Below, piece by piece: positions 1 through 64,000 of a stretch of 64,000 bases of DNA. Position numbers and translations under genes: made by a program. Under the pieces are notes generated by a model. That model saw only the letters and a program-made list of their open reading frames with translations, was not told the origin of the DNA and did not search any database. The stretch's first letter is position 1, and each line of letters begins with the position of its first letter. The stretch lies in the IMG/VR virus record IMGVR_UViG_3300032931_001151, positions 62,001 to 126,000 of that record. One strand, written 5' to 3'.

Positions 1-38
1 AAGAAAAGAAACAAAATAACTCGTGAAAGGAGATTATT

Positions 39-218
39 ATGAAGTATATCGTAAGAAGCCGTACAACTGGTGGTAGATATCTCGTTGAGAGAGAAACCGG
101 AAAAAAGGCATACCGTTGGACCAAAAGAGCCGCTAAGGTTGCTCATCGTTTTACATCATATGATGCTGCCCAAAAAGCATCACAAAGATATAACGGCGAA
201 TTGATTAGCGTTAAGTAA
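39..218 (+). CDS. small basic hypothetical protein (59 aa, not in ORF track)
   Basis: AGGAG at 28-32, ATG 39, hand translation MKYIVRSRTTGGRYLVERETGKKAYRWTKR...ISVK, TAA 216-218, next gene starts at 221. Confidence 0.75.
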   Translation: MKYIVRSRTTGGRYLVERETGKKAYRWTKRAAKVAHRFTSYDAAQKASQRYNGELISVK

Positions 219-220
219 TT

Positions 221-409
221 ATGCCGAGATATGACTATCAATGTGAAAAGTGTGAACACATTCAAGAGGAATCGCATCCTATAAACGGACCTATTGAATG
301 TATTATTTGTGAAAATTGTAAGTCTAAAAAGATGGTAAAAGTAGTTTCCGCCCCCTATGTGCGATTCATAGGGGACTGGCAAACTAATGATGTTAGAAAA
401 ACTAATTAA
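221..409 (+). CDS. FmdB-family zinc-ribbon protein
   Basis: MPRYDYQCEKC...CENCKS...KVVSAP..F.G.W matches the FmdB CxxC-CxxC pattern. Confidence 0.85.
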   Translation: MPRYDYQCEKCEHIQEESHPINGPIECIICENCKSKKMVKVVSAPYVRFIGDWQTNDVRKTN

Positions 410-418
410 GGAAATACA

Positions 419-724
419 ATGAATAAAAAGATTTTTCTTGTAATGCGGGATCCCAAAACCGAACTAGAAACTCATATGGAATGGGAAGGACATGATTCAT
501 TAGAAGATGCCAAAAAAGAATATACCAATATTCGTAATATGTCTATGCAAGAAGGAGTAAAACCAATTGATGGTTTCGTGTATGAGGCCGATATCCCAGA
601 GTATGGCAATGTTGCCGAGAAACTTGATATGGCGGAATTAGCCAAACATTACGAGAATAAAGTAATGGATATGAACTTCTCGGATCCTCTTACTCCACAG
701 TTTGAAGTAATTAACAATGACTAA
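419..724 (+). CDS. hypothetical protein
   Basis: AAGGA RBS, tight packing with neighbours. Confidence 0.75.
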   Translation: MNKKIFLVMRDPKTELETHMEWEGHDSLEDAKKEYTNIRNMSMQEGVKPIDGFVYEADIPEYGNVAEKLDMAELAKHYENKVMDMNFSDPLTPQFEVINND

Positions 725-1238
725 TTACCTAAAAGGTAAAACGGTTTATTTGGCCGGAAGTATTCACCACAACGACGAAGATTCGGGTGTTGGTTGGAGA
801 GAATCTATAACCCCAAAATTAGAAAAATTTGGAGTTAATGTACAAGATCCATGTAAAAAAACTATTAATGGGGTTGGGGAAGTTGGCGACGATAAAAAAG
901 AATTAATAGATTTAATTAAAAGAAAGAAATTTTTGGATGTTAAAGAGAGATTTTTTCCAATACTAAAAGCAGATTTAAGATGTGTGGACATATCGCATTT
1001 CGTTATTGTCAATTATAGACCAAAAATTAGGCATATTGGAACCATCCATGAACTAGTTATGGCAAATATAGAACGCAAGCCTATACTTCTTTATTATCCC
1101 GAAAATGAATTAGAAGATTTCAATCCGTGGATAGCATGTCTTATTAAATCCAATCACATTTTCGACGATTGGAATAAAATGTTTGATTATTTAACTGAAG
1201 TAGACAAGGGAAACTTTGATACCTCTTTATGGTACTAA
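717..1238 (+). CDS. nucleoside 2-deoxyribosyltransferase-like / (d)NMP N-glycosidase
   Basis: VYLAGSI, WRE, DLRCVD, GTIHEL motifs of the NDT/Rcl fold. Confidence 0.8.
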   Translation: MTNYLKGKTVYLAGSIHHNDEDSGVGWRESITPKLEKFGVNVQDPCKKTINGVGEVGDDKKELIDLIKRKKFLDVKERFFPILKADLRCVDISHFVIVNYRPKIRHIGTIHELVMANIERKPILLYYPENELEDFNPWIACLIKSNHIFDDWNKMFDYLTEVDKGNFDTSLWY

Positions 1239-1248
1239 AAGGAACTAT

Positions 1249-1449
1249 ATGTTAAAAATACCATTACTAAAGGGTTGCGACGATTTAGATTTAATTAGAA
1301 TGAGATCCTTATTAGAATCTACTCTAAAATCCGTTGAAGTTGAAATATACGATAGACTAATTCCCAAACAAGTTGTAACTCACAATAGTAAAACGTTAAC
1401 TCTTCAATATATCATTGAAGACCATGAAATAGAACTTAATTTTAAATAA
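1249..1449 (+). CDS. hypothetical protein
   Basis: AAGGA RBS precedes ATG 1249 (MLKIPLL), preferred over the track start at 1216. Confidence 0.6.
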   Translation: MLKIPLLKGCDDLDLIRMRSLLESTLKSVEVEIYDRLIPKQVVTHNSKTLTLQYIIEDHEIELNFK

Positions 1450-1460
1450 AGGAATCTAAA

Positions 1461-1628
1461 ATGAAAATGAAGACAACCCAAATAGTATCGGTAACAAATG
1501 AAGAAGTTATTAGATACCTCACTAAAGTAGTTGAGAAGAAAACGGGAAAGAAAGTAGTTAAAGTAACCGAACCTTTTGATTTCCATCTTCAAGATGAGGA
1601 AGCCGATCTAGATAAGGAGCAAGCTTAA
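1461..1628 (+). CDS. small hypothetical protein (55 aa, not in ORF track)
   Basis: AAGGA RBS, MKMKTTQIVSVTNEEVIRYL...DKEQA, fills the gap exactly. Confidence 0.7.
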   Translation: MKMKTTQIVSVTNEEVIRYLTKVVEKKTGKKVVKVTEPFDFHLQDEEADLDKEQA

Positions 1629-1629
1629 T

Positions 1630-1917
1630 ATGCCTTATATCAAACAAGAAGATCGCACTAAGTTTAACGAAGATGCCGTTAGACTTGGAACAAAAGCGGA
1701 ATGTGCAGGCGATTTAAACTATGCCATCACCGTTATATTGCACACTTATCTTAAAAAGAAGGGTATTAGATACTCCAATCTCAATGAGGTAATTGGAATG
1801 CTTGATTGTGCAAAGATGGAATTATATAGATCAATTGCGGGTCCTTACGAAGATATTAAAATTAAAGAATCTGGTCTAGTAGGTCTAATATCCGAATTTG
1901 GCGGCCCAACCCCATAA
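1630..1917 (+). CDS. conserved phage helical protein (MPYIK...GDLNY...CAKMELYR family)
   Basis: Recognisable motif set common in phage nucleotide-metabolism regions; function unknown. Confidence 0.75.
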   Translation: MPYIKQEDRTKFNEDAVRLGTKAECAGDLNYAITVILHTYLKKKGIRYSNLNEVIGMLDCAKMELYRSIAGPYEDIKIKESGLVGLISEFGGPTP

Positions 1918-1922
1918 TAATT

Positions 1923-1958
1923 AATCCCTTTTTGATATAATATATGTAAGAAGGGATT
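1923..1958 (+). promoter_or_regulatory. hairpin with extended -10 (TGaTATAAT) in the loop and RBS in the 3' arm
   Basis: AATCCCTTTTT (1923-1933) pairs with AAGAAGGGATT (1948-1958); TATAAT 1936-1941; ATG 1963. Confidence 0.65.
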
Positions 1959-1962
1959 TGAT

Positions 1963-2217
1963 ATGGAACAACTTGTTTGTACTTTAGAATCGGTATCGGG
2001 ATGTGGGTTACAAACAATCCAAATATTTACTCCTAAAGTAATTAAAGTAAACGACAAACTAAATAATTTAATAGATTATTTAGTTTTTTGTAATGGAGAT
2101 GATTATATTTTAGTGTTACCACCTAGAGATATTCACAAAGAAGCATTAAAAATAAAATGTTTATATCCTCTATTAGAAGTCGAAGTTATAAATACAAGGA
2201 TAAAACTATCCTTCTAA
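1963..2217 (+). CDS. hypothetical protein
   Basis: AAGGGA RBS, open frame. Confidence 0.65.
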   Translation: MEQLVCTLESVSGCGLQTIQIFTPKVIKVNDKLNNLIDYLVFCNGDDYILVLPPRDIHKEALKIKCLYPLLEVEVINTRIKLSF

Positions 2218-2225
2218 AATATAAA

Positions 2226-2253
2226 TTGACAAATTATGTTTATGCAATAAAAT
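2226..2253 (+). promoter_or_regulatory. sigma70-type promoter
   Basis: TTGACA 2226-2231, 16-nt spacer, TAAAAT 2248-2253, then AAGGAG RBS. Confidence 0.7.
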
Positions 2254-2272
2254 CATGTGAAGGAGAACACGA

Positions 2273-2719
2273 ATGACTAAAACAAATAAAATAGAAAAAC
2301 ATTATTTAGTGGTATGCGATGTAGGCCCACTTATTATGACCGAGAATAAAGATAAGGCTATTAATTCACTTAAAATAGCGAGACTAAAAGGTCATAGGGG
2401 GTATGTACAAGAAATAACAGCATCCACCGAAAGACTTAAAGAAATAGGGAAGAATCTTTTTAAACGAAAAATATCGCCCAATGAAAGAATGAATATACTC
2501 ATTACAAGAGGAAAAATAATTCGTGAATTCATTGATGTCCGTGATGATAATGATTTTACCGATGAAGTTGCTTGGAAAAAAGTTACAAAGAATAACCAAT
2601 TAACAGGATTTAGCGACTTGGACGATTTTAGTCAATGGACCCTTGATGTCCGTGAATTCAATCCCCACGACAACCCTAAATTACTATTAGACGAGGGAAT
2701 TGATGGATCAGATAATTGA
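2273..2719 (+). CDS. hypothetical protein
   Basis: Strong AAGGAG RBS and upstream promoter. Confidence 0.75.
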   Translation: MTKTNKIEKHYLVVCDVGPLIMTENKDKAINSLKIARLKGHRGYVQEITASTERLKEIGKNLFKRKISPNERMNILITRGKIIREFIDVRDDNDFTDEVAWKKVTKNNQLTGFSDLDDFSQWTLDVREFNPHDNPKLLLDEGIDGSDN

Positions 2720-3032
2720 TAGAATAAATAAACTCTCTAAAAGTGATAATAAAAACTTACTAGAAACTTGTATAAAAATTCAGGAAGAAGTTGGAGAATT
2801 GTCCGCAGAACTTCTTAAAATAAGAGGTAAAAAAGGCTCTAATGGACAATTAAGGTTTCAAATTGAAGAAAATATACTAGAAGAATGTTGTGATGTGCTT
2901 ATTATGGCATTTTCTTTATTAAATAAATTTAAGTTCAATAGAACTAAGATTAAAAAAGCATTTAATAAAAAACTTGATAAAGCTGAGATTAACATTAAGA
3001 AACAAAAAATATGGAAGAAACAAATTAAATGA
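2703..3032 (+). CDS. MazG-like NTP pyrophosphohydrolase
   Basis: KIQEEVGELSAE ... EECCDVLI acidic metal-binding motifs; ATG 2703 follows GAGGG. Confidence 0.8.
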   Translation: MDQIIDRINKLSKSDNKNLLETCIKIQEEVGELSAELLKIRGKKGSNGQLRFQIEENILEECCDVLIMAFSLLNKFKFNRTKIKKAFNKKLDKAEINIKKQKIWKKQIK

Positions 3033-3271
3033 ATATTAATGATGCGATTAAAATTATGAAGTTTTCAGTTAAAAATGAAATTGCTAAAGCCTACTTAGAA
3101 ACACTAGAATACTCAATAGACGATCACGGAACCCATGGGTTAGTAAATCAGTTGAATTATATTATGTGCAATGTTTCCTCATGGAAAGGTTCTCAAGCAA
3201 AAGAAGTCAAAACCTTTGTAAAAGATTGGATTAAAGAAAAAAATGGAAATAATACAATCTCCCCCCGATAA
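3029..3271 (+). CDS. hypothetical protein
   Basis: ATGA overlap with upstream stop. Confidence 0.7.
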   Translation: MNINDAIKIMKFSVKNEIAKAYLETLEYSIDDHGTHGLVNQLNYIMCNVSSWKGSQAKEVKTFVKDWIKEKNGNNTISPR

Positions 3272-3680
3272 GTGGATTAAACATTGGCTTAAAATAGCAC
3301 TTGTTACGTCCGAATTAAGCAAAGATCCTCGAACAAAAGTCGGCGCTTGCGTGGTAACACCTGACAATAGGCAATGTTCATTAGGTTATAATGGATTTGC
3401 TAATGGCATTGAAGACTTAGCAGAACGATGGAATAATAGAGCAATTAAATATGAATTTTGTATTCATGCCGAAGAAAATGCTATTATTAATAGCCCGTTT
3501 GACACTAAAGGGTGTACTTTATTTTGCACTCTTCAATGTTGCCATAAATGCATGGCAAGAATAGTTAGAGCGGGAATTAAAAAAGTTTACTATCTAAAGC
3601 CATATGACAATATAACTCATCTTGACATTATTGAAGCCCATTCAAAACTACTTGACGAGATAAGACAAGTTTCTATATAG
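3243..3680 (+). CDS. dCMP deaminase
   Basis: SKDPRTKVGA, GYNG, HAEENA and CxxC (CCHKC) zinc motifs. Confidence 0.92.
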   Translation: MEIIQSPPDKWIKHWLKIALVTSELSKDPRTKVGACVVTPDNRQCSLGYNGFANGIEDLAERWNNRAIKYEFCIHAEENAIINSPFDTKGCTLFCTLQCCHKCMARIVRAGIKKVYYLKPYDNITHLDIIEAHSKLLDEIRQVSI

Positions 3681-3693
3681 ACTTACAAAGAAC

Positions 3694-3720
3694 TTGACTT
3701 TCCAAAAAGTACTATATAAT
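3694..3720 (+). promoter_or_regulatory. probable sigma70-type promoter for rIIA
   Basis: TTGACT 3694-3699, TATAAT 3715-3720 (15-nt spacer, suboptimal), intergenic. Confidence 0.5.
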
Positions 3721-3756
3721 TACCCTCAAGATAACCAACATTATTAAGAGGAATTT

Positions 3757-5943
3757 ATGAAACTCGACTTTGATACTACAATTATTGAAAGATCCGAAGA
3801 CTTTGAGGAGCAAACTTTCGGATTCTCCGATGTTACAATAGTCATGGAAATTCTTAGGTCAAAACTCTATTCAAACCCTATTAAGGTGTTAGTTCAAGAA
3901 TATATGAGTAATGCCCGTGATGCTCATAGAGAAATTGATAATAATCAACCCATTGAAGTTCAATTGCCTTCCCACATTTCGCCACAATTTGAGGTTAGAG
4001 ATTTTGGCCCCGGAATAACACCAAAAAGAATGAGTAACGTATTCATTAAATATGCGGCATCAACAAAGCGAGACTCTAATAAGATGACTGGTGGGTGGGG
4101 ATTAGGATCAAAGAGTGGTTGGAGCTATTCCGACACTTTTAGTGTAATATCTATTACTAACGAAACCGGTGAAAATATTAAAAGAACTTATTCTTGCATC
4201 ATTGATGAAACTCGTAATGGTAAACTCGTGAAAATGTGCGACGACGCAAAAACCGAAGAACCATGTGGTACTCGTATCATTGTGCCGGCTCGTAAAGAAA
4301 ATTTCAATCAATTTAGAGACTATGCGGTTCAAACGGGAACCCTATGGGAAGTGAAACCAATAATTTTTGGCCAAACCATTAATAACCCATCCATCATTAG
4401 CGAAGGTGCTAATTGGAAGTATTTTGAGCGTCACACTGTTCCTACCGACTTTATATCTAATAAAGCATTTGTTGTATATGATGGGATTCCTTATCCTTTA
4501 AAAACCGAAACTTTAAAAAATTTGATTTCGGATGAGGTAATGGCTGTACTAAATAGTTCTTGTTTCGGTCTATATTTTAATATTGGCGATATTACTATCT
4601 CCGCTAACCGTGAGGAAATTCAATATACGGAGAAAACTAAAAACACATTAGCAACCCGAGTAAACGAGATGGTATCCGAGATAGCAAGTAAATTCTCGGA
4701 TACTATTCAACAAGAGCCAACATTCATTGACGCTCTTATGAAGTTTAATGACATTTCTAAAGAGAATGACGTAATCGCCAAACTTATTAGCAATTCGGTT
4801 GAATGGAACGGAACCAAACTCCACCGTATTAACCAACTTAATACTATGGATAAGGCTGTTAAAATTGAAAATTTCTATTACGATGATGGTAAACTATGCC
4901 ATATTAGGAATGCCTATGTACATCTAGAAAATAAAGATAAATTTAAAAAAATCTATATTAATGATGAAAAACTTCGTGGTGCTCCAATTTCTAAAATGCG
5001 TGGGTTGTTTTATTCTAGTTCTAAATCAGACCAGGAATCGTTTGATGTTTATGTTATCTCATATCAAACCAATAACCCCAAAGGTCTATCACAACAAGAA
5101 ATTGATAATGCAAATGTAAGTATTAATAAGTGGAATAAAGAAAACTTTATTGGTTTAATGGATCTACAAACTACATCATCCATCAAAAAATCAATAATCC
5201 CAAAAGGAATTTCTCAACCTAAAGTGATAGGAAAACTTGTAACCTATAGAGAGTTGAAATTAAACGTAGGATCCGATTATGCGGTTACTATAGAACATGA
5301 GGATATTGATAGCACATTAAGCGGATATTATACTCTAATACATGAAGGAAGATTTTCAATTGGAGGATCGAGATACAATATTAGAGATTCGTGGGAAATG
5401 AGAAATCTACACCGTAGATTAAAATTAGTTCTAAGCCACTTAAAAGTTGATAAAATTCTTTTATTTACTCAAAAGTACACGAAAAATATCTCCGAAAATA
5501 AGAATTTAATTCATTTGCCTATAGATATTTCAAAAGATATTGTAAATTCGTTTGATTCTAATAAGATAAAAGAATATACTAAGTATGTTCGTGGAGATAA
5601 AATGTATAATCACGAATTCTTTAAACTACTAAGTCCCATGAAACATATGGATAGATTTAATGTTGGTAGTAAGATTAGAGAGAAGTTAGAGTCAATGTTA
5701 CATAATGAAAAATATATTGCCACTCAAGAATATAAAGAAATGAATTCTTTATATGAAGAATTTAATCACGTTATTAAAGATCTATATAAAGTAGATGGCG
5801 ATTCCACCCAAGACGAAGACTCTTTTTCTAAAAAATATCCGCTTTTATCTGATAGGTATTATGGGTATCATACTAGTAGTAATGAAACATTCGTTGAGCA
5901 TGCGATTAACTATATTAATTTTGTTGACAATGGTAAAAATTGA
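3757..5943 (+). CDS. rIIA: RIIA-like protein (N-terminal GHKL ATPase)
   Basis: LYSNPIKVLVQEYMSNARDAH, VRDFGPG, STKR..N..GGWGLGSKS, ISANREEIQY; followed by rIIB. Confidence 0.9.
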   Translation: MKLDFDTTIIERSEDFEEQTFGFSDVTIVMEILRSKLYSNPIKVLVQEYMSNARDAHREIDNNQPIEVQLPSHISPQFEVRDFGPGITPKRMSNVFIKYAASTKRDSNKMTGGWGLGSKSGWSYSDTFSVISITNETGENIKRTYSCIIDETRNGKLVKMCDDAKTEEPCGTRIIVPARKENFNQFRDYAVQTGTLWEVKPIIFGQTINNPSIISEGANWKYFERHTVPTDFISNKAFVVYDGIPYPLKTETLKNLISDEVMAVLNSSCFGLYFNIGDITISANREEIQYTEKTKNTLATRVNEMVSEIASKFSDTIQQEPTFIDALMKFNDISKENDVIAKLISNSVEWNGTKLHRINQLNTMDKAVKIENFYYDDGKLCHIRNAYVHLENKDKFKKIYINDEKLRGAPISKMRGLFYSSSKSDQESFDVYVISYQTNNPKGLSQQEIDNANVSINKWNKENFIGLMDLQTTSSIKKSIIPKGISQPKVIGKLVTYRELKLNVGSDYAVTIEHEDIDSTLSGYYTLIHEGRFSIGGSRYNIRDSWEMRNLHRRLKLVLSHLKVDKILLFTQKYTKNISENKNLIHLPIDISKDIVNSFDSNKIKEYTKYVRGDKMYNHEFFKLLSPMKHMDRFNVGSKIREKLESMLHNEKYIATQEYKEMNSLYEEFNHVIKDLYKVDGDSTQDEDSFSKKYPLLSDRYYGYHTSSNETFVEHAINYINFVDNGKN

Positions 5944-5951
5944 TATATAAT
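5924..5951 (+). promoter_or_regulatory. sigma70-type promoter for rIIB overlapping the rIIA 3' end
   Basis: TTGACA 5924-5929, 16-nt spacer, TATAAT 5946-5951. Confidence 0.75.
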
Positions 5952-5977
5952 AAACAAATAACTTTTAGGAGAACACC

Positions 5978-6958
5978 ATGAGATATCTTATAACCCCCAA
6001 ATGCATTTCTTTAAATTACGATGGAAATACTAAAGTAGTTGAGAAAACGGATAGTCGTTTCCAACCAATTATAGACGCCATTAAAGCCAAAAACTTTGAC
6101 GTAATTCCCGGAATTATTGATGGACTTAAAAACGCCATTGCAACTAGTACAAATAAGGATTTTAAAGTTGATAATGGTTTAGTATATATTGATAATAAAT
6201 CAGTTGGTGGTAGAATTAGCGAAAAGATCGTTGAGTATGTAAATGCTGGACTAGATCCAATTAGCCTTGTTAATTTTTGGAGGAATTTACAATTAAATCC
6301 TTCATATAGAGCAAGAGAGGCGTTATTTTCCTTCCTTGAAAATGGGAATCATCCTATTACGGACGATGGGCACTTTATCGCATATAAGAAAGTACGAAGC
6401 AATATGAAAGACGGTCATAATGGGACTTTTGATAACTCTGTTGGGGCTAAACCATCAATGCCACGAGATCAAGTTGACGACGATCCGACACACACTTGCG
6501 CTCCAGGGCTGCATGTGGCGTCCTGGGAGTATGCACAAAACTATAGTGGAACGGTTCTTATTGATTGTAAGGTAAATCCCATGAATGTCGTTGCCGTCCC
6601 AATTGATTATAATTTTATGAAGATGCGTACTTGTGGATATGAAGTTATTGCCGTGGCTAAAGAGAAAAGGCAAGAGCTACATATTAGCGACAATAAAGAT
6701 ATTACTAGCGATGACGCTACGGATATTGATCCTGATGATATAAATCTAAATGATAATAATGAAGATTTTGACTATAATAATATGGATAATGTTGACTACC
6801 AACAAGGCGTGGACGACGCTAACGCTTTGATAACTTACTTCAAGTCAATTGGAAGAGAATATACTTACGACGAGTTCATTGAACTAAAGAGATTTGAGAA
6901 TAAATCGGATAGTTACAAATGTGGAATTGAGGAAGTGGCAGACGAAAAACTATCTTAA
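5978..6958 (+). CDS. rIIB: RIIB-like protein
   Basis: FWRNLQLNPS, LFSFL, ITDDGHFIAYKKVR, MPRDQVDDDP..TC..GLHV, KVNP.NVVAVP.DY. Confidence 0.92.
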   Translation: MRYLITPKCISLNYDGNTKVVEKTDSRFQPIIDAIKAKNFDVIPGIIDGLKNAIATSTNKDFKVDNGLVYIDNKSVGGRISEKIVEYVNAGLDPISLVNFWRNLQLNPSYRAREALFSFLENGNHPITDDGHFIAYKKVRSNMKDGHNGTFDNSVGAKPSMPRDQVDDDPTHTCAPGLHVASWEYAQNYSGTVLIDCKVNPMNVVAVPIDYNFMKMRTCGYEVIAVAKEKRQELHISDNKDITSDDATDIDPDDINLNDNNEDFDYNNMDNVDYQQGVDDANALITYFKSIGREYTYDEFIELKRFENKSDSYKCGIEEVADEKLS

Positions 6959-6975
6959 ATTTAAGTAGATTTTGG

Positions 6976-7011
6976 AATCCCCTTGGGTATAATTACTCAA
7001 GGGGATTTTTT
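6976..7011 (+). terminator. terminator-like hairpin with TATAAT at the loop and the next gene's RBS in the 3' arm
   Basis: AATCCCCTTGGGTA / TACTCAAGGGGATT 14-bp stem (one G-U), T-run, ATG at 7012. Confidence 0.75.
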
Positions 7012-7677
7012 ATGGAAAATATTATTGAAATTGAGTTAAATCCGGAATTTCATATAAGCAAATTTCTAACCACTAACGTTAGAAAGTTGGCATTGTACAT
7101 TCCTACTATTGATCAATTAATGCCAACCGAAAGTAACTATTTTGGTCTAAAGGAGATGACATATGGTAATATCATATTAGATCAAGAAAGCGGATTGGTG
7201 GCTTTAACGGTTAGACAATTCTTTAAAGCATTACTTTCAAATATGCCATATGCGTATGAAATCGCTTGCACTCCCCATTCCAATATAGTAGCGGATTCCC
7301 AATTAGGATTTGAAATATTAAATTTCGGAAAAACCCATCTTATTTCTAAGCCCATTATAGATAAGTACTTAAAAAGCTTCACAGAAGATAAAATAACGGG
7401 GAATTATACAAGAGCATATAGAATCGGAACCGTTCTAAAGAGATTGTATAGAGGATTAAGAACTACCGAAATGACGAACGAAGAAACCGAATTATATAAC
7501 CACTTATTAAGTGATACCGTTAAATTAGAAGATATTGAATTTTCTTTAACGCATATGGATGTTGAATTCCAATCTATTGAGCCTACTATAAACTATAATG
7601 ATATATTTCCACCAATTGATATAAATTACATAAATCAATTTTTAATTCAAACCCATAAGGATTACTTAAAACTATGA
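7012..7677 (+). CDS. degenerate Pol-beta-superfamily (YcgL/RlaP-like) nucleotidyltransferase
   Basis: LYIPTIDQL and VRQFFKALLSNMPYAYEIACTP and RAYRI resemble the family's downstream motifs; no GS..YG....SDxD. Confidence 0.5.
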   Translation: MENIIEIELNPEFHISKFLTTNVRKLALYIPTIDQLMPTESNYFGLKEMTYGNIILDQESGLVALTVRQFFKALLSNMPYAYEIACTPHSNIVADSQLGFEILNFGKTHLISKPIIDKYLKSFTEDKITGNYTRAYRIGTVLKRLYRGLRTTEMTNEETELYNHLLSDTVKLEDIEFSLTHMDVEFQSIEPTINYNDIFPPIDINYINQFLIQTHKDYLKL

Positions 7678-8000
7678 CATTAGAAGAAGATGTTACTTGG
7701 ATTATGGAGAGATGTCCGAAATTAAACTCTTTAGCCGTTTTAGAGCCATCAGCACAAGCAATTGCTATTATGTTGGCAATCGGGGGAAATAACCCCTTCA
7801 ATGAACAAGAAATGGCTAAACTATCGCTTGTTGGCATCATAGCCATGCATTGCCGCAAAATAGATGAAGAAAGATTTCAAACGTTGTCTCCTTACGCTTA
7901 CTTACAAATTGCCAACGCTTATATAGATGAAAATGATACATCGGGGGTTAATTATAAGGAACTCGTAAATAAAATTAAAAATATTATAAAGTTAATTTAA
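7674..8000 (+). CDS. hypothetical protein
   Basis: ATGA overlap. Confidence 0.7.
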   Translation: MTLEEDVTWIMERCPKLNSLAVLEPSAQAIAIMLAIGGNNPFNEQEMAKLSLVGIIAMHCRKIDEERFQTLSPYAYLQIANAYIDENDTSGVNYKELVNKIKNIIKLI

Positions 8001-8004
8001 TTAA

Positions 8005-8012
8005 TATAAATA
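8005..8012 (+). promoter_or_regulatory. T4-type late promoter TATAAATA
   Basis: Exact octamer in a 28-nt intergenic gap just before AGGAG RBS and ATG 8029. Confidence 0.55.
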
Positions 8013-8028
8013 GGTTTAGGAGATACAA

Positions 8029-8334
8029 ATGGATAATTTTTCTACTTGGTACTACAATAATAAGAATAAAAAAGTTGACGTATCAATGGCACCATCAGAA
8101 AAGATGTTTTTTGATGTTGTTGGTATAAAAATTCCATCTCTTAAGGCTTTCATATCTTGGTTAATATTGAAGAAATTGATTAATCCAATAATTAAAGAAA
8201 AAGATAAGAAAACATTGAATTTATTGTCCTTACCGGTTGAAAAAAAAGTTCATTATCTCGTTAGTAAATTGAAAGATATAGATAAACTAGCTAATGAGTA
8301 TAATAAAATATTTGGGGAATCGCCCAAAGAATAA
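8029..8334 (+). CDS. hypothetical protein, probably late-expressed
   Basis: AGGAG RBS, late-promoter motif. Confidence 0.7.
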   Translation: MDNFSTWYYNNKNKKVDVSMAPSEKMFFDVVGIKIPSLKAFISWLILKKLINPIIKEKDKKTLNLLSLPVEKKVHYLVSKLKDIDKLANEYNKIFGESPKE

Positions 8335-8368
8335 TTAAGTTTATCTTGTGAATTAATGAAAGGCTGTT

Positions 8369-8542
8369 ATGATATTATTCATAGGTATGATTTTATGCTC
8401 ATTGATTTTATGGGCATTCTCTCACTTTGGAATTAAAAATTACGAATACGATCACGAAGAAAGTATGCTTACTGCTAAAATAGTTAATTTAATAGTATTT
8501 GCTATATTGTTAACATTAATAAGTTTGAAGCATTTTTTATGA
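8369..8542 (+). CDS. small two-TM membrane protein (57 aa, not in ORF track)
   Basis: AAGG RBS; MILFIGMILCSLILWAFSHFGIKNYEYDHEESMLTAKIVNLIVFAILLTLISLKHFL has two hydrophobic stretches. Confidence 0.7.
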   Translation: MILFIGMILCSLILWAFSHFGIKNYEYDHEESMLTAKIVNLIVFAILLTLISLKHFL

Positions 8543-8577
8543 ATTTGGAAGTATAATAACAATTAAGGAGAACATTT

Positions 8578-8805
8578 ATGTCATATGCTACATCACAGGG
8601 TAAAGCCTACACTCTAATGGATCTTGAAAGACTTGCAAAAGTTGAGACTTTCGGACAATTCACCGGAGCTATCTTAGGACTTATCCAAAGATCCAAACAA
8701 CTTGAAGCTGAAAACGCCTTCTATAAAAAGAATGCATTAGATGCCGAATCATATAAAAGCCAATTGATGGAATTAAGAAGAGAAGTAAACGAATTAAAGA
8801 AGTAA
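8578..8805 (+). CDS. hypothetical coiled-coil protein
   Basis: AAGGAG RBS, TATAAT at 8552. Confidence 0.75.
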   Translation: MSYATSQGKAYTLMDLERLAKVETFGQFTGAILGLIQRSKQLEAENAFYKKNALDAESYKSQLMELRREVNELKK

Positions 8806-8808
8806 AAT

Positions 8809-9939
8809 ATGAAAAGCGAACAAGTTAATTTATTTAAGAATATTCTTGAAATTAGTAGCGACTTACCTATATATCTATATGGTAAGTCGCTATTGTTTCT
8901 ATTTTTAAATAGAGAACCCAATTCTATTGACTTGTTCATAAAAAGCAAACACGTTTCAGAAGAAGTAATATTTAAATTAAAAAGTTTGAGTGATAAGATT
9001 AATGTATCTTTTGGAAAAGAACTAGTTTTTGATTCCGAAATATTCACAATTAATTGTATTTCTTGTGAATTGAGAAATGTTCTTGAAAAAATCGGAAGCA
9101 TTGAAGGTAAACACCTAACATTAAACGACCTTCAAAAAAGAATTATTAGATTTATTGATAAAGATGGATCATCTAAAAATCCTAAACATATTATGGAAGC
9201 CATACTATTTTCGGGAGAAATAGACTTTAATCTTGAAATAGATACAATGAAACATATCTTTGTTAATAAATCAATAGTTAAACAACTCGTGAAAAGAGAT
9301 ATATTTCACTTAATAAAAAACATATATTTTAAGAGTGAGAAACCAAGAAAAACAATATCATTACTTAATACTCTTGGTATATCATTTGAATTATTTGATA
9401 CTATATTAGTGGAATCGGCAGTTCTTAATAATCTTGGAAAGAAAGATGTTAATGAATTTTTCGCATTAATATTTAATAATATTGATGAAGAACAACAAGA
9501 AAAATTCTTTATTGAAAAGGTAGGATTTCATTTAAGGGATGTTGATAAGGTATTACAAGTAACTAAAATATTAAATAGTGTTAATTCCCAAGATCCTACC
9601 CCGTTAAATGCTCGAAAGATGCTAAAAGTATATGGTAAGGATAGGGCTATGAGTCTTTATAGATTATTTAAAGCTATAGGATTAATAGAGTTATCTCAAC
9701 TTATCAAGTCAGAAAAGAATTCCCCAATAGAAATTGGTGATTTGTGCATAGATAAAGATTATATTAGTAAAGCATTTGGTGTAAATGAAGATGTGGCCAA
9801 AAAACTACTTGATTTGGCAATTGATATCGTTATAATTCAACCTGAGTTAAACGAGCCGATAAAACTTTTAAATGCTATTAATAAAAACCCACTAAAAAGG
9901 AACTTTCTATGCCAAGAGGAAGAAAAAAGAATTCTTTAA
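8809..9939 (+). CDS. CCA-adding enzyme / poly(A) polymerase homologue with degenerate catalytic motifs
   Basis: IYLYGKSLLFLFLNREPNSIDL, FTINCI, LNDLQKRIIRF, NPKHIMEAILF, IGDLCIDKDYI..FGV align in order with class II CCA motifs. Confidence 0.75.
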   Translation: MKSEQVNLFKNILEISSDLPIYLYGKSLLFLFLNREPNSIDLFIKSKHVSEEVIFKLKSLSDKINVSFGKELVFDSEIFTINCISCELRNVLEKIGSIEGKHLTLNDLQKRIIRFIDKDGSSKNPKHIMEAILFSGEIDFNLEIDTMKHIFVNKSIVKQLVKRDIFHLIKNIYFKSEKPRKTISLLNTLGISFELFDTILVESAVLNNLGKKDVNEFFALIFNNIDEEQQEKFFIEKVGFHLRDVDKVLQVTKILNSVNSQDPTPLNARKMLKVYGKDRAMSLYRLFKAIGLIELSQLIKSEKNSPIEIGDLCIDKDYISKAFGVNEDVAKKLLDLAIDIVIIQPELNEPIKLLNAINKNPLKRNFLCQEEEKRIL

Positions 9940-10496
9940 AAAAGAAAAACTCTTCTAAAAATGTTTCTAAAGAAGTACAAGATATATTCTTTAATACAGA
10001 CATTAAAGACGAAGAAGAAATTGTTGATACTACAACGGAAGAGACAATAGAATCTCCGGAAGAGATCCTATCAACGCTAGATGAAGATAAAGAGGTTGAA
10101 GTACCCGAAACCGTGCCTATTCCAGATGGTAGCATTAACGATACCGAACAATTTACGGTAGTTGCTTCATATTCCGATGACGGCGAAGAAGTTAAAACTG
10201 TACAATGTATAAGAAAAAATCAACCACCACCCGAATCTACTTGGGCCGATAAAAAATGTAAGTTTAAGTGTGGACAAAAAATAATGCCTAGAGTAATAAA
10301 GAAAAAAGACATCCCAAATTATGAATGTGCCGTCGTTATTAGCCCCGGAACGTATCCCGACACATATATAATTAAAATATCTAGATCGTTAAATGAAACA
10401 CAAGTTATAGGAAATAATTGGGAAGAGGCAAGTGATAAATGTAAGCCATACGTTAGTTTTTGGGAAGCTAATTCACCACCAAAAAGGATTTTATGA
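9909..10496 (+). CDS. hypothetical protein (basic N-terminus, acidic middle)
   Basis: AAGGA RBS, open frame. Confidence 0.7.
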   Translation: MPRGRKKNSLKKKNSSKNVSKEVQDIFFNTDIKDEEEIVDTTTEETIESPEEILSTLDEDKEVEVPETVPIPDGSINDTEQFTVVASYSDDGEEVKTVQCIRKNQPPPESTWADKKCKFKCGQKIMPRVIKKKDIPNYECAVVISPGTYPDTYIIKISRSLNETQVIGNNWEEASDKCKPYVSFWEANSPPKRIL

Positions 10497-10978
10497 TTGA
10501 TACTTCCAATCCCATAGTATTAGTAGGAGTTGGAGCGCCAGGTAGTGGAAAATCTACTTGGTGGAGTGAAGGATTGAAAAATGGACTAATTCCAAGACAA
10601 TCTACTAGAATAAATATGGATGAAATTAGATTACATTTAACGGGAAGCGAATCCGACCAAAGTCAAAATAATACTGTTGCTAAATTGGCCGAAGAACAAT
10701 TAAAATCTAATTTGTCAAACAAAACTCCGGTAATCTTTTGGGATAACACCTCGGCTAAACGGAAATATAGAAAATCTATAATTGACTTGGCTAAAATGTC
10801 TAATTATAAGATAATCGCAATATATTGGGATATACCACTACAAACTTGTTTGGAACGCAACAAAAGTAGGGCACGGATGGTCCCCGAAGATGTTATTCTT
10901 AAAATGTATAATAGCATTAAAGAGATTCCTCCTACTAAAAATGAAGGTTTTGATGATATAATAGTTATCAACAATTGA
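10493..10978 (+). CDS. polynucleotide-kinase-like P-loop kinase (AAA_33)
   Basis: GAPGSGKST, DEIR, WDNT...KYRK, CLERN..R.R.VP..VI..M, EGFD. Confidence 0.88.
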   Translation: MIDTSNPIVLVGVGAPGSGKSTWWSEGLKNGLIPRQSTRINMDEIRLHLTGSESDQSQNNTVAKLAEEQLKSNLSNKTPVIFWDNTSAKRKYRKSIIDLAKMSNYKIIAIYWDIPLQTCLERNKSRARMVPEDVILKMYNSIKEIPPTKNEGFDDIIVINN

Positions 10979-10987
10979 AAGGGCTTT

Positions 10988-11500
10988 ATGGCAAACTTTG
11001 AAAATAAAGATACACCAAGCAAACTTGATACTGGATGGAAAGAAGGCGCTTATATTAAATCTATAATTGATATTGATAGCGGGGATCCATCATACGAAGA
11101 TAAAGATTGTACTACTTTATCATTTGCTTGGTTTAGAGTTGAATCAAATATGCAACCTTCTCAAAAAGAAGAAATAGAGAAACAAGAAGCAATGAAAAAG
11201 CAATACGACTTAAAAGTCATTAATAAGTATGGAATGCCATATGGCATGCCTATGCCAAAAGAAGTTAAAGATAAGATCCGTAAAATGGAAGAGGAACAAG
11301 CTCAAAAAAGTAATAAGTGGATGAAAAAGAGACAAAAACTTATAAACAAACAAATTGAAAAAGATATGAAGAAGAAGAAAATTGATGAGGAAAGACAAAA
11401 ATCAGCATTGCTAGTAGATAATAGCACGTCATCTAATACTAGTAACATAATTGACGCCAATAAACCAATATCACCAACATTGCTAACATTTTTGAAGTGA
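10988..11500 (+). CDS. hypothetical protein
   Basis: AAGGG RBS, charged helical protein. Confidence 0.7.
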   Translation: MANFENKDTPSKLDTGWKEGAYIKSIIDIDSGDPSYEDKDCTTLSFAWFRVESNMQPSQKEEIEKQEAMKKQYDLKVINKYGMPYGMPMPKEVKDKIRKMEEEQAQKSNKWMKKRQKLINKQIEKDMKKKKIDEERQKSALLVDNSTSSNTSNIIDANKPISPTLLTFLK

Positions 11501-11504
11501 TATT

Positions 11505-12152
11505 ATGAAATATATATTTTTATTTGGCCATAGACAACAACACGGAAAAGATACTTGTTGCAATATTCTTGAAAATATATTAAAGAAGAAGAAAATATCA
11601 CATGCACGTACATATTTTGCAAAATTACTTAAGAAACAAGTATCGGAAAGATATAATCTAAATTTTGAAAAAATGGAAAATAATGATTATAAGTTGTGGT
11701 GCCCACCACATATAAAAAAGAAAATTGTTAGAACTACTGAAGGTCTAACACACGAAGTTATGAGAACCGTTAGAGATATACTAATAGAAGAGGGATGCAA
11801 AGGTAGAGAAATTTGGGAAAATACTTGGGCAAATGCGGCATATATGGAGTTATTTAGAGCCAATCCGGAAATAGGAATAATAAGCGACTATAGATATCCC
11901 TCTGAGTATATTACATTTTCTGCATCATTTGAAACATTTGAGAAAGAATACGAGAAGATTGAAAGACCTATACCTATTAGAGTATTGGTCCATAGACCTA
12001 ACGGAGTATTCAAAACCGACGGGGCTGACGGGGAGTTGCCCGACATAGACCCAATTGCCTGGGATTATGTTATATTAAATGATAAAAGCGTTGGATGGGA
12101 AGAGCATTTGGAGAATCAATTAGAAGACATACTTAAAAAATTAGGAGTTTAA
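11505..12152 (+). CDS. deoxynucleoside monophosphate kinase (T4 gp1-like)
   Basis: GHRQQHGKDT, FAKLLK, RDIL, ISDYRYPSE, DYVILND. Confidence 0.85.
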   Translation: MKYIFLFGHRQQHGKDTCCNILENILKKKKISHARTYFAKLLKKQVSERYNLNFEKMENNDYKLWCPPHIKKKIVRTTEGLTHEVMRTVRDILIEEGCKGREIWENTWANAAYMELFRANPEIGIISDYRYPSEYITFSASFETFEKEYEKIERPIPIRVLVHRPNGVFKTDGADGELPDIDPIAWDYVILNDKSVGWEEHLENQLEDILKKLGV

Positions 12153-12153
12153 A

Positions 12154-12441
12154 ATGGCCTTTAGATTTATAAAACTTAATAGAGCGAAGTGTTTGACTTG
12201 CGGCGATACTTTAATTTCAAAATCGGAAAGTGCAAGCACTCCGATTACTTGTAGTTGTGGAGGTTTAACCATTTCAGGTGGAGCAACCCATTCAATTAGA
12301 ACTGGTAAAAATTACAAAGATATGTGTATATTAGACTTTTCGGATTGCCCAGAAGTATCAATCGATACTCCAATCCCGCCTCCGGGAAGTGAAATAACTC
12401 CCGAAGAACTTGATGAAAGAAAGAGATACATCAAACAATAA
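12154..12441 (+). CDS. zinc-finger protein (CxxC...CxCG..ISGG)
   Basis: NRAKCLTCGDTLIS...TCSCGGLTISGG, a common phage small-protein pattern. Confidence 0.75.
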   Translation: MAFRFIKLNRAKCLTCGDTLISKSESASTPITCSCGGLTISGGATHSIRTGKNYKDMCILDFSDCPEVSIDTPIPPPGSEITPEELDERKRYIKQ

Positions 12442-12452
12442 AGGATCAACGT

Positions 12453-13067
12453 ATGTCATTCCAAGTAAAAACCCCGGAACAAGAAGTTAAAATTCCAGAA
12501 TATTGGAATGTTATATTTTTAAATGGTGAAATAAACGAAGGAACCGCTATTGATATATCTCAACGGTTGCTTTCAATTGATTTAATAAATCAAAATCTTG
12601 ATAAGCCTGAGCCAGTTAACTTAGTAATTAATAGTGGTGGCGGATCTTTAAATGCGGCTTGGCAAATTTGTGATATGATGGATTTTATAGATACTCCGGT
12701 CTATACAGTTGGTCTTGGAGTAATAGCTAGTGCGGCTCTTGTTATTTTTATGAACGGCAATAAAGGACATAGAATACTATCAAGTCGTTGCTCTTTAATG
12801 TCCCATCAATATTCATGGGGAGCGGTCGGAAATCACTCCGATTTATTAGCAGTTAGAAAAGAGCAAGATGTTACCATGGCAAAAATTCTAAAGCACTATA
12901 AAGAAACGACTAAACTATCGGAAAAAGTTATTACTGCCAATTTATTAAAAGAACACGATGTATGGTTAACACCCGAAGAAGCTATTAAATTTCACATAGC
13001 GGATAAAATCGTAACCACTAAAAAGAAAAAGAAAATAAATGGAAGAACGTCTAAAATCTCCAAGTGA
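12453..13067 (+). CDS. clpP: ClpP protease subunit
   Basis: INSGGG, GVIASAA (catalytic Ser), MSHQ (His), HDVWLTPEEAIKFHIAD (Asp). Confidence 0.92.
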   Translation: MSFQVKTPEQEVKIPEYWNVIFLNGEINEGTAIDISQRLLSIDLINQNLDKPEPVNLVINSGGGSLNAAWQICDMMDFIDTPVYTVGLGVIASAALVIFMNGNKGHRILSSRCSLMSHQYSWGAVGNHSDLLAVRKEQDVTMAKILKHYKETTKLSEKVITANLLKEHDVWLTPEEAIKFHIADKIVTTKKKKKINGRTSKISK

Positions 13068-13821
13068 GCTAATAGTACCAAACTTATCCAAATTAATACT
13101 TGATAATGATGAATTATCAAGTATTAATAAGTTTGAATCGGTTAATGTATCATTAGTTGCTCAAAATGGACTTGATATAGTTGAATCTATTAGAAATACA
13201 AATTTAATAACCGAAGAAGATGCGAAAAACATTAAGAATGCTCACGATTTCTTATTATCATCTTATACGGACGTTATTATCTATAACACAAGAATAGCAA
13301 AAGTAACTTCTATATTGTCTGATGGAAAATTCCCAACTAACGATTCTAAATTCTGGCAATGTAAAATGCAAGCGGAAGTTCATTTTAACGAATTTATACG
13401 AGCACTATATAAGTTAGATAGAGTAAAAATTGATATTGAAGAAATACAATATCAAATATTATGTCTTGATAATATGCTTAACAATGAAAATTCGGAAACT
13501 TCACAAATGGATAAAATAAAATTATCATTTGATAAGAGGCGGTTGGTTAATAAATTAAATCAATATATTCATGAAATGAAGTTACTTGAAAAAGATATTA
13601 AACAAAGACTCCGTGAAATAAACGATTGGTCAGAAATAGCGGAAGGATTTAAGAGTGCATGTGTGCATAGTACTTCCAATTATGAAGAACATACTATTAA
13701 TAGTCACATATTAGCATTACAAAATTATGTAAATAACGCTAAAACTCCCGAAGAAAAGAAGAACTTTGTTGACCAACTTAATACATTCTTAAGATTACTA
13801 GGAAAGCCGCCGATTAAATAA
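13039..13821 (+). CDS. conserved phage coiled-coil protein (FPT.DSKFWQC motif)
   Basis: SILSDGKFPTNDSKFWQC ... RLREINDWS; function unknown. Confidence 0.7.
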   Translation: MEERLKSPSELIVPNLSKLILDNDELSSINKFESVNVSLVAQNGLDIVESIRNTNLITEEDAKNIKNAHDFLLSSYTDVIIYNTRIAKVTSILSDGKFPTNDSKFWQCKMQAEVHFNEFIRALYKLDRVKIDIEEIQYQILCLDNMLNNENSETSQMDKIKLSFDKRRLVNKLNQYIHEMKLLEKDIKQRLREINDWSEIAEGFKSACVHSTSNYEEHTINSHILALQNYVNNAKTPEEKKNFVDQLNTFLRLLGKPPIK

Positions 13822-14536
13822 AAGACCCGTTCTCTAACGGTATAAATGGGTCACATGTAATTGGATACTCTATTGTTCCGGCGTTTCCAACCCAACTTAC
13901 AACTAATTGGCAACCATAATCTTGAACTAAAATTCCATTTCTTCCTATAAGAGATTTCATCAAGAAAACAACGTTGCTTTCCCCTGGAGTTCCGATAGTC
14001 CCATAATAAGTTCCTATTCCATACCCAGTGTTCTCAAATTGATATTTCCATGCTTGTAAGTATAGTGTACAATGACTATTAATAGTTTTATTATTTATTC
14101 CCCCATCATTCCAAATAAAATTTGAATCCAATCCACTAATAACAACCGTTCCATCGGTTGTTAAACTCTTAAATAGAGGTTTAGTTTTCATTGGTTCCGA
14201 ATAATCAACATTATATAAAATATTGTCACTTGGCCAATTTGAAGCATCACACGAAATAGCACTACATGGTCTAAAATCATACCATTTAGCATCTATTAAT
14301 ATATTAGAATCTACTGTATCAGCGGGATCCATTCTAATACAACTACCGGGTACTAGTGATGCTATTGATAGATAATATCCCGAAAAACAATTTTGATAGT
14401 ATTCATCGCTGTATGTTTTTTGAGAAAATGTCAAACTATTAGGAATTTTACCTAAATATACCATACCTTCATTTATACCCATATTATTGGCACTATATAT
14501 TTTATAAGGTAAATTTTGATTTATTAAAGTGGACAT
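13814..14536 (-). CDS. putative tail/fibre-associated structural protein
   Basis: In structural operon; C-terminal YYGTIGTPGESNVVFLMKSLIG shared with neighbour. Confidence 0.7.
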   Translation of the reverse strand: MSTLINQNLPYKIYSANNMGINEGMVYLGKIPNSLTFSQKTYSDEYYQNCFSGYYLSIASLVPGSCIRMDPADTVDSNILIDAKWYDFRPCSAISCDASNWPSDNILYNVDYSEPMKTKPLFKSLTTDGTVVISGLDSNFIWNDGGINNKTINSHCTLYLQAWKYQFENTGYGIGTYYGTIGTPGESNVVFLMKSLIGRNGILVQDYGCQLVVSWVGNAGTIEYPITCDPFIPLENGSFI

Positions 14537-14549
14537 ATTGTTTTCCTAA

Positions 14550-15110
14550 TTAACAACAAGAAGTTGGATCCGCTACAATGGTAATAGTTCCTTGATCTTG
14601 CATAATAGAAATACAAGATGATTGTCCAACTACTTCCTTAAATTTCCATACTACATTGGAATTTCCCGGAGTTCCTATAGACCCATAATAAAATCCATTT
14701 ATACTACACACATTTTGAACATCGTATGTAAAAGTAGATAACCCTAGATTACATCCGTTATCCTCGATAGTTATAGACGGGTCACTATTAAGATTTCGCA
14801 AGACTAATCCTGTGTTGTCACCAGACTTCAATAAAGAAGTGGATTTATATTGTGGGCATTGTTGAGGTTCAACTTTACGAGTCTCTATGTATACATATGG
14901 GTCTGTTGTAGTTGGCCTAGTTACCTTAACATTCCGAGTACCAACAACACTTGCAAATAAATAAGTAGTTTTACATGCTGATACTTGATGTGGGTAGTAA
15001 TCAGTAGTATTAATGTTATTCGCTTTTGCCGAAATACCTAAAAAAACATTAACTCCCTTGGAGGATTCATTTTTTACGGTATAGGTAGTGAACGGAATGG
15101 AATTGGCCAT
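14550..15110 (-). CDS. putative tail/fibre-associated structural protein, paralog of 13814-14536
   Basis: YYGSIGTPGNSNVVWKFKEVVG. Confidence 0.7.
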   Translation of the reverse strand: MANSIPFTTYTVKNESSKGVNVFLGISAKANNINTTDYYPHQVSACKTTYLFASVVGTRNVKVTRPTTTDPYVYIETRKVEPQQCPQYKSTSLLKSGDNTGLVLRNLNSDPSITIEDNGCNLGLSTFTYDVQNVCSINGFYYGSIGTPGNSNVVWKFKEVVGQSSCISIMQDQGTITIVADPTSCC

Positions 15111-15113
15111 AAA

Positions 15114-15521
15114 TTATACAACTCTCTTAATAACAACATATACGTTATCGGGAGAAAAAACTTTCATATATATGTAATTTTGGAAAGTTTGTATGGTATC
15201 AACCGTTATTTTGATGTAATTAGAGTCATATACTTCAACAATTACGCCCATTTGTAATGCTAAACTTAAATTAAAATTAGTAGGAATAGATACCGCATAT
15301 AACGCCTCTGTTGGTAGATACGTATAATTGGAAGTTTCAATTCCAACTACTATAGCGGGATCTAATACTAATTGACCCCCCGATATTACACCCATTAATT
15401 CTTTTAATTTAACACCAGGAACGAAATTGTCTCTAAATACCATATCACCGTCAAATGATTTGGTTATTATGACATTTGGATCATCTATTATAATACTAGT
15501 TGTTTTTTGTGGAGTAATCAT
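15114..15521 (-). CDS. putative fibre-associated structural protein
   Basis: DGDMVFRDNFVPGVKLKEL motif shared with the 411-aa and 3195-aa proteins. Confidence 0.7.
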   Translation of the reverse strand: MITPQKTTSIIIDDPNVIITKSFDGDMVFRDNFVPGVKLKELMGVISGGQLVLDPAIVVGIETSNYTYLPTEALYAVSIPTNFNLSLALQMGVIVEVYDSNYIKITVDTIQTFQNYIYMKVFSPDNVYVVIKRVV

Positions 15522-15525
15522 TTTA

Positions 15526-16761
15526 TTATCCTATTGTAGTAGCATTTAAATTAGTTATGGTCCAATCTATAGACCCAGTAAATGGAAGCTCTGATACTAT
15601 TGTAAATCCAACATTTGTTTTTGATGTCCACCAACAATTTATATTTTGATCACAACTTAAAGAAATTGCATAGTTACTTGATGTTAACGGATTTTCAAAA
15701 GTTACTTGAGCAGTCTTTTGTGCCTTAAATTGAATAGTTGCGTTTCTTTTGCCATATGTTGCTTGAGGACTTGAATCAAAAATCATAGCCTCCATAGTAG
15801 ATTGGGCCACATATTCCCCATCAACTTCCATTCCAAATATACGGCTCCAATGATCTGTTTGATATCCACTCACATGAAATTGAACTTTTATAACTCTTGA
15901 TCCCGTATCATATTGTCTTTTAACTACTTGTGACGATTCTACTGTATTACAAGAGGCATCCCCGGTAGTACAAGATATATCAACGCATCCACAAGACTCA
16001 CGCAATGTGCAATTTGCTGGTGTTTCTAACTTGCCTTGCCAAGATAATGTTACTGGATATGACACTTCACATGGATTACATTGTACAATCGCTACCCTTG
16101 ATAGTTCTATATTATTAGTATCATCCCAAAGTCTAAATACAATTGGCTCTGAGGAATTATAAGCAACAAATGCTAATTTAGCAATTATTTGTGAAATCTT
16201 ATATTCGTCTATTATAGGAGGAAGAACCATAGCCAATCCTGGAACGTCATACCATATCCATTCACCATTCAATTGATTAACGAATAAATCTCCAAAAATT
16301 ATTTCATCCGAATTACATCTTGAATACACATTAGATTGTATTTTATTAAAGAAAAATCTATCAATGCTCCATAGTCTTAAATTATCGCTCGTTGACTCGG
16401 GTTTTCTTGGTATGTTGGCACATGGACTATGATTGGTTTGAACATTGCCCATCCACCATAACGCACCCGTTAATAGGTTATTTTTCCAACTACTACTAGA
16501 ATCAACTATCTCACTCAACGTATACGGTCTACTTAACGTGCTATCATTAAATATTAACTCACCATTACTATTTGAATAAACCCCTTTTGTTCTAGTGTAT
16601 AGTTCTTTTAGAGTTATACCATTAGGTTTATCTAAAATATTGGTAACATAATCATCTTTGAATAGCAAATTACCACTAGTATCCATTGATAATGTTAACG
16701 CAGCAACATTATCCGATCTTGAGGATAAATTTACTCCGTATGTTCTATATGGTACATCCAT
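15526..16761 (-). CDS. tail-fibre-like protein, short paralog of the 3195-aa protein
   Basis: Shared N-terminal, middle and C-terminal motifs; C-terminal VTF..P....YAISL.......WW..K...GFTI......G.IDW domain. Confidence 0.75.
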   Translation of the reverse strand: MDVPYRTYGVNLSSRSDNVAALTLSMDTSGNLLFKDDYVTNILDKPNGITLKELYTRTKGVYSNSNGELIFNDSTLSRPYTLSEIVDSSSSWKNNLLTGALWWMGNVQTNHSPCANIPRKPESTSDNLRLWSIDRFFFNKIQSNVYSRCNSDEIIFGDLFVNQLNGEWIWYDVPGLAMVLPPIIDEYKISQIIAKLAFVAYNSSEPIVFRLWDDTNNIELSRVAIVQCNPCEVSYPVTLSWQGKLETPANCTLRESCGCVDISCTTGDASCNTVESSQVVKRQYDTGSRVIKVQFHVSGYQTDHWSRIFGMEVDGEYVAQSTMEAMIFDSSPQATYGKRNATIQFKAQKTAQVTFENPLTSSNYAISLSCDQNINCWWTSKTNVGFTIVSELPFTGSIDWTITNLNATTIG

Positions 16762-16772
16762 TTTTATTCCTT

Positions 16773-19700
16773 TTATAACTCGTAGAATTCGTCGTATGTT
16801 TGTTGTTCATCTAAATTGTCAATCTTATCACTTGGTATAGCATCTTCAAGATATATTGACCAATCTACATAACCAGAGAATTTCGCTTCCGCATTAATTG
16901 TAAATCCAGATGACGATTTATTTGACCACCAAACCTTTACGTTATCACTACACACCAAAGATATACTATATTTATCTTTATTTGGTAAGTAATCTGGTAT
17001 TGCATTTGTAAATTTCACCGCATAAGTAGTTATATTATTTTCAAACTTAGCACTACCTTGGCGCTCTACCGTGGTATTACTACCAACATCAAATATAGTA
17101 ACCCCAAGAGAACTTGTGGCACCCGCATTTTCACCACTTGAGAAGAATGGACTTAATGTTCTATACTTATAGTTATTATTAGAAGTATCCTCGGGTTGTA
17201 TTACTTTAGTATTCCATTTAAAAGTAACTCCAAATGTACTACTTTCCCACCAAGATTTACTCTTATGTAATTCACCATCGCCTGCTATAGCGTATCCACC
17301 TACTATAACCGAAGACTCAGTATTTCCTATAGCCGATTGGCCTATAAACCACTGATTTATTCTTTGGCAAGTAAATTCGGTATTTCCATCGAATAGATTT
17401 AATGCGGGAGCATCGCCACCCAAACCGACCCCATCTTGATACCTTCTCCATTGAGTAGGAACTATATCATTACTATTGATGCAATGTAATCCGATATACG
17501 TATTTGAATCCATATTACTATCAAGATTGTATTTGAAGAAATGCTTTTGCTCGGGATAACAAATGGAATCCTGTAAGCTTCTATATTCTTGAATAAAGCT
17601 CGTTGCCCATTCTACATATCCTTGATTGGTGTTTTGAAGTAATTGGATATTAAATGCAGAACATGGGTTAGTAGAGACATTACATGAATAACCATTAATT
17701 TGTTGTATTATAGGTCCACCAGAAACACTATTTAAGAATACGTTATTAACACTTGCTATCATATGATCCGAACAATCTATTCCATTTGACGAGTTTTCAT
17801 TTTCACTGTCTAGAATAGATTGTATTGCTTTTGCATTTCTATAATCGTCAAGGCAATAAATAAACTCATCGTAATTCACATAGACGGGTACATGAGAAGT
17901 TGAACCAGACAAATCATATGATGAGGTGGAAATAGAAGCAAAGTCATCAATAGCAACGGAAGCCGTCATTGATGCTAGTACAACGTGATCTCTATACTCA
18001 TTTACATGTAATCTTTGTCTTCTATAATTAGCCCAGACCTTTCCTTCCTCTAATGAGGTCCATAGAGTTACACCCCATCTTGGCTCTTTTCCAGTCGTTA
18101 GCCAAATATTAAACCCTTGTTCGCTATAAGGACCGGCGAAAGGGGATTCCATATATGGAGCAACCCATTCTTCGTGATTATGTTGCATCCATGGGGAGGC
18201 TGACGGACAATCGGTTACAAACGTTGAGTCACAAATGGAGCACGATATGCAATTTATATCAAATTGTGATACTAAATCAAGACCTTGAATAACATTTACA
18301 TTAGGACTAATTGATAGTGGTTCTAGTGGTAATGTGTATGCACCACTTATTTGAGTATTAAGAGAACTATCTATATATGTAGGTGAAGAATAATTAATTT
18401 TGTCTTTAGCCGACGAATTTATATTAACATTTGGAACGTTTTCTTGAATAATTTTTATATATAAATCGTAATATCTTTGCCCTTCTACCATATTAAGAGC
18501 CTCTTGTATTCCTTCACGGAAGCGAGTTCCTCTAATATCTTCAGTTAACAAATTATAATATTGAGATAGGCAAACTATACCATTTAAATTTGCTCCATCA
18601 ACTTCTTTCCAATTTGTTCTTGCTAGTGTGGTATTAAAGAATTCCGATTTCTTATCAGCACTAACTTTGATTATAGTATATAAATTCTTAAACTTATTTT
18701 GAGTGAAAGATACAAATTGCGAATCTATATATGGGTTTGTATTATTGATGTCCCCGATGGCTATCCAATAGTTTCCTTGACTATCAATCGCATCGGTATA
18801 ACCATTAGGTCCTAGTAATCCATCAAATCCCAATATATTCCAAGGCCATGCTTTATTTACTATAGCATCGTCGGGAGTTGTATCTAATGCCGAATTACTA
18901 AATTGCGAGTATTGACATGGGTTTCTTTGACCGCCATATAACAAACTTCCGCACATTGCAGTAGATTTGCCAAGTCCAAGACCACCTATTCCAAATGATT
19001 GTGGACCAGTTACATATGCACTTGAAACTATACCACCATCAACTTCCCCATTTGAATATCTATACGATCTAACTATTTCTGATCCCATGGAGTTATAATT
19101 CTGGTTGCACTCTGTCCATCCCAATATTGTGTAAGGAGCAACATATCCAGAAGGACTTGGTTGACCAAATGAGAAGAATCCTATAGAAGATAGAGGAATT
19201 GAAGATGCATTGACTAATCCGGAACTAATACACGGAATATTACCATTTATTATTTTAGAGGTGGAAACTAACAATTGACATACATTACTACTATATTGAT
19301 ATGAAGCGGAAGCGATATCAAATGATAAGCATTGCCCATTTACTCCTGGGTAATAACAACAAGCCGATGGGGCGGATGATACACTATGGCATATTGGAGT
19401 TAATGGCGGGAATCCGTCTATTATGCAATATCCACTACCAATTAAACTACTATTGGTAGTTGACATTCCGCTAATCGAACCTTGTAGTATTGAACTAATA
19501 GCAAAAGGCGAACTTTGTATAAAGAAGTTATCATTATTAAATGATAATCCAGTATTACCTATTGGAGCACTATAAATCCAAGTATCTTCATCAGATTCTA
19601 TAGTACAGAAATATCCTTTTCCATCTTGGATGTTATTTTTGTAATAACCTCCACTTAACATTTCACATATAGTTCCACGATTATAAGGATATAAATCAAT

Positions 19701-22700
19701 TGAACAACCCGAAGTTCCTTCTAATGAAGTTCTTCTCCAATTAATTGCATGAATACTATTTAACTCTTCGTTTTCCACCCACGTTTGAGTTGGGCCACTC
19801 AAAGGTTTATTATTGTAATTTAATAAATCAATCTTTCTTGGTTTTAATGCTGTACCGAATATATTATAATCAAATCCTTCTTTAGATCCAACAATTTCAG
19901 GACCCGCAACTTCATCATAAGTAATCTTATAATTTACAACTATATTTCCGTGCTTATCCTGACATGTTATTCTATAAGTCTCTCTATCATAAGTAGTTGG
20001 ATATAGAGAATTTATAGTTGATGGTGAAAGTTTTCTATGTAATGGGTCGGTGTTAGATGTTTGATCAAAGCAGAAAGTTGGGGTGATTTGGTCAATAGAA
20101 ATTACTTCTGCCGTCCAAATATTACCATTGACATCCCAATACCAAGTGGACGCTCCCAACGTTGGCTTATTAGATGCTTTTCCTGCTAATAAGTCGCACC
20201 AAGGCCACAAAGAAGCTCTATCACGAATTGAACTACTATTAGAAGATGGAATTATACTAAATTGTGATTGATGTGTTGTACCTCTTGGTAAGAAATATGG
20301 ACCGCCACTAGTTGGCCCATTAAAACTATCGTAAGTCATAGGATAGTAATGTGAAGAATATTTTTCTGGCAATGTATTATCAACCGATGTATTTAACCAT
20401 TCTCCGAGAGAAGAGAAATTACAAGAGGCGGAAGTTGTATTTGTTCCACTATTATAATAATTAGCAACTCTTGACGCCGAAGATATGTCAGCTTGAACTT
20501 TTGACATAGTAATGATAGCGTTAAGTATTGAAGATCCGTCTATTGAGCCATCCCATGATGTACTAAATTCTGGATATTCTATTTCTCCAACCGATAGCGA
20601 GCCATATTGGAAAATATTAGATTCGCTTAAAGGTATAAAATTCCCCGACCCATCATTATTTGTAATATACGGGGAAGAATCGTTGAAATTTAAAGTATCA
20701 AGAATGACATCGGTATGTGGGAACTTCCATCTCTCAACAAATGTATTTCTCTTGCTTCCATAGAAGAATTGATCTAATCCTACACCATCTCTTGAAATAT
20801 AGAACGAATAAGTGAATTTAGATGGTTTTATATAATCTTCTGGTAAACCAAAACTTAAAATATCGTAGAAATCTCTTAAGTTATTTAATCTATTAATATC
20901 ATTCGTTTGGGGTAAAGAGAAATTCCAATATGATGTTATGTCTTTAATTCCATATGAGCAAGTATTTGAGCCGCAGCCAGATATAGCAAACTCATTGGAA
21001 TAATATCCAGTTTCTCTTTGTAGATATGTCGCATCTTTTGCATGGACCCAATAGAATCCAGTACCGGATCCTGGAATTGTTATGACGTGACAACCCGAAG
21101 TCCACCAAGTTAAGCAACTATTTTCACACGATTCGCTATATGTTAATACTTGGAATCCTGAAGGTTTAGCACAACCATATAAGGCGTCTATTCTATCATC
21201 GAACCATCCAGTATGATAGAATACTCTCACGTCACCGGATGCACCAGATACGTTTGAAGTAAAACAATCACATTCATTTATATATAATCCACAAGGATTT
21301 AAATAAACACAACCACTTGTGCTAACACACCCATATTGAATTCCATCAGCACTAATGCAAATAGAAGTAGGAATAGATATTTCCTTATTGGATAATATGT
21401 TTCCCATATATCCCGAAGACCCAGTAATATTAGTGGTAGTGCAAATTATATCCGTTGGAATTGGTTGGAAACGAATAGCCAATCCGGGATGAATTATTCC
21501 AGTTTGATTATATGAAACTTCAACACCTTTAGTTCCATTACTATTTTGAATTCCGACTGTTGCATCACTAGGATCGTCAACTCTTTGATATAACAATGTA
21601 ATAGTTCCATCTCTATGAAGTTGAATTTGTGCGGTTAATAATAATGATCCGGTATTATCTCGATATAAAGTAGCCTTATTATATTGTATTACTATAGTAT
21701 CAGAGTCAATTTGTTTATAATATACCGCCGATGAACCCAATTGAAAGTTAAGATCGTCCCATAGTAAAGCAATAATATTTAGAACAACTGACGGCGATGG
21801 CAAATGGGTAGCACTAGGACTAGTACTTGTAGAACTATCCGTAAAACTAATAAATCCATTAGAACAAATATAAGCCGAATTAAAAACATTTCCATAGAAT
21901 GGAAAGTTTATTCCCAATGGTATTGATGTTGTAGAATCGTCGGCACCGGTTGATATAATCTTCGATCCGGTTCCACTAATATCTATCCATTCATAAGTTG
22001 GACCGTTTAATTGGTCACTAGTCATTACGTTGTATGGACTTTCAAATAGATAGTCGCAATTACCATTACAACAAGAAGAAACCGGTATTGATGGTATAAA
22101 CCAAACTTGATTGAAATAATCAATTGGAGTAAAGCATTTACTATTATACCCAACTAGATCGGCAGTAGGATTAACCGTATATGTAGGATATGCTGAACTA
22201 ATAGAGTTAGTTGAAAAGAAATTTGAATTATAATCTATTTGAATTGGCATAGATAAGCCAGATTCCATAGGCGAACCGGTTATAAACGATACGCCGGATA
22301 GAGGTGCTACATTTGATTGTATAGTTTCGTAAACATAGTCGAAATAAGTAGCCCAATTTGACGAAGGAGCAATTGTTAATGCCGTGTTTATGTCCGTAAC
22401 AATGCCCGTAACATTTATTTGATCAATACTAGTACCATTATCAATATATCCAACATAATGTTGAGTTGACGTAGTAGCGGGGCAAAGGATAACTCTTCTA
22501 AAATTATTTTTAGTATCCCAAGCATATAGATACGAATAAGAATTTCCATTTGCTAATTCTACATTTGATGACGGACCATTAATTAAATCGCAAAGACTAA
22601 TATATCCAAGTTTATATAAAGTTTCACGATCTGAAGCAACATTAGCATCAAGACAACCTATTTGTTTTCCAGATGGAGATAGTCTATTCGCTTTTGGTCT

Positions 22701-25700
22701 AAAATCTCCCATTGTCCATCTATAATTTCTTGATGTATTAGTTACACTAGCAAATCCTTGAGATTGCTCTTGCGTCGAATCCTGAAGTGTCAAGCAATCT
22801 TGAGCATCATACCAACAGATAGCAGAATGCAATCCAATATTTGTTTTAAATGATTGGTCTATCCAACTCTCATATGTTTGCCAAGTTCCGCTAATATGCT
22901 TAACATTGCAAGAATCATAATAATATTGGGGATTATCGTGTATATTTGTTGGGTGGAATAATTCTTCACCAGCGGTTGGTCTACTCCATAGCCACATTCC
23001 ACCATCGGTTGGATGGCCCGAATACTTATATTGACCAACAACATTAATATAGTTTTCTTTATTTGCAAAATATCCACTAATAGGGAATGCTGCTATTCCG
23101 TCTATAGAGTCATTTGGATTTGCCACATAATCTGGCTTATACGATTCAACAAATTGATTTGAATTTGGAGTTATATAATTTTGAGTAAAATATCCGACTT
23201 GATCTGTAAAATCTAGAGCAGACTCTCTTTCAGCATAAGGCAAGGTGGCATTTGAATTATTTAATTGTTCGTATTGTATTGCAGAACTTGTCCAACTTTC
23301 GCCGCCCGTAAAATATGTTATATTTAATAAATCGGGATATACGGAATTACTATTAGCATATGCTATTTGTGTTATATGTCCACTAGTTGCATTTACATAA
23401 GTAGACCAATCAACACCACTTAAATCCGGAATATTTCCACTATTTAAGTATTGAGTTGTATATAATATACCGCTAGTATTAGAATCTCTTAAATCTCCAA
23501 CTTTATAATATGTATTCTTAAAATAATCTTGATATAAAGTACTAAAAGAGGCGTATCTTTTCTCTCTATCTAATCCCGTTGTGCCTTTTTTATGCCAAGT
23601 TCCGCCAAATGATCCTATCATCTTCTCCCATTGTTCACAACCGGGATATGATACGGAAATATCTCCTGTTTCAACCGAACTATGGAGTCCACCGTAAATT
23701 ATTTGATGATTTACGTCACCGACGCCAGTATGAAAAGCAACACATTCTGGCATATTGTCTCTTCTAATCCAAGCCACGCCATTGTATTCATAAACTAAAT
23801 TTACTATAGAATTATTAAATTCGCTATATCTACTATCATCAAAGTACGAATAAAGTATATTATTTGTGGCATTTATAGAATTGGCCGGATTTAATGACAC
23901 CCCGGTCTTTCCGCCTGTAGCAACTCCAGAATTTTCATCTCCAAGATATAAAGTTCCCATAGTTTTTACGGGATAATTTCTTGTTGAATCCAAGAACCAA
24001 CCAACATTTGAATTAACCGAACTTTCAAGACTAATACCATTATTAGTTGGATTAGTAGATGATACTCCGTAAAAATTGACATTTGTTTGCTGCATATATT
24101 CAAATATATTAGTCAATTCAGAGTCTAGTATTCTATCTAATCCAAATGGATTAATGTCGCTTCCAGGAGTCCCTAATCCTGTAGTAGATGAATTTCCGCC
24201 GGCACCAATCCATCCATTAAATACCATTCCAATATTTGAGATAGCAACCGTAGTTATGGGTTTATCAGAAGAATTACTTGTGATGCCATTCATAGCATCT
24301 TTTATTTTTAATTGAGTTATAGCATCTATATGTAATAGTGTATTAGGGAATAAAGATGGATTTGAGTCTGCGGTGAATAGAACCGAAGGTAAAATTGGTG
24401 GAGTGTTACAAGTACCAGCAATATCACTTGTACCATTGAAGCTACCAGATGATGTTACAGTTGTAGTTTTTAAATATCCGGCAGGAGATACACGAGAATA
24501 GTTAGCATTATTTAAATGTGACCATATTCCATTTGACGTGATCCAAACTTGAGAAGTGGGGTAAAGAGTTTTAACTACTCCGTTATTCAAGAATTCGGCG
24601 TCATATACGCCAAATCCAATTATTTTTTCTTGATTAATTGTGCCGCCGCCGGCCAATCCCATCGCTTTAGGAGTTGGAATTGTAGTATTATTTTTCACAT
24701 ACCAATTATTTCCGTTCCACTCTTCTTCATAATATAAAGTAAACGCATTAGTTGTATTATAGTTATATCCACCGGGAGTTGCAATTTCATAGTATACGGT
24801 GCTATCTCCAATCAAATTCCAAGATTTTACGTTTAGAAAATTGTTTGGTATGTTAGTGGACGAGTTTCCGTTTAACGTGGAATTAAAAAATCCTCCACAA
24901 ACATACGCTTGCGAAGAGTCGCCGCCCGCATAATGGAACGCTCTTGGAACATTTAAATGTCCTATATTATATTCCTCTTCGCCCCATTCAGATATTAAAT
25001 CGCTAAATATATTTTTATAATCGGGAATATTTTGTATTCCAGTTGTCCATTGGATAGGATCTATAGTATTTACGAAATCTGATCCAGTAACATTAACTAT
25101 CAACGGATTAAGACGAATTTGTGGCATTATTTCGTGTACAATTCCTTGAACACTCTCATTAGCAACGCAATTGTCAACTTTTACAATTGTATTTGCACAC
25201 TTGTCTTGAATTATTTTCTCGCAGGGACTACAAGTTGCGGAAGCTGCATTACTTTCACTTGATGTGCCATATTGCATATTACCAGTATATGTTAAATCAA
25301 TTTGATTACCAACACATGATGCATTTCCATTTATAGCATTTTGATAATCAAATATTTGACCGGTGGTAGTATCCTTTACACGAACGCCGAAATCAACTAA
25401 CTTATTTTGAGAATTTAATTCGACTATACTACTTGAGTAATTCAAAATTAATTTTAATAGAATTCTCTTAGCATCTACTATTTTTCTTGTTCTAATAGAG
25501 AGAGAACTAGTCTCATCCACTACACCGAGGTCATTAGTAGATAATTGGTCTATATTAATCCATCCACCATTAATATAATCGGGAGAAACCAAAAATCCAT
25601 TATATGCGGGATATTGTTCGGGACATTGTGAATGTAATAAATCTATTTTATTTTTACGAACAATCTCATCATTTAGCATTTTGTCAAATGATACATATCC

Positions 25701-26360
25701 TAAAGCCGTTGCAACAGAAGAACAAATACTAGCATTAGCATTTGGATGCTCACCAAAATTTACTAATTTAAATTGAAAATCATATACTTTACCAAAATTC
25801 TTAATTTTATCCGAAGATTTTATAAACGCATTTTCCGAAGTTAATTGTATTAATGGTACGATACCCGAGGTTGAAACTGAACATCCCGAGTTATTAACCC
25901 CACCAACTTGAGAGTCTTTAAAAAATAGTTGATTTCCTACTTGATCGTAGATTATATTTGAATCTTGAGTAGATAAATCGGATATGGATATACTACTTAT
26001 AATATTTTTTTCGTCAAATTTTTCGGCTGAATTAGACCATTCATCCGAAAAAGTAATGGCTTCGGTAGAATCGGCATTGGTTTCTTTTCCTATCGTAGCA
26101 ACTAAAGTTTTAGCATTTATATTAGAAACCTCTATAGAAGATGCTAATGTATAATCAGAAGGAGTAATCGTAGGTTGTGTGTATACTATATCTTTATTAA
26201 TGTAATTTTTACTATTTACTAACGGAGAATTGCTATTTTGTATATCACTATTAGAAGAAGCAATAGAAACAGATTCAAGTGTTCCATTACTTGTTGAAGA
26301 ATTTGGATTTACACTTTTTAAGAACGCATTTGAAAATGGTGATGCTACTACGTTTGTCAT
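16773..26360 (-). CDS. giant (3195 aa) fibre/adhesin with Kelch-like blades and a NIDO-like domain
   Basis: Uninterrupted ORF; Kelch-like R....GG.....CGG / EEWNG..W / YEYNG..W repeats; WIDISGTG..DD...IPLG..FPFYG..SNGFISF..IALLWDDL domain. Confidence 0.8.
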   Translation of the reverse strand: MTNVVASPFSNAFLKSVNPNSSTSNGTLESVSIASSNSDIQNSNSPLVNSKNYINKDIVYTQPTITPSDYTLASSIEVSNINAKTLVATIGKETNADSTEAITFSDEWSNSAEKFDEKNIISSISISDLSTQDSNIIYDQVGNQLFFKDSQVGGVNNSGCSVSTSGIVPLIQLTSENAFIKSSDKIKNFGKVYDFQFKLVNFGEHPNANASICSSVATALGYVSFDKMLNDEIVRKNKIDLLHSQCPEQYPAYNGFLVSPDYINGGWINIDQLSTNDLGVVDETSSLSIRTRKIVDAKRILLKLILNYSSSIVELNSQNKLVDFGVRVKDTTTGQIFDYQNAINGNASCVGNQIDLTYTGNMQYGTSSESNAASATCSPCEKIIQDKCANTIVKVDNCVANESVQGIVHEIMPQIRLNPLIVNVTGSDFVNTIDPIQWTTGIQNIPDYKNIFSDLISEWGEEEYNIGHLNVPRAFHYAGGDSSQAYVCGGFFNSTLNGNSSTNIPNNFLNVKSWNLIGDSTVYYEIATPGGYNYNTTNAFTLYYEEEWNGNNWYVKNNTTIPTPKAMGLAGGGTINQEKIIGFGVYDAEFLNNGVVKTLYPTSQVWITSNGIWSHLNNANYSRVSPAGYLKTTTVTSSGSFNGTSDIAGTCNTPPILPSVLFTADSNPSLFPNTLLHIDAITQLKIKDAMNGITSNSSDKPITTVAISNIGMVFNGWIGAGGNSSTTGLGTPGSDINPFGLDRILDSELTNIFEYMQQTNVNFYGVSSTNPTNNGISLESSVNSNVGWFLDSTRNYPVKTMGTLYLGDENSGVATGGKTGVSLNPANSINATNNILYSYFDDSRYSEFNNSIVNLVYEYNGVAWIRRDNMPECVAFHTGVGDVNHQIIYGGLHSSVETGDISVSYPGCEQWEKMIGSFGGTWHKKGTTGLDREKRYASFSTLYQDYFKNTYYKVGDLRDSNTSGILYTTQYLNSGNIPDLSGVDWSTYVNATSGHITQIAYANSNSVYPDLLNITYFTGGESWTSSAIQYEQLNNSNATLPYAERESALDFTDQVGYFTQNYITPNSNQFVESYKPDYVANPNDSIDGIAAFPISGYFANKENYINVVGQYKYSGHPTDGGMWLWSRPTAGEELFHPTNIHDNPQYYYDSCNVKHISGTWQTYESWIDQSFKTNIGLHSAICWYDAQDCLTLQDSTQEQSQGFASVTNTSRNYRWTMGDFRPKANRLSPSGKQIGCLDANVASDRETLYKLGYISLCDLINGPSSNVELANGNSYSYLYAWDTKNNFRRVILCPATTSTQHYVGYIDNGTSIDQINVTGIVTDINTALTIAPSSNWATYFDYVYETIQSNVAPLSGVSFITGSPMESGLSMPIQIDYNSNFFSTNSISSAYPTYTVNPTADLVGYNSKCFTPIDYFNQVWFIPSIPVSSCCNGNCDYLFESPYNVMTSDQLNGPTYEWIDISGTGSKIISTGADDSTTSIPLGINFPFYGNVFNSAYICSNGFISFTDSSTSTSPSATHLPSPSVVLNIIALLWDDLNFQLGSSAVYYKQIDSDTIVIQYNKATLYRDNTGSLLLTAQIQLHRDGTITLLYQRVDDPSDATVGIQNSNGTKGVEVSYNQTGIIHPGLAIRFQPIPTDIICTTTNITGSSGYMGNILSNKEISIPTSICISADGIQYGCVSTSGCVYLNPCGLYINECDCFTSNVSGASGDVRVFYHTGWFDDRIDALYGCAKPSGFQVLTYSESCENSCLTWWTSGCHVITIPGSGTGFYWVHAKDATYLQRETGYYSNEFAISGCGSNTCSYGIKDITSYWNFSLPQTNDINRLNNLRDFYDILSFGLPEDYIKPSKFTYSFYISRDGVGLDQFFYGSKRNTFVERWKFPHTDVILDTLNFNDSSPYITNNDGSGNFIPLSESNIFQYGSLSVGEIEYPEFSTSWDGSIDGSSILNAIITMSKVQADISSASRVANYYNSGTNTTSASCNFSSLGEWLNTSVDNTLPEKYSSHYYPMTYDSFNGPTSGGPYFLPRGTTHQSQFSIIPSSNSSSIRDRASLWPWCDLLAGKASNKPTLGASTWYWDVNGNIWTAEVISIDQITPTFCFDQTSNTDPLHRKLSPSTINSLYPTTYDRETYRITCQDKHGNIVVNYKITYDEVAGPEIVGSKEGFDYNIFGTALKPRKIDLLNYNNKPLSGPTQTWVENEELNSIHAINWRRTSLEGTSGCSIDLYPYNRGTICEMLSGGYYKNNIQDGKGYFCTIESDEDTWIYSAPIGNTGLSFNNDNFFIQSSPFAISSILQGSISGMSTTNSSLIGSGYCIIDGFPPLTPICHSVSSAPSACCYYPGVNGQCLSFDIASASYQYSSNVCQLLVSTSKIINGNIPCISSGLVNASSIPLSSIGFFSFGQPSPSGYVAPYTILGWTECNQNYNSMGSEIVRSYRYSNGEVDGGIVSSAYVTGPQSFGIGGLGLGKSTAMCGSLLYGGQRNPCQYSQFSNSALDTTPDDAIVNKAWPWNILGFDGLLGPNGYTDAIDSQGNYWIAIGDINNTNPYIDSQFVSFTQNKFKNLYTIIKVSADKKSEFFNTTLARTNWKEVDGANLNGIVCLSQYYNLLTEDIRGTRFREGIQEALNMVEGQRYYDLYIKIIQENVPNVNINSSAKDKINYSSPTYIDSSLNTQISGAYTLPLEPLSISPNVNVIQGLDLVSQFDINCISCSICDSTFVTDCPSASPWMQHNHEEWVAPYMESPFAGPYSEQGFNIWLTTGKEPRWGVTLWTSLEEGKVWANYRRQRLHVNEYRDHVVLASMTASVAIDDFASISTSSYDLSGSTSHVPVYVNYDEFIYCLDDYRNAKAIQSILDSENENSSNGIDCSDHMIASVNNVFLNSVSGGPIIQQINGYSCNVSTNPCSAFNIQLLQNTNQGYVEWATSFIQEYRSLQDSICYPEQKHFFKYNLDSNMDSNTYIGLHCINSNDIVPTQWRRYQDGVGLGGDAPALNLFDGNTEFTCQRINQWFIGQSAIGNTESSVIVGGYAIAGDGELHKSKSWWESSTFGVTFKWNTKVIQPEDTSNNNYKYRTLSPFFSSGENAGATSSLGVTIFDVGSNTTVERQGSAKFENNITTYAVKFTNAIPDYLPNKDKYSISLVCSDNVKVWWSNKSSSGFTINAEAKFSGYVDWSIYLEDAIPSDKIDNLDEQQTYDEFYEL

Positions 26361-26368
26361 TATTTACC

Positions 26369-26839
26369 TTATTCGGCAAAGTTGAATATATTTGGATATA
26401 CCGTCGCCACTTGTCTATCGGTTATAAATGGTGGTTGCGATGCGCCTGGAGGGCCTAAACAAAAACAACCCGCCGCTTCTTGAGAGTTTATACGAAAAGT
26501 TGAAACTATGTTTTTAACGGCTATAACATTTGAATTTATTACTTCTTGAGATGCGTATAAATCGTCGGTATCTTTAACATTATCGTCAACTATAAAATAC
26601 GACGGAGTTATTATATATGTTGTATTTGTATTGGATATTTTAACAAATCCGGTGCCATTTGGGGCATTTATATTTGCAAAATAAAATCCGTTGCCTATTT
26701 CTGTAACAACACCTGTTGTAATGACTTCGGTATTAACTCTTCCGGTTATTAACCAACCAGTAGATGCTCCGCTTATTGCTGCACCACTTATATCCGTAAC
26801 ATAAACTGTATAATTTTTTGGACCCGCTTTAGATGACAT
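26369..26839 (-). CDS. putative virion protein (Ig-like, VTEIGNGFY)
   Basis: Operon context, beta-rich sequence. Confidence 0.6.
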   Translation of the reverse strand: MSSKAGPKNYTVYVTDISGAAISGASTGWLITGRVNTEVITTGVVTEIGNGFYFANINAPNGTGFVKISNTNTTYIITPSYFIVDDNVKDTDDLYASQEVINSNVIAVKNIVSTFRINSQEAAGCFCLGPPGASQPPFITDRQVATVYPNIFNFAE

Positions 26840-26863
26840 ATCCTATTCCTTTAGTATTATTTA

Positions 26864-27799
26864 TTACGGTTGACCCGATGTTCCCGAAGTACCTGAAGTA
26901 CCCGGAGTGTTACACATACACTGTTGTAGTATCTTGGCTAATAATTCAACTGTAACTATATCACTTCCTTTAGCCATTTCATAACTTTCTGCAACTTTAT
27001 GTCCCATAACACTAGTTGAGGTTATCTTTGATATACCTCTTTCAAAATCATATAGTTCATTAATATCAATATTATTTTGAATATATCCTTGATATGGGAA
27101 TGTCATACCACCCAAAAACATCTTATTAATGAGTAAGAAATTCGTATTCACCGTTCTTGTTATTTTTATCTTTATAGACTGTGTATTTCTTGCCGTAACA
27201 AATGGTAAATGATATGTCAATATTTTAGGAACATTTTGTGGATTTGTATAATAATCAAAATTTTCCCACGGTCCTACTACTCCGAAATCAATAACATCTT
27301 GTTTTCCACCTAGAATCTGTATACCAATAGTTTCAGATATAGCATTAGATTCGCTATAAGTTGTCTCGGAGCAACCTGTTGCTTTTATAGAGAATATTAA
27401 CTCTTGATCTCTTAGTATTTCCGGTATATAAATCTCTCGCTCAATCCATTTTTCACGAGAATCCACCAAATTACTTTGGCCTTCATACACCAACATCTTA
27501 TTTACCGAGTCGTAACTTATTTCAGAGTCATTAGTTACAGCATTATCGGTTAAAGATGTCCAAACGTTACATTTTCTCAATGAATCAAATTGTCCACCGT
27601 TAAAGAGTATTCTTTTTCCACTTTCATTAAAATCAAATAGATTTCCATATAGTGCAGGTATTAATAACTTATTACCATTCAAAAAATTAAGAACATATTT
27701 AAAATTATTCTCTAACTCGGATAGTGGTAAATTTATGTTGTCATTATTGACTAAATCTGTTGGATTCACATAGTTTATGTTAGTTGTAAGATCAACCAT
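26864..27799 (-). CDS. putative fibre/baseplate protein with C-terminal (GTS)n tag
   Basis: N-terminal NLPLSELENNFKY fibre-attachment-like motif; ends PGTSGTSGTSGQP. Confidence 0.7.
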   Translation of the reverse strand: MVDLTTNINYVNPTDLVNNDNINLPLSELENNFKYVLNFLNGNKLLIPALYGNLFDFNESGKRILFNGGQFDSLRKCNVWTSLTDNAVTNDSEISYDSVNKMLVYEGQSNLVDSREKWIEREIYIPEILRDQELIFSIKATGCSETTYSESNAISETIGIQILGGKQDVIDFGVVGPWENFDYYTNPQNVPKILTYHLPFVTARNTQSIKIKITRTVNTNFLLINKMFLGGMTFPYQGYIQNNIDINELYDFERGISKITSTSVMGHKVAESYEMAKGSDIVTVELLAKILQQCMCNTPGTSGTSGTSGQP

Positions 27800-27814
27800 T
27801 TAATTCTTTCCCTT

Positions 27815-28648
27815 TTATATGAGATTCCACCAATCGACTCCGGTTTTTACTATAAAGTAATCAATATAGCAAGAGGCAGGATAACTAGTACCTATTTTAA
27901 CACAATTTGTACCTTTTTCTATATAATATGTATTTATATTTTCATTTGAAGAAATTACGACAGAATAATTATATTCTATATTTCCATTGCCATCTTTGAT
28001 AATATTTCCCTTGGAATCGGTTAATGGTTGGAATGCTGGAAGTGTTTGAATTCCATCATAGGTGCTATTGGGTTGAACGATATACTCATTTAAATACCAA
28101 CTACTACTTCCAAGTCCATTATAATGACTAGTATTTGATATATCTAACGTTTCTATTAATTTTCCGTTAGTATCATACATATTGGAAGCATTATTTGTTA
28201 TACTTCTTGTTCCTGCGAATATATTCCCAGATTTATTGAATCCGGTACTTGTTAATAATGTCTTATGGATAGCAAACCAAGTAATTTCGCTACCAAGAGA
28301 ATAACTACTATTAACTACTACTCTATTAGCATACTTTGTTGACCAAAATAATGTAGAATTGTCATTACTTCTAAAAAAGACATAATAATTTGTATCGGGG
28401 AATGATGTATCAAATCTAATTGTTGTGCTCTTTTTAGTTGATGCGATTTTTAGTACACCCGATTTGGTATATTTACTATCCACCGTTGTAGTTAATATCC
28501 AGTTAAATATATTTTCTGACCCATTCCAAGCACTATTAACGGTAAATGTACCATTGACATTTCTTTCGTACCAAGTATTAGCATTAAATCCGGCTTGGGT
28601 TAATACCCCACCCATTATTTTACTATTATCTATAATTTTAGAAGCCAT
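27815..28648 (-). CDS. structural protein built from about three copies of the shared beta-sandwich module
   Basis: TIRFDTSFPDTNYYVFF...WSTK...ITWFAI plus two diverged copies. Confidence 0.7.
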   Translation of the reverse strand: MASKIIDNSKIMGGVLTQAGFNANTWYERNVNGTFTVNSAWNGSENIFNWILTTTVDSKYTKSGVLKIASTKKSTTIRFDTSFPDTNYYVFFRSNDNSTLFWSTKYANRVVVNSSYSLGSEITWFAIHKTLLTSTGFNKSGNIFAGTRSITNNASNMYDTNGKLIETLDISNTSHYNGLGSSSWYLNEYIVQPNSTYDGIQTLPAFQPLTDSKGNIIKDGNGNIEYNYSVVISSNENINTYYIEKGTNCVKIGTSYPASCYIDYFIVKTGVDWWNLI

Positions 28649-28651
28649 TTT

Positions 28652-31600
28652 TTATTCTCCCGCCGAGGAATTTGATTCAACTAATAGCTGATTCATAGGT
28701 TGTACGCCTCTAATTTGCATAAAAGCGGGGGTGAAGAGTTTAACATTAGAAGTGATAAACTCCTCAACCATTGGTTCACGATTTCTATTGATCTTTGCAT
28801 CATCATAATAAATATCAAATTTATTACTCTTATAGAGTTTAGAATTTCCTAACATATATTGCTTATCAACTTGAGTAACATATGTTTTTCCATCATTCCT
28901 TGATACTATTAGTGCTTCCCCACCATTAAAGACCATAGTTCCATCGTATCTTAATCTATTTATATTTACTAATTTATTCATTCTCCAAGCCGCTATATGA
29001 TCATCAAATGGGTTCATATTGACTTGAGAATTGATATATTGCAAATCGCCATAATACATTAGCAATTTTTGCCCATTCCACCCATCAAGTTTTACCCATA
29101 GCGTCATAATATCTCTTTCACTATCATAAGAGTCTACTTTCCAAGATAATGGCTTTGTTCCACCCTCATAACTAAATGCAAAGTGGGGGTCGGCTATATC
29201 TATTTTATTAAACTCAAATATACTTCTTATTAGTTGAGAGTTATAAGTTGACGACACATTATAGGCGTTACCTTGAAGAACAATAGGAACAACTAACGAT
29301 TCGTTATTTTCCCAAGGAATATTATTAAATGTTATGGGTCTTCTAAATAAGAAGTTTTCAAATCCTCTATTGGAAACCGTATTATCGGATTCCGATCCTA
29401 ATTTTGCCCAATATACGTTTGAATATATTATAGACATTGCATTATTATACATTTGTGAATCGTCTAAATAATCTCTAACTTCCATATAATTTAATGACGA
29501 AGTAAATGAATTATCTTGATTGTATGTAACTACATAAGTATTTGTTGTATCAAAAGTATAAGACGAGTCTGTATATAATTTCTTCCCATTAACACATAGT
29601 TCAAAGTTTACAACATATCTCTTTCCACAATAATACCCATTTACTTGCTTTCTCGTAGTATTAAGAGTAACTACATTGGTGTAATTTGGAGAAATATTTA
29701 TATTACTTTGGGATATTATTACGGTTACTTGTTGAGCCTTATTATTAAAATAATTTAATATCCATTCTTGTTGATATGGATTATAAGCAACATCTAGAGC
29801 ATAGACTGAAGGGTTCCCATTACAATGTAATTTGACAATTCCCAAAGAAGAATCGACATATTGTTTAGATTGTGTTTCCAAACCTATTATGGTTTGTGGC
29901 ATTAATTCATCAACCACAACTTGAACCGTGTAATAATTTGCAATATAGTTTACTTCAGTTAAGTAGAAAATAGGAATTGAATACAAATCCGATATTATCG
30001 GTTGATTTGGACTACCCGAAGTTCCCGATGTGCCCGATGTACCAGATGATCCAGTTGTTGGACAATTTATAGAAAATATAAGTTGTTTTATTTCTGGATG
30101 TTCATCATAAATAAACACTCTATTGTCTTCAGTTATATCTTCTCTTATACAACCAAAAGCAACACTATAACCGTCATCACTTATATCTAATGATTCGCCA
30201 CTATACATTTGTGTAGTAGGAATTTTATTGAATTCAAAATATCTTCTAAAATATACATTAGAATTAAATTGCTTAACACTAAAACTACTCTTTGCGAATA
30301 TAATACTAGCATCTTGATTTGACTTGACGCTAATTCCAAAATTTCCATTAATGGCCGATTCTGGATCCGACACTATAATTTCTTGATACGGTATTTGTCC
30401 TATATTAAACCAATTCAAATTATTAAATATATGAACTAACCCGGCGCTATTCAATTCATTGGGACAACCGACTACTATAGTTGAGCCGTCTTTACTTAAA
30501 TCAATAGAGTATTTTGAAAATAACATACCCGCATATGAATTGCTTGGTATTAATTTTATCAATTTCAAAAGACTAGTAAAAATACAACGAGTATCAAATA
30601 TTGGTATATTATAAGCATAAACCGCACCACCATTTAAATAATTTTGGCTATCATTCTTAGCCGATACTATTATATTAGATGAGACATCATTAACTCTAAC
30701 TTGTTCTCCATATCTCTTTCCTTGTAATCCGTTTGCTAGACATTCCTTGTACGACATACCACCTATAGCCACATCGCTTGAATCGTATGGTATTAATCTA
30801 GCAATAAAATTCCAATTTGATCCACTAATAGTATCACCATAGATATAATCTCTACCAGAAATTGGGGTTGATGCTATATCTAAATCTTTTTGATCTATTA
30901 TGCCATCTTGATTCAAATCTAAAACTGGGTTCCACAATGGACTTGAAGAATTTGTTCCCAATGCGGCAGAAATATCAACTATACTTGCAGCGGTTAATGG
31001 GTTTGTAGTTACCATATAAACCGCACCATTATTACCAATATCAAATTCATCTAATAGAGCGCCGGTTGAATCATACTTTCTATAACTATAATACTCACTA
31101 GGAGATCCTATTAATAAGAAACTACCATCGTTAGAAGTTGATACTGAGCAACCAAATTCATAATTATTTACTATATTTCCAAAATAATCGGTTGAAGTTA
31201 AATATGATTGTTGTGAACTAGGCAATATATCATTAGTTTGTATAACTTGTTGATTATAAGAATGCCATTCATTATTTGTTGTATATGTTCTAACAACATA
31301 TCCGGTATAATTAAATTGCTTTCCAAATGGTATTATATTTCCAACATCTTTATTTGTTGCCACTGAAGATATTACTACAAATGATCCATCAAAATTAATA
31401 TCTATTTTTTCCTCGTCCGAAATTTCAAGAAATCTATTTAAATTAAATATATCATGCGACGAAGGTTTAATCTCGTTAATAAATCTCCATTGCGATCCAC
31501 ATCGTTTATATATAAGGACTCTTGAGGTGGGGACATTATATATTGGAACACCAATATTATTAGTGAATACGTAATTCTTTATAACTATAACGGCGGTATT

Positions 31601-33676
31601 GCCATCACCCGAAAGTTTTACTATTCTGCCGAAATCTATTGAATTTTTAAGAATACTATGTGTTGGGACTATTTCTTGTAAATTGGCGTAATAGTTTTCC
31701 GTATACTGATTGCCGGTAAGTGGAACGACTTCTACAAAAGGATTCACGTTTTCAATTTGAATTCCATCTTGTCTTATTTGTTGAGTAGTATATGATACTC
31801 TTTGTTCTGCTTGATACACCGGAGTAAATTCGGTGTATTTATCATATACCGAATCTAAAAGTATATGTTTATGTGGAGCATAATCATCATCAAAGGTATT
31901 AGTTCCAACTATATTTGTATCAATAGATGTTTGAATTGACGTTTCGTTTATATTAAATGCTACGGTGTATGACATATCATCAACTATATTAGTTGAGTCA
32001 AATGAAACCGACGAACTTCCTATTTTTATTTCTTTCTCATGCGGTGAGCCTAGTTGTAAATATTGTATTCCATCATTTAACGTTTTTATTTGCCTTGAAC
32101 TATTAAAATTTTCTTTATCTATTTTAGTTATATCGTCAAATACTAAATATGCTTCCCCTATTCCGTGATTTTCGACCGATAAAAGTTGTGTGCTTGAAGT
32201 TTTAGGAACAAACGTGGTTGTCAATTTAGGGGAATCATGTATAATATCTTTTTCCCAAAGATAATTTATATAACTCTTTTTATTGTCAATTTTACAGTCT
32301 TCTATTTCATATCCAACTATAGTAAACAAATCGTCTTGTAATATTACGGACGAAGCGAAAAAGTCTTGTTTTAATATGAAAACGCCAGAAGAATCTAATA
32401 CTGATATATTTTTCTTATTCAAATATCCAGCCAATATATTCTCAAATTCGGCATCATTGGAGAAACTCAAATCAACTTTTATAACTCCAAAATTCCAACT
32501 ATAACTAATATGATTATATTTTTGTTCATATTTTGGATCGTTGCTTATAGGAAGCAATTCATTAAAGAATATATAACAGTTAGAAATATCTTTTTTATTT
32601 GATGGGATTATACTTGTTATAAATTTGGTATGTAGGTATGGAACAAGTTGGTTATTAACTTCACCAAAATATTGAATATTCCCATTTAAACACTCGGTTA
32701 CACGAGCGAATGCATAATTTGCATTACTTGATATCGCTTGCGTCACGGTACTAAAATCGTAATCAATAAATTTATTAAGAGATACATCCTCATAATTTTT
32801 AACTATAAGATCGTGTATTTTGTTGGAATCGTCTATATAGAATATATTCGTATACCCATTTTTATCTACTATTTGTACAATTTCTTTATATGTTGCTTGT
32901 ATTGGTATTAATTCTTTCAAATCAACTTCCGAACTACTACCGAGACTTCCCAAATATACTTTGGAAATGTTTAGTCTTCCGCTATTTCTTTCAATATTAC
33001 TTATTACAAGATCGTTAATAGAATAGGTATAAGAATATCCTGTTATATCTATAATATTCTTATCTTCGTCACATTCTCTTTTTATCCATATTTTTAAATA
33101 CTCACCAGGCATTAAGTAGTCATTGTAAGCAATAGATGATTGCCAAGTTCTTCCAGATGCTACAACTAAATTTTGAAGTTCGTCAATACTATCAAGTTCA
33201 TTTGTTATAGTAAATGTATTTTTACTTGATTGTATATTATACTTTCCCTCATACCATATTGACAATTTAACACTATTTGTTAGATATGTTATGGCTTCGG
33301 GTATAGTCATTCCGACAGGAATATTAGTTGGAGTTGTAAAAGAAACGCTTGACGAAATATTATCTATATATTCCAAAAAATTAGAATTAGATATTCCCGA
33401 ATCCGCTTCACAACCAATATAGATACATCTATAAGTGGTAGCACCTTTAATGAAGTCAAAGTCTGTTACGCTATTGTAAAACCAATTTGACGACTGTTGT
33501 CCAGGAAGAACTTCTGAATTAGATATTAATTTTGAATCAACTTTATCAAAAGGGAATGATGTTAATGATTTTTCTTTTACTATTGCCCCACCCAATGATT
33601 GGCCAATCCAATACCCGCTAGTATTGATATTTACTGGATTGGTCGTATTACCTGATGATGGGCGATATATAATCAT
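28652..33676 (-). CDS. 1674-aa virion adhesin-like protein (FG-GAP propeller, dockerin-like EF-hand, DUF2341-like C-terminus)
   Basis: FGCSVSTSNDGSFLLIGSP, GAVY, DLSKDGSTIVVGCP; DLNQDGIIDQKDL; LSWKVDSYD...LWVKL...LMYYGD. Confidence 0.75.
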   Translation of the reverse strand: MIIYRPSSGNTTNPVNINTSGYWIGQSLGGAIVKEKSLTSFPFDKVDSKLISNSEVLPGQQSSNWFYNSVTDFDFIKGATTYRCIYIGCEADSGISNSNFLEYIDNISSSVSFTTPTNIPVGMTIPEAITYLTNSVKLSIWYEGKYNIQSSKNTFTITNELDSIDELQNLVVASGRTWQSSIAYNDYLMPGEYLKIWIKRECDEDKNIIDITGYSYTYSINDLVISNIERNSGRLNISKVYLGSLGSSSEVDLKELIPIQATYKEIVQIVDKNGYTNIFYIDDSNKIHDLIVKNYEDVSLNKFIDYDFSTVTQAISSNANYAFARVTECLNGNIQYFGEVNNQLVPYLHTKFITSIIPSNKKDISNCYIFFNELLPISNDPKYEQKYNHISYSWNFGVIKVDLSFSNDAEFENILAGYLNKKNISVLDSSGVFILKQDFFASSVILQDDLFTIVGYEIEDCKIDNKKSYINYLWEKDIIHDSPKLTTTFVPKTSSTQLLSVENHGIGEAYLVFDDITKIDKENFNSSRQIKTLNDGIQYLQLGSPHEKEIKIGSSSVSFDSTNIVDDMSYTVAFNINETSIQTSIDTNIVGTNTFDDDYAPHKHILLDSVYDKYTEFTPVYQAEQRVSYTTQQIRQDGIQIENVNPFVEVVPLTGNQYTENYYANLQEIVPTHSILKNSIDFGRIVKLSGDGNTAVIVIKNYVFTNNIGVPIYNVPTSRVLIYKRCGSQWRFINEIKPSSHDIFNLNRFLEISDEEKIDINFDGSFVVISSVATNKDVGNIIPFGKQFNYTGYVVRTYTTNNEWHSYNQQVIQTNDILPSSQQSYLTSTDYFGNIVNNYEFGCSVSTSNDGSFLLIGSPSEYYSYRKYDSTGALLDEFDIGNNGAVYMVTTNPLTAASIVDISAALGTNSSSPLWNPVLDLNQDGIIDQKDLDIASTPISGRDYIYGDTISGSNWNFIARLIPYDSSDVAIGGMSYKECLANGLQGKRYGEQVRVNDVSSNIIVSAKNDSQNYLNGGAVYAYNIPIFDTRCIFTSLLKLIKLIPSNSYAGMLFSKYSIDLSKDGSTIVVGCPNELNSAGLVHIFNNLNWFNIGQIPYQEIIVSDPESAINGNFGISVKSNQDASIIFAKSSFSVKQFNSNVYFRRYFEFNKIPTTQMYSGESLDISDDGYSVAFGCIREDITEDNRVFIYDEHPEIKQLIFSINCPTTGSSGTSGTSGTSGSPNQPIISDLYSIPIFYLTEVNYIANYYTVQVVVDELMPQTIIGLETQSKQYVDSSLGIVKLHCNGNPSVYALDVAYNPYQQEWILNYFNNKAQQVTVIISQSNINISPNYTNVVTLNTTRKQVNGYYCGKRYVVNFELCVNGKKLYTDSSYTFDTTNTYVVTYNQDNSFTSSLNYMEVRDYLDDSQMYNNAMSIIYSNVYWAKLGSESDNTVSNRGFENFLFRRPITFNNIPWENNESLVVPIVLQGNAYNVSSTYNSQLIRSIFEFNKIDIADPHFAFSYEGGTKPLSWKVDSYDSERDIMTLWVKLDGWNGQKLLMYYGDLQYINSQVNMNPFDDHIAAWRMNKLVNINRLRYDGTMVFNGGEALIVSRNDGKTYVTQVDKQYMLGNSKLYKSNKFDIYYDDAKINRNREPMVEEFITSNVKLFTPAFMQIRGVQPMNQLLVESNSSAGE

Positions 33677-33686
33677 TCATTGACCT

Positions 33687-36600
33687 TTAAACATCGTTGA
33701 AAGTGACATAGAGATTAGACGGAGTAGCATAAATATCTTCTATTTCTCTACTTGTCCACAATAGATATTTATAGATGTGATCTGTATTAAAGTAGTTATC
33801 TTTAACGTAAACATTTTGGATATTTGTAAAATTCTCGTCTATTATTGATAGAGTTAACACATTATTTGAATTAAACTTTATAACTATTTTATTATTTGAT
33901 ATGTATATATTTTCAACATTTTCATATCGTTTTATTACAAATTTATTTGGCATTTTGTGGAATAGGTCTGTTCCATATTGTACTATTACTCCACCATTTA
34001 TAGTCTTCCCAATCATTTCAACTATCCCATTAGTTGTATAGTTATTCTCTATTTCCAATATTATACTATTTAAATCCACCAATTCGTTAGCTGTAGTAAA
34101 CGTCTTATCATCTTGAATTAATGCTGTATATGTTACATTTTTCACATAAGTATATGGATTAAATAACTTTATACCGGCATATAATCCTAACGGTCTTATA
34201 TTTGCCGCCCAAGTTTCATTCCAATTATTAGTGTAGAATGTATCACCTGCTATAGATTGTAGGTTATTAGGATATGTTATTTTAAGATTTTCAAGGCCCG
34301 TCACTAGATATACTAATTGTTCAAATTCACCATTAAGATATCTATTAACATCATATTGATAATTTATATCAATATCATACTTTATAACCATTCTATCATC
34401 GTCTTTTTCTTCATTGAATATAATTCTAATAAACTTTGAATCAACTAATACTTTTAATTTATACCAAGTATTAGTTGATATATTATTTGAATTATAATTC
34501 CCAAATCCAGCTAAGAATGTCTTATCCATAGTATTAGTTGCAGGATTATATTTAGCAACACCCAATGCTACATCAAAATTATAGGTTCCTATTCCTACAA
34601 AGTAATAGGAAGATAATATGTATGTATTAGTTTTAGGATTAAAATCGGTTTCAGTTTTAATTATGTATTCGAAATGCTTGCCGTTATATCCTTTTAACGA
34701 ATTTAAAGCATCATCAAACCATACTAATGTTTCTAATTGGAACGAATCGTGTTGTTCGTCAATTAAAGATAGTGTTGGAGTATATCCACCATTAGAATCT
34801 TTTGAAATAGACGTTGAGTTATTATAAGATACACCACTTAATAACGGGTCATATTTATTAATTGTATTTCCTTGAGTACTATGTAAAACGTGAATTCCAT
34901 TAAAATTGGTTATTTTTAATAAAGGATCGGTGCCGGAAGTAAACAGAACCTCACTTGGATTTCTAATGACCAATTCAAGAATATCTTTATAATTGTTTTC
35001 TTGATAGTTAATCCAATCTATTTCACGAGTAGAATAGAAATCGTCAACTAATATTACTTTATTTACACTATCACTAAAAATATCATCAAATGATACACTC
35101 ATATTCATACTACCAGATTCTAATACATTGTAGATATTATCGTTACTAAGTGTTAATGTATTATTTGATATAGTATATAAATTTAATGGAATCACATAAT
35201 TTGAAACTTTTATGCTTTCAACGTCTTCAGTCCAATTTACTAATCTATATAAAGCATTAGGAATATTAAAGTAATAAGAATTATATCCTTGTGGATACAT
35301 AGTGACGGAATCAATAACTTTCCAATCTAAATCTCCAGCATTATAATTTATAACTATTTTAGCACTATTTGCCGGAGCATATTTACTTACAAACCCAAAA
35401 TCATTATATAATTTGTAAGCAGAGGATGGTATAAGTTCAGCTATATATTCAATATTAACAAATTGCATGAATCTATCATTCCAATCTTGTATAGTCCATC
35501 CCGAAGTAACTTGAGATATATCTATAGAATTGAAATTAGCATTAGTAGAATTCATAATTAAATATGACATTAATCCATACGGTGTTAATGAAACTGAAGG
35601 AGAATTAACATCCCCATTAGTACCTTTTATGTAATTACCCCATTGAATTACATTATCCGATGGCAATTCACTTTCTGGATACCAAGAAATTGGAACGTAA
35701 AAATCAATACAATCTGCCACCGGAGCTGGCATACTATTTAAGTATTTTGAAGATTTTCCACCAACAGTTACAAGTTGACTTGCTTCTAATGCGGATAGTG
35801 GTCTTGCGGGTTTTACACTACCGTCAACCAACGACGCATTTCCTAACAATAATTCGTCAAATCCGCTCCAACTCATTTTAAACTTGACTTTGGCATAGTA
35901 AGTTGTATATGGGGTTATAGGACCATCTTTTATTTTTATTCTTAAAGAGTTTACTTGAGAATTAGAATTTACCTTCGTCCCATAAAAATACTTATCCGAC
36001 GAAGAATCATAGTTTAATCCCGTAGCAACATCAAATTTTGAGTCCAACTTGAGAACATCAAAGTCTCTCTTTCTCCACAATTCTTTTGGAATCCACCAAA
36101 GATATGAATCAAAAGAAACATTCGATTTATCTAATCCATCAAGCATTTTTCTAAAGTCATAATTCATCATATATTTAGTAGATATGCCTTCGCTAACTAC
36201 TTCATAGTCATTTAGATTTGTGGCTAATTGTAATTCAGCACTCCAATAGTATCTGCATTTTAGAGATTTTGAGTCATCTTCATACGGATTTAAAGAAGGC
36301 AATACTAATATGCTATCTTGCTCCTTATAAGTCATAACATCTCTTGGGATTCTTGTATAAACACTATCTAATATTATAGAAGTTGCACCACTATTGTTTA
36401 TGTCGTGCATATATTCGGTGCCGAGAGAATAATTTTGAATTTCGGAATTCAACGCACCCAAAGGCACAAACATTTTAACTATTACCGTATTTTGATCATC
36501 GGCAAATACTTCAAGGTTTTTATTTAACTCTGGTCTAAATTTTATAGCTTCTATTGGTAATTGTAAAATAAATAATCCATACAACTGAATTGATTCCGTT

Positions 36601-39422
36601 CCACCCGCCGATACTCTTGATATTATATTTGATATATCCGAGCAATTTCTAAATCTAACACCCACAACCCTTTGATTGTTTGCGTTATTTACGACTATAG
36701 GATAGAATAAAATATTATTATATGCAGTTCCATCTTGATTAACTTCTATTCCACACATTGAATCATTAGAAAATATAGTGGAATTTGGACAAACCTCTTC
36801 AAATAACCCCAAAACTCTATTTTGATTATTTGATAGTTTATACTGTTGTATTTTATCATTTGCTTGGAATTCGCTACTCAATAAAGTCGTCTTTATGTCC
36901 CTATTGTCAATTCTCGTGACTGAGGAAAAAGCATCAAATGGTTCGGTTTTATATAAACCCAAAGTAGTAGAAACGTTATATACGAAATAACCCGGAGTGT
37001 CTATAATATTTGGAGCATCTACGGTTCCAAAATCATGATTTGAAGTAGTTTCTCCAAAATAATTCAAGTAGAAATCTCTATCGTATACTCGACTTTCAAT
37101 AGCAAACCACGACGGTTGACTTCCAAATGGAACTATTATCTTATTCATAACATCTTGTTCATTAACGAAATTGGTCTTAATCCAATCGCCGTCAAATGAT
37201 ACGGTATATCTACTTGCCAATTCTTCTGTTACCGGAGAATTATCAAAATATAAATGTTTGAATGCCGAAGTTTCGTTTGATTGTAGAGCATATGTTTTTA
37301 CATTAGGATCAAACGTTTCACTTAGCGTAATGCTAAAAGTATCATTTTTATGTTGATCAAACGAGTTAAACGATAATAATTTACTATTTTGCCATTCTAG
37401 ATACTTTGGTTTTAGATCTAACTCTTTTTGTGTATCATTATACAATGTATCTTCGAGATCAAGATTGTTCAAATAAATTTCAAATATTTCCACTATGCTA
37501 TTTTTAACACCTACTCCATAAAATCCACTTGATAAGAGTGCTTTATATTGATATGATGGGATTATTTGTCCCGTACTATCAATAGATAATATGTTTGAAT
37601 CGGACACGTTTATATCAACATTTTCAAATAGTGGAACCCAGGTTGATAGGGTTTGACCAAACGGAACTTCACCCTCGTTAGATTCAATTTTTTGTGTTAT
37701 AGTGTCATACTCTAATGCTTCTCTATAATAGGCTGAAACCAATGAATCTACAATAGACAATTTCAATTCATAAAATGTATTGAACTTAAAAGCTTTAACA
37801 TCATCATCATTTTCTATTATAAGTTTAGAAAATATAGGATTGGTAGAGTCGGACTGATTCAAATTTATTTGTTGGGTTACTATTTCCCCATTAGCAGAAT
37901 TCAAAATAACTTTTGATAAAGAGATGGTCGAATTCTTGGCATTTAGCGATAATCTATAATATTCGTTGAAATTATAATAACTTGAATCGTCGGTTTTTTC
38001 TCCCCTAAAAGTCAAAAATATTTCATTATCCGGTATTTTAAAATTATTATCTTCATAAGTTGATGGAATTGATAGATATTTAAATCTAACAGTATAGTCC
38101 ATATTCTTAACAATAGCATCAGTCGTAGCAACGAGAGAATCTATGGACTCATTTGATGTTGTTTCGTAATTAATAGATATCTTATCGCCATCCGTGAGAT
38201 AACTAGTTTTTATTTTTAACAAGTAAGGATATACCGATCTCGTTTCAGTGTCAGCATTAGGAATTATGTCATAATAATCCGATGTTATTTCTTCCGAGAC
38301 AATCATGTTACCATTATTTAGTCTAATATCTTTGAATATAGGAGTGCTATGATATATTCTAAAATAAGCATATTCATCTGGATCCATATCATCATCGTCA
38401 CTATCTAAAGTATCAGTCGGAAAATCTAATTTTTGAACTGTATGATAATTGTCTAGAGTAAAAGAATTAAACTCTTTTACTAAATGACCCACGTCGTTAT
38501 TGTTTCCTATTACGAGTAAATCTTCCCATTTTAATCCAAATTTATTATCTGTGAAGTTATCATAGCCGACAAAATTATCATCTATTATACCTTTTGGTAT
38601 TAATCCCCAATATTGGGTCCACAAGTCCATTGATTTGGCATCAATTGAAAATAGCGATAAGAATTGTTTTATTTGGTTTGGCGTACCACCCGTCTTGAAT
38701 ATATCAACGCTTAATAGCAAGAACTGTCTAAATGCATTTATTTCCGATGTAGTTGCAACATTATTATTTATTTTTTGAAATATATCATATTGCTCAAAAG
38801 TGTCATCATTGGCATTTCCACCTATTTTTCTCGCATAATCTACATTATGTCCTAATGTAAGGGCCAAATAATTAAAATATTTAGGATCTACTTTTTCAAT
38901 ATCAATTAGATTATATATTCCTTGTATGTCACTATAGATACTATCAAAAAACTTTGATGCTGAATTAATAAGATCTACGTTTGCTTGATTGTTTGCTCCA
39001 TACTCCCACATTGGGTTATTTTTGACAATCATTTTATAGAAAAACGAATTTACATCAACATTTTGTATGTATGTATACGTAAATTGGAAAGGTATTCCAT
39101 TATAGAACTGTTGTTCCGATGTAATAGTTATAGATATGGTATAAGTACCGGATGTTTTAAAACAATGAGTTATTGATTGGGTTGAATAAAAATAACCATC
39201 TTGAGTACTCCAACTATACTTTGTTGCCTCATTAATAGAATAATTGTAGTATATTGGTATTATGTCTTCTTTATTGACATTGCCAACTATTTGCATGGCA
39301 TTAGAAGTGATTTGACTTGACAATATTGGACCAGGAGTAAATTCGGCATTAAAATACAACTTATCGTTTGCGTAATTCGCCGTTCCGCCATTGCCATTAG
39401 TTATTGTTACATCAAAAGCCAT
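33687..39422 (-). CDS. baseplate wedge protein (P2 gpI / T4 gp7-like) with PKD and two ConA-like domains
   Basis: FFDSIYSDIQGIYNLIDIEKVDPKYFNYLALTLG...IFKTGGT..IKQFL; THCFKTSGTYTISIT; position directly after gp6. Confidence 0.75.
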   Translation of the reverse strand: MAFDVTITNGNGGTANYANDKLYFNAEFTPGPILSSQITSNAMQIVGNVNKEDIIPIYYNYSINEATKYSWSTQDGYFYSTQSITHCFKTSGTYTISITITSEQQFYNGIPFQFTYTYIQNVDVNSFFYKMIVKNNPMWEYGANNQANVDLINSASKFFDSIYSDIQGIYNLIDIEKVDPKYFNYLALTLGHNVDYARKIGGNANDDTFEQYDIFQKINNNVATTSEINAFRQFLLLSVDIFKTGGTPNQIKQFLSLFSIDAKSMDLWTQYWGLIPKGIIDDNFVGYDNFTDNKFGLKWEDLLVIGNNNDVGHLVKEFNSFTLDNYHTVQKLDFPTDTLDSDDDDMDPDEYAYFRIYHSTPIFKDIRLNNGNMIVSEEITSDYYDIIPNADTETRSVYPYLLKIKTSYLTDGDKISINYETTSNESIDSLVATTDAIVKNMDYTVRFKYLSIPSTYEDNNFKIPDNEIFLTFRGEKTDDSSYYNFNEYYRLSLNAKNSTISLSKVILNSANGEIVTQQINLNQSDSTNPIFSKLIIENDDDVKAFKFNTFYELKLSIVDSLVSAYYREALEYDTITQKIESNEGEVPFGQTLSTWVPLFENVDINVSDSNILSIDSTGQIIPSYQYKALLSSGFYGVGVKNSIVEIFEIYLNNLDLEDTLYNDTQKELDLKPKYLEWQNSKLLSFNSFDQHKNDTFSITLSETFDPNVKTYALQSNETSAFKHLYFDNSPVTEELASRYTVSFDGDWIKTNFVNEQDVMNKIIVPFGSQPSWFAIESRVYDRDFYLNYFGETTSNHDFGTVDAPNIIDTPGYFVYNVSTTLGLYKTEPFDAFSSVTRIDNRDIKTTLLSSEFQANDKIQQYKLSNNQNRVLGLFEEVCPNSTIFSNDSMCGIEVNQDGTAYNNILFYPIVVNNANNQRVVGVRFRNCSDISNIISRVSAGGTESIQLYGLFILQLPIEAIKFRPELNKNLEVFADDQNTVIVKMFVPLGALNSEIQNYSLGTEYMHDINNSGATSIILDSVYTRIPRDVMTYKEQDSILVLPSLNPYEDDSKSLKCRYYWSAELQLATNLNDYEVVSEGISTKYMMNYDFRKMLDGLDKSNVSFDSYLWWIPKELWRKRDFDVLKLDSKFDVATGLNYDSSSDKYFYGTKVNSNSQVNSLRIKIKDGPITPYTTYYAKVKFKMSWSGFDELLLGNASLVDGSVKPARPLSALEASQLVTVGGKSSKYLNSMPAPVADCIDFYVPISWYPESELPSDNVIQWGNYIKGTNGDVNSPSVSLTPYGLMSYLIMNSTNANFNSIDISQVTSGWTIQDWNDRFMQFVNIEYIAELIPSSAYKLYNDFGFVSKYAPANSAKIVINYNAGDLDWKVIDSVTMYPQGYNSYYFNIPNALYRLVNWTEDVESIKVSNYVIPLNLYTISNNTLTLSNDNIYNVLESGSMNMSVSFDDIFSDSVNKVILVDDFYSTREIDWINYQENNYKDILELVIRNPSEVLFTSGTDPLLKITNFNGIHVLHSTQGNTINKYDPLLSGVSYNNSTSISKDSNGGYTPTLSLIDEQHDSFQLETLVWFDDALNSLKGYNGKHFEYIIKTETDFNPKTNTYILSSYYFVGIGTYNFDVALGVAKYNPATNTMDKTFLAGFGNYNSNNISTNTWYKLKVLVDSKFIRIIFNEEKDDDRMVIKYDIDINYQYDVNRYLNGEFEQLVYLVTGLENLKITYPNNLQSIAGDTFYTNNWNETWAANIRPLGLYAGIKLFNPYTYVKNVTYTALIQDDKTFTTANELVDLNSIILEIENNYTTNGIVEMIGKTINGGVIVQYGTDLFHKMPNKFVIKRYENVENIYISNNKIVIKFNSNNVLTLSIIDENFTNIQNVYVKDNYFNTDHIYKYLLWTSREIEDIYATPSNLYVTFNDV

Positions 39423-39431
39423 TGCGTTTCC

Positions 39432-42400
39432 TTATTGTTCTAGTTCTAGTATTATATTTCCAAGTTGAGGAAATTCGTATGGTCCTAATATGATTTTCAA
39501 ACTATAGTCCCAACTCGTTGTCCCGTTAGTATTTAGTGAACTAAATAGTGGTTGGAATATTCTAACAAGTGATGGATCTTTTGTAACTAATTCCATTAGT
39601 TTATTTCTTCTAGCTATATCGGTTTGTTCTTGTGTAGAATATATAGTATTTATAGATGCAACATAATCGGATGGAGTAAGCTTATTGTCGGGATTCTTAT
39701 TTAACATTACTTCAAACGAATCCACCGCATCAATAGCACTTATTAAATTTCCAATATATGAGTTCTCTATAGTTTCACCTAGATTGTGATTAGTATAGTT
39801 GAAATAATCTCCTATAGATTGTTTTATTTGTGATTCAATAATATCCGGATTTCCATAACTTTTTGCTTTATATCTAACAAGAACATCAATTGGAACCCAA
39901 GTTGCGGGAATTACGACGTGCTTTTTCCCAATAACTTTGACTGGATCACTATCAAGAGTATTAACTATTAAATCGTTTAAATTCTTACTGATAGTATTAG
40001 TGCCATCTTTGTTCAATATAATGACGAACACATAATTAAAGAAATAATTAGAATTTTCGGTTGAACTTATTAATCCTGCAGATTTAGCTTCTTCGTAATC
40101 CAAAACTTTTGCTCTTACTACGTAATCATTAAATACTTGTTCAACATAATTTAGCGTATCGTTAACCGAAACGTTTCTACCTTGACTCGTAAAGTAGTTT
40201 GTTGCATTTCTTCTTAACTCGTCAACCGTTTCTACATTATTTCCGCCAAATGCATTTTGATTTTGAATAATAGTCAAGTCGGTCGTTTGTAGTTTTGTTC
40301 CCTCAGAATCTACTAATCTTGTTTCAGGTGAAGACCCATTAAAATATTGTTGAGTCTTTAATCCCAACAATTCAACGAAATTATCTTCAAATTTAATATC
40401 TGTTTGGTCGTTTCCTAAAATATATTGCGAAACAATTATTTGATCGTTGAGAGTTGATTTATTGATATTGCCATCATTTCCAACAGAATTTAATCCAATA
40501 ATAAAAGTTTCTTTATCTAATGGCGAGGATCCATAGTTAACACCATCCCCAAAATCAATAGTAATTAATTGATCGGGGTTTGCTCTAACGAAAAATACTT
40601 GTTGCCCAACTGCTATATCCGAATTAAACCCAGTCCCCGAGCGTTTCCACTCATCCCATGTCCCAGAATCGTTTTTAACGAAAACTCTTAAGCTATTAAT
40701 AGATATATTTGAGTTATTAACTATATATCTAACATCATTGTCCGACAATCTTGATGGATCTATAGATATATTTAATCCATTATTGTTTGTATCTATGTTA
40801 GTACTTTTATCAATATATGTAAATGTAATTTGTCCTTGTAATAAATTATTAATGGCAAAAGTTTCGGGGACGTTCGTGAATCTTAAACCGGGTATAGTAG
40901 CAGCACTTGAGGTGCTTCCAGAAAAATCTATTTCGCCATGGCGTTGGAATGCGTATCCAGTACTACTATCAACATACCAATTTATAGTAACCACTTGATC
41001 TGTTATACCTGGCTCAATATTAATAGTAAACCCACTTGAACTCTTATTAGTATAATAGGTAACTAAATTAGCATCTGGAACTAGTTGTATAGCATAATTT
41101 GTATCGGTAATAGGAGTCTTGAGTTGTATGGCACCACTCGTTTCTCCTGGACGCAATACTATAGTTCCAATTTGTCTATATCCGCTTTCTGGTTCCGATG
41201 GAATGGTATCATTTTGGAAGAAATTGAAAATACTCCAACTTATCTTACCCGAAAAAGATTTTTCGGTTTTTACAGAGAACCCAGTTGTTCCAGCATTCTC
41301 ATACCATACTTGAATGTTATCATTAGGAGTTAATTGAACCATATAATTAGAAGTTAGACCATCTTGACTTATTCCTAATGGCATAGGTGTGTCAAATACT
41401 ACATCTTTTTGTTTAACATTCTCTTGAACTATTCTAGTAGCCGACCAACCAATAGTTCCAGCAAATTGTGTATTTGGTTCAACATATATAGTAAATCCGC
41501 TCTCATCCGAATTAGAATACCAAGTTCTAACATTATCTGAAGGAGTTAATTGAATGCTATATTCAACTTTAACTTCATTAGGATTTAACACGAAAGCACT
41601 ATTAAAATACACTTTTTGCGATGTTACTCCACTTCCAAATGTAACTTGGCCAGCTTTTTGTTCAGACGTTTGTATTGGCTCAGGTTCAACAACTTGGAAA
41701 TTTCCAAATTTTGTACTATTTGAAGTTGCTAATGCTGACGTTGAGGTTGTTGAATCTATGAAATTTGTAGTAATAGTAGCAATAGTAACTTGATTAGATA
41801 AAGGAGCATTAGCCGTTACTTCTAATCTAGCACCATAGTTGTTTATTGAATCGGTTTCATCTGCAATGACCAAATTAATATTATATGTAGGAACGTCGGA
41901 GCTAAAGAAGTTCTTGTCAAATTGTTGACTTGAAATAGTCCCGCTACTAAAAGTATAAAATACACCATTAATCAACACGGTTAATGGAGATTGAGATCCA
42001 TCTTTATTAACTACCAAATTTATTTGCTTTATAGCATTTGGAACATCTTGAAAATAAGAGAATTCAAGCTTAGTGCTATCTAAATTCTGTAGCCCTAAAA
42101 CTCCAGTAAAAAATCTATTAATTGTGCCATCTTCATAGAATTTTAATGAATAATTCATATTAGTATTGTCGGTTGGTTGAAGAATAATTGCTACTAATAT
42201 ATCATTTGCTTTTTCACCTAGGGTAGTCTTATCTTCCGCTATACTAATATATGGTGATGATGTATTCTTATCCCAATTGAATATTAAGTAATACGGAGTA
42301 TTAGGCACCATCGTCTTACTATACGCTATCGTTGGGATAGTTTGGATGAATGGTTGCCCAACCGAATTTGGATTACTTGGGTCAAATAATGGATAATTAG

Positions 42401-43046
42401 TAGTATCAAAACCTCTATAATTATTACTATCTGGTAAATTAATAATACTTAATGGCTTTTGAAGTGATAAAGGTAAACCTAATCCCGTAGGATTAATTGT
42501 TATATTACCTAATGAATCCGAGAAGAAACTTGCGGGAGCCTCAAATGGCAAGGCATAATTATTATAACTAATATCTGTTATATCTATTGGGGAAATACCA
42601 AACGCTTTAACTAATTGAACATGAGATGTTGTATTCGTGAAATTAAAATTAGTATTTGACGTAGTTGGTTTAGTTGAAGGGAATATTGAATATGCTGGAA
42701 TTTCAATATACTTTCCAGCTTTACCGTAAACGTATGACGGAGTTAGTGCTCCTAATACGTTCAATGATGCTGAAGTTACACCACGAGCGTCATATCTAAG
42801 CATTTGGGCTATCTTATTGAGATTCTTATATCTCTTGGCAGTCGGTAAGAATACTTCGTTAGCCGCCGAATTTATATAATACCCATTTAGCGATCCAATC
42901 CAAGCCCATATAGTTACTAATGTATTAATATTAGATTGAGTTAGATCGGCATCTTTATATGTTTGGGTTTGTTGTAAATAAGTAATTATGTCACTTTTTA
43001 GAGCGTCTATATCATAACTAGTATAATCAATTGTCGTTTTCTGCAT
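39432..43046 (-). CDS. baseplate wedge protein (T4 gp6-like), expanded by internal insertion
   Basis: DYTSYDIDALKSDIITYL, YYIN.AANEVFLPTA, IDFGDGVNYG..P, GGNNVETVDELR.NA..YFTSQGR.V. Confidence 0.9.
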   Translation of the reverse strand: MQKTTIDYTSYDIDALKSDIITYLQQTQTYKDADLTQSNINTLVTIWAWIGSLNGYYINSAANEVFLPTAKRYKNLNKIAQMLRYDARGVTSASLNVLGALTPSYVYGKAGKYIEIPAYSIFPSTKPTTSNTNFNFTNTTSHVQLVKAFGISPIDITDISYNNYALPFEAPASFFSDSLGNITINPTGLGLPLSLQKPLSIINLPDSNNYRGFDTTNYPLFDPSNPNSVGQPFIQTIPTIAYSKTMVPNTPYYLIFNWDKNTSSPYISIAEDKTTLGEKANDILVAIILQPTDNTNMNYSLKFYEDGTINRFFTGVLGLQNLDSTKLEFSYFQDVPNAIKQINLVVNKDGSQSPLTVLINGVFYTFSSGTISSQQFDKNFFSSDVPTYNINLVIADETDSINNYGARLEVTANAPLSNQVTIATITTNFIDSTTSTSALATSNSTKFGNFQVVEPEPIQTSEQKAGQVTFGSGVTSQKVYFNSAFVLNPNEVKVEYSIQLTPSDNVRTWYSNSDESGFTIYVEPNTQFAGTIGWSATRIVQENVKQKDVVFDTPMPLGISQDGLTSNYMVQLTPNDNIQVWYENAGTTGFSVKTEKSFSGKISWSIFNFFQNDTIPSEPESGYRQIGTIVLRPGETSGAIQLKTPITDTNYAIQLVPDANLVTYYTNKSSSGFTINIEPGITDQVVTINWYVDSSTGYAFQRHGEIDFSGSTSSAATIPGLRFTNVPETFAINNLLQGQITFTYIDKSTNIDTNNNGLNISIDPSRLSDNDVRYIVNNSNISINSLRVFVKNDSGTWDEWKRSGTGFNSDIAVGQQVFFVRANPDQLITIDFGDGVNYGSSPLDKETFIIGLNSVGNDGNINKSTLNDQIIVSQYILGNDQTDIKFEDNFVELLGLKTQQYFNGSSPETRLVDSEGTKLQTTDLTIIQNQNAFGGNNVETVDELRRNATNYFTSQGRNVSVNDTLNYVEQVFNDYVVRAKVLDYEEAKSAGLISSTENSNYFFNYVFVIILNKDGTNTISKNLNDLIVNTLDSDPVKVIGKKHVVIPATWVPIDVLVRYKAKSYGNPDIIESQIKQSIGDYFNYTNHNLGETIENSYIGNLISAIDAVDSFEVMLNKNPDNKLTPSDYVASINTIYSTQEQTDIARRNKLMELVTKDPSLVRIFQPLFSSLNTNGTTSWDYSLKIILGPYEFPQLGNIILELEQ

Positions 43047-43058
43047 TTTAGTGTACCC

Positions 43059-43448
43059 TTAAAGTTTCGCTATTACTATTTTTGCGGTGTCGTTTTCTTG
43101 TAACTCTTGAATAAAGTAATTAATTTCAATATCTATTTTATTATTATCCGAATCAACGTTAACCTTAACATAGTTAATTACAATTCTATTCTCATAGGTA
43201 TTTAGAGCATTCTTTATACTATTTTGAATACTTATTGATGTTTTATCATCTATTAATTCAAATAAGTAAGAAGTTGCCGTACAACCGAAGCCCGGATCAA
43301 AAAGCCTTGACCCTAAAGGAGTTAGAACAATTGTCTTAACGGCTTGTCTAATAGAATCTAAATTTATAACCTTACTCGCATCACCAAAATGATTTAATAT
43401 TGGATTAAATGCCAAATCGGAATAAATTTCAGGTTGGGTGGTTGCCAT
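43059..43448 (-). CDS. baseplate wedge subunit (T4 gp25-like)
   Basis: YSDL, SIRQAVKTIVLTPLGSRLFDPGFGC..LFE, YENRI. Confidence 0.93.
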   Translation of the reverse strand: MATTQPEIYSDLAFNPILNHFGDASKVINLDSIRQAVKTIVLTPLGSRLFDPGFGCTATSYLFELIDDKTSISIQNSIKNALNTYENRIVINYVKVNVDSDNNKIDIEINYFIQELQENDTAKIVIAKL

Positions 43449-43460
43449 ACAATAATAGAA

Positions 43461-43487
43461 TCCTTTTTGTTTATTTATATAAAAGGA
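43461..43487 (-). promoter_or_regulatory. T4-type late promoter in the loop of a short RBS-containing hairpin
   Basis: TATAAATA on minus at 43472-43479, flanked by a 7-bp inverted repeat (43461-43467 / 43481-43487) whose downstream arm holds AAGGA. Confidence 0.6.
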
Positions 43488-43490
43488 ATA

Positions 43491-45125
43491 TTATATCTTT
43501 GAAGATATATCTGGATTACCCGCCTTGTCAACACCATCGTCTTTTTCTAATGACGTTACATCTAAAGCTACTTTATCTTGTTTAGGACTATTAACGAAAC
43601 TACTTGGAGTAATTGGCGTAGTAGGATTGGCAGGCGAGGCTGGAGACGCTACACCAATATAAGGAGTAGACGGCCCTGCACCAGGGCCGGGAAAACACCC
43701 GACATGAAGAGCGTTTGATATAGGAACAGACATTTGAATGTTTCCACCAAAACCACCCGGATCAACTTTAAATGAAGATCCCGCATTTATAACAAATTGA
43801 GAATCTATATTCATAGTTGATGCTGCACCAGAGAATTTCAATGCTTGAGCATTCATATCAATTGTTTGTGCTGTCACTTTTAATGCGGAACAAATTATAC
43901 CTATCTCGTTAGATGATTGAAGTGCTATATTACCAGAAGCAATGATTTTAGTGTCCCCGGTTGAATTTAAACTCGTATTTCCCATAACGGTTGCCGACAT
44001 ATTATTATTAACGGTGGCATCAACATTGCCCCCAACTTTCATTATAACATCTTTATCTACTTGGACTTGCATATTGCCACCAATATGAGCATTCAAGTTT
44101 CCAGAAGATACTTCAACGTTAGCATGACCCTTCTCAACAACTATATCAATATCCCCCTCTCGAACGACAATCCCAACATTCTTTTTAACATTCAATTGAC
44201 AATGTTCTTCGCCTTGAATGAATATATTACCTTGAGCAAATAAATCATAATCGCCTATAATGTGTAATTCCTTATGTCCCGCAACTAATTCTTCATCATT
44301 ACTATTAATGGTACTTCCTGCCGATTTAGTAGTACCTACAATAGTTTTTCTATGACCGTATTCGCTTACAAAGGTGGTCGTACCCTTGTTTATTAAATAA
44401 TATCTTTCTTTCCCATCTTGATTGACTACTATGAATGTAGTACCATTTTTTGAAGTAAATGAGGTTACATCCTGTTGGTTAATATCATCAATTGGATATA
44501 CGTTGACTCTAGGCTTACTACAATAGGTTTGCACTAAAGCATTTTGAGCGGGAATAGATCCATTGTGAGCATTTTTATCCGGCGTAAATCCGGTTCTTAA
44601 GTTACTTACATCATTAATAGTATCGTTTACGTCTTGTGTTAATTTTCTTTGTTGTTCTTTCCAATCTTGTTGTTTTGGGCTTGTAGCCCAATATTGGGGT
44701 CTATTATGATTGCTAGAGTCAAAAAAGACCCATACTATAGTTCCCTTACGAGGAACCGTAAAGAATCCACCAGTTCCACAATCATCTTCTACCGGATCCG
44801 TGAATTTCCCACTATTAGGAGTTAACTGAGTTGCGGACTTTCCTGGCATAGTTTTTTCGTCGCCACTTGGTCTATATCTATCCGAAGATGTATCATTATT
44901 TTCTATATTATGACCACCTGACCAATATACTCCAAGACAAGGCTCGGCCCAAGGAAGGTGTAAGGTGGGAGTTTCAGCCGCAAATGGGCTATGTAGGCCA
45001 AATATTCTTACTTGTACTCTACCAGCTTTTTTCGGATCTACATTATTTTCTACAATAGCTCTATAATTCCCATTAAAGTGAGAATCGTCTTTCGTAAAAT
45101 CATCGTATTCTTGTCCAAATCCCAT
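43491..45125 (-). CDS. baseplate central spike (T4 gp5/VgrG-like OB fold + beta-helix), no lysozyme domain seen
   Basis: YRAIVENNVDPKKAGRVQVRIFGLH..LPWAEP, VP..GT.VWVFF, V.GN beta-helix repeats. Confidence 0.9.
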   Translation of the reverse strand: MGFGQEYDDFTKDDSHFNGNYRAIVENNVDPKKAGRVQVRIFGLHSPFAAETPTLHLPWAEPCLGVYWSGGHNIENNDTSSDRYRPSGDEKTMPGKSATQLTPNSGKFTDPVEDDCGTGGFFTVPRKGTIVWVFFDSSNHNRPQYWATSPKQQDWKEQQRKLTQDVNDTINDVSNLRTGFTPDKNAHNGSIPAQNALVQTYCSKPRVNVYPIDDINQQDVTSFTSKNGTTFIVVNQDGKERYYLINKGTTTFVSEYGHRKTIVGTTKSAGSTINSNDEELVAGHKELHIIGDYDLFAQGNIFIQGEEHCQLNVKKNVGIVVREGDIDIVVEKGHANVEVSSGNLNAHIGGNMQVQVDKDVIMKVGGNVDATVNNNMSATVMGNTSLNSTGDTKIIASGNIALQSSNEIGIICSALKVTAQTIDMNAQALKFSGAASTMNIDSQFVINAGSSFKVDPGGFGGNIQMSVPISNALHVGCFPGPGAGPSTPYIGVASPASPANPTTPITPSSFVNSPKQDKVALDVTSLEKDDGVDKAGNPDISSKI

Positions 45126-45137
45126 TAATATGCCTTT

Positions 45138-45398
45138 TTAATAAAAGAGTACTAACCAAACTATCTTTTCAACATGAGTTTCGGGATCGGCTTTAACGGT
45201 TTCAAGAACATTCAACCCATTATAAAACCAATGCTCACGAGCATATGACATCAACTCATTATATTTATCGGGGGTTGGTTCAAGTTCTACTATATCACCT
45301 ATGACATCTTCATATTTTGCCCATTCGGATTTAGGCAAAGTTCCTTTAAGAACCATTCGAGATGTATCTTTAGATGTTTCTATGGCTATTGAAGACAT
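45138..45398 (-). CDS. hypothetical protein
   Basis: Tight packing on minus strand. Confidence 0.65.
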   Translation of the reverse strand: MSSIAIETSKDTSRMVLKGTLPKSEWAKYEDVIGDIVELEPTPDKYNELMSYAREHWFYNGLNVLETVKADPETHVEKIVWLVLFY

Positions 45399-45399
45399 A

Positions 45400-46035
45400 T
45401 TATTTGACTATACTAATATCATCATTATCTAAAGAAACATTATTCCAATCTTGGATTATTTTTCTAGTAACAACTCTACCGTTAATCATGGTATCAAAAT
45501 ATGCGGCGACTTGTAGTATCCCATTCACAACCCTAGTTTCAGTTTGAAAATATCCTTCGGATTGTGTACTCTTTATTGGAAAAGTATCACTTGGTTTATC
45601 TACTATTCCCAAATTAGCACTAATTCTTTTAGAAGTTTCTTCGTCTACTTTATATTCTCCTGGAATATTCTCCGGAATCTTAACTGGGCCTGATATATAT
45701 CCGTGTATATCAGTCATACATTCATATTCTTTTTCCAAATCAGCAATAGAATTTGAACCCGTTGCTTTTTTTGTAGATGCTAATAAAGTGTTATATTTCT
45801 CAAGAAGTACCTTGATTTCACCGTCTTTATCATTAAGTTTACTTTCAAGCACCTTATTAGCATCTTTTAAGATTGCAACTTCTTCATTAGTATGGGCTTC
45901 TAGATCGGATCCATGAGTAAGATTACTTACGAATTTTATTATTCCACCCTGAGAAGTAATATTAGAATAAATTTCTTTATCTTTAAGGGCCGATGTTAAT
46001 ATTGAATTATATAATTCTTGGGGTATGTCTAACAT
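45400..46035 (-). CDS. hypothetical protein with coiled coil
   Basis: AAGGAG RBS inside upstream hairpin. Confidence 0.7.
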   Translation of the reverse strand: MLDIPQELYNSILTSALKDKEIYSNITSQGGIIKFVSNLTHGSDLEAHTNEEVAILKDANKVLESKLNDKDGEIKVLLEKYNTLLASTKKATGSNSIADLEKEYECMTDIHGYISGPVKIPENIPGEYKVDEETSKRISANLGIVDKPSDTFPIKSTQSEGYFQTETRVVNGILQVAAYFDTMINGRVVTRKIIQDWNNVSLDNDDISIVK

Positions 46036-46041
46036 ATAAGA

Positions 46042-46082
46042 AATCTCCTTCGTGATATGACTATTATATCACGAAGGAGATT
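46042..46082 (-). promoter_or_regulatory. perfect 17-bp hairpin containing TGaTATAAT and the RBS of 45400-46035
   Basis: AATCTCCTTCGTGATAT (46042-46058) / ATATCACGAAGGAGATT (46066-46082). Confidence 0.8.
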
Positions 46083-46088
46083 AACTTT

Positions 46089-46622
46089 TCACCAAAGATT
46101 TACATTATTCTCTTTAAGCCAATCAATCCAATTTGACCTCTCAACCGATGAGACTCCTTTAATATAAACGGCAAGCCTTTCACTATCACTTAGCTCTTTT
46201 GGTTGGAATCCCATTTTTAATCCGGCTTGATCGGGTGTACGGTTGCTCTTTTTTGTGTTGCAATTTTTACAAGTCGCAACTATATTAAAACTTTTATTGG
46301 GTCCATTTTGACCTAATGGAATTATATGATCTCTATTTCCATTTTTAATAGTTAATTTACATCCACAATAGCAGCAAGTATATGAATCTCTAGCAAGAAT
46401 GTATCGGAGAGATGTAGAAGCATTTCTTCTTCTTTTTGAAACATCTTTGTATTTCTTTAGAACAATGATACTAGGAACTTTCCAAGTACAAAATTGTGAT
46501 CTCATTACTTTATCGTAAGCATGAACAATTTCAGCTTTTCCTTCAAGATACATTACAAGAGCATCAAAGCTATTTATTATGTTAATATAGGTGTAGTCGG
46601 CATTAAGTACGAGCGAACGCAT
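46089..46622 (-). CDS. HNH endonuclease (McrA/HNH_5-like)
   Basis: LVLNADY, RDSYTCCYCG, DHIIP, NIVATCKNCNTKKSNRTP. Confidence 0.9.
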   Translation of the reverse strand: MRSLVLNADYTYINIINSFDALVMYLEGKAEIVHAYDKVMRSQFCTWKVPSIIVLKKYKDVSKRRRNASTSLRYILARDSYTCCYCGCKLTIKNGNRDHIIPLGQNGPNKSFNIVATCKNCNTKKSNRTPDQAGLKMGFQPKELSDSERLAVYIKGVSSVERSNWIDWLKENNVNLW

Positions 46623-46646
46623 TTTTATCCTTTCTATTATTTTTAT

Positions 46647-46674
46647 ATTATAAATGAAAAATAAGCTTTGTCAA
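46647..46674 (-). promoter_or_regulatory. sigma70-type promoter for the HNH gene
   Basis: Minus-strand TTGACA 46674-46669, 16-nt spacer, TATAAT 46652-46647. Confidence 0.75.
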
Positions 46675-46729
46675 GATTTTTCTTAAAAATCATTTTTCTC
46701 GTATATATAGTGTATAGGAGAAATACACA

Positions 46730-46894
46730 ATGAGAAAAGAACATCAAATCCATATCCGAGTTAATGATGAGGAAAAACAAAAAATGATTTTAAAGTCAAC
46801 TAAGCTTGGATTTAAACAATTAAGCGAATATCTACGATTTATTGGATTAAATTCTGAAACTAAAGTGGAAATTGACATAAAGGAAAAAAATTAA
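46730..46894 (+). CDS. MobC-like ribbon-helix-helix protein (54 aa, not in ORF track)
   Basis: AGGAG RBS; MRKEHQIHIRVNDEEKQKMILKSTKLGFKQLSEYLRFIGL; TAATG overlap with next gene. Confidence 0.8.
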   Translation: MRKEHQIHIRVNDEEKQKMILKSTKLGFKQLSEYLRFIGLNSETKVEIDIKEKN

Positions 46895-48054
46895 TGATTG
46901 CTAAACTAACCCAAGAAGAATTTGTATATAAAGCAAATAAAATACATAATAACAAATATACATATGATAAAACTGAATATGTTAATGCTAAATCAAAAAT
47001 AACAATAACGTGTCCCGTTCATGGAAATTTTACCCAACTTGCTAATAATCACATTAATGGTTATGGATGTAAGAAGTGCGCTAAAGAAGAACTATACTCT
47101 AATAATACTATGACAATTGACGAATTTCTATCCAAGTCAAACAAAATACATAATAATTTTTATATATACACTAAAACTAAATATATAAAAAGTTATAAAA
47201 AAATTATTATAACTTGCCCAAAACACGGAGATTTTGAACAATTACCCTACGTTCACATAAGGGGATTTGGTTGTATAAAATGTAGCAATGAAAAGAAATC
47301 TCTTCAATATACACATTCAAACGACGACTTCATAAAAAAAGCAAATGTGATACACAATAAGCTCTACGACTATTCAAAATGCATCTATAAAGGAACTCGT
47401 GCAAAGATATGCATTATTTGCCCAATACATGGGGAATTTCACCAAATAGCACATAACCATTTAAATGGGATGGGGTGTAAAAAATGTGCTATGATATCTC
47501 AAAAGAGTATTATTACAAAATCTAACAAAGAATTTATTGATAGATGTAGAAATGTTCACGGAAATTTATATAATTATGATAAAACCAACTATAAAGGTAG
47601 TAAATATAAAGTTTGTATTACCTGTAATAGCCATGGACCGTTCTATCAATCCGCAGGAGGACACCTAAAAGGACAAGGATGTCCAAAATGCAACAACTCT
47701 AAAGGTGAAAACATAATAAATAATTTCTTAATTCGCAATAATATAGAATTTATACCAGAAAAAACATTCCAAGGCTGTAAATTTAAAAAATTGTTACCAT
47801 TTGATTTCTACATTCCATCTCATAACTTATGTATTGAATTTGATGGAAAGCAACATTTTGAATCTGTTGACTATTTTGGAGGGGAGAAGCATCTTAAATA
47901 TATTAAAAACAACGATTTAATTAAAACCAATTATTGTATTAGTAATGGAATAAAGTTGCTTCGTATAAAATATACGGATTTTGATAATATTGAGTTTATT
48001 TTAAATACTCAATTGAATATCACTACCGCAACACCCGAAACTATTTTCAAGTAA
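46894..48054 (+). CDS. putative homing endonuclease: four DUF723-like zinc repeats + Vsr/PD-(D/E)XK-like domain
   Basis: Four C..HG.F.Q....H..G.GC.KC repeats; SKGE, PFDFY, IEFDGKQH, D..K..YC, LLRIKY. Confidence 0.88.
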   Translation: MIAKLTQEEFVYKANKIHNNKYTYDKTEYVNAKSKITITCPVHGNFTQLANNHINGYGCKKCAKEELYSNNTMTIDEFLSKSNKIHNNFYIYTKTKYIKSYKKIIITCPKHGDFEQLPYVHIRGFGCIKCSNEKKSLQYTHSNDDFIKKANVIHNKLYDYSKCIYKGTRAKICIICPIHGEFHQIAHNHLNGMGCKKCAMISQKSIITKSNKEFIDRCRNVHGNLYNYDKTNYKGSKYKVCITCNSHGPFYQSAGGHLKGQGCPKCNNSKGENIINNFLIRNNIEFIPEKTFQGCKFKKLLPFDFYIPSHNLCIEFDGKQHFESVDYFGGEKHLKYIKNNDLIKTNYCISNGIKLLRIKYTDFDNIEFILNTQLNITTATPETIFK

Positions 48055-48079
48055 CTAATAATTATCTAAATTTTCATAC

Positions 48080-48107
48080 TTGACATCTCCAAAACATATG
48101 CTATACT
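48080..48107 (+). promoter_or_regulatory. sigma70-type promoter
   Basis: TTGACA 48080-48085, 16-nt spacer, TGc-TATACT 48102-48107, AAGGAG RBS. Confidence 0.75.
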
Positions 48108-48128
48108 CCGTCACACAAGGAGAAAGAA

Positions 48129-48785
48129 ATGCTCAAATCCATCACCCTCGCCCTTTTAGTCGGAAGCCTCTTCGGAGCCGACCAAGCCCCGCCTAAAGTG
48201 GCTGACACTATCTATGACAAGGCAGTGGCCGACAATATCAAAGATGCCCAAAGGGGTTATGAAGCATATCAAAAGGCCCTTGAATTGGCTAACCAGAAGA
48301 TTCTCAAGAGTCTTGAGGCTGCCAAGACCGATCTAAATAATCCACAGAAGGGGAAGTTGACCATCAAGGAGCGATCACAGGCGATTGATGAGATTGATAC
48401 TAAAATCGCATCATTGAAGGCCGGAGCATTGGCAGATCTTGTTGTCCAAAAGGCGAAAGAGGGGCTTATGGGGGATGGGGGAAATGGGAAAATTGATGAA
48501 AATAAATATCTTGGGACATTTACTACCAACGAACTTGGAGACTTTTCCATACAAATGAAAGATGGAAGTTTGTACTTAACGGAACTATCAACATCAAATC
48601 ATAGTGTTTCTTCAAAAATAATTGATGGAACCGTAGTGTTTCAATGGTCAAATAACAACGGCATACTTGTAGCAAAGGTAATTAAACCAACAGTCACATT
48701 AAATTACTATTCCAAAGCATACAAGGGTTCTCTAATTGTCCCACAAACCTCCCCAAGTTGGTCATATCAAGGCAAATTTAAATAA
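48129..48785 (+). CDS. secreted protein with signal peptide, probable recent acquisition
   Basis: MLKSITLALLVGSLFGA signal-like start; helical N-half in visibly GC-richer DNA. Confidence 0.75.
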   Translation: MLKSITLALLVGSLFGADQAPPKVADTIYDKAVADNIKDAQRGYEAYQKALELANQKILKSLEAAKTDLNNPQKGKLTIKERSQAIDEIDTKIASLKAGALADLVVQKAKEGLMGDGGNGKIDENKYLGTFTTNELGDFSIQMKDGSLYLTELSTSNHSVSSKIIDGTVVFQWSNNNGILVAKVIKPTVTLNYYSKAYKGSLIVPQTSPSWSYQGKFK

Positions 48786-48786
48786 A

Positions 48787-49557
48787 TCAATAATTACAAA
48801 GTTCATCATATTTTCTTGACATTATATCGAGCCTATTCTTAAATCCCGCATAATGTCTTAAAATATTTGTACCTTTTTTATCATAACGAAAGGAGACAAA
48901 TGAATCGTCTCCTTTTGTTGATTTGATTAGACCGCTTCGTATTATATAATTCAGTGAGGGTTGATCATACCACCATTTATAAATTTTATCATTATGATTA
49001 AAAATGGTAGATCTCCATATATCGTAAGTGCCGGTATATATAGAGTCTCTACTAATTATGTATTGTCCGGAGTTTATACCTCTAAAATCTTTTAATAAAA
49101 ATAAATCTCGATGATTAAAATATCTTGAGAAAAATGGTTTGTTGATATTCATTGTGCTCTCATAATACACGAAATCATTTGTTGGCTCGTTGAAATAATT
49201 AGTTATTTTGTTTTCACATATTATGTCGTCGTCAAGAACCATTATTTTTGAATATTTCCCAACGTCTATGTGTTCATCAATATACATTTTTAAGAACGCT
49301 GGATGAAAAACATGTTTAGGTTCTATGGTTGAAACATCATATTTGGAGAATTCTCTATGGTTATCGGTTATTACGAGAATTTCATCTTTATACTCTCCAA
49401 ATTTACGAAGACTCTTAATAAGTATTTTCGCCATATCGTAATGTTCGCAGTGTGAAGTTGATATGATACAAATTAAATTCTTCTCATTTCCGCCCAACTT
49501 TTCTAACTTATTTTTGATTATTTCTGGGTGTATCTGTGTATCTCTAATTATTCTCAT
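48787..49557 (-). CDS. GT-A glycosyltransferase (GT8-like)
   Basis: LIKSLR, VLDDDII (DxD), INSG, DQPSLN, RHYAG. Confidence 0.8.
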   Translation of the reverse strand: MRIIRDTQIHPEIIKNKLEKLGGNEKNLICIISTSHCEHYDMAKILIKSLRKFGEYKDEILVITDNHREFSKYDVSTIEPKHVFHPAFLKMYIDEHIDVGKYSKIMVLDDDIICENKITNYFNEPTNDFVYYESTMNINKPFFSRYFNHRDLFLLKDFRGINSGQYIISRDSIYTGTYDIWRSTIFNHNDKIYKWWYDQPSLNYIIRSGLIKSTKGDDSFVSFRYDKKGTNILRHYAGFKNRLDIMSRKYDELCNY

Positions 49558-49560
49558 TTA

Positions 49561-50283
49561 TTATTCTCCCGTTAGCAAATCTTTATAATCATCCTTATGT
49601 TTAAATCTTTTCATCACTTTACCTTCTATGTCTGAATAGTCATCAAGTTGTAGAGCATATTCTTTTCCTGTACAATATGTTATTAGTCCACTATTAACTA
49701 AAGTATAATCTAACCCGTTCTTATCCGTTTCTTTCTTCTTCATATGACTGTATATCTTCTCCAAATTATTTAAATATAAACATTGTGTACACCATGGCTT
49801 ACGGCTCATTCTTACTACAATCTCTTTCATTTGTTCGTTAGTTAATTTGTGTATTTGTGGATTATGGAAACAAAGTATCTCACAATCAGTCTCCCTAACT
49901 GCCTCCATTATGCTTCCAATATCATCTAAAATACATTTCCTGAATAGAACATCATCTTCTAAAAACAATATACGCTTCTCACCTCTACTCATAGCCAATT
50001 CAAGGATTTTGATGAACGATAGTTTATTCCCAACCGACCCATCTTTGTGCCTTATGGCATTGAATAATGTATAAGTAGAATTTAGTTGCTTGAATTGCCT
50101 ATTGAGGATTTCAAGCCTATCAGTCCGTTCTTCAAGATGATTGACATAAATGTTGTCAAAATATGCATTTAGGGAGTTGCTTGAAATATTAACGATACTA
50201 TCTCTCTTATCTCTCAACTCCTTTAAAATGCATTCTAAAGTTCCTCTATGAGTATGTAGATTTGAATCTCGAATCACCTTCAT
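49561..50283 (-). CDS. GT25-like glycosyltransferase
   Basis: IYVNHLEERTDR, FNAI, GNKLSF, ILFLEDD. Confidence 0.82.
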   Translation of the reverse strand: MKVIRDSNLHTHRGTLECILKELRDKRDSIVNISSNSLNAYFDNIYVNHLEERTDRLEILNRQFKQLNSTYTLFNAIRHKDGSVGNKLSFIKILELAMSRGEKRILFLEDDVLFRKCILDDIGSIMEAVRETDCEILCFHNPQIHKLTNEQMKEIVVRMSRKPWCTQCLYLNNLEKIYSHMKKKETDKNGLDYTLVNSGLITYCTGKEYALQLDDYSDIEGKVMKRFKHKDDYKDLLTGE

Positions 50284-50893
50284 AACAAATCCTCATAAAT
50301 CCGCCTATGGTCAAATCGTCTCATAATCCTATTTTTAATATTTGAATAGTCGTCCAATTGTATGGCATATTCTTTACCCGTACAATATGATATTAGTCTA
50401 CTATAAACTAAAGTGTAATCTAAACCATTCGTATTGGATTCTCTTTCCTTCACATGCTCATAAATCTTCCCTAAATTACTCAAATATAAACACTGATTAC
50501 ACCAAATCTTATGCTTTCGTCTCACGATAAGCATTTTCTTTTCGTCTTCCGTTAGTTTAACTATTTGAGGATTATGGAAACAAAGTATCTCACAATCAGT
50601 CTCTCTAACTGCCTTCATTATGCTTCCGATATCATCTAAGATGCACTTCCGAAATAGTACATCATCTTCTAAAAACAATATACGCTTCTCACCTCTACTC
50701 ATAGCCAACTCAATAATTTTGATGAAAGATAGTTTATTCCCTACCGATCCATCTTTATGTCTTATGGCATTGAATAATGTATAAGTAGAATTAAGTTGCT
50801 TGAATTGCCTATTGAGGATTTCAAGCCTATCAGTCCGTTCTTCAAGATGATTGACATAGATGTTGTCAAAATATGCATTTAGGGAGTTGCTTG
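49853..50893. repeat. direct repeat pair, 49853-50183 vs 50563-50893 (offset 710)
   Basis: 20 mismatches in about 331 nt by hand alignment. Confidence 0.9.
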
Positions 50894-50957
50894 GAGTAGC
50901 CTTCATCTCCTTTGTAGTCGGTATGATCAATTTAGGAGTTTCGTGGAGTATTTTCAT
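50280..50957 (-). CDS. GT25-like glycosyltransferase, tandem duplicate
   Basis: Same motifs; start MKILHET at 50957 overlaps upstream stop (ATGA). Confidence 0.82.
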   Translation of the reverse strand: MKILHETPKLIIPTTKEMKATPSNSLNAYFDNIYVNHLEERTDRLEILNRQFKQLNSTYTLFNAIRHKDGSVGNKLSFIKIIELAMSRGEKRILFLEDDVLFRKCILDDIGSIMKAVRETDCEILCFHNPQIVKLTEDEKKMLIVRRKHKIWCNQCLYLSNLGKIYEHVKERESNTNGLDYTLVYSRLISYCTGKEYAIQLDDYSNIKNRIMRRFDHRRIYEDLL

Positions 50958-51328
50958 TCTTTCCGTTCCCACCATTTTTCAACTTTGTATTCATCGTAAT
51001 TCAATACACAATCCCAATATTCTTCTTTACTTCTATAAACCCACATAGGAATTCTAAATCCGGCGGCAATAAAACATGGACCGGATTGGGGTGTAATAAG
51101 TAAATCTAGGCTTCGTATCATTTCTACTATCCATTTAATATCACCTTTAGTTGGCCTCCAATCTTCGACCCCTTTAGGGATATATGTATTATCTTTATTT
51201 CCTATGGCAATTATAGTATGATCTGGATATTGCTCATGGGCTTGGGCGACCATTTCATCTACTATATGATTTGGAATATCCCCTTGAGTATTTGAGTGAG
51301 TTATTAAGCCAATTAGTTTGAGTCTCAT
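50954..51328 (-). CDS. C-terminal Rossmann half of a GT9-like (GT-B) glycosyltransferase
   Basis: EMIRSLDLLITPQSGPCFIAAGFRIP resembles GT9 D..I..DSGP.H.AAA...P; start MRLKLIG at 51328. Confidence 0.75.
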   Translation of the reverse strand: MRLKLIGLITHSNTQGDIPNHIVDEMVAQAHEQYPDHTIIAIGNKDNTYIPKGVEDWRPTKGDIKWIVEMIRSLDLLITPQSGPCFIAAGFRIPMWVYRSKEEYWDCVLNYDEYKVEKWWERKE

Positions 51329-51330
51329 AA

Positions 51331-52065
51331 TTATTCCATATCCCAATATTTCTTGACCAAAATAGTATACTCTTCATTTAATTCTTTATCTAATTCTTTA
51401 TTGTATTTCTTTTTTAGTTCATAATATAATTGCGAAATTCTTTTAAACCATTTCCATTTATATTTTGCATCATTTATTAATTCCCGCACCATTTCGACGT
51501 TGCTATCATATAATTTAAATAAAATAATTTTTATTAGATCTTGGGCATTCGTACCACATACTTCTTCAAATACTTTTCCGGATTTTAACTCTTTCTCTAT
51601 TGAATTTGCCACCTCTTGATAATATGCATTAAACTCTCTATCATTGTTATACTCAGAAGATGTAACCGAACGTGGATGATAATTATCTTTCCATCCCATA
51701 TAGTTTAGAAAATGCACCACTTCATGGAATAGATCGTCTTTCATTTTCTCTACGATTTTATAGTATTCTTTATTTTCAAATTCAGCACCTAGTCCTCTTG
51801 ATATAGCATTTAAATTTATCATTGGATATTTATTACGATCTAATACCGTGAAATATCCCGGAACATTAATTCTATTTTTATTATTAGTTATGCCGACCAA
51901 AAGCGAATATTTAACTAAATATACATCTTTCTTTCCACTATTCTTGAATTCTTTTAATATATCATCAACAATATCATTTACTTGATTTCTAAAATTTTCA
52001 TCATCTATTCTTTCCACTAAAAAATGCCCATTTATATAATTCTCATAAAATTCACTAAATTTCAT
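51331..52065 (-). CDS. putative zinc metallopeptidase-like protein (HExxH), possible internal head protein
   Basis: LFHEVVH...REFNAY; start MKFSEFYE at 52065 after GAGG. Confidence 0.65.
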   Translation of the reverse strand: MKFSEFYENYINGHFLVERIDDENFRNQVNDIVDDILKEFKNSGKKDVYLVKYSLLVGITNNKNRINVPGYFTVLDRNKYPMINLNAISRGLGAEFENKEYYKIVEKMKDDLFHEVVHFLNYMGWKDNYHPRSVTSSEYNNDREFNAYYQEVANSIEKELKSGKVFEEVCGTNAQDLIKIILFKLYDSNVEMVRELINDAKYKWKWFKRISQLYYELKKKYNKELDKELNEEYTILVKKYWDME

Positions 52066-52066
52066 T

Positions 52067-53227
52067 TTATTTCCTCTCACAATTAAAATGTATATCAAAC
52101 GATTTAGGATTTGTCATGGTTGGATCCATAAATCTATAAAATCTCTTCACTCCATTCATTGTAGGCCATTCTTCTAATTTTGGATTACAACCACAATCAA
52201 TAGCATACGGTATATTTTCTCTTGGAACCCACTCAACCCCGTCAAAATACTCTAAAATACCCTTGCGAGACTCTTGGAACCACACTTTAACTGGCTTACC
52301 CGTCTTTATATAATACAAATGAGCCGCAGCAACAAACCCTATAACATCTCCAAGTAACGAGTGACCACACCAAAATCCTCTATTATTAGGTGATATATAT
52401 TTTTTATCATATTCGGCTATTAATGCATCTTTGGATCTCATACAATGAACTATTGATGGCTTTACAATCCTCTTATCGCCATTCATATAATCTTCAAATA
52501 CCCACGGTTGATACGAGGGTAGTCCACCTTTCCAATAATTAGTCCAATCGGAACACCAAAGATGTTTAGTTTTATCTAAGGTTCTTTCATATGGATCTTG
52601 CATAATATGACCAACATAAGCTAATGCGGGTTCTTCCGTGAAGTTTTTGTATCCTTTATTGTGAGCATCTTCAAAAAACTTCGTAGTTCTTTGATAGAAC
52701 TCATCAATAGCATCTTTAGAAATACCCCAAAATCCCGCATTAGTATTCCAATATTTATTTGTTGTAACCCCGTGTTCTTTCAATAGATTACAATAATCTT
52801 CTAATTTACACCCCCACCAATTGTCTCTATGTTTTGAGTTTATTGGGTTAACTTCATTCTCCATTTGTACGAAAACTTTACTATTTCCAATTTCTTTAGT
52901 CAAATCTCCGGGATTAGCAACGAAGTAACAGTCCGCATCGAGAAACACATAATAATCATAATTAAGTTTACTTACTTCATTTTTGAGGAAATGGAACTTA
53001 AACATATATAGCTTTTTATCAAATTTACCACAAGGATGCACTATAGCACCTTCAATTGAAGGTAAGTCCGTAAAAATGTGGAAGTCTTGAGTTACCCCTA
53101 CTCGTCTTGCCGATTCAACCATAGTAGAAGCCATTTTCCCATGATTCTCGGAGGCAACGGTCCAATAGCAGAATGTTTTTTTATTACTTCTTGTTATTAT
53201 TTTACCAATTGATTCTGGAAGATTCAT
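52067..53227 (-). CDS. GT-A glycosyltransferase fused to the N-terminal half of a GT9-like domain
   Basis: VFLDADC, NAGFW, EEPALA, IVH; then GHSLLGDVI...KVWF..ILEYF. Confidence 0.78.
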   Translation of the reverse strand: MNLPESIGKIITRSNKKTFCYWTVASENHGKMASTMVESARRVGVTQDFHIFTDLPSIEGAIVHPCGKFDKKLYMFKFHFLKNEVSKLNYDYYVFLDADCYFVANPGDLTKEIGNSKVFVQMENEVNPINSKHRDNWWGCKLEDYCNLLKEHGVTTNKYWNTNAGFWGISKDAIDEFYQRTTKFFEDAHNKGYKNFTEEPALAYVGHIMQDPYERTLDKTKHLWCSDWTNYWKGGLPSYQPWVFEDYMNGDKRIVKPSIVHCMRSKDALIAEYDKKYISPNNRGFWCGHSLLGDVIGFVAAAHLYYIKTGKPVKVWFQESRKGILEYFDGVEWVPRENIPYAIDCGCNPKLEEWPTMNGVKRFYRFMDPTMTNPKSFDIHFNCERK

Positions 53228-54012
53228 TTAATTCTCTTGCCTTTCCCATTGCCTTTGCACACTTGAGGTTCACAATTCTGGTATTCACACCAACTACATA
53301 GAACTGATGGGCATGGCTTCCATTTTGACACATCATCAACGTCAAGGGCTAATATGGTGTTTATACCATTCCCTATTCTATTTTCAGCATCTTCAATGGA
53401 ATCAGCTTCTAAAATTTCTTCTTTTACAAAATCGTCTATCTCAAATCCCGAACCAGCACATAGATATACTCCTTGAAATTTAAGTTTTTTAGGAGTCTTA
53501 CCTGTTACTTTAGATATAAGATAATAATAGAAAGCAAATTGTGCCGTATGATCTCCCGTTTTTTTAGAAGTTTTATAATCTACCACACACCAATTCTCTT
53601 CTTCATCTCTATATAAAACGTCTATTTTTCCGGTTACATCTATATAAGGACTTAAAGCAATTCTAAATTCCTTTTCATGATAAACTTTTGAACTATTTGC
53701 CAATTTAGCATTATAAAACGCTTCAATTCTCTTAAAGGCTAATGGGAGTTTAGCCGCATATTCTTGAGTTAATATATATTTTTGATTATATAAATTAAAT
53801 AATCTTTTAATTTCATCTTGACCACCACCAAAGTAATTTTCCGCAATTTCATGGCATAAATTGCCGAAATCTGTAACATCATTATCTTTCTCTACTCGCT
53901 TCTTTTCTACATATTTTAAATACCAAGAATACCGACACTTTTCTATAGCACCCAAACTAGAGTGAGATAATGTAAATACTGTAGTATCGTGAGTGGTCTT
54001 AGTTTTTTGCAT
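53224..54012 (-). CDS. RecB/Cas4-like PD-(D/E)XK exonuclease
   Basis: LSHSS....CRY, G..CHE, GKID, VDYKT, QFAFY, C.WC...C; start MQKT at 54012 after AGGA. Confidence 0.88.
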   Translation of the reverse strand: MQKTKTTHDTTVFTLSHSSLGAIEKCRYSWYLKYVEKKRVEKDNDVTDFGNLCHEIAENYFGGGQDEIKRLFNLYNQKYILTQEYAAKLPLAFKRIEAFYNAKLANSSKVYHEKEFRIALSPYIDVTGKIDVLYRDEEENWCVVDYKTSKKTGDHTAQFAFYYYLISKVTGKTPKKLKFQGVYLCAGSGFEIDDFVKEEILEADSIEDAENRIGNGINTILALDVDDVSKWKPCPSVLCSWCEYQNCEPQVCKGNGKGKRIK

Positions 54013-54038
54013 AATATTTCCTATTATGCTATTATACC

Positions 54039-54278
54039 TCAAATTATATGGATTTCAACACCCATTTCAGTTAATTCAAGAATATCTTCGGTAAAGTATT
54101 TCGACTCTATTACTAATGTATCGGTTTCAAATATATAATCATCAAGATCATCACCCGATACTTCTTCAAAATCTTTCCCATATACATCCGACATAAACAA
54201 TAATATCTTTTTTGTTTTAGATTCATTTTCTTCAAATATAGCAAATGAAGTTTCTTCTAAATCGGAAAAGTAAAGCAT
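54039..54278 (-). CDS. acidic hypothetical protein
   Basis: AGGAG RBS. Confidence 0.7.
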   Translation of the reverse strand: MLYFSDLEETSFAIFEENESKTKKILLFMSDVYGKDFEEVSGDDLDDYIFETDTLVIESKYFTEDILELTEMGVEIHII

Positions 54279-54287
54279 TGTAATCTC

Positions 54288-54716
54288 CTAGTAAAAGAAA
54301 TGTAAATGGTTGTTATTGCTATTTATTATAGAAATGCCATTATAATGAAATTTATTATCTCTCATTTCTTTTATAAGCTCTTTATACTTACTACTTTTTA
54401 TTACTTTTCCTATTACATCATATCTATATTCACTCTCGGGGGTCTTTTTAATAGTTTCTTCAATCTCCTTAAAGTTGCTATTGATTTGTCTCCAAGAATT
54501 AATTAACGTATTTATTTCTACGATGTGTTCAATTATGCAACAAAATTCCCATAATCTGGCCTTAGAATCTATTGTTCCATTTTTAGTATATTCTTGTATA
54601 TCTTTTTTGTCTTCATCTAAAAGATATTTATTTTCAATAAAGATGTTTCTAAATGATGAAATAAACCTAACCATCTTTAGAATGGTTTGAATATCTATTA
54701 GGAGTGGTTCAGGCAT
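54288..54716 (-). CDS. hypothetical protein
   Basis: Overlapping operon packing. Confidence 0.7.
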   Translation of the reverse strand: MPEPLLIDIQTILKMVRFISSFRNIFIENKYLLDEDKKDIQEYTKNGTIDSKARLWEFCCIIEHIVEINTLINSWRQINSNFKEIEETIKKTPESEYRYDVIGKVIKSSKYKELIKEMRDNKFHYNGISIINSNNNHLHFFY

Positions 54717-54945
54717 TTTGAAGAACTTCTATCAAATAATCTATTTGAGATGAAATAAGAGTTTTTGAATATTTTCCATTTTCAAATTTATAATCAACTA
54801 TAAAAAACTTATTAAATACATTGTAAACCATATTACAATTATAATATTCAAGTACGGTTAAATTTGGATGTATTCTACTTCTTTTTCCTTTTTCAAGAGT
54901 AATATATTCTTCTTGAATCGGGATTGTGTTAATCATTATTTGCAT
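54709..54945 (-). CDS. hypothetical protein
   Basis: Operon packing. Confidence 0.6.
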   Translation of the reverse strand: MQIMINTIPIQEEYITLEKGKRSRIHPNLTVLEYYNCNMVYNVFNKFFIVDYKFENGKYSKTLISSQIDYLIEVLQNA

Positions 54946-54947
54946 AA

Positions 54948-55226
54948 TTATGCCTTTTGTATAAGTTCTTCAACCTTTTCTTTCGGAATATTAACTTTAA
55001 AAGCAAATCTAATATCTTCAATATGTCTTAAATCAAGTACAACGTCCACCGAATGAATATCAACTTCTCCTATTCTTTTTTTAGCTTCATTCGTTATCTT
55101 AACTCTTAAGTAGTGTAAAGTATCAGCACTAAAGAATTTAGACTCTTTAGAGTATTCGGAGAGAACTTCGTCAATTATCTCTCCTAATATTTTTTGCTTT
55201 TCTGGTTCTAGTTTAAATTCTTCCAT
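54948..55226 (-). CDS. hypothetical protein
   Basis: AAGGA RBS. Confidence 0.7.
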   Translation of the reverse strand: MEEFKLEPEKQKILGEIIDEVLSEYSKESKFFSADTLHYLRVKITNEAKKRIGEVDIHSVDVVLDLRHIEDIRFAFKVNIPKEKVEELIQKA

Positions 55227-55238
55227 ATATCCTTTCTA

Positions 55239-56579
55239 TTATTTCACGGGGAGCGGTGGAACCGCATTATCTAATCCTTCTTCCTCTGGAGTTGCTTCTG
55301 GAGTTTCTGGTGTTGCTTCAGGAGTTGCTTCGGTAGGAGTTTCCGATGTTGCTTCGGGTGTTGCTTCAGGTGACTCCCCTTTAGTCGGCGTCGTTTCGGC
55401 GGCAACTTCCTCTGGCTTGGACTCTTCTTGATCTTTTATATCACCTTCGCCTAAGTTCTGAGAATTAAATATAACATATACTTGACCCATAGAACCCGAT
55501 TCTTGATTATATACACTCGTTAACGTTCTAAAAATATTACTTCTAACGAATATAGGATCTTCTTTATTTGATTTTATAAACTCGTGTACTAATGACGGAA
55601 CCATTACGTTAACTTTATCGAGTGGAATCTTATAGTTCTCACCTTCTTCAGTAACCATTGCCCCTATATCAATCAAATTTGCTCTAATAGCTGGAGCATT
55701 TGAGAAGTTTATTTTGATAGTTCTCAAAAAGTTTATAGCCTTTGATTTATCTTGCCAATTCTTTCCGAAATTCGTTTCAAGGTATGCATTTATTTTATCA
55801 TATGCTTGGCGTTTCATATCGGTTGAAAGTTCATTGTTAGCATTATATATTGGAACATTGGAATTATGAATTATTATGTTCTTCTCTCTCTTATCCATTA
55901 AAGGGTATGTTTTTCTTAATTCTCTATTTTTATCTCTTAACATATCTCTTTGAGAAGGAGTAAGTAAATTCATAACATCTTTAGAAGAGATTCCAGATTT
56001 TAAATCGTCTTCTGGTATAAGTTTCTTCAAATCAAGTCCGACATTGACATATTTAAATTTTTCTAATCTAATATTGTTTTCATTGGTTAAGCTATAATCA
56101 ACATCTACGTCTCCACTATCAGCGAACATCTTTGTTACTTTTTGCTCAGGGGTTTCTTGCGGTTCAACTGGAGATTCGGGGGTAATTTCAGGCTCTACTG
56201 GAGCATCTTCCGTTGGTAGTTCTTTCGTATCATCTTTAGTTTCTTTAGGTGGTGGAGTTTCATCTTTACTTATCTCAGCGTCTATCATATCATCTAAAGA
56301 TTCTTCCCCTTCTGCCTCAATTATTCCAAATTGAGTTTCGCCTGGCTCTTTGGCTACACATATTGGACCCGCATAACCACCGCCTCCACCTTCCGATTGA
56401 CTTAATGACGATTGACCGGTTCCATATAATTTTGGACCAGCGCCGAATAATACACCCTCGGCAATTATGGCCTTCACTTTATTTCTAACTGGTGGTTCTA
56501 TCACGACTTGAGTCTTAACCGGCTCCAATTTGATAGGTTTAGGTGACTCATAAAATAATGATTTAATTTTGTTCGACAT
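55239..56579 (-). CDS. acidic Pro/Glu/Thr-rich late protein (prohead core/internal-protein candidate)
   Basis: Late-promoter motif upstream; PEAT repeats at about 55283-55372. Confidence 0.65.
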   Translation of the reverse strand: MSNKIKSLFYESPKPIKLEPVKTQVVIEPPVRNKVKAIIAEGVLFGAGPKLYGTGQSSLSQSEGGGGGYAGPICVAKEPGETQFGIIEAEGEESLDDMIDAEISKDETPPPKETKDDTKELPTEDAPVEPEITPESPVEPQETPEQKVTKMFADSGDVDVDYSLTNENNIRLEKFKYVNVGLDLKKLIPEDDLKSGISSKDVMNLLTPSQRDMLRDKNRELRKTYPLMDKREKNIIIHNSNVPIYNANNELSTDMKRQAYDKINAYLETNFGKNWQDKSKAINFLRTIKINFSNAPAIRANLIDIGAMVTEEGENYKIPLDKVNVMVPSLVHEFIKSNKEDPIFVRSNIFRTLTSVYNQESGSMGQVYVIFNSQNLGEGDIKDQEESKPEEVAAETTPTKGESPEATPEATSETPTEATPEATPETPEATPEEEGLDNAVPPLPVK

Positions 56580-56618
56580 GGTTAAAAGTACCTTTTTGTA
56601 TTATAGCCTCTTTTAACT

Positions 56619-56626
56619 TATTTATA
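56619..56626 (-). promoter_or_regulatory. T4-type late promoter TATAAATA
   Basis: Exact octamer on minus strand in the gap between dUTPase and the 446-aa gene. Confidence 0.55.
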
Positions 56627-56632
56627 TAATAT

Positions 56633-57082
56633 TTATTGACCAGACGACCCGAATCCTTTAGTCCCTCTAGAATCATTGGTTGGCATAGCATCAAGTTGTT
56701 TCAATGTAACTTGAGGTACTCTTTTAAAGATCATTTGGGCTATTTTTGATCCTTTTGGTAGGTTTACTACTTCCTTACTAGTATTCAATAGAATAACCTT
56801 AATATTATTATGGTAAGTGTAATCTATAGTTCCAGGAGTATTTACTATAGTTAACCCCAATTTTAGAGCATTTCCGCTCCTTGGGCGAATTTGAGCTTCC
56901 CAAATATCATTTGAAGTGGTCATGTCAACTACGACCCCCGTATCTACTAACTTTCGTTCTCCTGGATTAATAGATACTTCCTCAACGGAGGACAAATCCC
57001 ATCCCGCATCCGTAGGATTGGCCTTGGATGGCATTTTAGCATCCAAATGATTTAAATAGACTCCGAAAGTAATATCTTCCAT
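56633..57082 (-). CDS. dut: trimeric dUTPase
   Basis: AGWDL, RPRSG, NTPGTID..Y, KIAQM, RGTKGFGSSG. Confidence 0.96.
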   Translation of the reverse strand: MEDITFGVYLNHLDAKMPSKANPTDAGWDLSSVEEVSINPGERKLVDTGVVVDMTTSNDIWEAQIRPRSGNALKLGLTIVNTPGTIDYTYHNNIKVILLNTSKEVVNLPKGSKIAQMIFKRVPQVTLKQLDAMPTNDSRGTKGFGSSGQ

Positions 57083-57107
57083 AATTATTTCCTTAATTGG
57101 GTTTTCT

Positions 57108-57168
57108 AATTATAGCATAAAAATAAATCCAAAATATAAAAAATTTGTACTAGCTCTATGCTATAATT
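57108..57168. promoter_or_regulatory. divergent extended -10 promoters (TATGCTATAATT on both strands)
   Basis: Perfect 12-bp inverted repeat 57108-57119 / 57157-57168 between dut and the GT25 genes. Confidence 0.7.
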
Positions 57169-57194
57169 GCTACATCTTAATATAGGAAAATAAT

Positions 57195-58109
57195 ATGATA
57201 AAGGCAAAATTCTATCTAATAAATCTTGAAAAAGATACCGCTAAATTAGAGTGGTGTAAAAAAGTAATTGGCGATAGATTTGAATTTGAAGTATTTAAGG
57301 CTATTGAAGTGGGAGAAAAAGAAGATATAAAAAACTTTAAAACTAAGGGAGAATATGGGTGCTTCCAAAGTCATATGAAAGTAATGGAAAAGTGTCTAAA
57401 AGAAAAAGATAGTTATGATTTATTTTTCATCATGGAAGATGATATATTATTTGTAGAGAATTTTGATAAGTATTTCAACGATGTTGTGGATAAACTTGTT
57501 AAAACCGACTACGATGTATGTTTGTTTTATGATTGGTCTAAAACCGACGATTTAACAGAAGATATAATTTCACTTAAAAAAACCGATTCGTTATATTTAC
57601 ATTTTTATGCTATACATCCTAATAAAATAGGAAAAATGCTTTGGTATGGTAATACATATTGGTGCCCATTAGATTATATTATAAAGCATGAAAGTAGTCA
57701 AGGAAATATAAACGCAATAACAACATCTAAAATTCTTGTTAAACAAAATAGATTTTTTGATTCTGCATTAACTGGATATGGATTTAGAGGAGAGCTAAAC
57801 GGCGTTCTTGATTGTGTATATCCGTATGATGACATGTATTCTAAAGAATGTGAATTAATTGGAAAATGGAAACTTTACAAGACTAATTTTAGAGATATAT
57901 TAGAATTTTTTATTGACGGATCCGTTACTTGCGAACAATCAAAACTTACGGGTGGGAGATGGAGAATGATACACAACGAGGTAATAATAACATTTTTACA
58001 ACCCGAAGTATTTGAAATAATCTATTTAAAAAATAATAAAGTATATAGTAAAATGCCGGGAGAAAGTTGGGATACTATGAAAACTTTTATTATAAAAGAG
58101 GGAAAATGA
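57195..58109 (+). CDS. GT25-like glycosyltransferase + C-terminal beta domain
   Basis: YLINLEKD, FKAI, GCFQSH, IMEDD, HFYAI; LIGKW...GGRWR. Confidence 0.85.
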   Translation: MIKAKFYLINLEKDTAKLEWCKKVIGDRFEFEVFKAIEVGEKEDIKNFKTKGEYGCFQSHMKVMEKCLKEKDSYDLFFIMEDDILFVENFDKYFNDVVDKLVKTDYDVCLFYDWSKTDDLTEDIISLKKTDSLYLHFYAIHPNKIGKMLWYGNTYWCPLDYIIKHESSQGNINAITTSKILVKQNRFFDSALTGYGFRGELNGVLDCVYPYDDMYSKECELIGKWKLYKTNFRDILEFFIDGSVTCEQSKLTGGRWRMIHNEVIITFLQPEVFEIIYLKNNKVYSKMPGESWDTMKTFIIKEGK

Positions 58110-59884
58110 GAATTAAATTCTATCTAATAAATCTTGAAAAAGATATATCTAAACTTAATTGGTGCAAAAAAATAATAGGAAATATGTTTGAATTTGAAGT
58201 ATTTAAAGCAATTGTACCCAAAAGTAGAGGAGAATTCCCATCCATAGGGATTCGTGGTTGTTTTGAGAGCCATTTAGCATTATATAAAGAAATTGATAAA
58301 ATTAAAAATGATATAGATGTTGCTATTATAATGGAAGACGATATATGTTTTTCTAGTGAATTTGAATTAAATTTTAAATCTCTAGTTGATCGATTGCTAT
58401 ATAAAGAATATGACATATGTCATTTTTATGATGTACACCAAAAAGATATTGACTGGCCTATTACATTTAGAGAAAGTAATACCCACAATACTCATTTTTA
58501 TGCCATAAACCCAAAAAGTGCTCTAAAAATATTCAATAAAATAAAAGATTATGACGTTGATATTGATCATGTGTTGCATACTAAAAGTAAATTAAAAGAA
58601 ATAAATACACTGTCAACAACTAAAACCATAGTTAAACAGAATAGATATTTTATGTCTAGTGTTACTGCCCAAGGTTTTAGAACCGATATACAATATAGTT
58701 ATGATTTTATATATCCATATGATGATCTTTTCAAAGATGAATGTCCTTTAATTGGAAAATGGCATTTCTCAAAAATAAATTATAAAGAAGAATGGATTTT
58801 TAATGAAAACGGATCTATAATTTGTAAAAATACAGGTGGAAGATGGAGAATAATTAACGGAGTTCTTTCAATTACATTTGATGACCCAAGATATTGGGAA
58901 ACGTTTCCAATTAAAGATGGAAAATCATATACAGCAATGAAAGGATCTAGTTGGGATAATAGAGACATCTATTTAATTAAAGACTCTTCTACGTACAAAG
59001 AAAGTGGAGTAAAATTCTTTTTAATAAATCTTGAAAAAGATAAAGAAAAATTAAAATGGTGTAAAAAAATAATAGGAGATAGATTTGAATATGAAGTATT
59101 TAATGGGATTGTGCCGGAGGACAAAGGTGAATTCCCAACTATAGGAATGAGAGGATGTCACGAAAGTCATACTAAAATATGGGAAATGGCAAAAAATATG
59201 ACAGATTGTAGTTTAGTCATAATAATGGAAGATGATATAGTGCTATCCAATAGTTTTGATTCTAAATTTAAAATGGCTTTGGCGGCAATGAAGCAACAAG
59301 ATTTTGAAATAGGGCTATTTTACGATTGCTTCCGTGAAGAATTTACGGAAGAAAATATATTCTTAGTTGAAAGTTCTTCGTATAATTTACATTTTTATGC
59401 AATTAAACCTCACACCGTAGAAAAATGCCTAGATTTAGTAAAAGGGTCTTGTTGCGATATAGATCACACTTTACATATGGGTTCTATAGATAAAAAAATA
59501 AGAATGGTATCAACTTCACGAAATCTTGTTGCTCAAAATAGATATTTTGATTCTAATGTAACAAAAACGGGATATAGAGAGGAAAATAGAAGCTTTCCTT
59601 TTATATACCCATATGATGACATATATTCAAAAAAATGCCCATTAATAGGAAAATGGTATTTTAGAAAAATTAATTTTAGAGATACGTTTGAATTTAAAGA
59701 GAATGGGACCGTAAAATGTATGGCACCCGGAGGAAGATGGAGAAAAGTTGGAAATGAAATCGTTATAACTTTTGAAAATAGTCAATGGAAAGAATACATA
59801 TATTTGCTAGAAGGAAATACTTACACCGTAATGCAAGGGGTAAGTTGGGATAAAAACAATATTATTGTAACTAAATTAAATTAG
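58106..59884 (+). CDS. tandem double GT25-like glycosyltransferase
   Basis: Two full copies of the same unit; start MRIKFY at 58106 (ATGA overlap, GAGGG RBS). Confidence 0.85.
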   Translation: MRIKFYLINLEKDISKLNWCKKIIGNMFEFEVFKAIVPKSRGEFPSIGIRGCFESHLALYKEIDKIKNDIDVAIIMEDDICFSSEFELNFKSLVDRLLYKEYDICHFYDVHQKDIDWPITFRESNTHNTHFYAINPKSALKIFNKIKDYDVDIDHVLHTKSKLKEINTLSTTKTIVKQNRYFMSSVTAQGFRTDIQYSYDFIYPYDDLFKDECPLIGKWHFSKINYKEEWIFNENGSIICKNTGGRWRIINGVLSITFDDPRYWETFPIKDGKSYTAMKGSSWDNRDIYLIKDSSTYKESGVKFFLINLEKDKEKLKWCKKIIGDRFEYEVFNGIVPEDKGEFPTIGMRGCHESHTKIWEMAKNMTDCSLVIIMEDDIVLSNSFDSKFKMALAAMKQQDFEIGLFYDCFREEFTEENIFLVESSSYNLHFYAIKPHTVEKCLDLVKGSCCDIDHTLHMGSIDKKIRMVSTSRNLVAQNRYFDSNVTKTGYREENRSFPFIYPYDDIYSKKCPLIGKWYFRKINFRDTFEFKENGTVKCMAPGGRWRKVGNEIVITFENSQWKEYIYLLEGNTYTVMQGVSWDKNNIIVTKLN

Positions 59885-62019
59885 TCACAATCTATCGGAA
59901 TCCAAGAGGGTAAATCTACATCCGGAGCAATTATAACATTATAATCGGTTTGGATTAGTTTACTTGCAACGCAACTATTAGTTGGACTCCAATCAATATC
60001 TTCTAATTTATCAACTGCCGGAATTGGCCCTTCCATTGAAACTTCCCAAGCACCCACTCCATTATTAGTAGTTGGATTCCATGTTGATGTATACCACCAA
60101 TTCTTGTATGAATATACTATAGTATTTGCCGAAACGCTTAAACCGGTTAATGTACTTCTAGTATTAGATACGAACATCATCATATTATAATAATCATCGT
60201 AAGAAGAGCTACTAGACGAAACACAACAGTCTGTATCTGGTGGTGGATCCGTATTAACATCATAGTAATCGTCAAATGTTTCGTATATATCGGTGCCGGT
60301 AGGAATATAAACTACTAATTTATATTGTATAGCGGGACCTTCACCGCAAGGATAATCTTCCCAACTTCCATATATTGTTCCGTATGGAGTATCTTGAGAA
60401 AAATCATATGATCCTAATACGACTGCCGTCCCAGTACTAACATCGTCTATACTAATATCCCAATCTGGTAGATCCCAACAATTCACATAAAAGTAAACAT
60501 CATACGTGTCATATAATATAGAAGGACCCGTGCTACTAGAAGATGAACTAGAAGAAGAAGAAGAAGATGAACTAGAAGAAGATGAACTTGAGGATGAGCT
60601 AGAAGATGAACAACAATTGGTTCCACCATTTAATACTATAATTTTACCTTTATTTTCCGTATTTATACTTGCACATCCTTGAACATTTATACTTTTAAAT
60701 AAAAAGGTATATGATGGCCTTCCATAACTTTCATATTTTTTATCTTTACCATAATAAACCGATGCGGTATTAGTAGTTAAAGTTCTATTATTCCCATAAA
60801 CTAATGATTCATTTATAAATAACCCGTTATTTTTAAAATAGTTCATTAAATTTGAGTTACTACTTGTGGCTGGACACACACTTACTACGGTCATCCCCGA
60901 ACTTGATAAAGAACTAGCATCAATACTATCCAAAATCTTATCAACATCACTACAAGAAGCACAATCATATATTGGAGTGCTTAATTCTATATAACACCCA
61001 TTTTGGTTTATATTCACTGAAGGATAGCCTCGATATAAAGCTCTATTCAAGAAGCTATCCGATGGAGTTGAAATATCAACTATTAATCCACTATTATTAG
61101 TTACTTCCGAGTATACCGTATTTGATATATCAATATCACCAACACAATTAATATTTAGTTGACTCGTCGAACAATTATTAGTACATGCCGGAGTCAATTT
61201 TCCAGTAGTAGTATATGAATCTATATAATAATCATTATTAACCGAATTATTAACCGTTCTATTGATATTGCTAATTCCTTTAAAAAACCATATAGATCCA
61301 AATTGCCAAGTATATCTTTCCGGAATTACTTCAAGTATACTTTTGTTTGAATGTATTTCTGATTCTTTATCCGCCCACTTTTTAGTCCCTAAGCCAACCC
61401 CGTTTCCGGTAGTTAACGAATAAAAGTTTCCATTATACCAAGTATCAATTTCTTTAACGGCACTTACAAAATTAGCCCCTTTACCACATGATGTTATTGT
61501 GAAACATGGTTCGGACACAACGATATTTGGAGAGCAATTTTGTTCAACGGAAATAGAGTTATTAGTAATTGAAGGGCTAATTCCCGCATTAGGAAAGCTA
61601 CATTGTGGTATTTCTTGCCCTTGTATATTAGCAAAGAAGAATATTTTTTCACAATTTGATTGATTGGAAGTACTTCCAAATATAGAATCACTTGGATCGT
61701 ATACCGTTGGACTAGCATATAAAAATTGAGGATCGGGATTTCCGGGAGAACCTAGAAATATAGGAGCATATATATTTGAATTTATTGTTTTAAAACAAGT
61801 CCCAGGTAAATTTGTATTACTTATATACGATAATGATTCTTTTATTTTCTTAAGATTATTAACTGGAGGCATAGCATTGGCAAAAACTAACTCATTTTGT
61901 GGCAATATATCATTTGTTCTATACGGTGTTTGTGTACTAGCATCTAACAAACTACTATTTTTATTAGTAGTCGTCGTATTTAGAGATGTTAATCGCTTTT
62001 TATTTCCGTATAATGACAT
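59881..62019 (-). CDS. Cys/Ser-rich putative virion protein with poly-Ser linker
   Basis: 26 consecutive Ser codons at 60532-60609; follows gp3-like gene. Confidence 0.7.
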   Translation of the reverse strand: MSLYGNKKRLTSLNTTTTNKNSSLLDASTQTPYRTNDILPQNELVFANAMPPVNNLKKIKESLSYISNTNLPGTCFKTINSNIYAPIFLGSPGNPDPQFLYASPTVYDPSDSIFGSTSNQSNCEKIFFFANIQGQEIPQCSFPNAGISPSITNNSISVEQNCSPNIVVSEPCFTITSCGKGANFVSAVKEIDTWYNGNFYSLTTGNGVGLGTKKWADKESEIHSNKSILEVIPERYTWQFGSIWFFKGISNINRTVNNSVNNDYYIDSYTTTGKLTPACTNNCSTSQLNINCVGDIDISNTVYSEVTNNSGLIVDISTPSDSFLNRALYRGYPSVNINQNGCYIELSTPIYDCASCSDVDKILDSIDASSLSSSGMTVVSVCPATSSNSNLMNYFKNNGLFINESLVYGNNRTLTTNTASVYYGKDKKYESYGRPSYTFLFKSINVQGCASINTENKGKIIVLNGGTNCCSSSSSSSSSSSSSSSSSSSSSSSSSSTGPSILYDTYDVYFYVNCWDLPDWDISIDDVSTGTAVVLGSYDFSQDTPYGTIYGSWEDYPCGEGPAIQYKLVVYIPTGTDIYETFDDYYDVNTDPPPDTDCCVSSSSSSYDDYYNMMMFVSNTRSTLTGLSVSANTIVYSYKNWWYTSTWNPTTNNGVGAWEVSMEGPIPAVDKLEDIDWSPTNSCVASKLIQTDYNVIIAPDVDLPSWIPIDCD

Positions 62020-62021
62020 TT

Positions 62022-62681
62022 TTAAACCTTTTTAATAACATATCTATCGGATGGAACTATACCGGAATGCACCCATGTAATTGGTAATATAATCTTATCC
62101 GGTTCACTTTCTTTTAGTTGAATTTGGCCTATTGATGCGGGATGTAAATCTTTTATTTCCATTTCAAATACTTTTTCTTGGTGATTATTCAATATAAGTA
62201 ATGTGCCATTTACATAGAATCTCTTATAATACTCATATTCTTGAAACTTCATATGTTCTTCGGGATTATGTGCCGCCAATAACCAAAAATACATTAATCT
62301 ATATACAAACCAATCTTCATCATTCATTACATTCATTGTTAAATCGCCAAACTCCAATTTACCCATAACATGCTTTACCGTAGCCATTTGAGTTTGCATA
62401 GATGCATACCCCACGTTCATTTCTGGCAAGTCTACATTTTGTACAAATAATAAAAAGTTTTTAAGGTCAGTATTTCGTTCTACGAAAACTTCTTGTCTTA
62501 TTTTCTCTAACTCTATATTATTCTTTCCAAATTGCAATTGTAAGTTTAATAAATATTCATCTGTAAATTTAGAAAGAAGATAACTAGTTGGAATGGAATC
62601 TAATATGAATATATACTTATTAGTATGAGATTCATTAATGAGTAACTCTGAATTAAATACTATTTGATCACAAATGGCCAT
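62022..62681 (-). CDS. tail-tube-fold protein, T4 gp3-like tail completion protein
   Basis: FVQNVDLP, KLEFGDLTMNVMNDED..VY..MYFWL, GTLLILNN, LHPASIG.IQL. Confidence 0.78.
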   Translation of the reverse strand: MAICDQIVFNSELLINESHTNKYIFILDSIPTSYLLSKFTDEYLLNLQLQFGKNNIELEKIRQEVFVERNTDLKNFLLFVQNVDLPEMNVGYASMQTQMATVKHVMGKLEFGDLTMNVMNDEDWFVYRLMYFWLLAAHNPEEHMKFQEYEYYKRFYVNGTLLILNNHQEKVFEMEIKDLHPASIGQIQLKESEPDKIILPITWVHSGIVPSDRYVIKKV

Positions 62682-62690
62682 AAAATATCC

Positions 62691-63077
62691 TTAATAAAGA
62701 TCCATTAGTCTAAAATAAGTAACTTTTACATCACTCATAGTAGTTGAAGGTGCTCCAGAAGTACCAGAAGTGCCGGATGTCCCCGATGTTCCGGGGGTTA
62801 AGGTGGTTGTAAGTCTAACTATAACTCGATATACGCCTTTAATCCACGATTCATCAGTTTGGAGTCTATATGAGTACCATCCAGGTCTTGAATATATTTG
62901 ATCCATTTGCGTGGAAACTAATAAGTTATCTTCAGTGTCATGAATCTCTATGGTAGCTCCGTCTGCCCAACGATAATCATTGGACTCGGGGGGAATAGAT
63001 TGGTCAACATATGGCTTATTACTCACTTCAATGGTAACACTCTGTCCAATTCGTATTGCGATATCTTTTGCGTACAT
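62691..63077 (-). CDS. small Ig-like virion protein with (GTS)4 loop
   Basis: GWYSY..W.KGVYRV..; PGTSGTSGTSGTSGAP. Confidence 0.65.
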   Translation of the reverse strand: MYAKDIAIRIGQSVTIEVSNKPYVDQSIPPESNDYRWADGATIEIHDTEDNLLVSTQMDQIYSRPGWYSYRLQTDESWIKGVYRVIVRLTTTLTPGTSGTSGTSGTSGAPSTTMSDVKVTYFRLMDLY

Positions 63078-63086
63078 ATAAGTCCT

Positions 63087-63293
63087 TTAGGCAATAAAGT
63101 ATATATCTATTTTATTAGTTTCAAAAATTATTAAATCTGATATTAGTGGTTGATATTTTGTTGTATCTTCTATGGGGATAATAGGAGTTACTGGAACTAT
63201 AGGAGTTGGACTAATGCATTCCTCAACCTCATGGGTATTGCCCCAATCGGCCCACCAACTTCTATTATTAGCATTAGGTACTTCGTCCGTCAT
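63087..63293 (-). CDS. hypothetical protein
   Basis: Operon packing, Pro-rich linker. Confidence 0.55.
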   Translation of the reverse strand: MTDEVPNANNRSWWADWGNTHEVEECISPTPIVPVTPIIPIEDTTKYQPLISDLIIFETNKIDIYFIA

Positions 63294-63294
63294 A

Positions 63295-64000
63295 TTAACT
63301 ACCTTTAAGTTGTGAATTAGAGGATAAGGTACTTATCCTTGGTATAAAGTTATTTATCCGTTTAGAATCTATTAAGAAGTATGAATCTCTAACTAATTCA
63401 ATCTCGGATACGGCTTTACCACTTGAGGATATCTTATCGGTAATACTCCATATAACCCAATCCCCCGAATTCATTAAGTCTATCCCAACCGATTTATCGG
63501 AACTTGGTAATGTTATATTTACTTTTTCTCCTGGATTTCTAAATTCATTTGCATAGGAATATATAACTATTCTATTTGCTCCAAGCATTATTCTTTTACT
63601 ATATAAATTTCTAAAGTAGTTTTGTACTTGATTTGTATCATATGAGGTAGCACCCATAAATGTATTGTTAATGGAAGACCATTGATTTCCCCAAGATTTC
63701 TTATTTGCTTCCTTTTGATACACACTCCACATGCCCAATCCAGAATATGATTGTAAGAAATTCTCAAATGTGGTTGAGAAATATGAAGTTCCCCCTATTG
63801 CATCTCTACCTACAATAGTTTCCCCATTCATACCAAAGAAAAGCATACTACCATCGAATGATTTTTGCATTCTACCTAAAATAACATCTTGAGGACTATA
63901 ATCTTTGTCTTTTCCATCGGCTGGAGATTTGAATTGTTGTGGAGTTGTATTTTCCGTGCCCGGAGTAGGATCACGGAGCATTTGGTCAGATCTTTGAGAA
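63295..64000 (-). CDS. baseplate hub-like protein (gp27-like C-terminus), 5'-partial
   Basis: PGEKVNITLP...SGDWVIWSITDKI...EIELVRDS; frame stays open to the window edge. Confidence 0.6.
   Translation of the reverse strand, partial: SQRSDQMLRDPTPGTENTTPQQFKSPADGKDKDYSPQDVILGRMQKSFDGSMLFFGMNGETIVGRDAIGGTSYFSTTFENFLQSYSGLGMWSVYQKEANKKSWGNQWSSINNTFMGATSYDTNQVQNYFRNLYSKRIMLGANRIVIYSYANEFRNPGEKVNITLPSSDKSVGIDLMNSGDWVIWSITDKISSSGKAVSEIELVRDSYFLIDSKRINNFIPRISTLSSNSQLKGS

What the first reader, a model, noticed from the sequence alone, without database searches (positions are those of the whole stretch)
50954..53227. GT-B glycosyltransferase split at its interdomain linker by an inserted HExxH gene
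Seen: the 386-aa ORF ends with a GT9-like N-domain (LLGDVI...FDIHFNCERK*) and the ORF at 51328 supplies the C-domain (MRLKLIGLITHS...SGPCFIAA). Both are in the same reading frame. Removing exactly 750 nt between GAG microhomologies (plus-strand CTC at 52074-52076 and 51324-51326) restores ...HFNCERLKLIGLITHS.... The junctions also share TAATT(G/A)TGAGA (52075-52085 and 51323-51333), though joining at that 11-mer would be out of frame. The insert encodes only a 244-aa HEVVH protein, with no nuclease or transposase. Inference: either a tolerated insertion giving a two-chain GT-B, as in Alg13/Alg14, or an excisable, spliced or bypassed element.
Basis: partly seen in the sequence, partly recalled or inferred. 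Interest (0 to 1): 0.72.

Follow-up and report, generated by a model that had tools for sequence, protein, structure and literature searches.

The report
Phage glycosyltransferase split by inserted gene
In a roughly 214-kb tailed phage, a glycosyltransferase gene that is one piece in every other known relative is cut in two at the hinge between its two lobes by an inserted zinc-protease-like gene, and the two pieces probably reassemble as a two-chain enzyme.

Summary
All three ORFs lie on the minus strand. ORF A (53227..52067, 386 aa) is a GT-A-like domain plus the N-lobe of a compact domain of about 225 aa, called X here. ORF C (51328..50954, 124 aa) is the C-lobe of X. ORF B (52065..51331, 244 aa, HEVVH) sits between them.

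More than 30 protein clusters and 13 of 13 DNA loci elsewhere carry X in one piece. The break falls in the variable 8-14-residue linker, and no conserved residue is lost.

A model of an intact homologue matches GT9 heptosyltransferases across both lobes (VIA Z 12.6 to WaaF; Foldseek E 2e-6 to TibC). No Pfam GT9 match exists.

The two halves are predicted to bind: ipSAE 0.89, best control 0.00. In calibration, 58 of 80 solved complexes and 2 of 110 mismatched pairs reached the mark.

ORF B belongs to a small phage family of gluzincin-like proteins. It has no detectable nuclease, is multi-copy in a related 332-kb phage, and stands free everywhere else.

Nothing supports an intron, intein, bypass or excision. 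The junction repeats are at chance level.

Best reading: a genes-in-pieces case whose insert is not a homing endonuclease. This is a new variant of a known kind, of moderate interest.

The parts
52388..53227 (-). ORF A, residues 1 to about 280: GT-A-like (nucleotide-diphospho-sugar transferase-like) domain with a DAD motif in ...YVFLDADCYF...
   Evidence: About 60 homologue clusters of roughly 260 aa cover only this part; one is named nucleotide-diphospho-sugar transferase by its source. Atlas feature neighbours are phage GT8, Nucleotid_trans and GT6 clusters at 0.95-0.96. There is no Pfam hit and the fold was not modelled here.
52067..52387 (-). ORF A, residues 281-386 plus the stop: N-lobe of the GT9-like domain X. 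It carries the invariant LGD motif (D294) and ends at ...FDIHFNCERK, then TAA.
   Evidence: Matches residues 4-105 of standalone X (P0072) at 71% identity. Alignments A1 and A4. Model of an intact homologue matches GT9 structures.
51331..52065 (-). ORF B, 244 aa: the inserted gene, a gluzincin-like protein. HEVVH lies at 51726..51712. Family-invariant residues are D22, H114, E115, H118, E144, K208 and R209.
   Evidence: phmmer gave 31 hits at about 27-39% identity (best ten 33-37%), most of them 205-267 aa. Alignment A3. Model pLDDT 88. Only weak zincin-type fold neighbours. No Pfam, PHROG or NCBIfam match. GC is 26.8%, second lowest of 46 ORFs in the window.
50954..51328 (-). ORF C, 124 aa: C-lobe of domain X, with LIGLITHSNTQGDI and the TPQSGPCFIAAG motif.
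   Evidence: Matches residues 115-233 of P0072 at 61% identity. Alignments A1 and A5. Predicted to bind the N-lobe.
52063..52085 (-). Upstream junction: the last codons of A (TGT GAG AGG AAA TAA), one spacer base, then the ATG of B. GAGAGGA within A's last codons lies 7 nt upstream of B's ATG, where a Shine-Dalgarno site would sit. The first copy of the 11-mer is here.
   Evidence: Read directly from the sequence. Repeat statistics.
51323..51340 (-). Downstream junction: stop TAA of B, two spacer bases, then the ATG of C, with a weak GGA 6 nt upstream. The second copy of the 11-mer is here.
   Evidence: Read directly from the sequence. Repeat statistics.
48787..50975 (-). Downstream genes of the same tightly packed minus-strand block: two GT25-like paralogues (50975..50280 and 50283..49561) and a GT8-like gene (49557..48787).
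   Evidence: Pfam Glyco_transf_25 at E 1.3e-6 and 4.4e-7; Glyco_transf_8 at E 3.5e-5, 23.9 bits, just under its 24.3-bit cut-off. Gene overlaps or spacers are 22, 4 and 3 nt.
53224..54042 (-). Upstream gene of the block: a PD-(D/E)XK exonuclease-like protein whose stop overlaps the start of A by 4 nt.
   Evidence: Pfam PDDEXK_1 at E 4e-23; phrog_69 exonuclease.

Best explanation
An ancestral single gene encoded a two-domain glycosyltransferase: a GT-A-like domain followed by a compact GT9-like GT-B domain, X. An insertion of about 740 nt cut it in the flexible linker between the two Rossmann lobes of X. The insert consists of essentially one gene, ORF B.

ORF B encodes a 244-aa HExxH...E (gluzincin-like) protein. 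Its family is part of the gene pool of this phage's relatives and is multi-copy in one of them.

The insertion left a stop codon for the upstream piece and a start codon for the downstream piece. A, B and C lie 1 and 2 nt apart inside a terminator-free, same-strand block of glycosyltransferase genes. They are probably co-transcribed and translationally coupled.

The 386-aa chain carries the GT-A domain plus the N-lobe with the invariant LGD aspartate. That aspartate lines up with the proposed catalytic base D13 of heptosyltransferase I. The 124-aa chain carries the C-lobe, which is the nucleotide-sugar-binding lobe in GT9 enzymes. The two chains then reassemble non-covalently into a two-chain GT-B. 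The insert is not removed at the DNA, RNA or translation level.

What is shown: the split, its uniqueness, its position in the linker, the intactness of both halves, and the GT9-like fold of intact homologues.
What is predicted: binding of the halves.
What is inferred: co-expression, enzymatic activity, and the way the insert arrived, most likely illegitimate or nuclease-provoked recombination in a plastic region.
For: Uninterrupted homologues:
- GT-A+X proteins of 486-577 aa cover 92-96% of A and continue into the C-lobe.
- Standalone X proteins have 218-237 aa, and methyltransferase+X fusions also exist.
- 7 of 7 viral and 6 of 6 metagenome DNA loci carry X in one piece.
- The only other short C-lobe hits are fragments. 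One of them spans the linker intact.

Position of the break:
- It falls in a variable spacer of 8-14 residues. The window's two ends add up to 9 residues.
- The closest viral comparator reads ...HMNCKKNKKSEKLIGL... where the window reads ...HFNCERK / MRLKLIGL....

Intactness of the halves:
- Both keep every invariant column of the half-domain alignments: 25 in the N-lobe and 24 in the C-lobe.
- They are 56-72% and 47-70% identical to intact homologues, the same range as intact homologues show to one another.

Fold of X: VIA Z 12.6, 11.9, 10.9 and 10.9 to WaaF, WaaC, a Veillonella GT9 and TibC, over about 205 of 228 residues. Foldseek E 2e-6.

Predicted binding of the halves: ipSAE 0.89, best of 3 controls 0.00. 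The mark was reached by 58 of 80 solved complexes and 2 of 110 mismatched pairs.

Other support:
- The same arrangement occurs in two samples.
- The region has no minus-strand terminator-like site, and promoter-like sites are at shuffle level.
- B is low in GC. It is a variable accessory gene with 6, 1 and 0 copies in other phage records.
- Two phage records related by baseplate protein carry B-family genes but no X or GT-A domain.
- Precedent: phage genes split by free-standing inserted genes still give working enzymes. Examples are Aeh1 nrdA/mobE and T4 topoisomerase genes 39/60 with mobA (PMC2988022).
Against: - There is no direct evidence that any of the three proteins is made or that the split enzyme is active.
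- No sequencing run could be listed, so transcripts and rare deleted forms were not examined.
- The two contigs carrying the split are identical. They give no measure of selection since the insertion, and a recent insertion would also leave both halves looking intact.
- No close relative with an empty site exists in the databases; the best N-lobe match is about 72% identical. The exact insertion boundaries and its age are therefore unknown.
- The complex prediction used my own alignments. Two halves of one domain are expected to score well whether or not the separate chains fold in vivo.
- X is not a sequence-level GT9 member, so its chemistry is uncertain.
Confidence: 0.7

Rival explanations
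1. The insertion killed domain X. The N-lobe tail of A and ORF C are recent relics that have not yet decayed, and only the GT-A domain of A (and B) still works.
For: The split is unique to this lineage. The two carrier contigs are identical, so there is no signal of purifying selection after the event. Many relatives carry the GT-A domain alone as a protein of about 260 aa, so it can work without X.
Against: Both halves keep all family-invariant residues and show no excess divergence. C has its own ATG 2 nt after B's stop and a full-length open frame. The cut lies exactly in the one place where a GT-B tolerates separation. The halves are predicted to bind.
Confidence: 0.13
2. The insert is removed to regenerate one chain. 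The route could be DNA excision between short repeats, RNA splicing (an intron carrying an ORF), protein splicing, or ribosomal bypass from the AAA before the stop to a downstream AAA.
For: A and C share a frame. A 750-nt deletion restores a plausible linker, and a 10/11 repeat lies at both junctions. An AAA codon precedes A's stop, and an AAA is codon 4 of C.
Against: - No Rfam family matches, including group I and II introns, at E up to 1. The ORF fills 735 of roughly 740 nt, leaving no room for a ribozyme core.
- The shared frame has 41 stops across the insert, and the halves end at the linker with no extra intein-like sequence. This excludes an intein or split intein.
- No recombinase was found in or beside the insert.
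- The repeat register of 752 nt is out of frame, and such repeats are common here.
- From my own knowledge, not checked in a paper here: known bypass gaps are about 50 nt, whereas this gap is 750 nt and holds a conserved, SD-preceded gene.
- Both independent assemblies contain the insert.
Confidence: 0.03
3. ORF B is itself a selfish mobile gene, either an unrecognised nuclease or a passenger of one. It targets or repeatedly invades phage genes, and the split is a homing-type event rather than a random insertion. This concerns the origin of the insert and is compatible with a two-chain enzyme.
For: - Copy number varies from 0 to 6 among phage records, with tandem copies and a decayed copy.
- In the related 332-kb phage, one copy lies beside an HNH_2 gene and an IS607-like TnpB plus serine recombinase pair. 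Another lies beside a relic of the DUF723/DUF559-like repeat protein.
- A full copy of that protein lies 3 kb from the split gene in the window.
- The insert has low GC.
Against: - No nuclease fold or motif was found in B. Its conserved core is HExxH...E on a zincin-like topology.
- Every other family member examined stands free or is fused, and none sits inside another gene.
- B is single-copy in this genome.
- No conserved cassette ends were found.
Confidence: 0.1
4. B was retained inside the gene because it works with the glycosyltransferase, for example as a third subunit, or a processing or regulatory protease of the same pathway. Its position would enforce co-expression.
For: The three ORFs are tightly coupled. 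A contig fragment of another phage carries an intact X and a B-family gene 9 kb apart.
Against: Related phages carry B-family genes without any X or GT-A domain. Most phages with X examined here lack a nearby B. The one fusion partner found for the B domain is a different protein, the 446-aa family.
Confidence: 0.04

Closest known systems
Genes-in-pieces of T4-like phages: Aeh1 nrdA split by mobE, T4 topoisomerase genes 39/60 with mobA, phage 25 gene 43 with a seg gene (PMC2988022)
   Same: A phage gene that is contiguous in relatives is cut into two cistrons by a free-standing inserted ORF. The pieces are expressed from one operon with overlapping or near-abutting stops and starts. In those known cases the pieces reassemble into an active enzyme.
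   Different: The inserted gene here is not an HNH or GIY-YIG endonuclease and has no detectable nuclease. The reviewed cuts of nrdA and the topoisomerase gene lie in functionally critical regions, whereas this cut is in a variable interdomain linker. The host gene is an accessory glycosyltransferase, not a replication or nucleotide-metabolism gene.
Alg13/Alg14 heterodimeric UDP-GlcNAc transferase (PMC9527342)
   Same: From my own knowledge (one search shows only that ALG13/ALG14 form a heterodimeric transferase): a GT-B enzyme whose N-terminal and C-terminal Rossmann lobes are separate polypeptides that associate to form the active site at the lobe interface.
   Different: Different GT family: the fold matches here are GT9. 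In Alg13/14 the split is ancient and conserved, the genes are unlinked, and there is no insert. Here the split is unique to one phage lineage and is occupied by a foreign gene.
GT9 heptosyltransferases WaaC/WaaF and the autotransporter heptosyltransferase TibC (PMC5713226, PMC4358343)
   Same: Best structural matches over both lobes. An N-terminal G-D motif lies at the position of the proposed catalytic base D13. A C-lobe motif, TPQSGPCFIAAG, resembles VDTGLSHLTAA.
   Different: - X has about 225 aa against 320-390.
- There is no significant Pfam or profile match.
- The position of D261 appears to be Gln, and no counterpart of K192 is evident.
- X occurs fused to GT-A or methyltransferase domains.
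Fractured genes with split inteins and a free-standing endonuclease gene between them (PMC2677866)
   Same: Two halves of one gene flank an inserted free-standing ORF.
   Different: No intein sequence is attached to either half, because both end within the native linker. No endonuclease is present, so trans-splicing cannot be invoked.
Minimal gluzincin, SprT-like and ImmA/IrrE-type zincin metallopeptidases of phages
   Same: HExxH on a long helix after a small beta-sheet, with an invariant Glu on the next helix (EFNAY) 26 residues after the second His. The weak structural neighbours are selecase, jannalysin, Spartan, M48 and IrrE/SprT-like proteins.
   Different: No match reaches significance, and no Pfam, PHROG or NCBIfam family applies. 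There is an extra C-terminal helical bundle with an invariant KR motif. Activity is unknown.

Membership tests
GT9 glycosyltransferases (Pfam PF01075, heptosyltransferases) | GT-B architecture (two Rossmann-like lobes) closest to solved GT9 enzymes | tested here: met
   The model of the intact homologue P0088 has pLDDT 75.6. The top eight VIA matches are all GT9 (Z 12.6-10.7, about 186-207 residues aligned). Foldseek E is 2e-6 to TibC.
GT9 glycosyltransferases (Pfam PF01075, heptosyltransferases) | Significant match to the family's sequence model | tested here: not met
   ORFs A and C and seven intact homologues have no Pfam hit to PF01075 or any GT-B family. PF01075 finds nothing in the phage genome at E up to 10. 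hhalign of the X profile against WaaC plus WaaF gives E 0.41.
GT9 glycosyltransferases (Pfam PF01075, heptosyltransferases) | Catalytic residues of heptosyltransferase I: D13, K192 and D261 (PMC5713226) | tested here: inconclusive
   The invariant LGD Asp (D294 of ORF A) sits where D13 does by motif and by the register of the structural alignment. The only profile alignment, which is not significant, puts Gln at D261. No Lys equivalent to K192 is evident.
GT9 glycosyltransferases (Pfam PF01075, heptosyltransferases) | Transfer of heptose from ADP-heptose | not testable with these tools
   This needs an enzyme assay.
Phage genes-in-pieces (gene split by a free-standing inserted gene) | The gene is contiguous in relatives but here forms two cistrons flanking an inserted ORF | tested here: met
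Phage genes-in-pieces (gene split by a free-standing inserted gene) | The inserted ORF is a homing endonuclease (HNH, GIY-YIG, LAGLIDADG and the like) | tested here: not met
   No nuclease family was found in Pfam, PHROGs or NCBIfam. Fold searches give only weak zincin or helical matches.
Phage genes-in-pieces (gene split by a free-standing inserted gene) | The split polypeptides reassemble into an active enzyme | tested here: inconclusive
   Binding is predicted: ipSAE 0.89, best control 0.00. In calibration, 58 of 80 solved complexes and 2 of 110 mismatched pairs reached the mark. Activity cannot be tested here.
Alg13/Alg14-type two-chain GT-B | N-lobe and C-lobe on separate polypeptides | tested here: met
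Alg13/Alg14-type two-chain GT-B | Homology to the Alg13/Alg14/MurG (GT28/GT1) lineage | tested here: not met
   None of these appears among the listed fold matches, which are led by GT9.
Intein or split intein | In-frame insertion, or intein halves attached to the two exteins | tested here: not met
   B is in another frame. The shared frame has 41 stops across the insert. Both halves end inside the native linker with no extra residues.
Group I or group II intron carrying an ORF | Ribozyme core flanking or enclosing the ORF | tested here: not met
   No Rfam match at E up to 1 in 50500..53600. The ORF fills all but about 5 nt of the insert.
Programmed translational bypass (T4 gene 60 type) | A short non-coding gap (about 50 nt) between matched take-off and landing codons | tested here: not met
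   The gap would be about 750 nt and contains a conserved protein-coding gene preceded by a purine-rich Shine-Dalgarno-like sequence. The size of known bypass gaps is from my own knowledge.
Gluzincin-type zincin metallopeptidase (for ORF B) | HExxH plus a downstream Glu ligand, conserved across the family | tested here: met
   H114, E115, H118 and E144 are invariant in 27 sequences.
Gluzincin-type zincin metallopeptidase (for ORF B) | Significant sequence or fold match to a described peptidase family | tested here: inconclusive
   Pfam has nothing above noise. Foldseek pdb best E is 0.37 (selecase). The best BFVD match, E 1.2e-3, and the best AFDB match, E 0.015, are unnamed; the named ones (SprT, IrrE, M48) start at E about 0.03. 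VIA gives only helical-bundle matches at Z up to 7.2. Atlas structural neighbours have TM up to 0.49.

The most novel reading that the evidence does not exclude
The ORF B family is an unrecognised kind of self-propagating phage gene. It would be a zincin-fold protein that either has cryptic DNA-targeting activity or hitch-hikes on neighbouring endonucleases, and that can land inside coding sequences and survive by splitting proteins at tolerant linkers. Alternatively, B is a built-in regulator whose position inside the gene controls assembly of the two-chain glycosyltransferase.
Probability: 0.1. Interest if true: 0.7.

Novelty: new variant of a known kind. Interest (0 to 1): 0.45.

Why it matters
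This is a clean natural experiment in protein splitting. A GT-B enzyme is cut exactly at its hinge, and many uninterrupted homologues are available for comparison. If the halves reassemble, two things follow:
- The genes-in-pieces phenomenon extends beyond homing-endonuclease inserts and beyond replication and nucleotide-metabolism genes.
- It gives a compact (about 225 aa) GT9-like scaffold that tolerates two-chain expression.

The work also defines two unannotated families. One is a promiscuous mini GT-B domain found fused to GT-A and methyltransferase domains in phages, with one source-named bacterial (Planctomycetales) member. The other is a multi-copy zincin-like family of large phages. 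The finding does not overturn any concept.

Tried and rejected
- Read-level test for a 750-nt-deleted form: two searches for sequencing runs listed none (the first attempt, did not complete).
- blastn of the region against the phage collection: no match.
- Single-sequence scans of viral contigs with A and with B: nothing.
- First alignment scan: failed because the half-rows spoiled conservation. It was repeated with A2.
- The word-indexed protein search with B found only itself. The exhaustive phmmer search was needed.
- Profile searches of X and B against PDB sequences: only noise.
- hhalign of X against WaaC/WaaF: not significant.
- NCBIfam and PHROGs for A, B, C and homologues: nothing.
- VIA wide search with the B model: only generic helical matches.
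- Junction microhomology or 11-mer as a mechanistic clue: rejected as chance level.
- Synteny of B with the 446-aa gene or the PD-(D/E)XK gene in relatives: none found.
Full report
**What is there.** The window is bases 62,001-126,000 of a 214,200-base IMG/VR virus record. It carries baseplate genes: gp6-like and J-like wedge proteins and a VgrG-like OB domain. It is therefore a large tailed phage with a complex baseplate.

On the minus strand, a run of genes from about 54.9 kb to 48.8 kb is packed with overlaps or spacers of 1-22 nt. The run has no terminator-like site on that strand. In order, it contains:
- several small ORFs;
- a PD-(D/E)XK exonuclease-like gene (54042..53224);
- ORF A (53227..52067, 386 aa);
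- ORF B (52065..51331, 244 aa);
- ORF C (51328..50954, 124 aa);
- two GT25-like paralogues and a GT8-like gene.

The junctions read ...TGT GAG AGG AAA TAA A ATG... and ...TAA TT ATG AGA CTC.... A purine-rich GAGAGGA lies 7 nt before B's ATG, and a weak GGA lies 6 nt before C's ATG.

**Checking the observation.** Details are in the observation check.

The decisive point is homology. A search with A found 93 protein clusters. They fall into four groups:
- GT-A-like proteins of about 260 aa that cover only A's first two thirds;
- proteins of 486-577 aa that cover 92-96% of A and run on;
- proteins of 218-237 aa that match only A's last 100 residues;
- methyltransferase fusions that carry the same 100 residues.

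Reading these sequences shows that the 100 residues are the first half of a domain of about 225 aa, called X here. The second half of X is ORF C. The standalone X protein P0072 matches the phage genome in two pieces. Its residues 4-105 lie in A at 71% identity, and its residues 115-233 lie in C at 61% identity.

Motif positions in about 30 clusters show both halves in one chain. The spacer between FDIHFN and IGLITHS is 8-14 residues. The window's two ends (CERK plus MRLKL) add up to 9. The nearest viral comparator reads HMNCKKNKKSEKLIGL where the window reads HFNCERK-stop / MRLKLIGL.

Uninterrupted X was found in 7 of 7 viral-contig loci and 6 of 6 metagenome loci. A search for short proteins like C found only two fragments. 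One of them spans the linker intact. The split is therefore derived and, so far, unique.

It is not an assembly error. Contigs from two JGI samples carry the same three genes and are identical over the shared 3,924 nt.

**What the split domain is.** No Pfam, PHROG or NCBIfam model matches A, C or intact X proteins. PF01075 (Glyco_transf_9) finds nothing in the genome even at E 10.

An AlphaFold2 model of intact P0088 has pLDDT 75.6 and pTM 0.77. It matches GT9 heptosyltransferases first:
- Foldseek gives E 2e-6 to TibC, followed by a Veillonella GT9, WaaF and WaaC.
- The VIA second look gives Z 12.6 (WaaF), 11.9 (WaaC), 10.9 (Veillonella GT9) and 10.9 (TibC).
- These alignments cover model residues 3-223 against chain residues of about 8-300, so both lobes are matched. 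Other GT-B enzymes come below Z 10.

X is a shortened, sequence-divergent relative.

The invariant LGD aspartate (D294 of A) sits at the place of D13. D13 is the proposed catalytic base, conserved in all heptosyltransferases (PMC5713226). A profile-profile comparison with WaaC/WaaF is not significant (E 0.41). Its only aligned stretch pairs LLIAPQTGPCFIAAG with VVSVDTGLSHLTAA, which puts Gln where D261 is. The donor and the chemistry may therefore differ from canonical GT9.

The N-terminal two thirds of A look like a GT-A transferase. The evidence is a DAD motif, a homologue named nucleotide-diphospho-sugar transferase by its source, and Atlas neighbours in GT8, Nucleotid_trans and GT6 clusters at 0.95-0.96. 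This part was not modelled.

**Are the halves still good?** In alignments of each half with 15 intact homologues, the window's sequences keep all 25 (N-lobe) and all 24 (C-lobe) invariant columns. They are 56-72% and 47-70% identical to the others. Intact homologues show the same range of identity to one another.

A complex prediction of the two halves gave ipSAE 0.89 in three concordant runs, against 0.00 for the best of three controls. In calibration, 58 of 80 solved complexes and 2 of 110 mismatched pairs reached the mark. Those counts hold only roughly because my own alignments were used. This supports binding but does not show it. Two halves of one domain are expected to score well.

**What the insert is.** B has no word-level relatives among 5.8 billion clusters. 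An exhaustive phmmer search found 31 proteins, ten of them at E 1e-10 or better. The best ten are 33-37% identical (the whole list runs about 27-39%), and most hits have 205-267 aa.

Twenty-seven of them align with invariant D22, H114-E115-x-x-H118, E144 (in EFNAY) and K208-R209. The model has pLDDT 88.3. It shows a helix, a four-stranded sheet, a long helix carrying HExxH, a second helix carrying the Glu, and then a helical bundle. This is the order of elements in gluzincins.

Fold searches give no significant match:
- Foldseek against pdb has best E 0.37, to the minigluzincin selecase.
- VIA-wide returns only generic helical matches at Z up to 7.2.
- BFVD has best E 1.2e-3, to unnamed phage proteins. 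SprT-like, IrrE and a zinc-binding metallopeptidase follow from E 0.03.
- AFDB clusters start at E 0.015, and the named hits are M48, IrrE/ImmA, MA-clan and SprT-like proteins.
- Atlas structural neighbours are U49, M48, SprT and M78 proteins at TM up to 0.49.

I read B as a divergent zincin-like protein of unknown substrate. No nuclease, recombinase or transposase signature was found.

**Where else the B family lives.** B is single-copy in this genome. Two phage records are related to the window's phage, with baseplate protein 42-48% identical over its full length.
- The 332-kb record has six copies. They include a tandem pair, a pair flanking another gene, and one copy broken by stops.
- The 144-kb record has one copy.
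- Neither record has X or the GT-A domain.

An unrelated, complete 220-kb phage with intact X has no B. An 11.5-kb phage fragment has an intact GT-A+X+methyltransferase gene and a free-standing B relative about 9 kb away. The closest B relative stands free next to AAA_28 and UvdE genes.

Every other copy examined is either a free-standing gene or, in one case, the N-terminal domain of a larger protein. None lies inside another gene.

In the 332-kb phage, one copy sits beside an HNH_2 gene and an IS607-like TnpB plus serine recombinase pair. Another sits beside a relic of a Zn-ribbon repeat protein. A full copy of that protein has DUF723 repeats plus a DUF559-like C-terminus at 19.8 bits, just under the cut-off. 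It lies 3 kb from the split gene in the window.

B also has the second-lowest GC of 46 ORFs in the window, 26.8% against a mean of 32.8% with sd 3.4. Together these points describe an accessory gene that turns over in plastic, nuclease-rich regions. That is a plausible source of an illegitimate insertion, but it is not evidence that B moves by itself.

**Mechanisms that would remove the insert.**
- Rfam finds nothing in 50,500-53,600 at E up to 1. The ORF fills all but about five bases of the insert, so an intron core has no room.
- B is in a different frame from A and C, and the A/C frame has 41 stops across the insert. Both halves end inside the native linker without extra residues. This excludes an intein or split intein of the 'fractured gene' type (PMC2677866).
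- The 10/11 junction repeat is out of frame and is matched or beaten by many chance repeats. No inverted repeats bracket the insert.
- A ribosomal hop from the AAA before A's stop to the AAA at codon 4 of C would have to cross 750 nt that contain a conserved gene preceded by a Shine-Dalgarno-like sequence. From my own knowledge, known hops are about 50 nt.
- Reads could not be examined, because no run was listed.

**Most likely working.** One insertion into the hinge of a GT-A+X gene produced three coupled cistrons. The 386-aa chain carries the GT-A domain plus the N-lobe with the catalytic-base candidate. The 124-aa chain carries the C-lobe, the nucleotide-sugar lobe in GT9. They reassemble into a two-chain GT-B.

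This parallels the phage genes-in-pieces cases in which nrdA, the topoisomerase gene and gene 43 are split by mobE, mobA or seg genes and still yield active enzymes (PMC2988022). In architecture it resembles the Alg13/Alg14 heterodimer (PMC9527342). I put this reading at about 0.7. The main rival is that X is a freshly dead relic, at about 0.13. Removal of the insert is at about 0.03.

What the glycosyltransferase cluster modifies is not determinable here. It could be virion proteins, host envelope or something else.

**Novelty and score.** Gene splitting by inserted free-standing genes is known in phages, and two-chain GT-B enzymes are known. Several things are new:
- the combination of the two;
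- an insert without a recognisable nuclease;
- a cut placed exactly at a GT-B hinge;
- two families without annotation.

This is a new variant of a known kind, with interest 0.45.

Noticed in passing
window 55239-56579 (- strand); L018:3722-5656: Residues 143-436 of the 446-aa acidic, Pro-rich protein encoded 3.2 kb upstream on the same strand are 35% identical (E 1e-48) to the C-terminal part of a 645-aa protein in another phage contig. The N-terminal part of that protein is a B-family zincin domain with HEIIH, EWEAYF and KRIYQLY. This Rosetta-stone link suggests that B-family proteins work with, or on, this protein family. No Pfam or PHROG match for either.
   Followed up: partly
window 49561-50975 (- strand): The two GT25-like genes are tandem paralogues. 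Their central 330 nt or so are about 95% identical, while their ends are far more diverged. This points to a recent partial gene conversion or duplication, and so to active recombination right beside the split gene.
   Followed up: partly
window 46894-48054 (+ strand); L016:4424-4645: A 386-aa protein has four to five repeats of a Zn-ribbon-like unit (KIHNNKYxYD...CPxHGxF...GCxKC; Pfam DUF723) and a C-terminus that just misses the DUF559 (Vsr-like endonuclease) cut-off. A 73-aa relic of the same repeat lies directly beside a B paralogue in the related 332-kb phage. It may be a homing-type nuclease family.
   Followed up: partly
L012, L015, L016, L017 (IMGVR_UViG_3300037851_000141, 332 kb): This related large phage is rich in mobile elements: an IS607-like TnpB plus serine recombinase pair, an HNH_2 gene, and a 990-aa portal-like ORF with what looks by eye like a LAGLIDADG-type intein. 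It also has six B-family copies, one of them decayed.
   Followed up: partly
window 58067-59884 (+ strand): A third GT25-domain protein (605 aa; Glyco_transf_25 at E 2e-20) has a lipocalin-like domain. With the GT8-like, GT25-like and GT-A+X genes, the phage carries at least five glycosyltransferase domains within 11 kb, next to its baseplate genes.
   Followed up: no
window 16773-43046 (- strand): Six consecutive ORFs, four of them very long (3195, 1674, 1911 and 1204 aa). The 1204-aa one has gp6-like and Baseplate_J domains. The others were not examined.
   Followed up: no
P0071-P0092; L008:2-1603: Domain X is promiscuous. It occurs alone, after a GT-A domain, before class I SAM or FkbM methyltransferase domains, and in GT-A+X+methyltransferase proteins. 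One member is named by its source as coming from a Planctomycetales bacterium. It has no Pfam family.
   Followed up: partly
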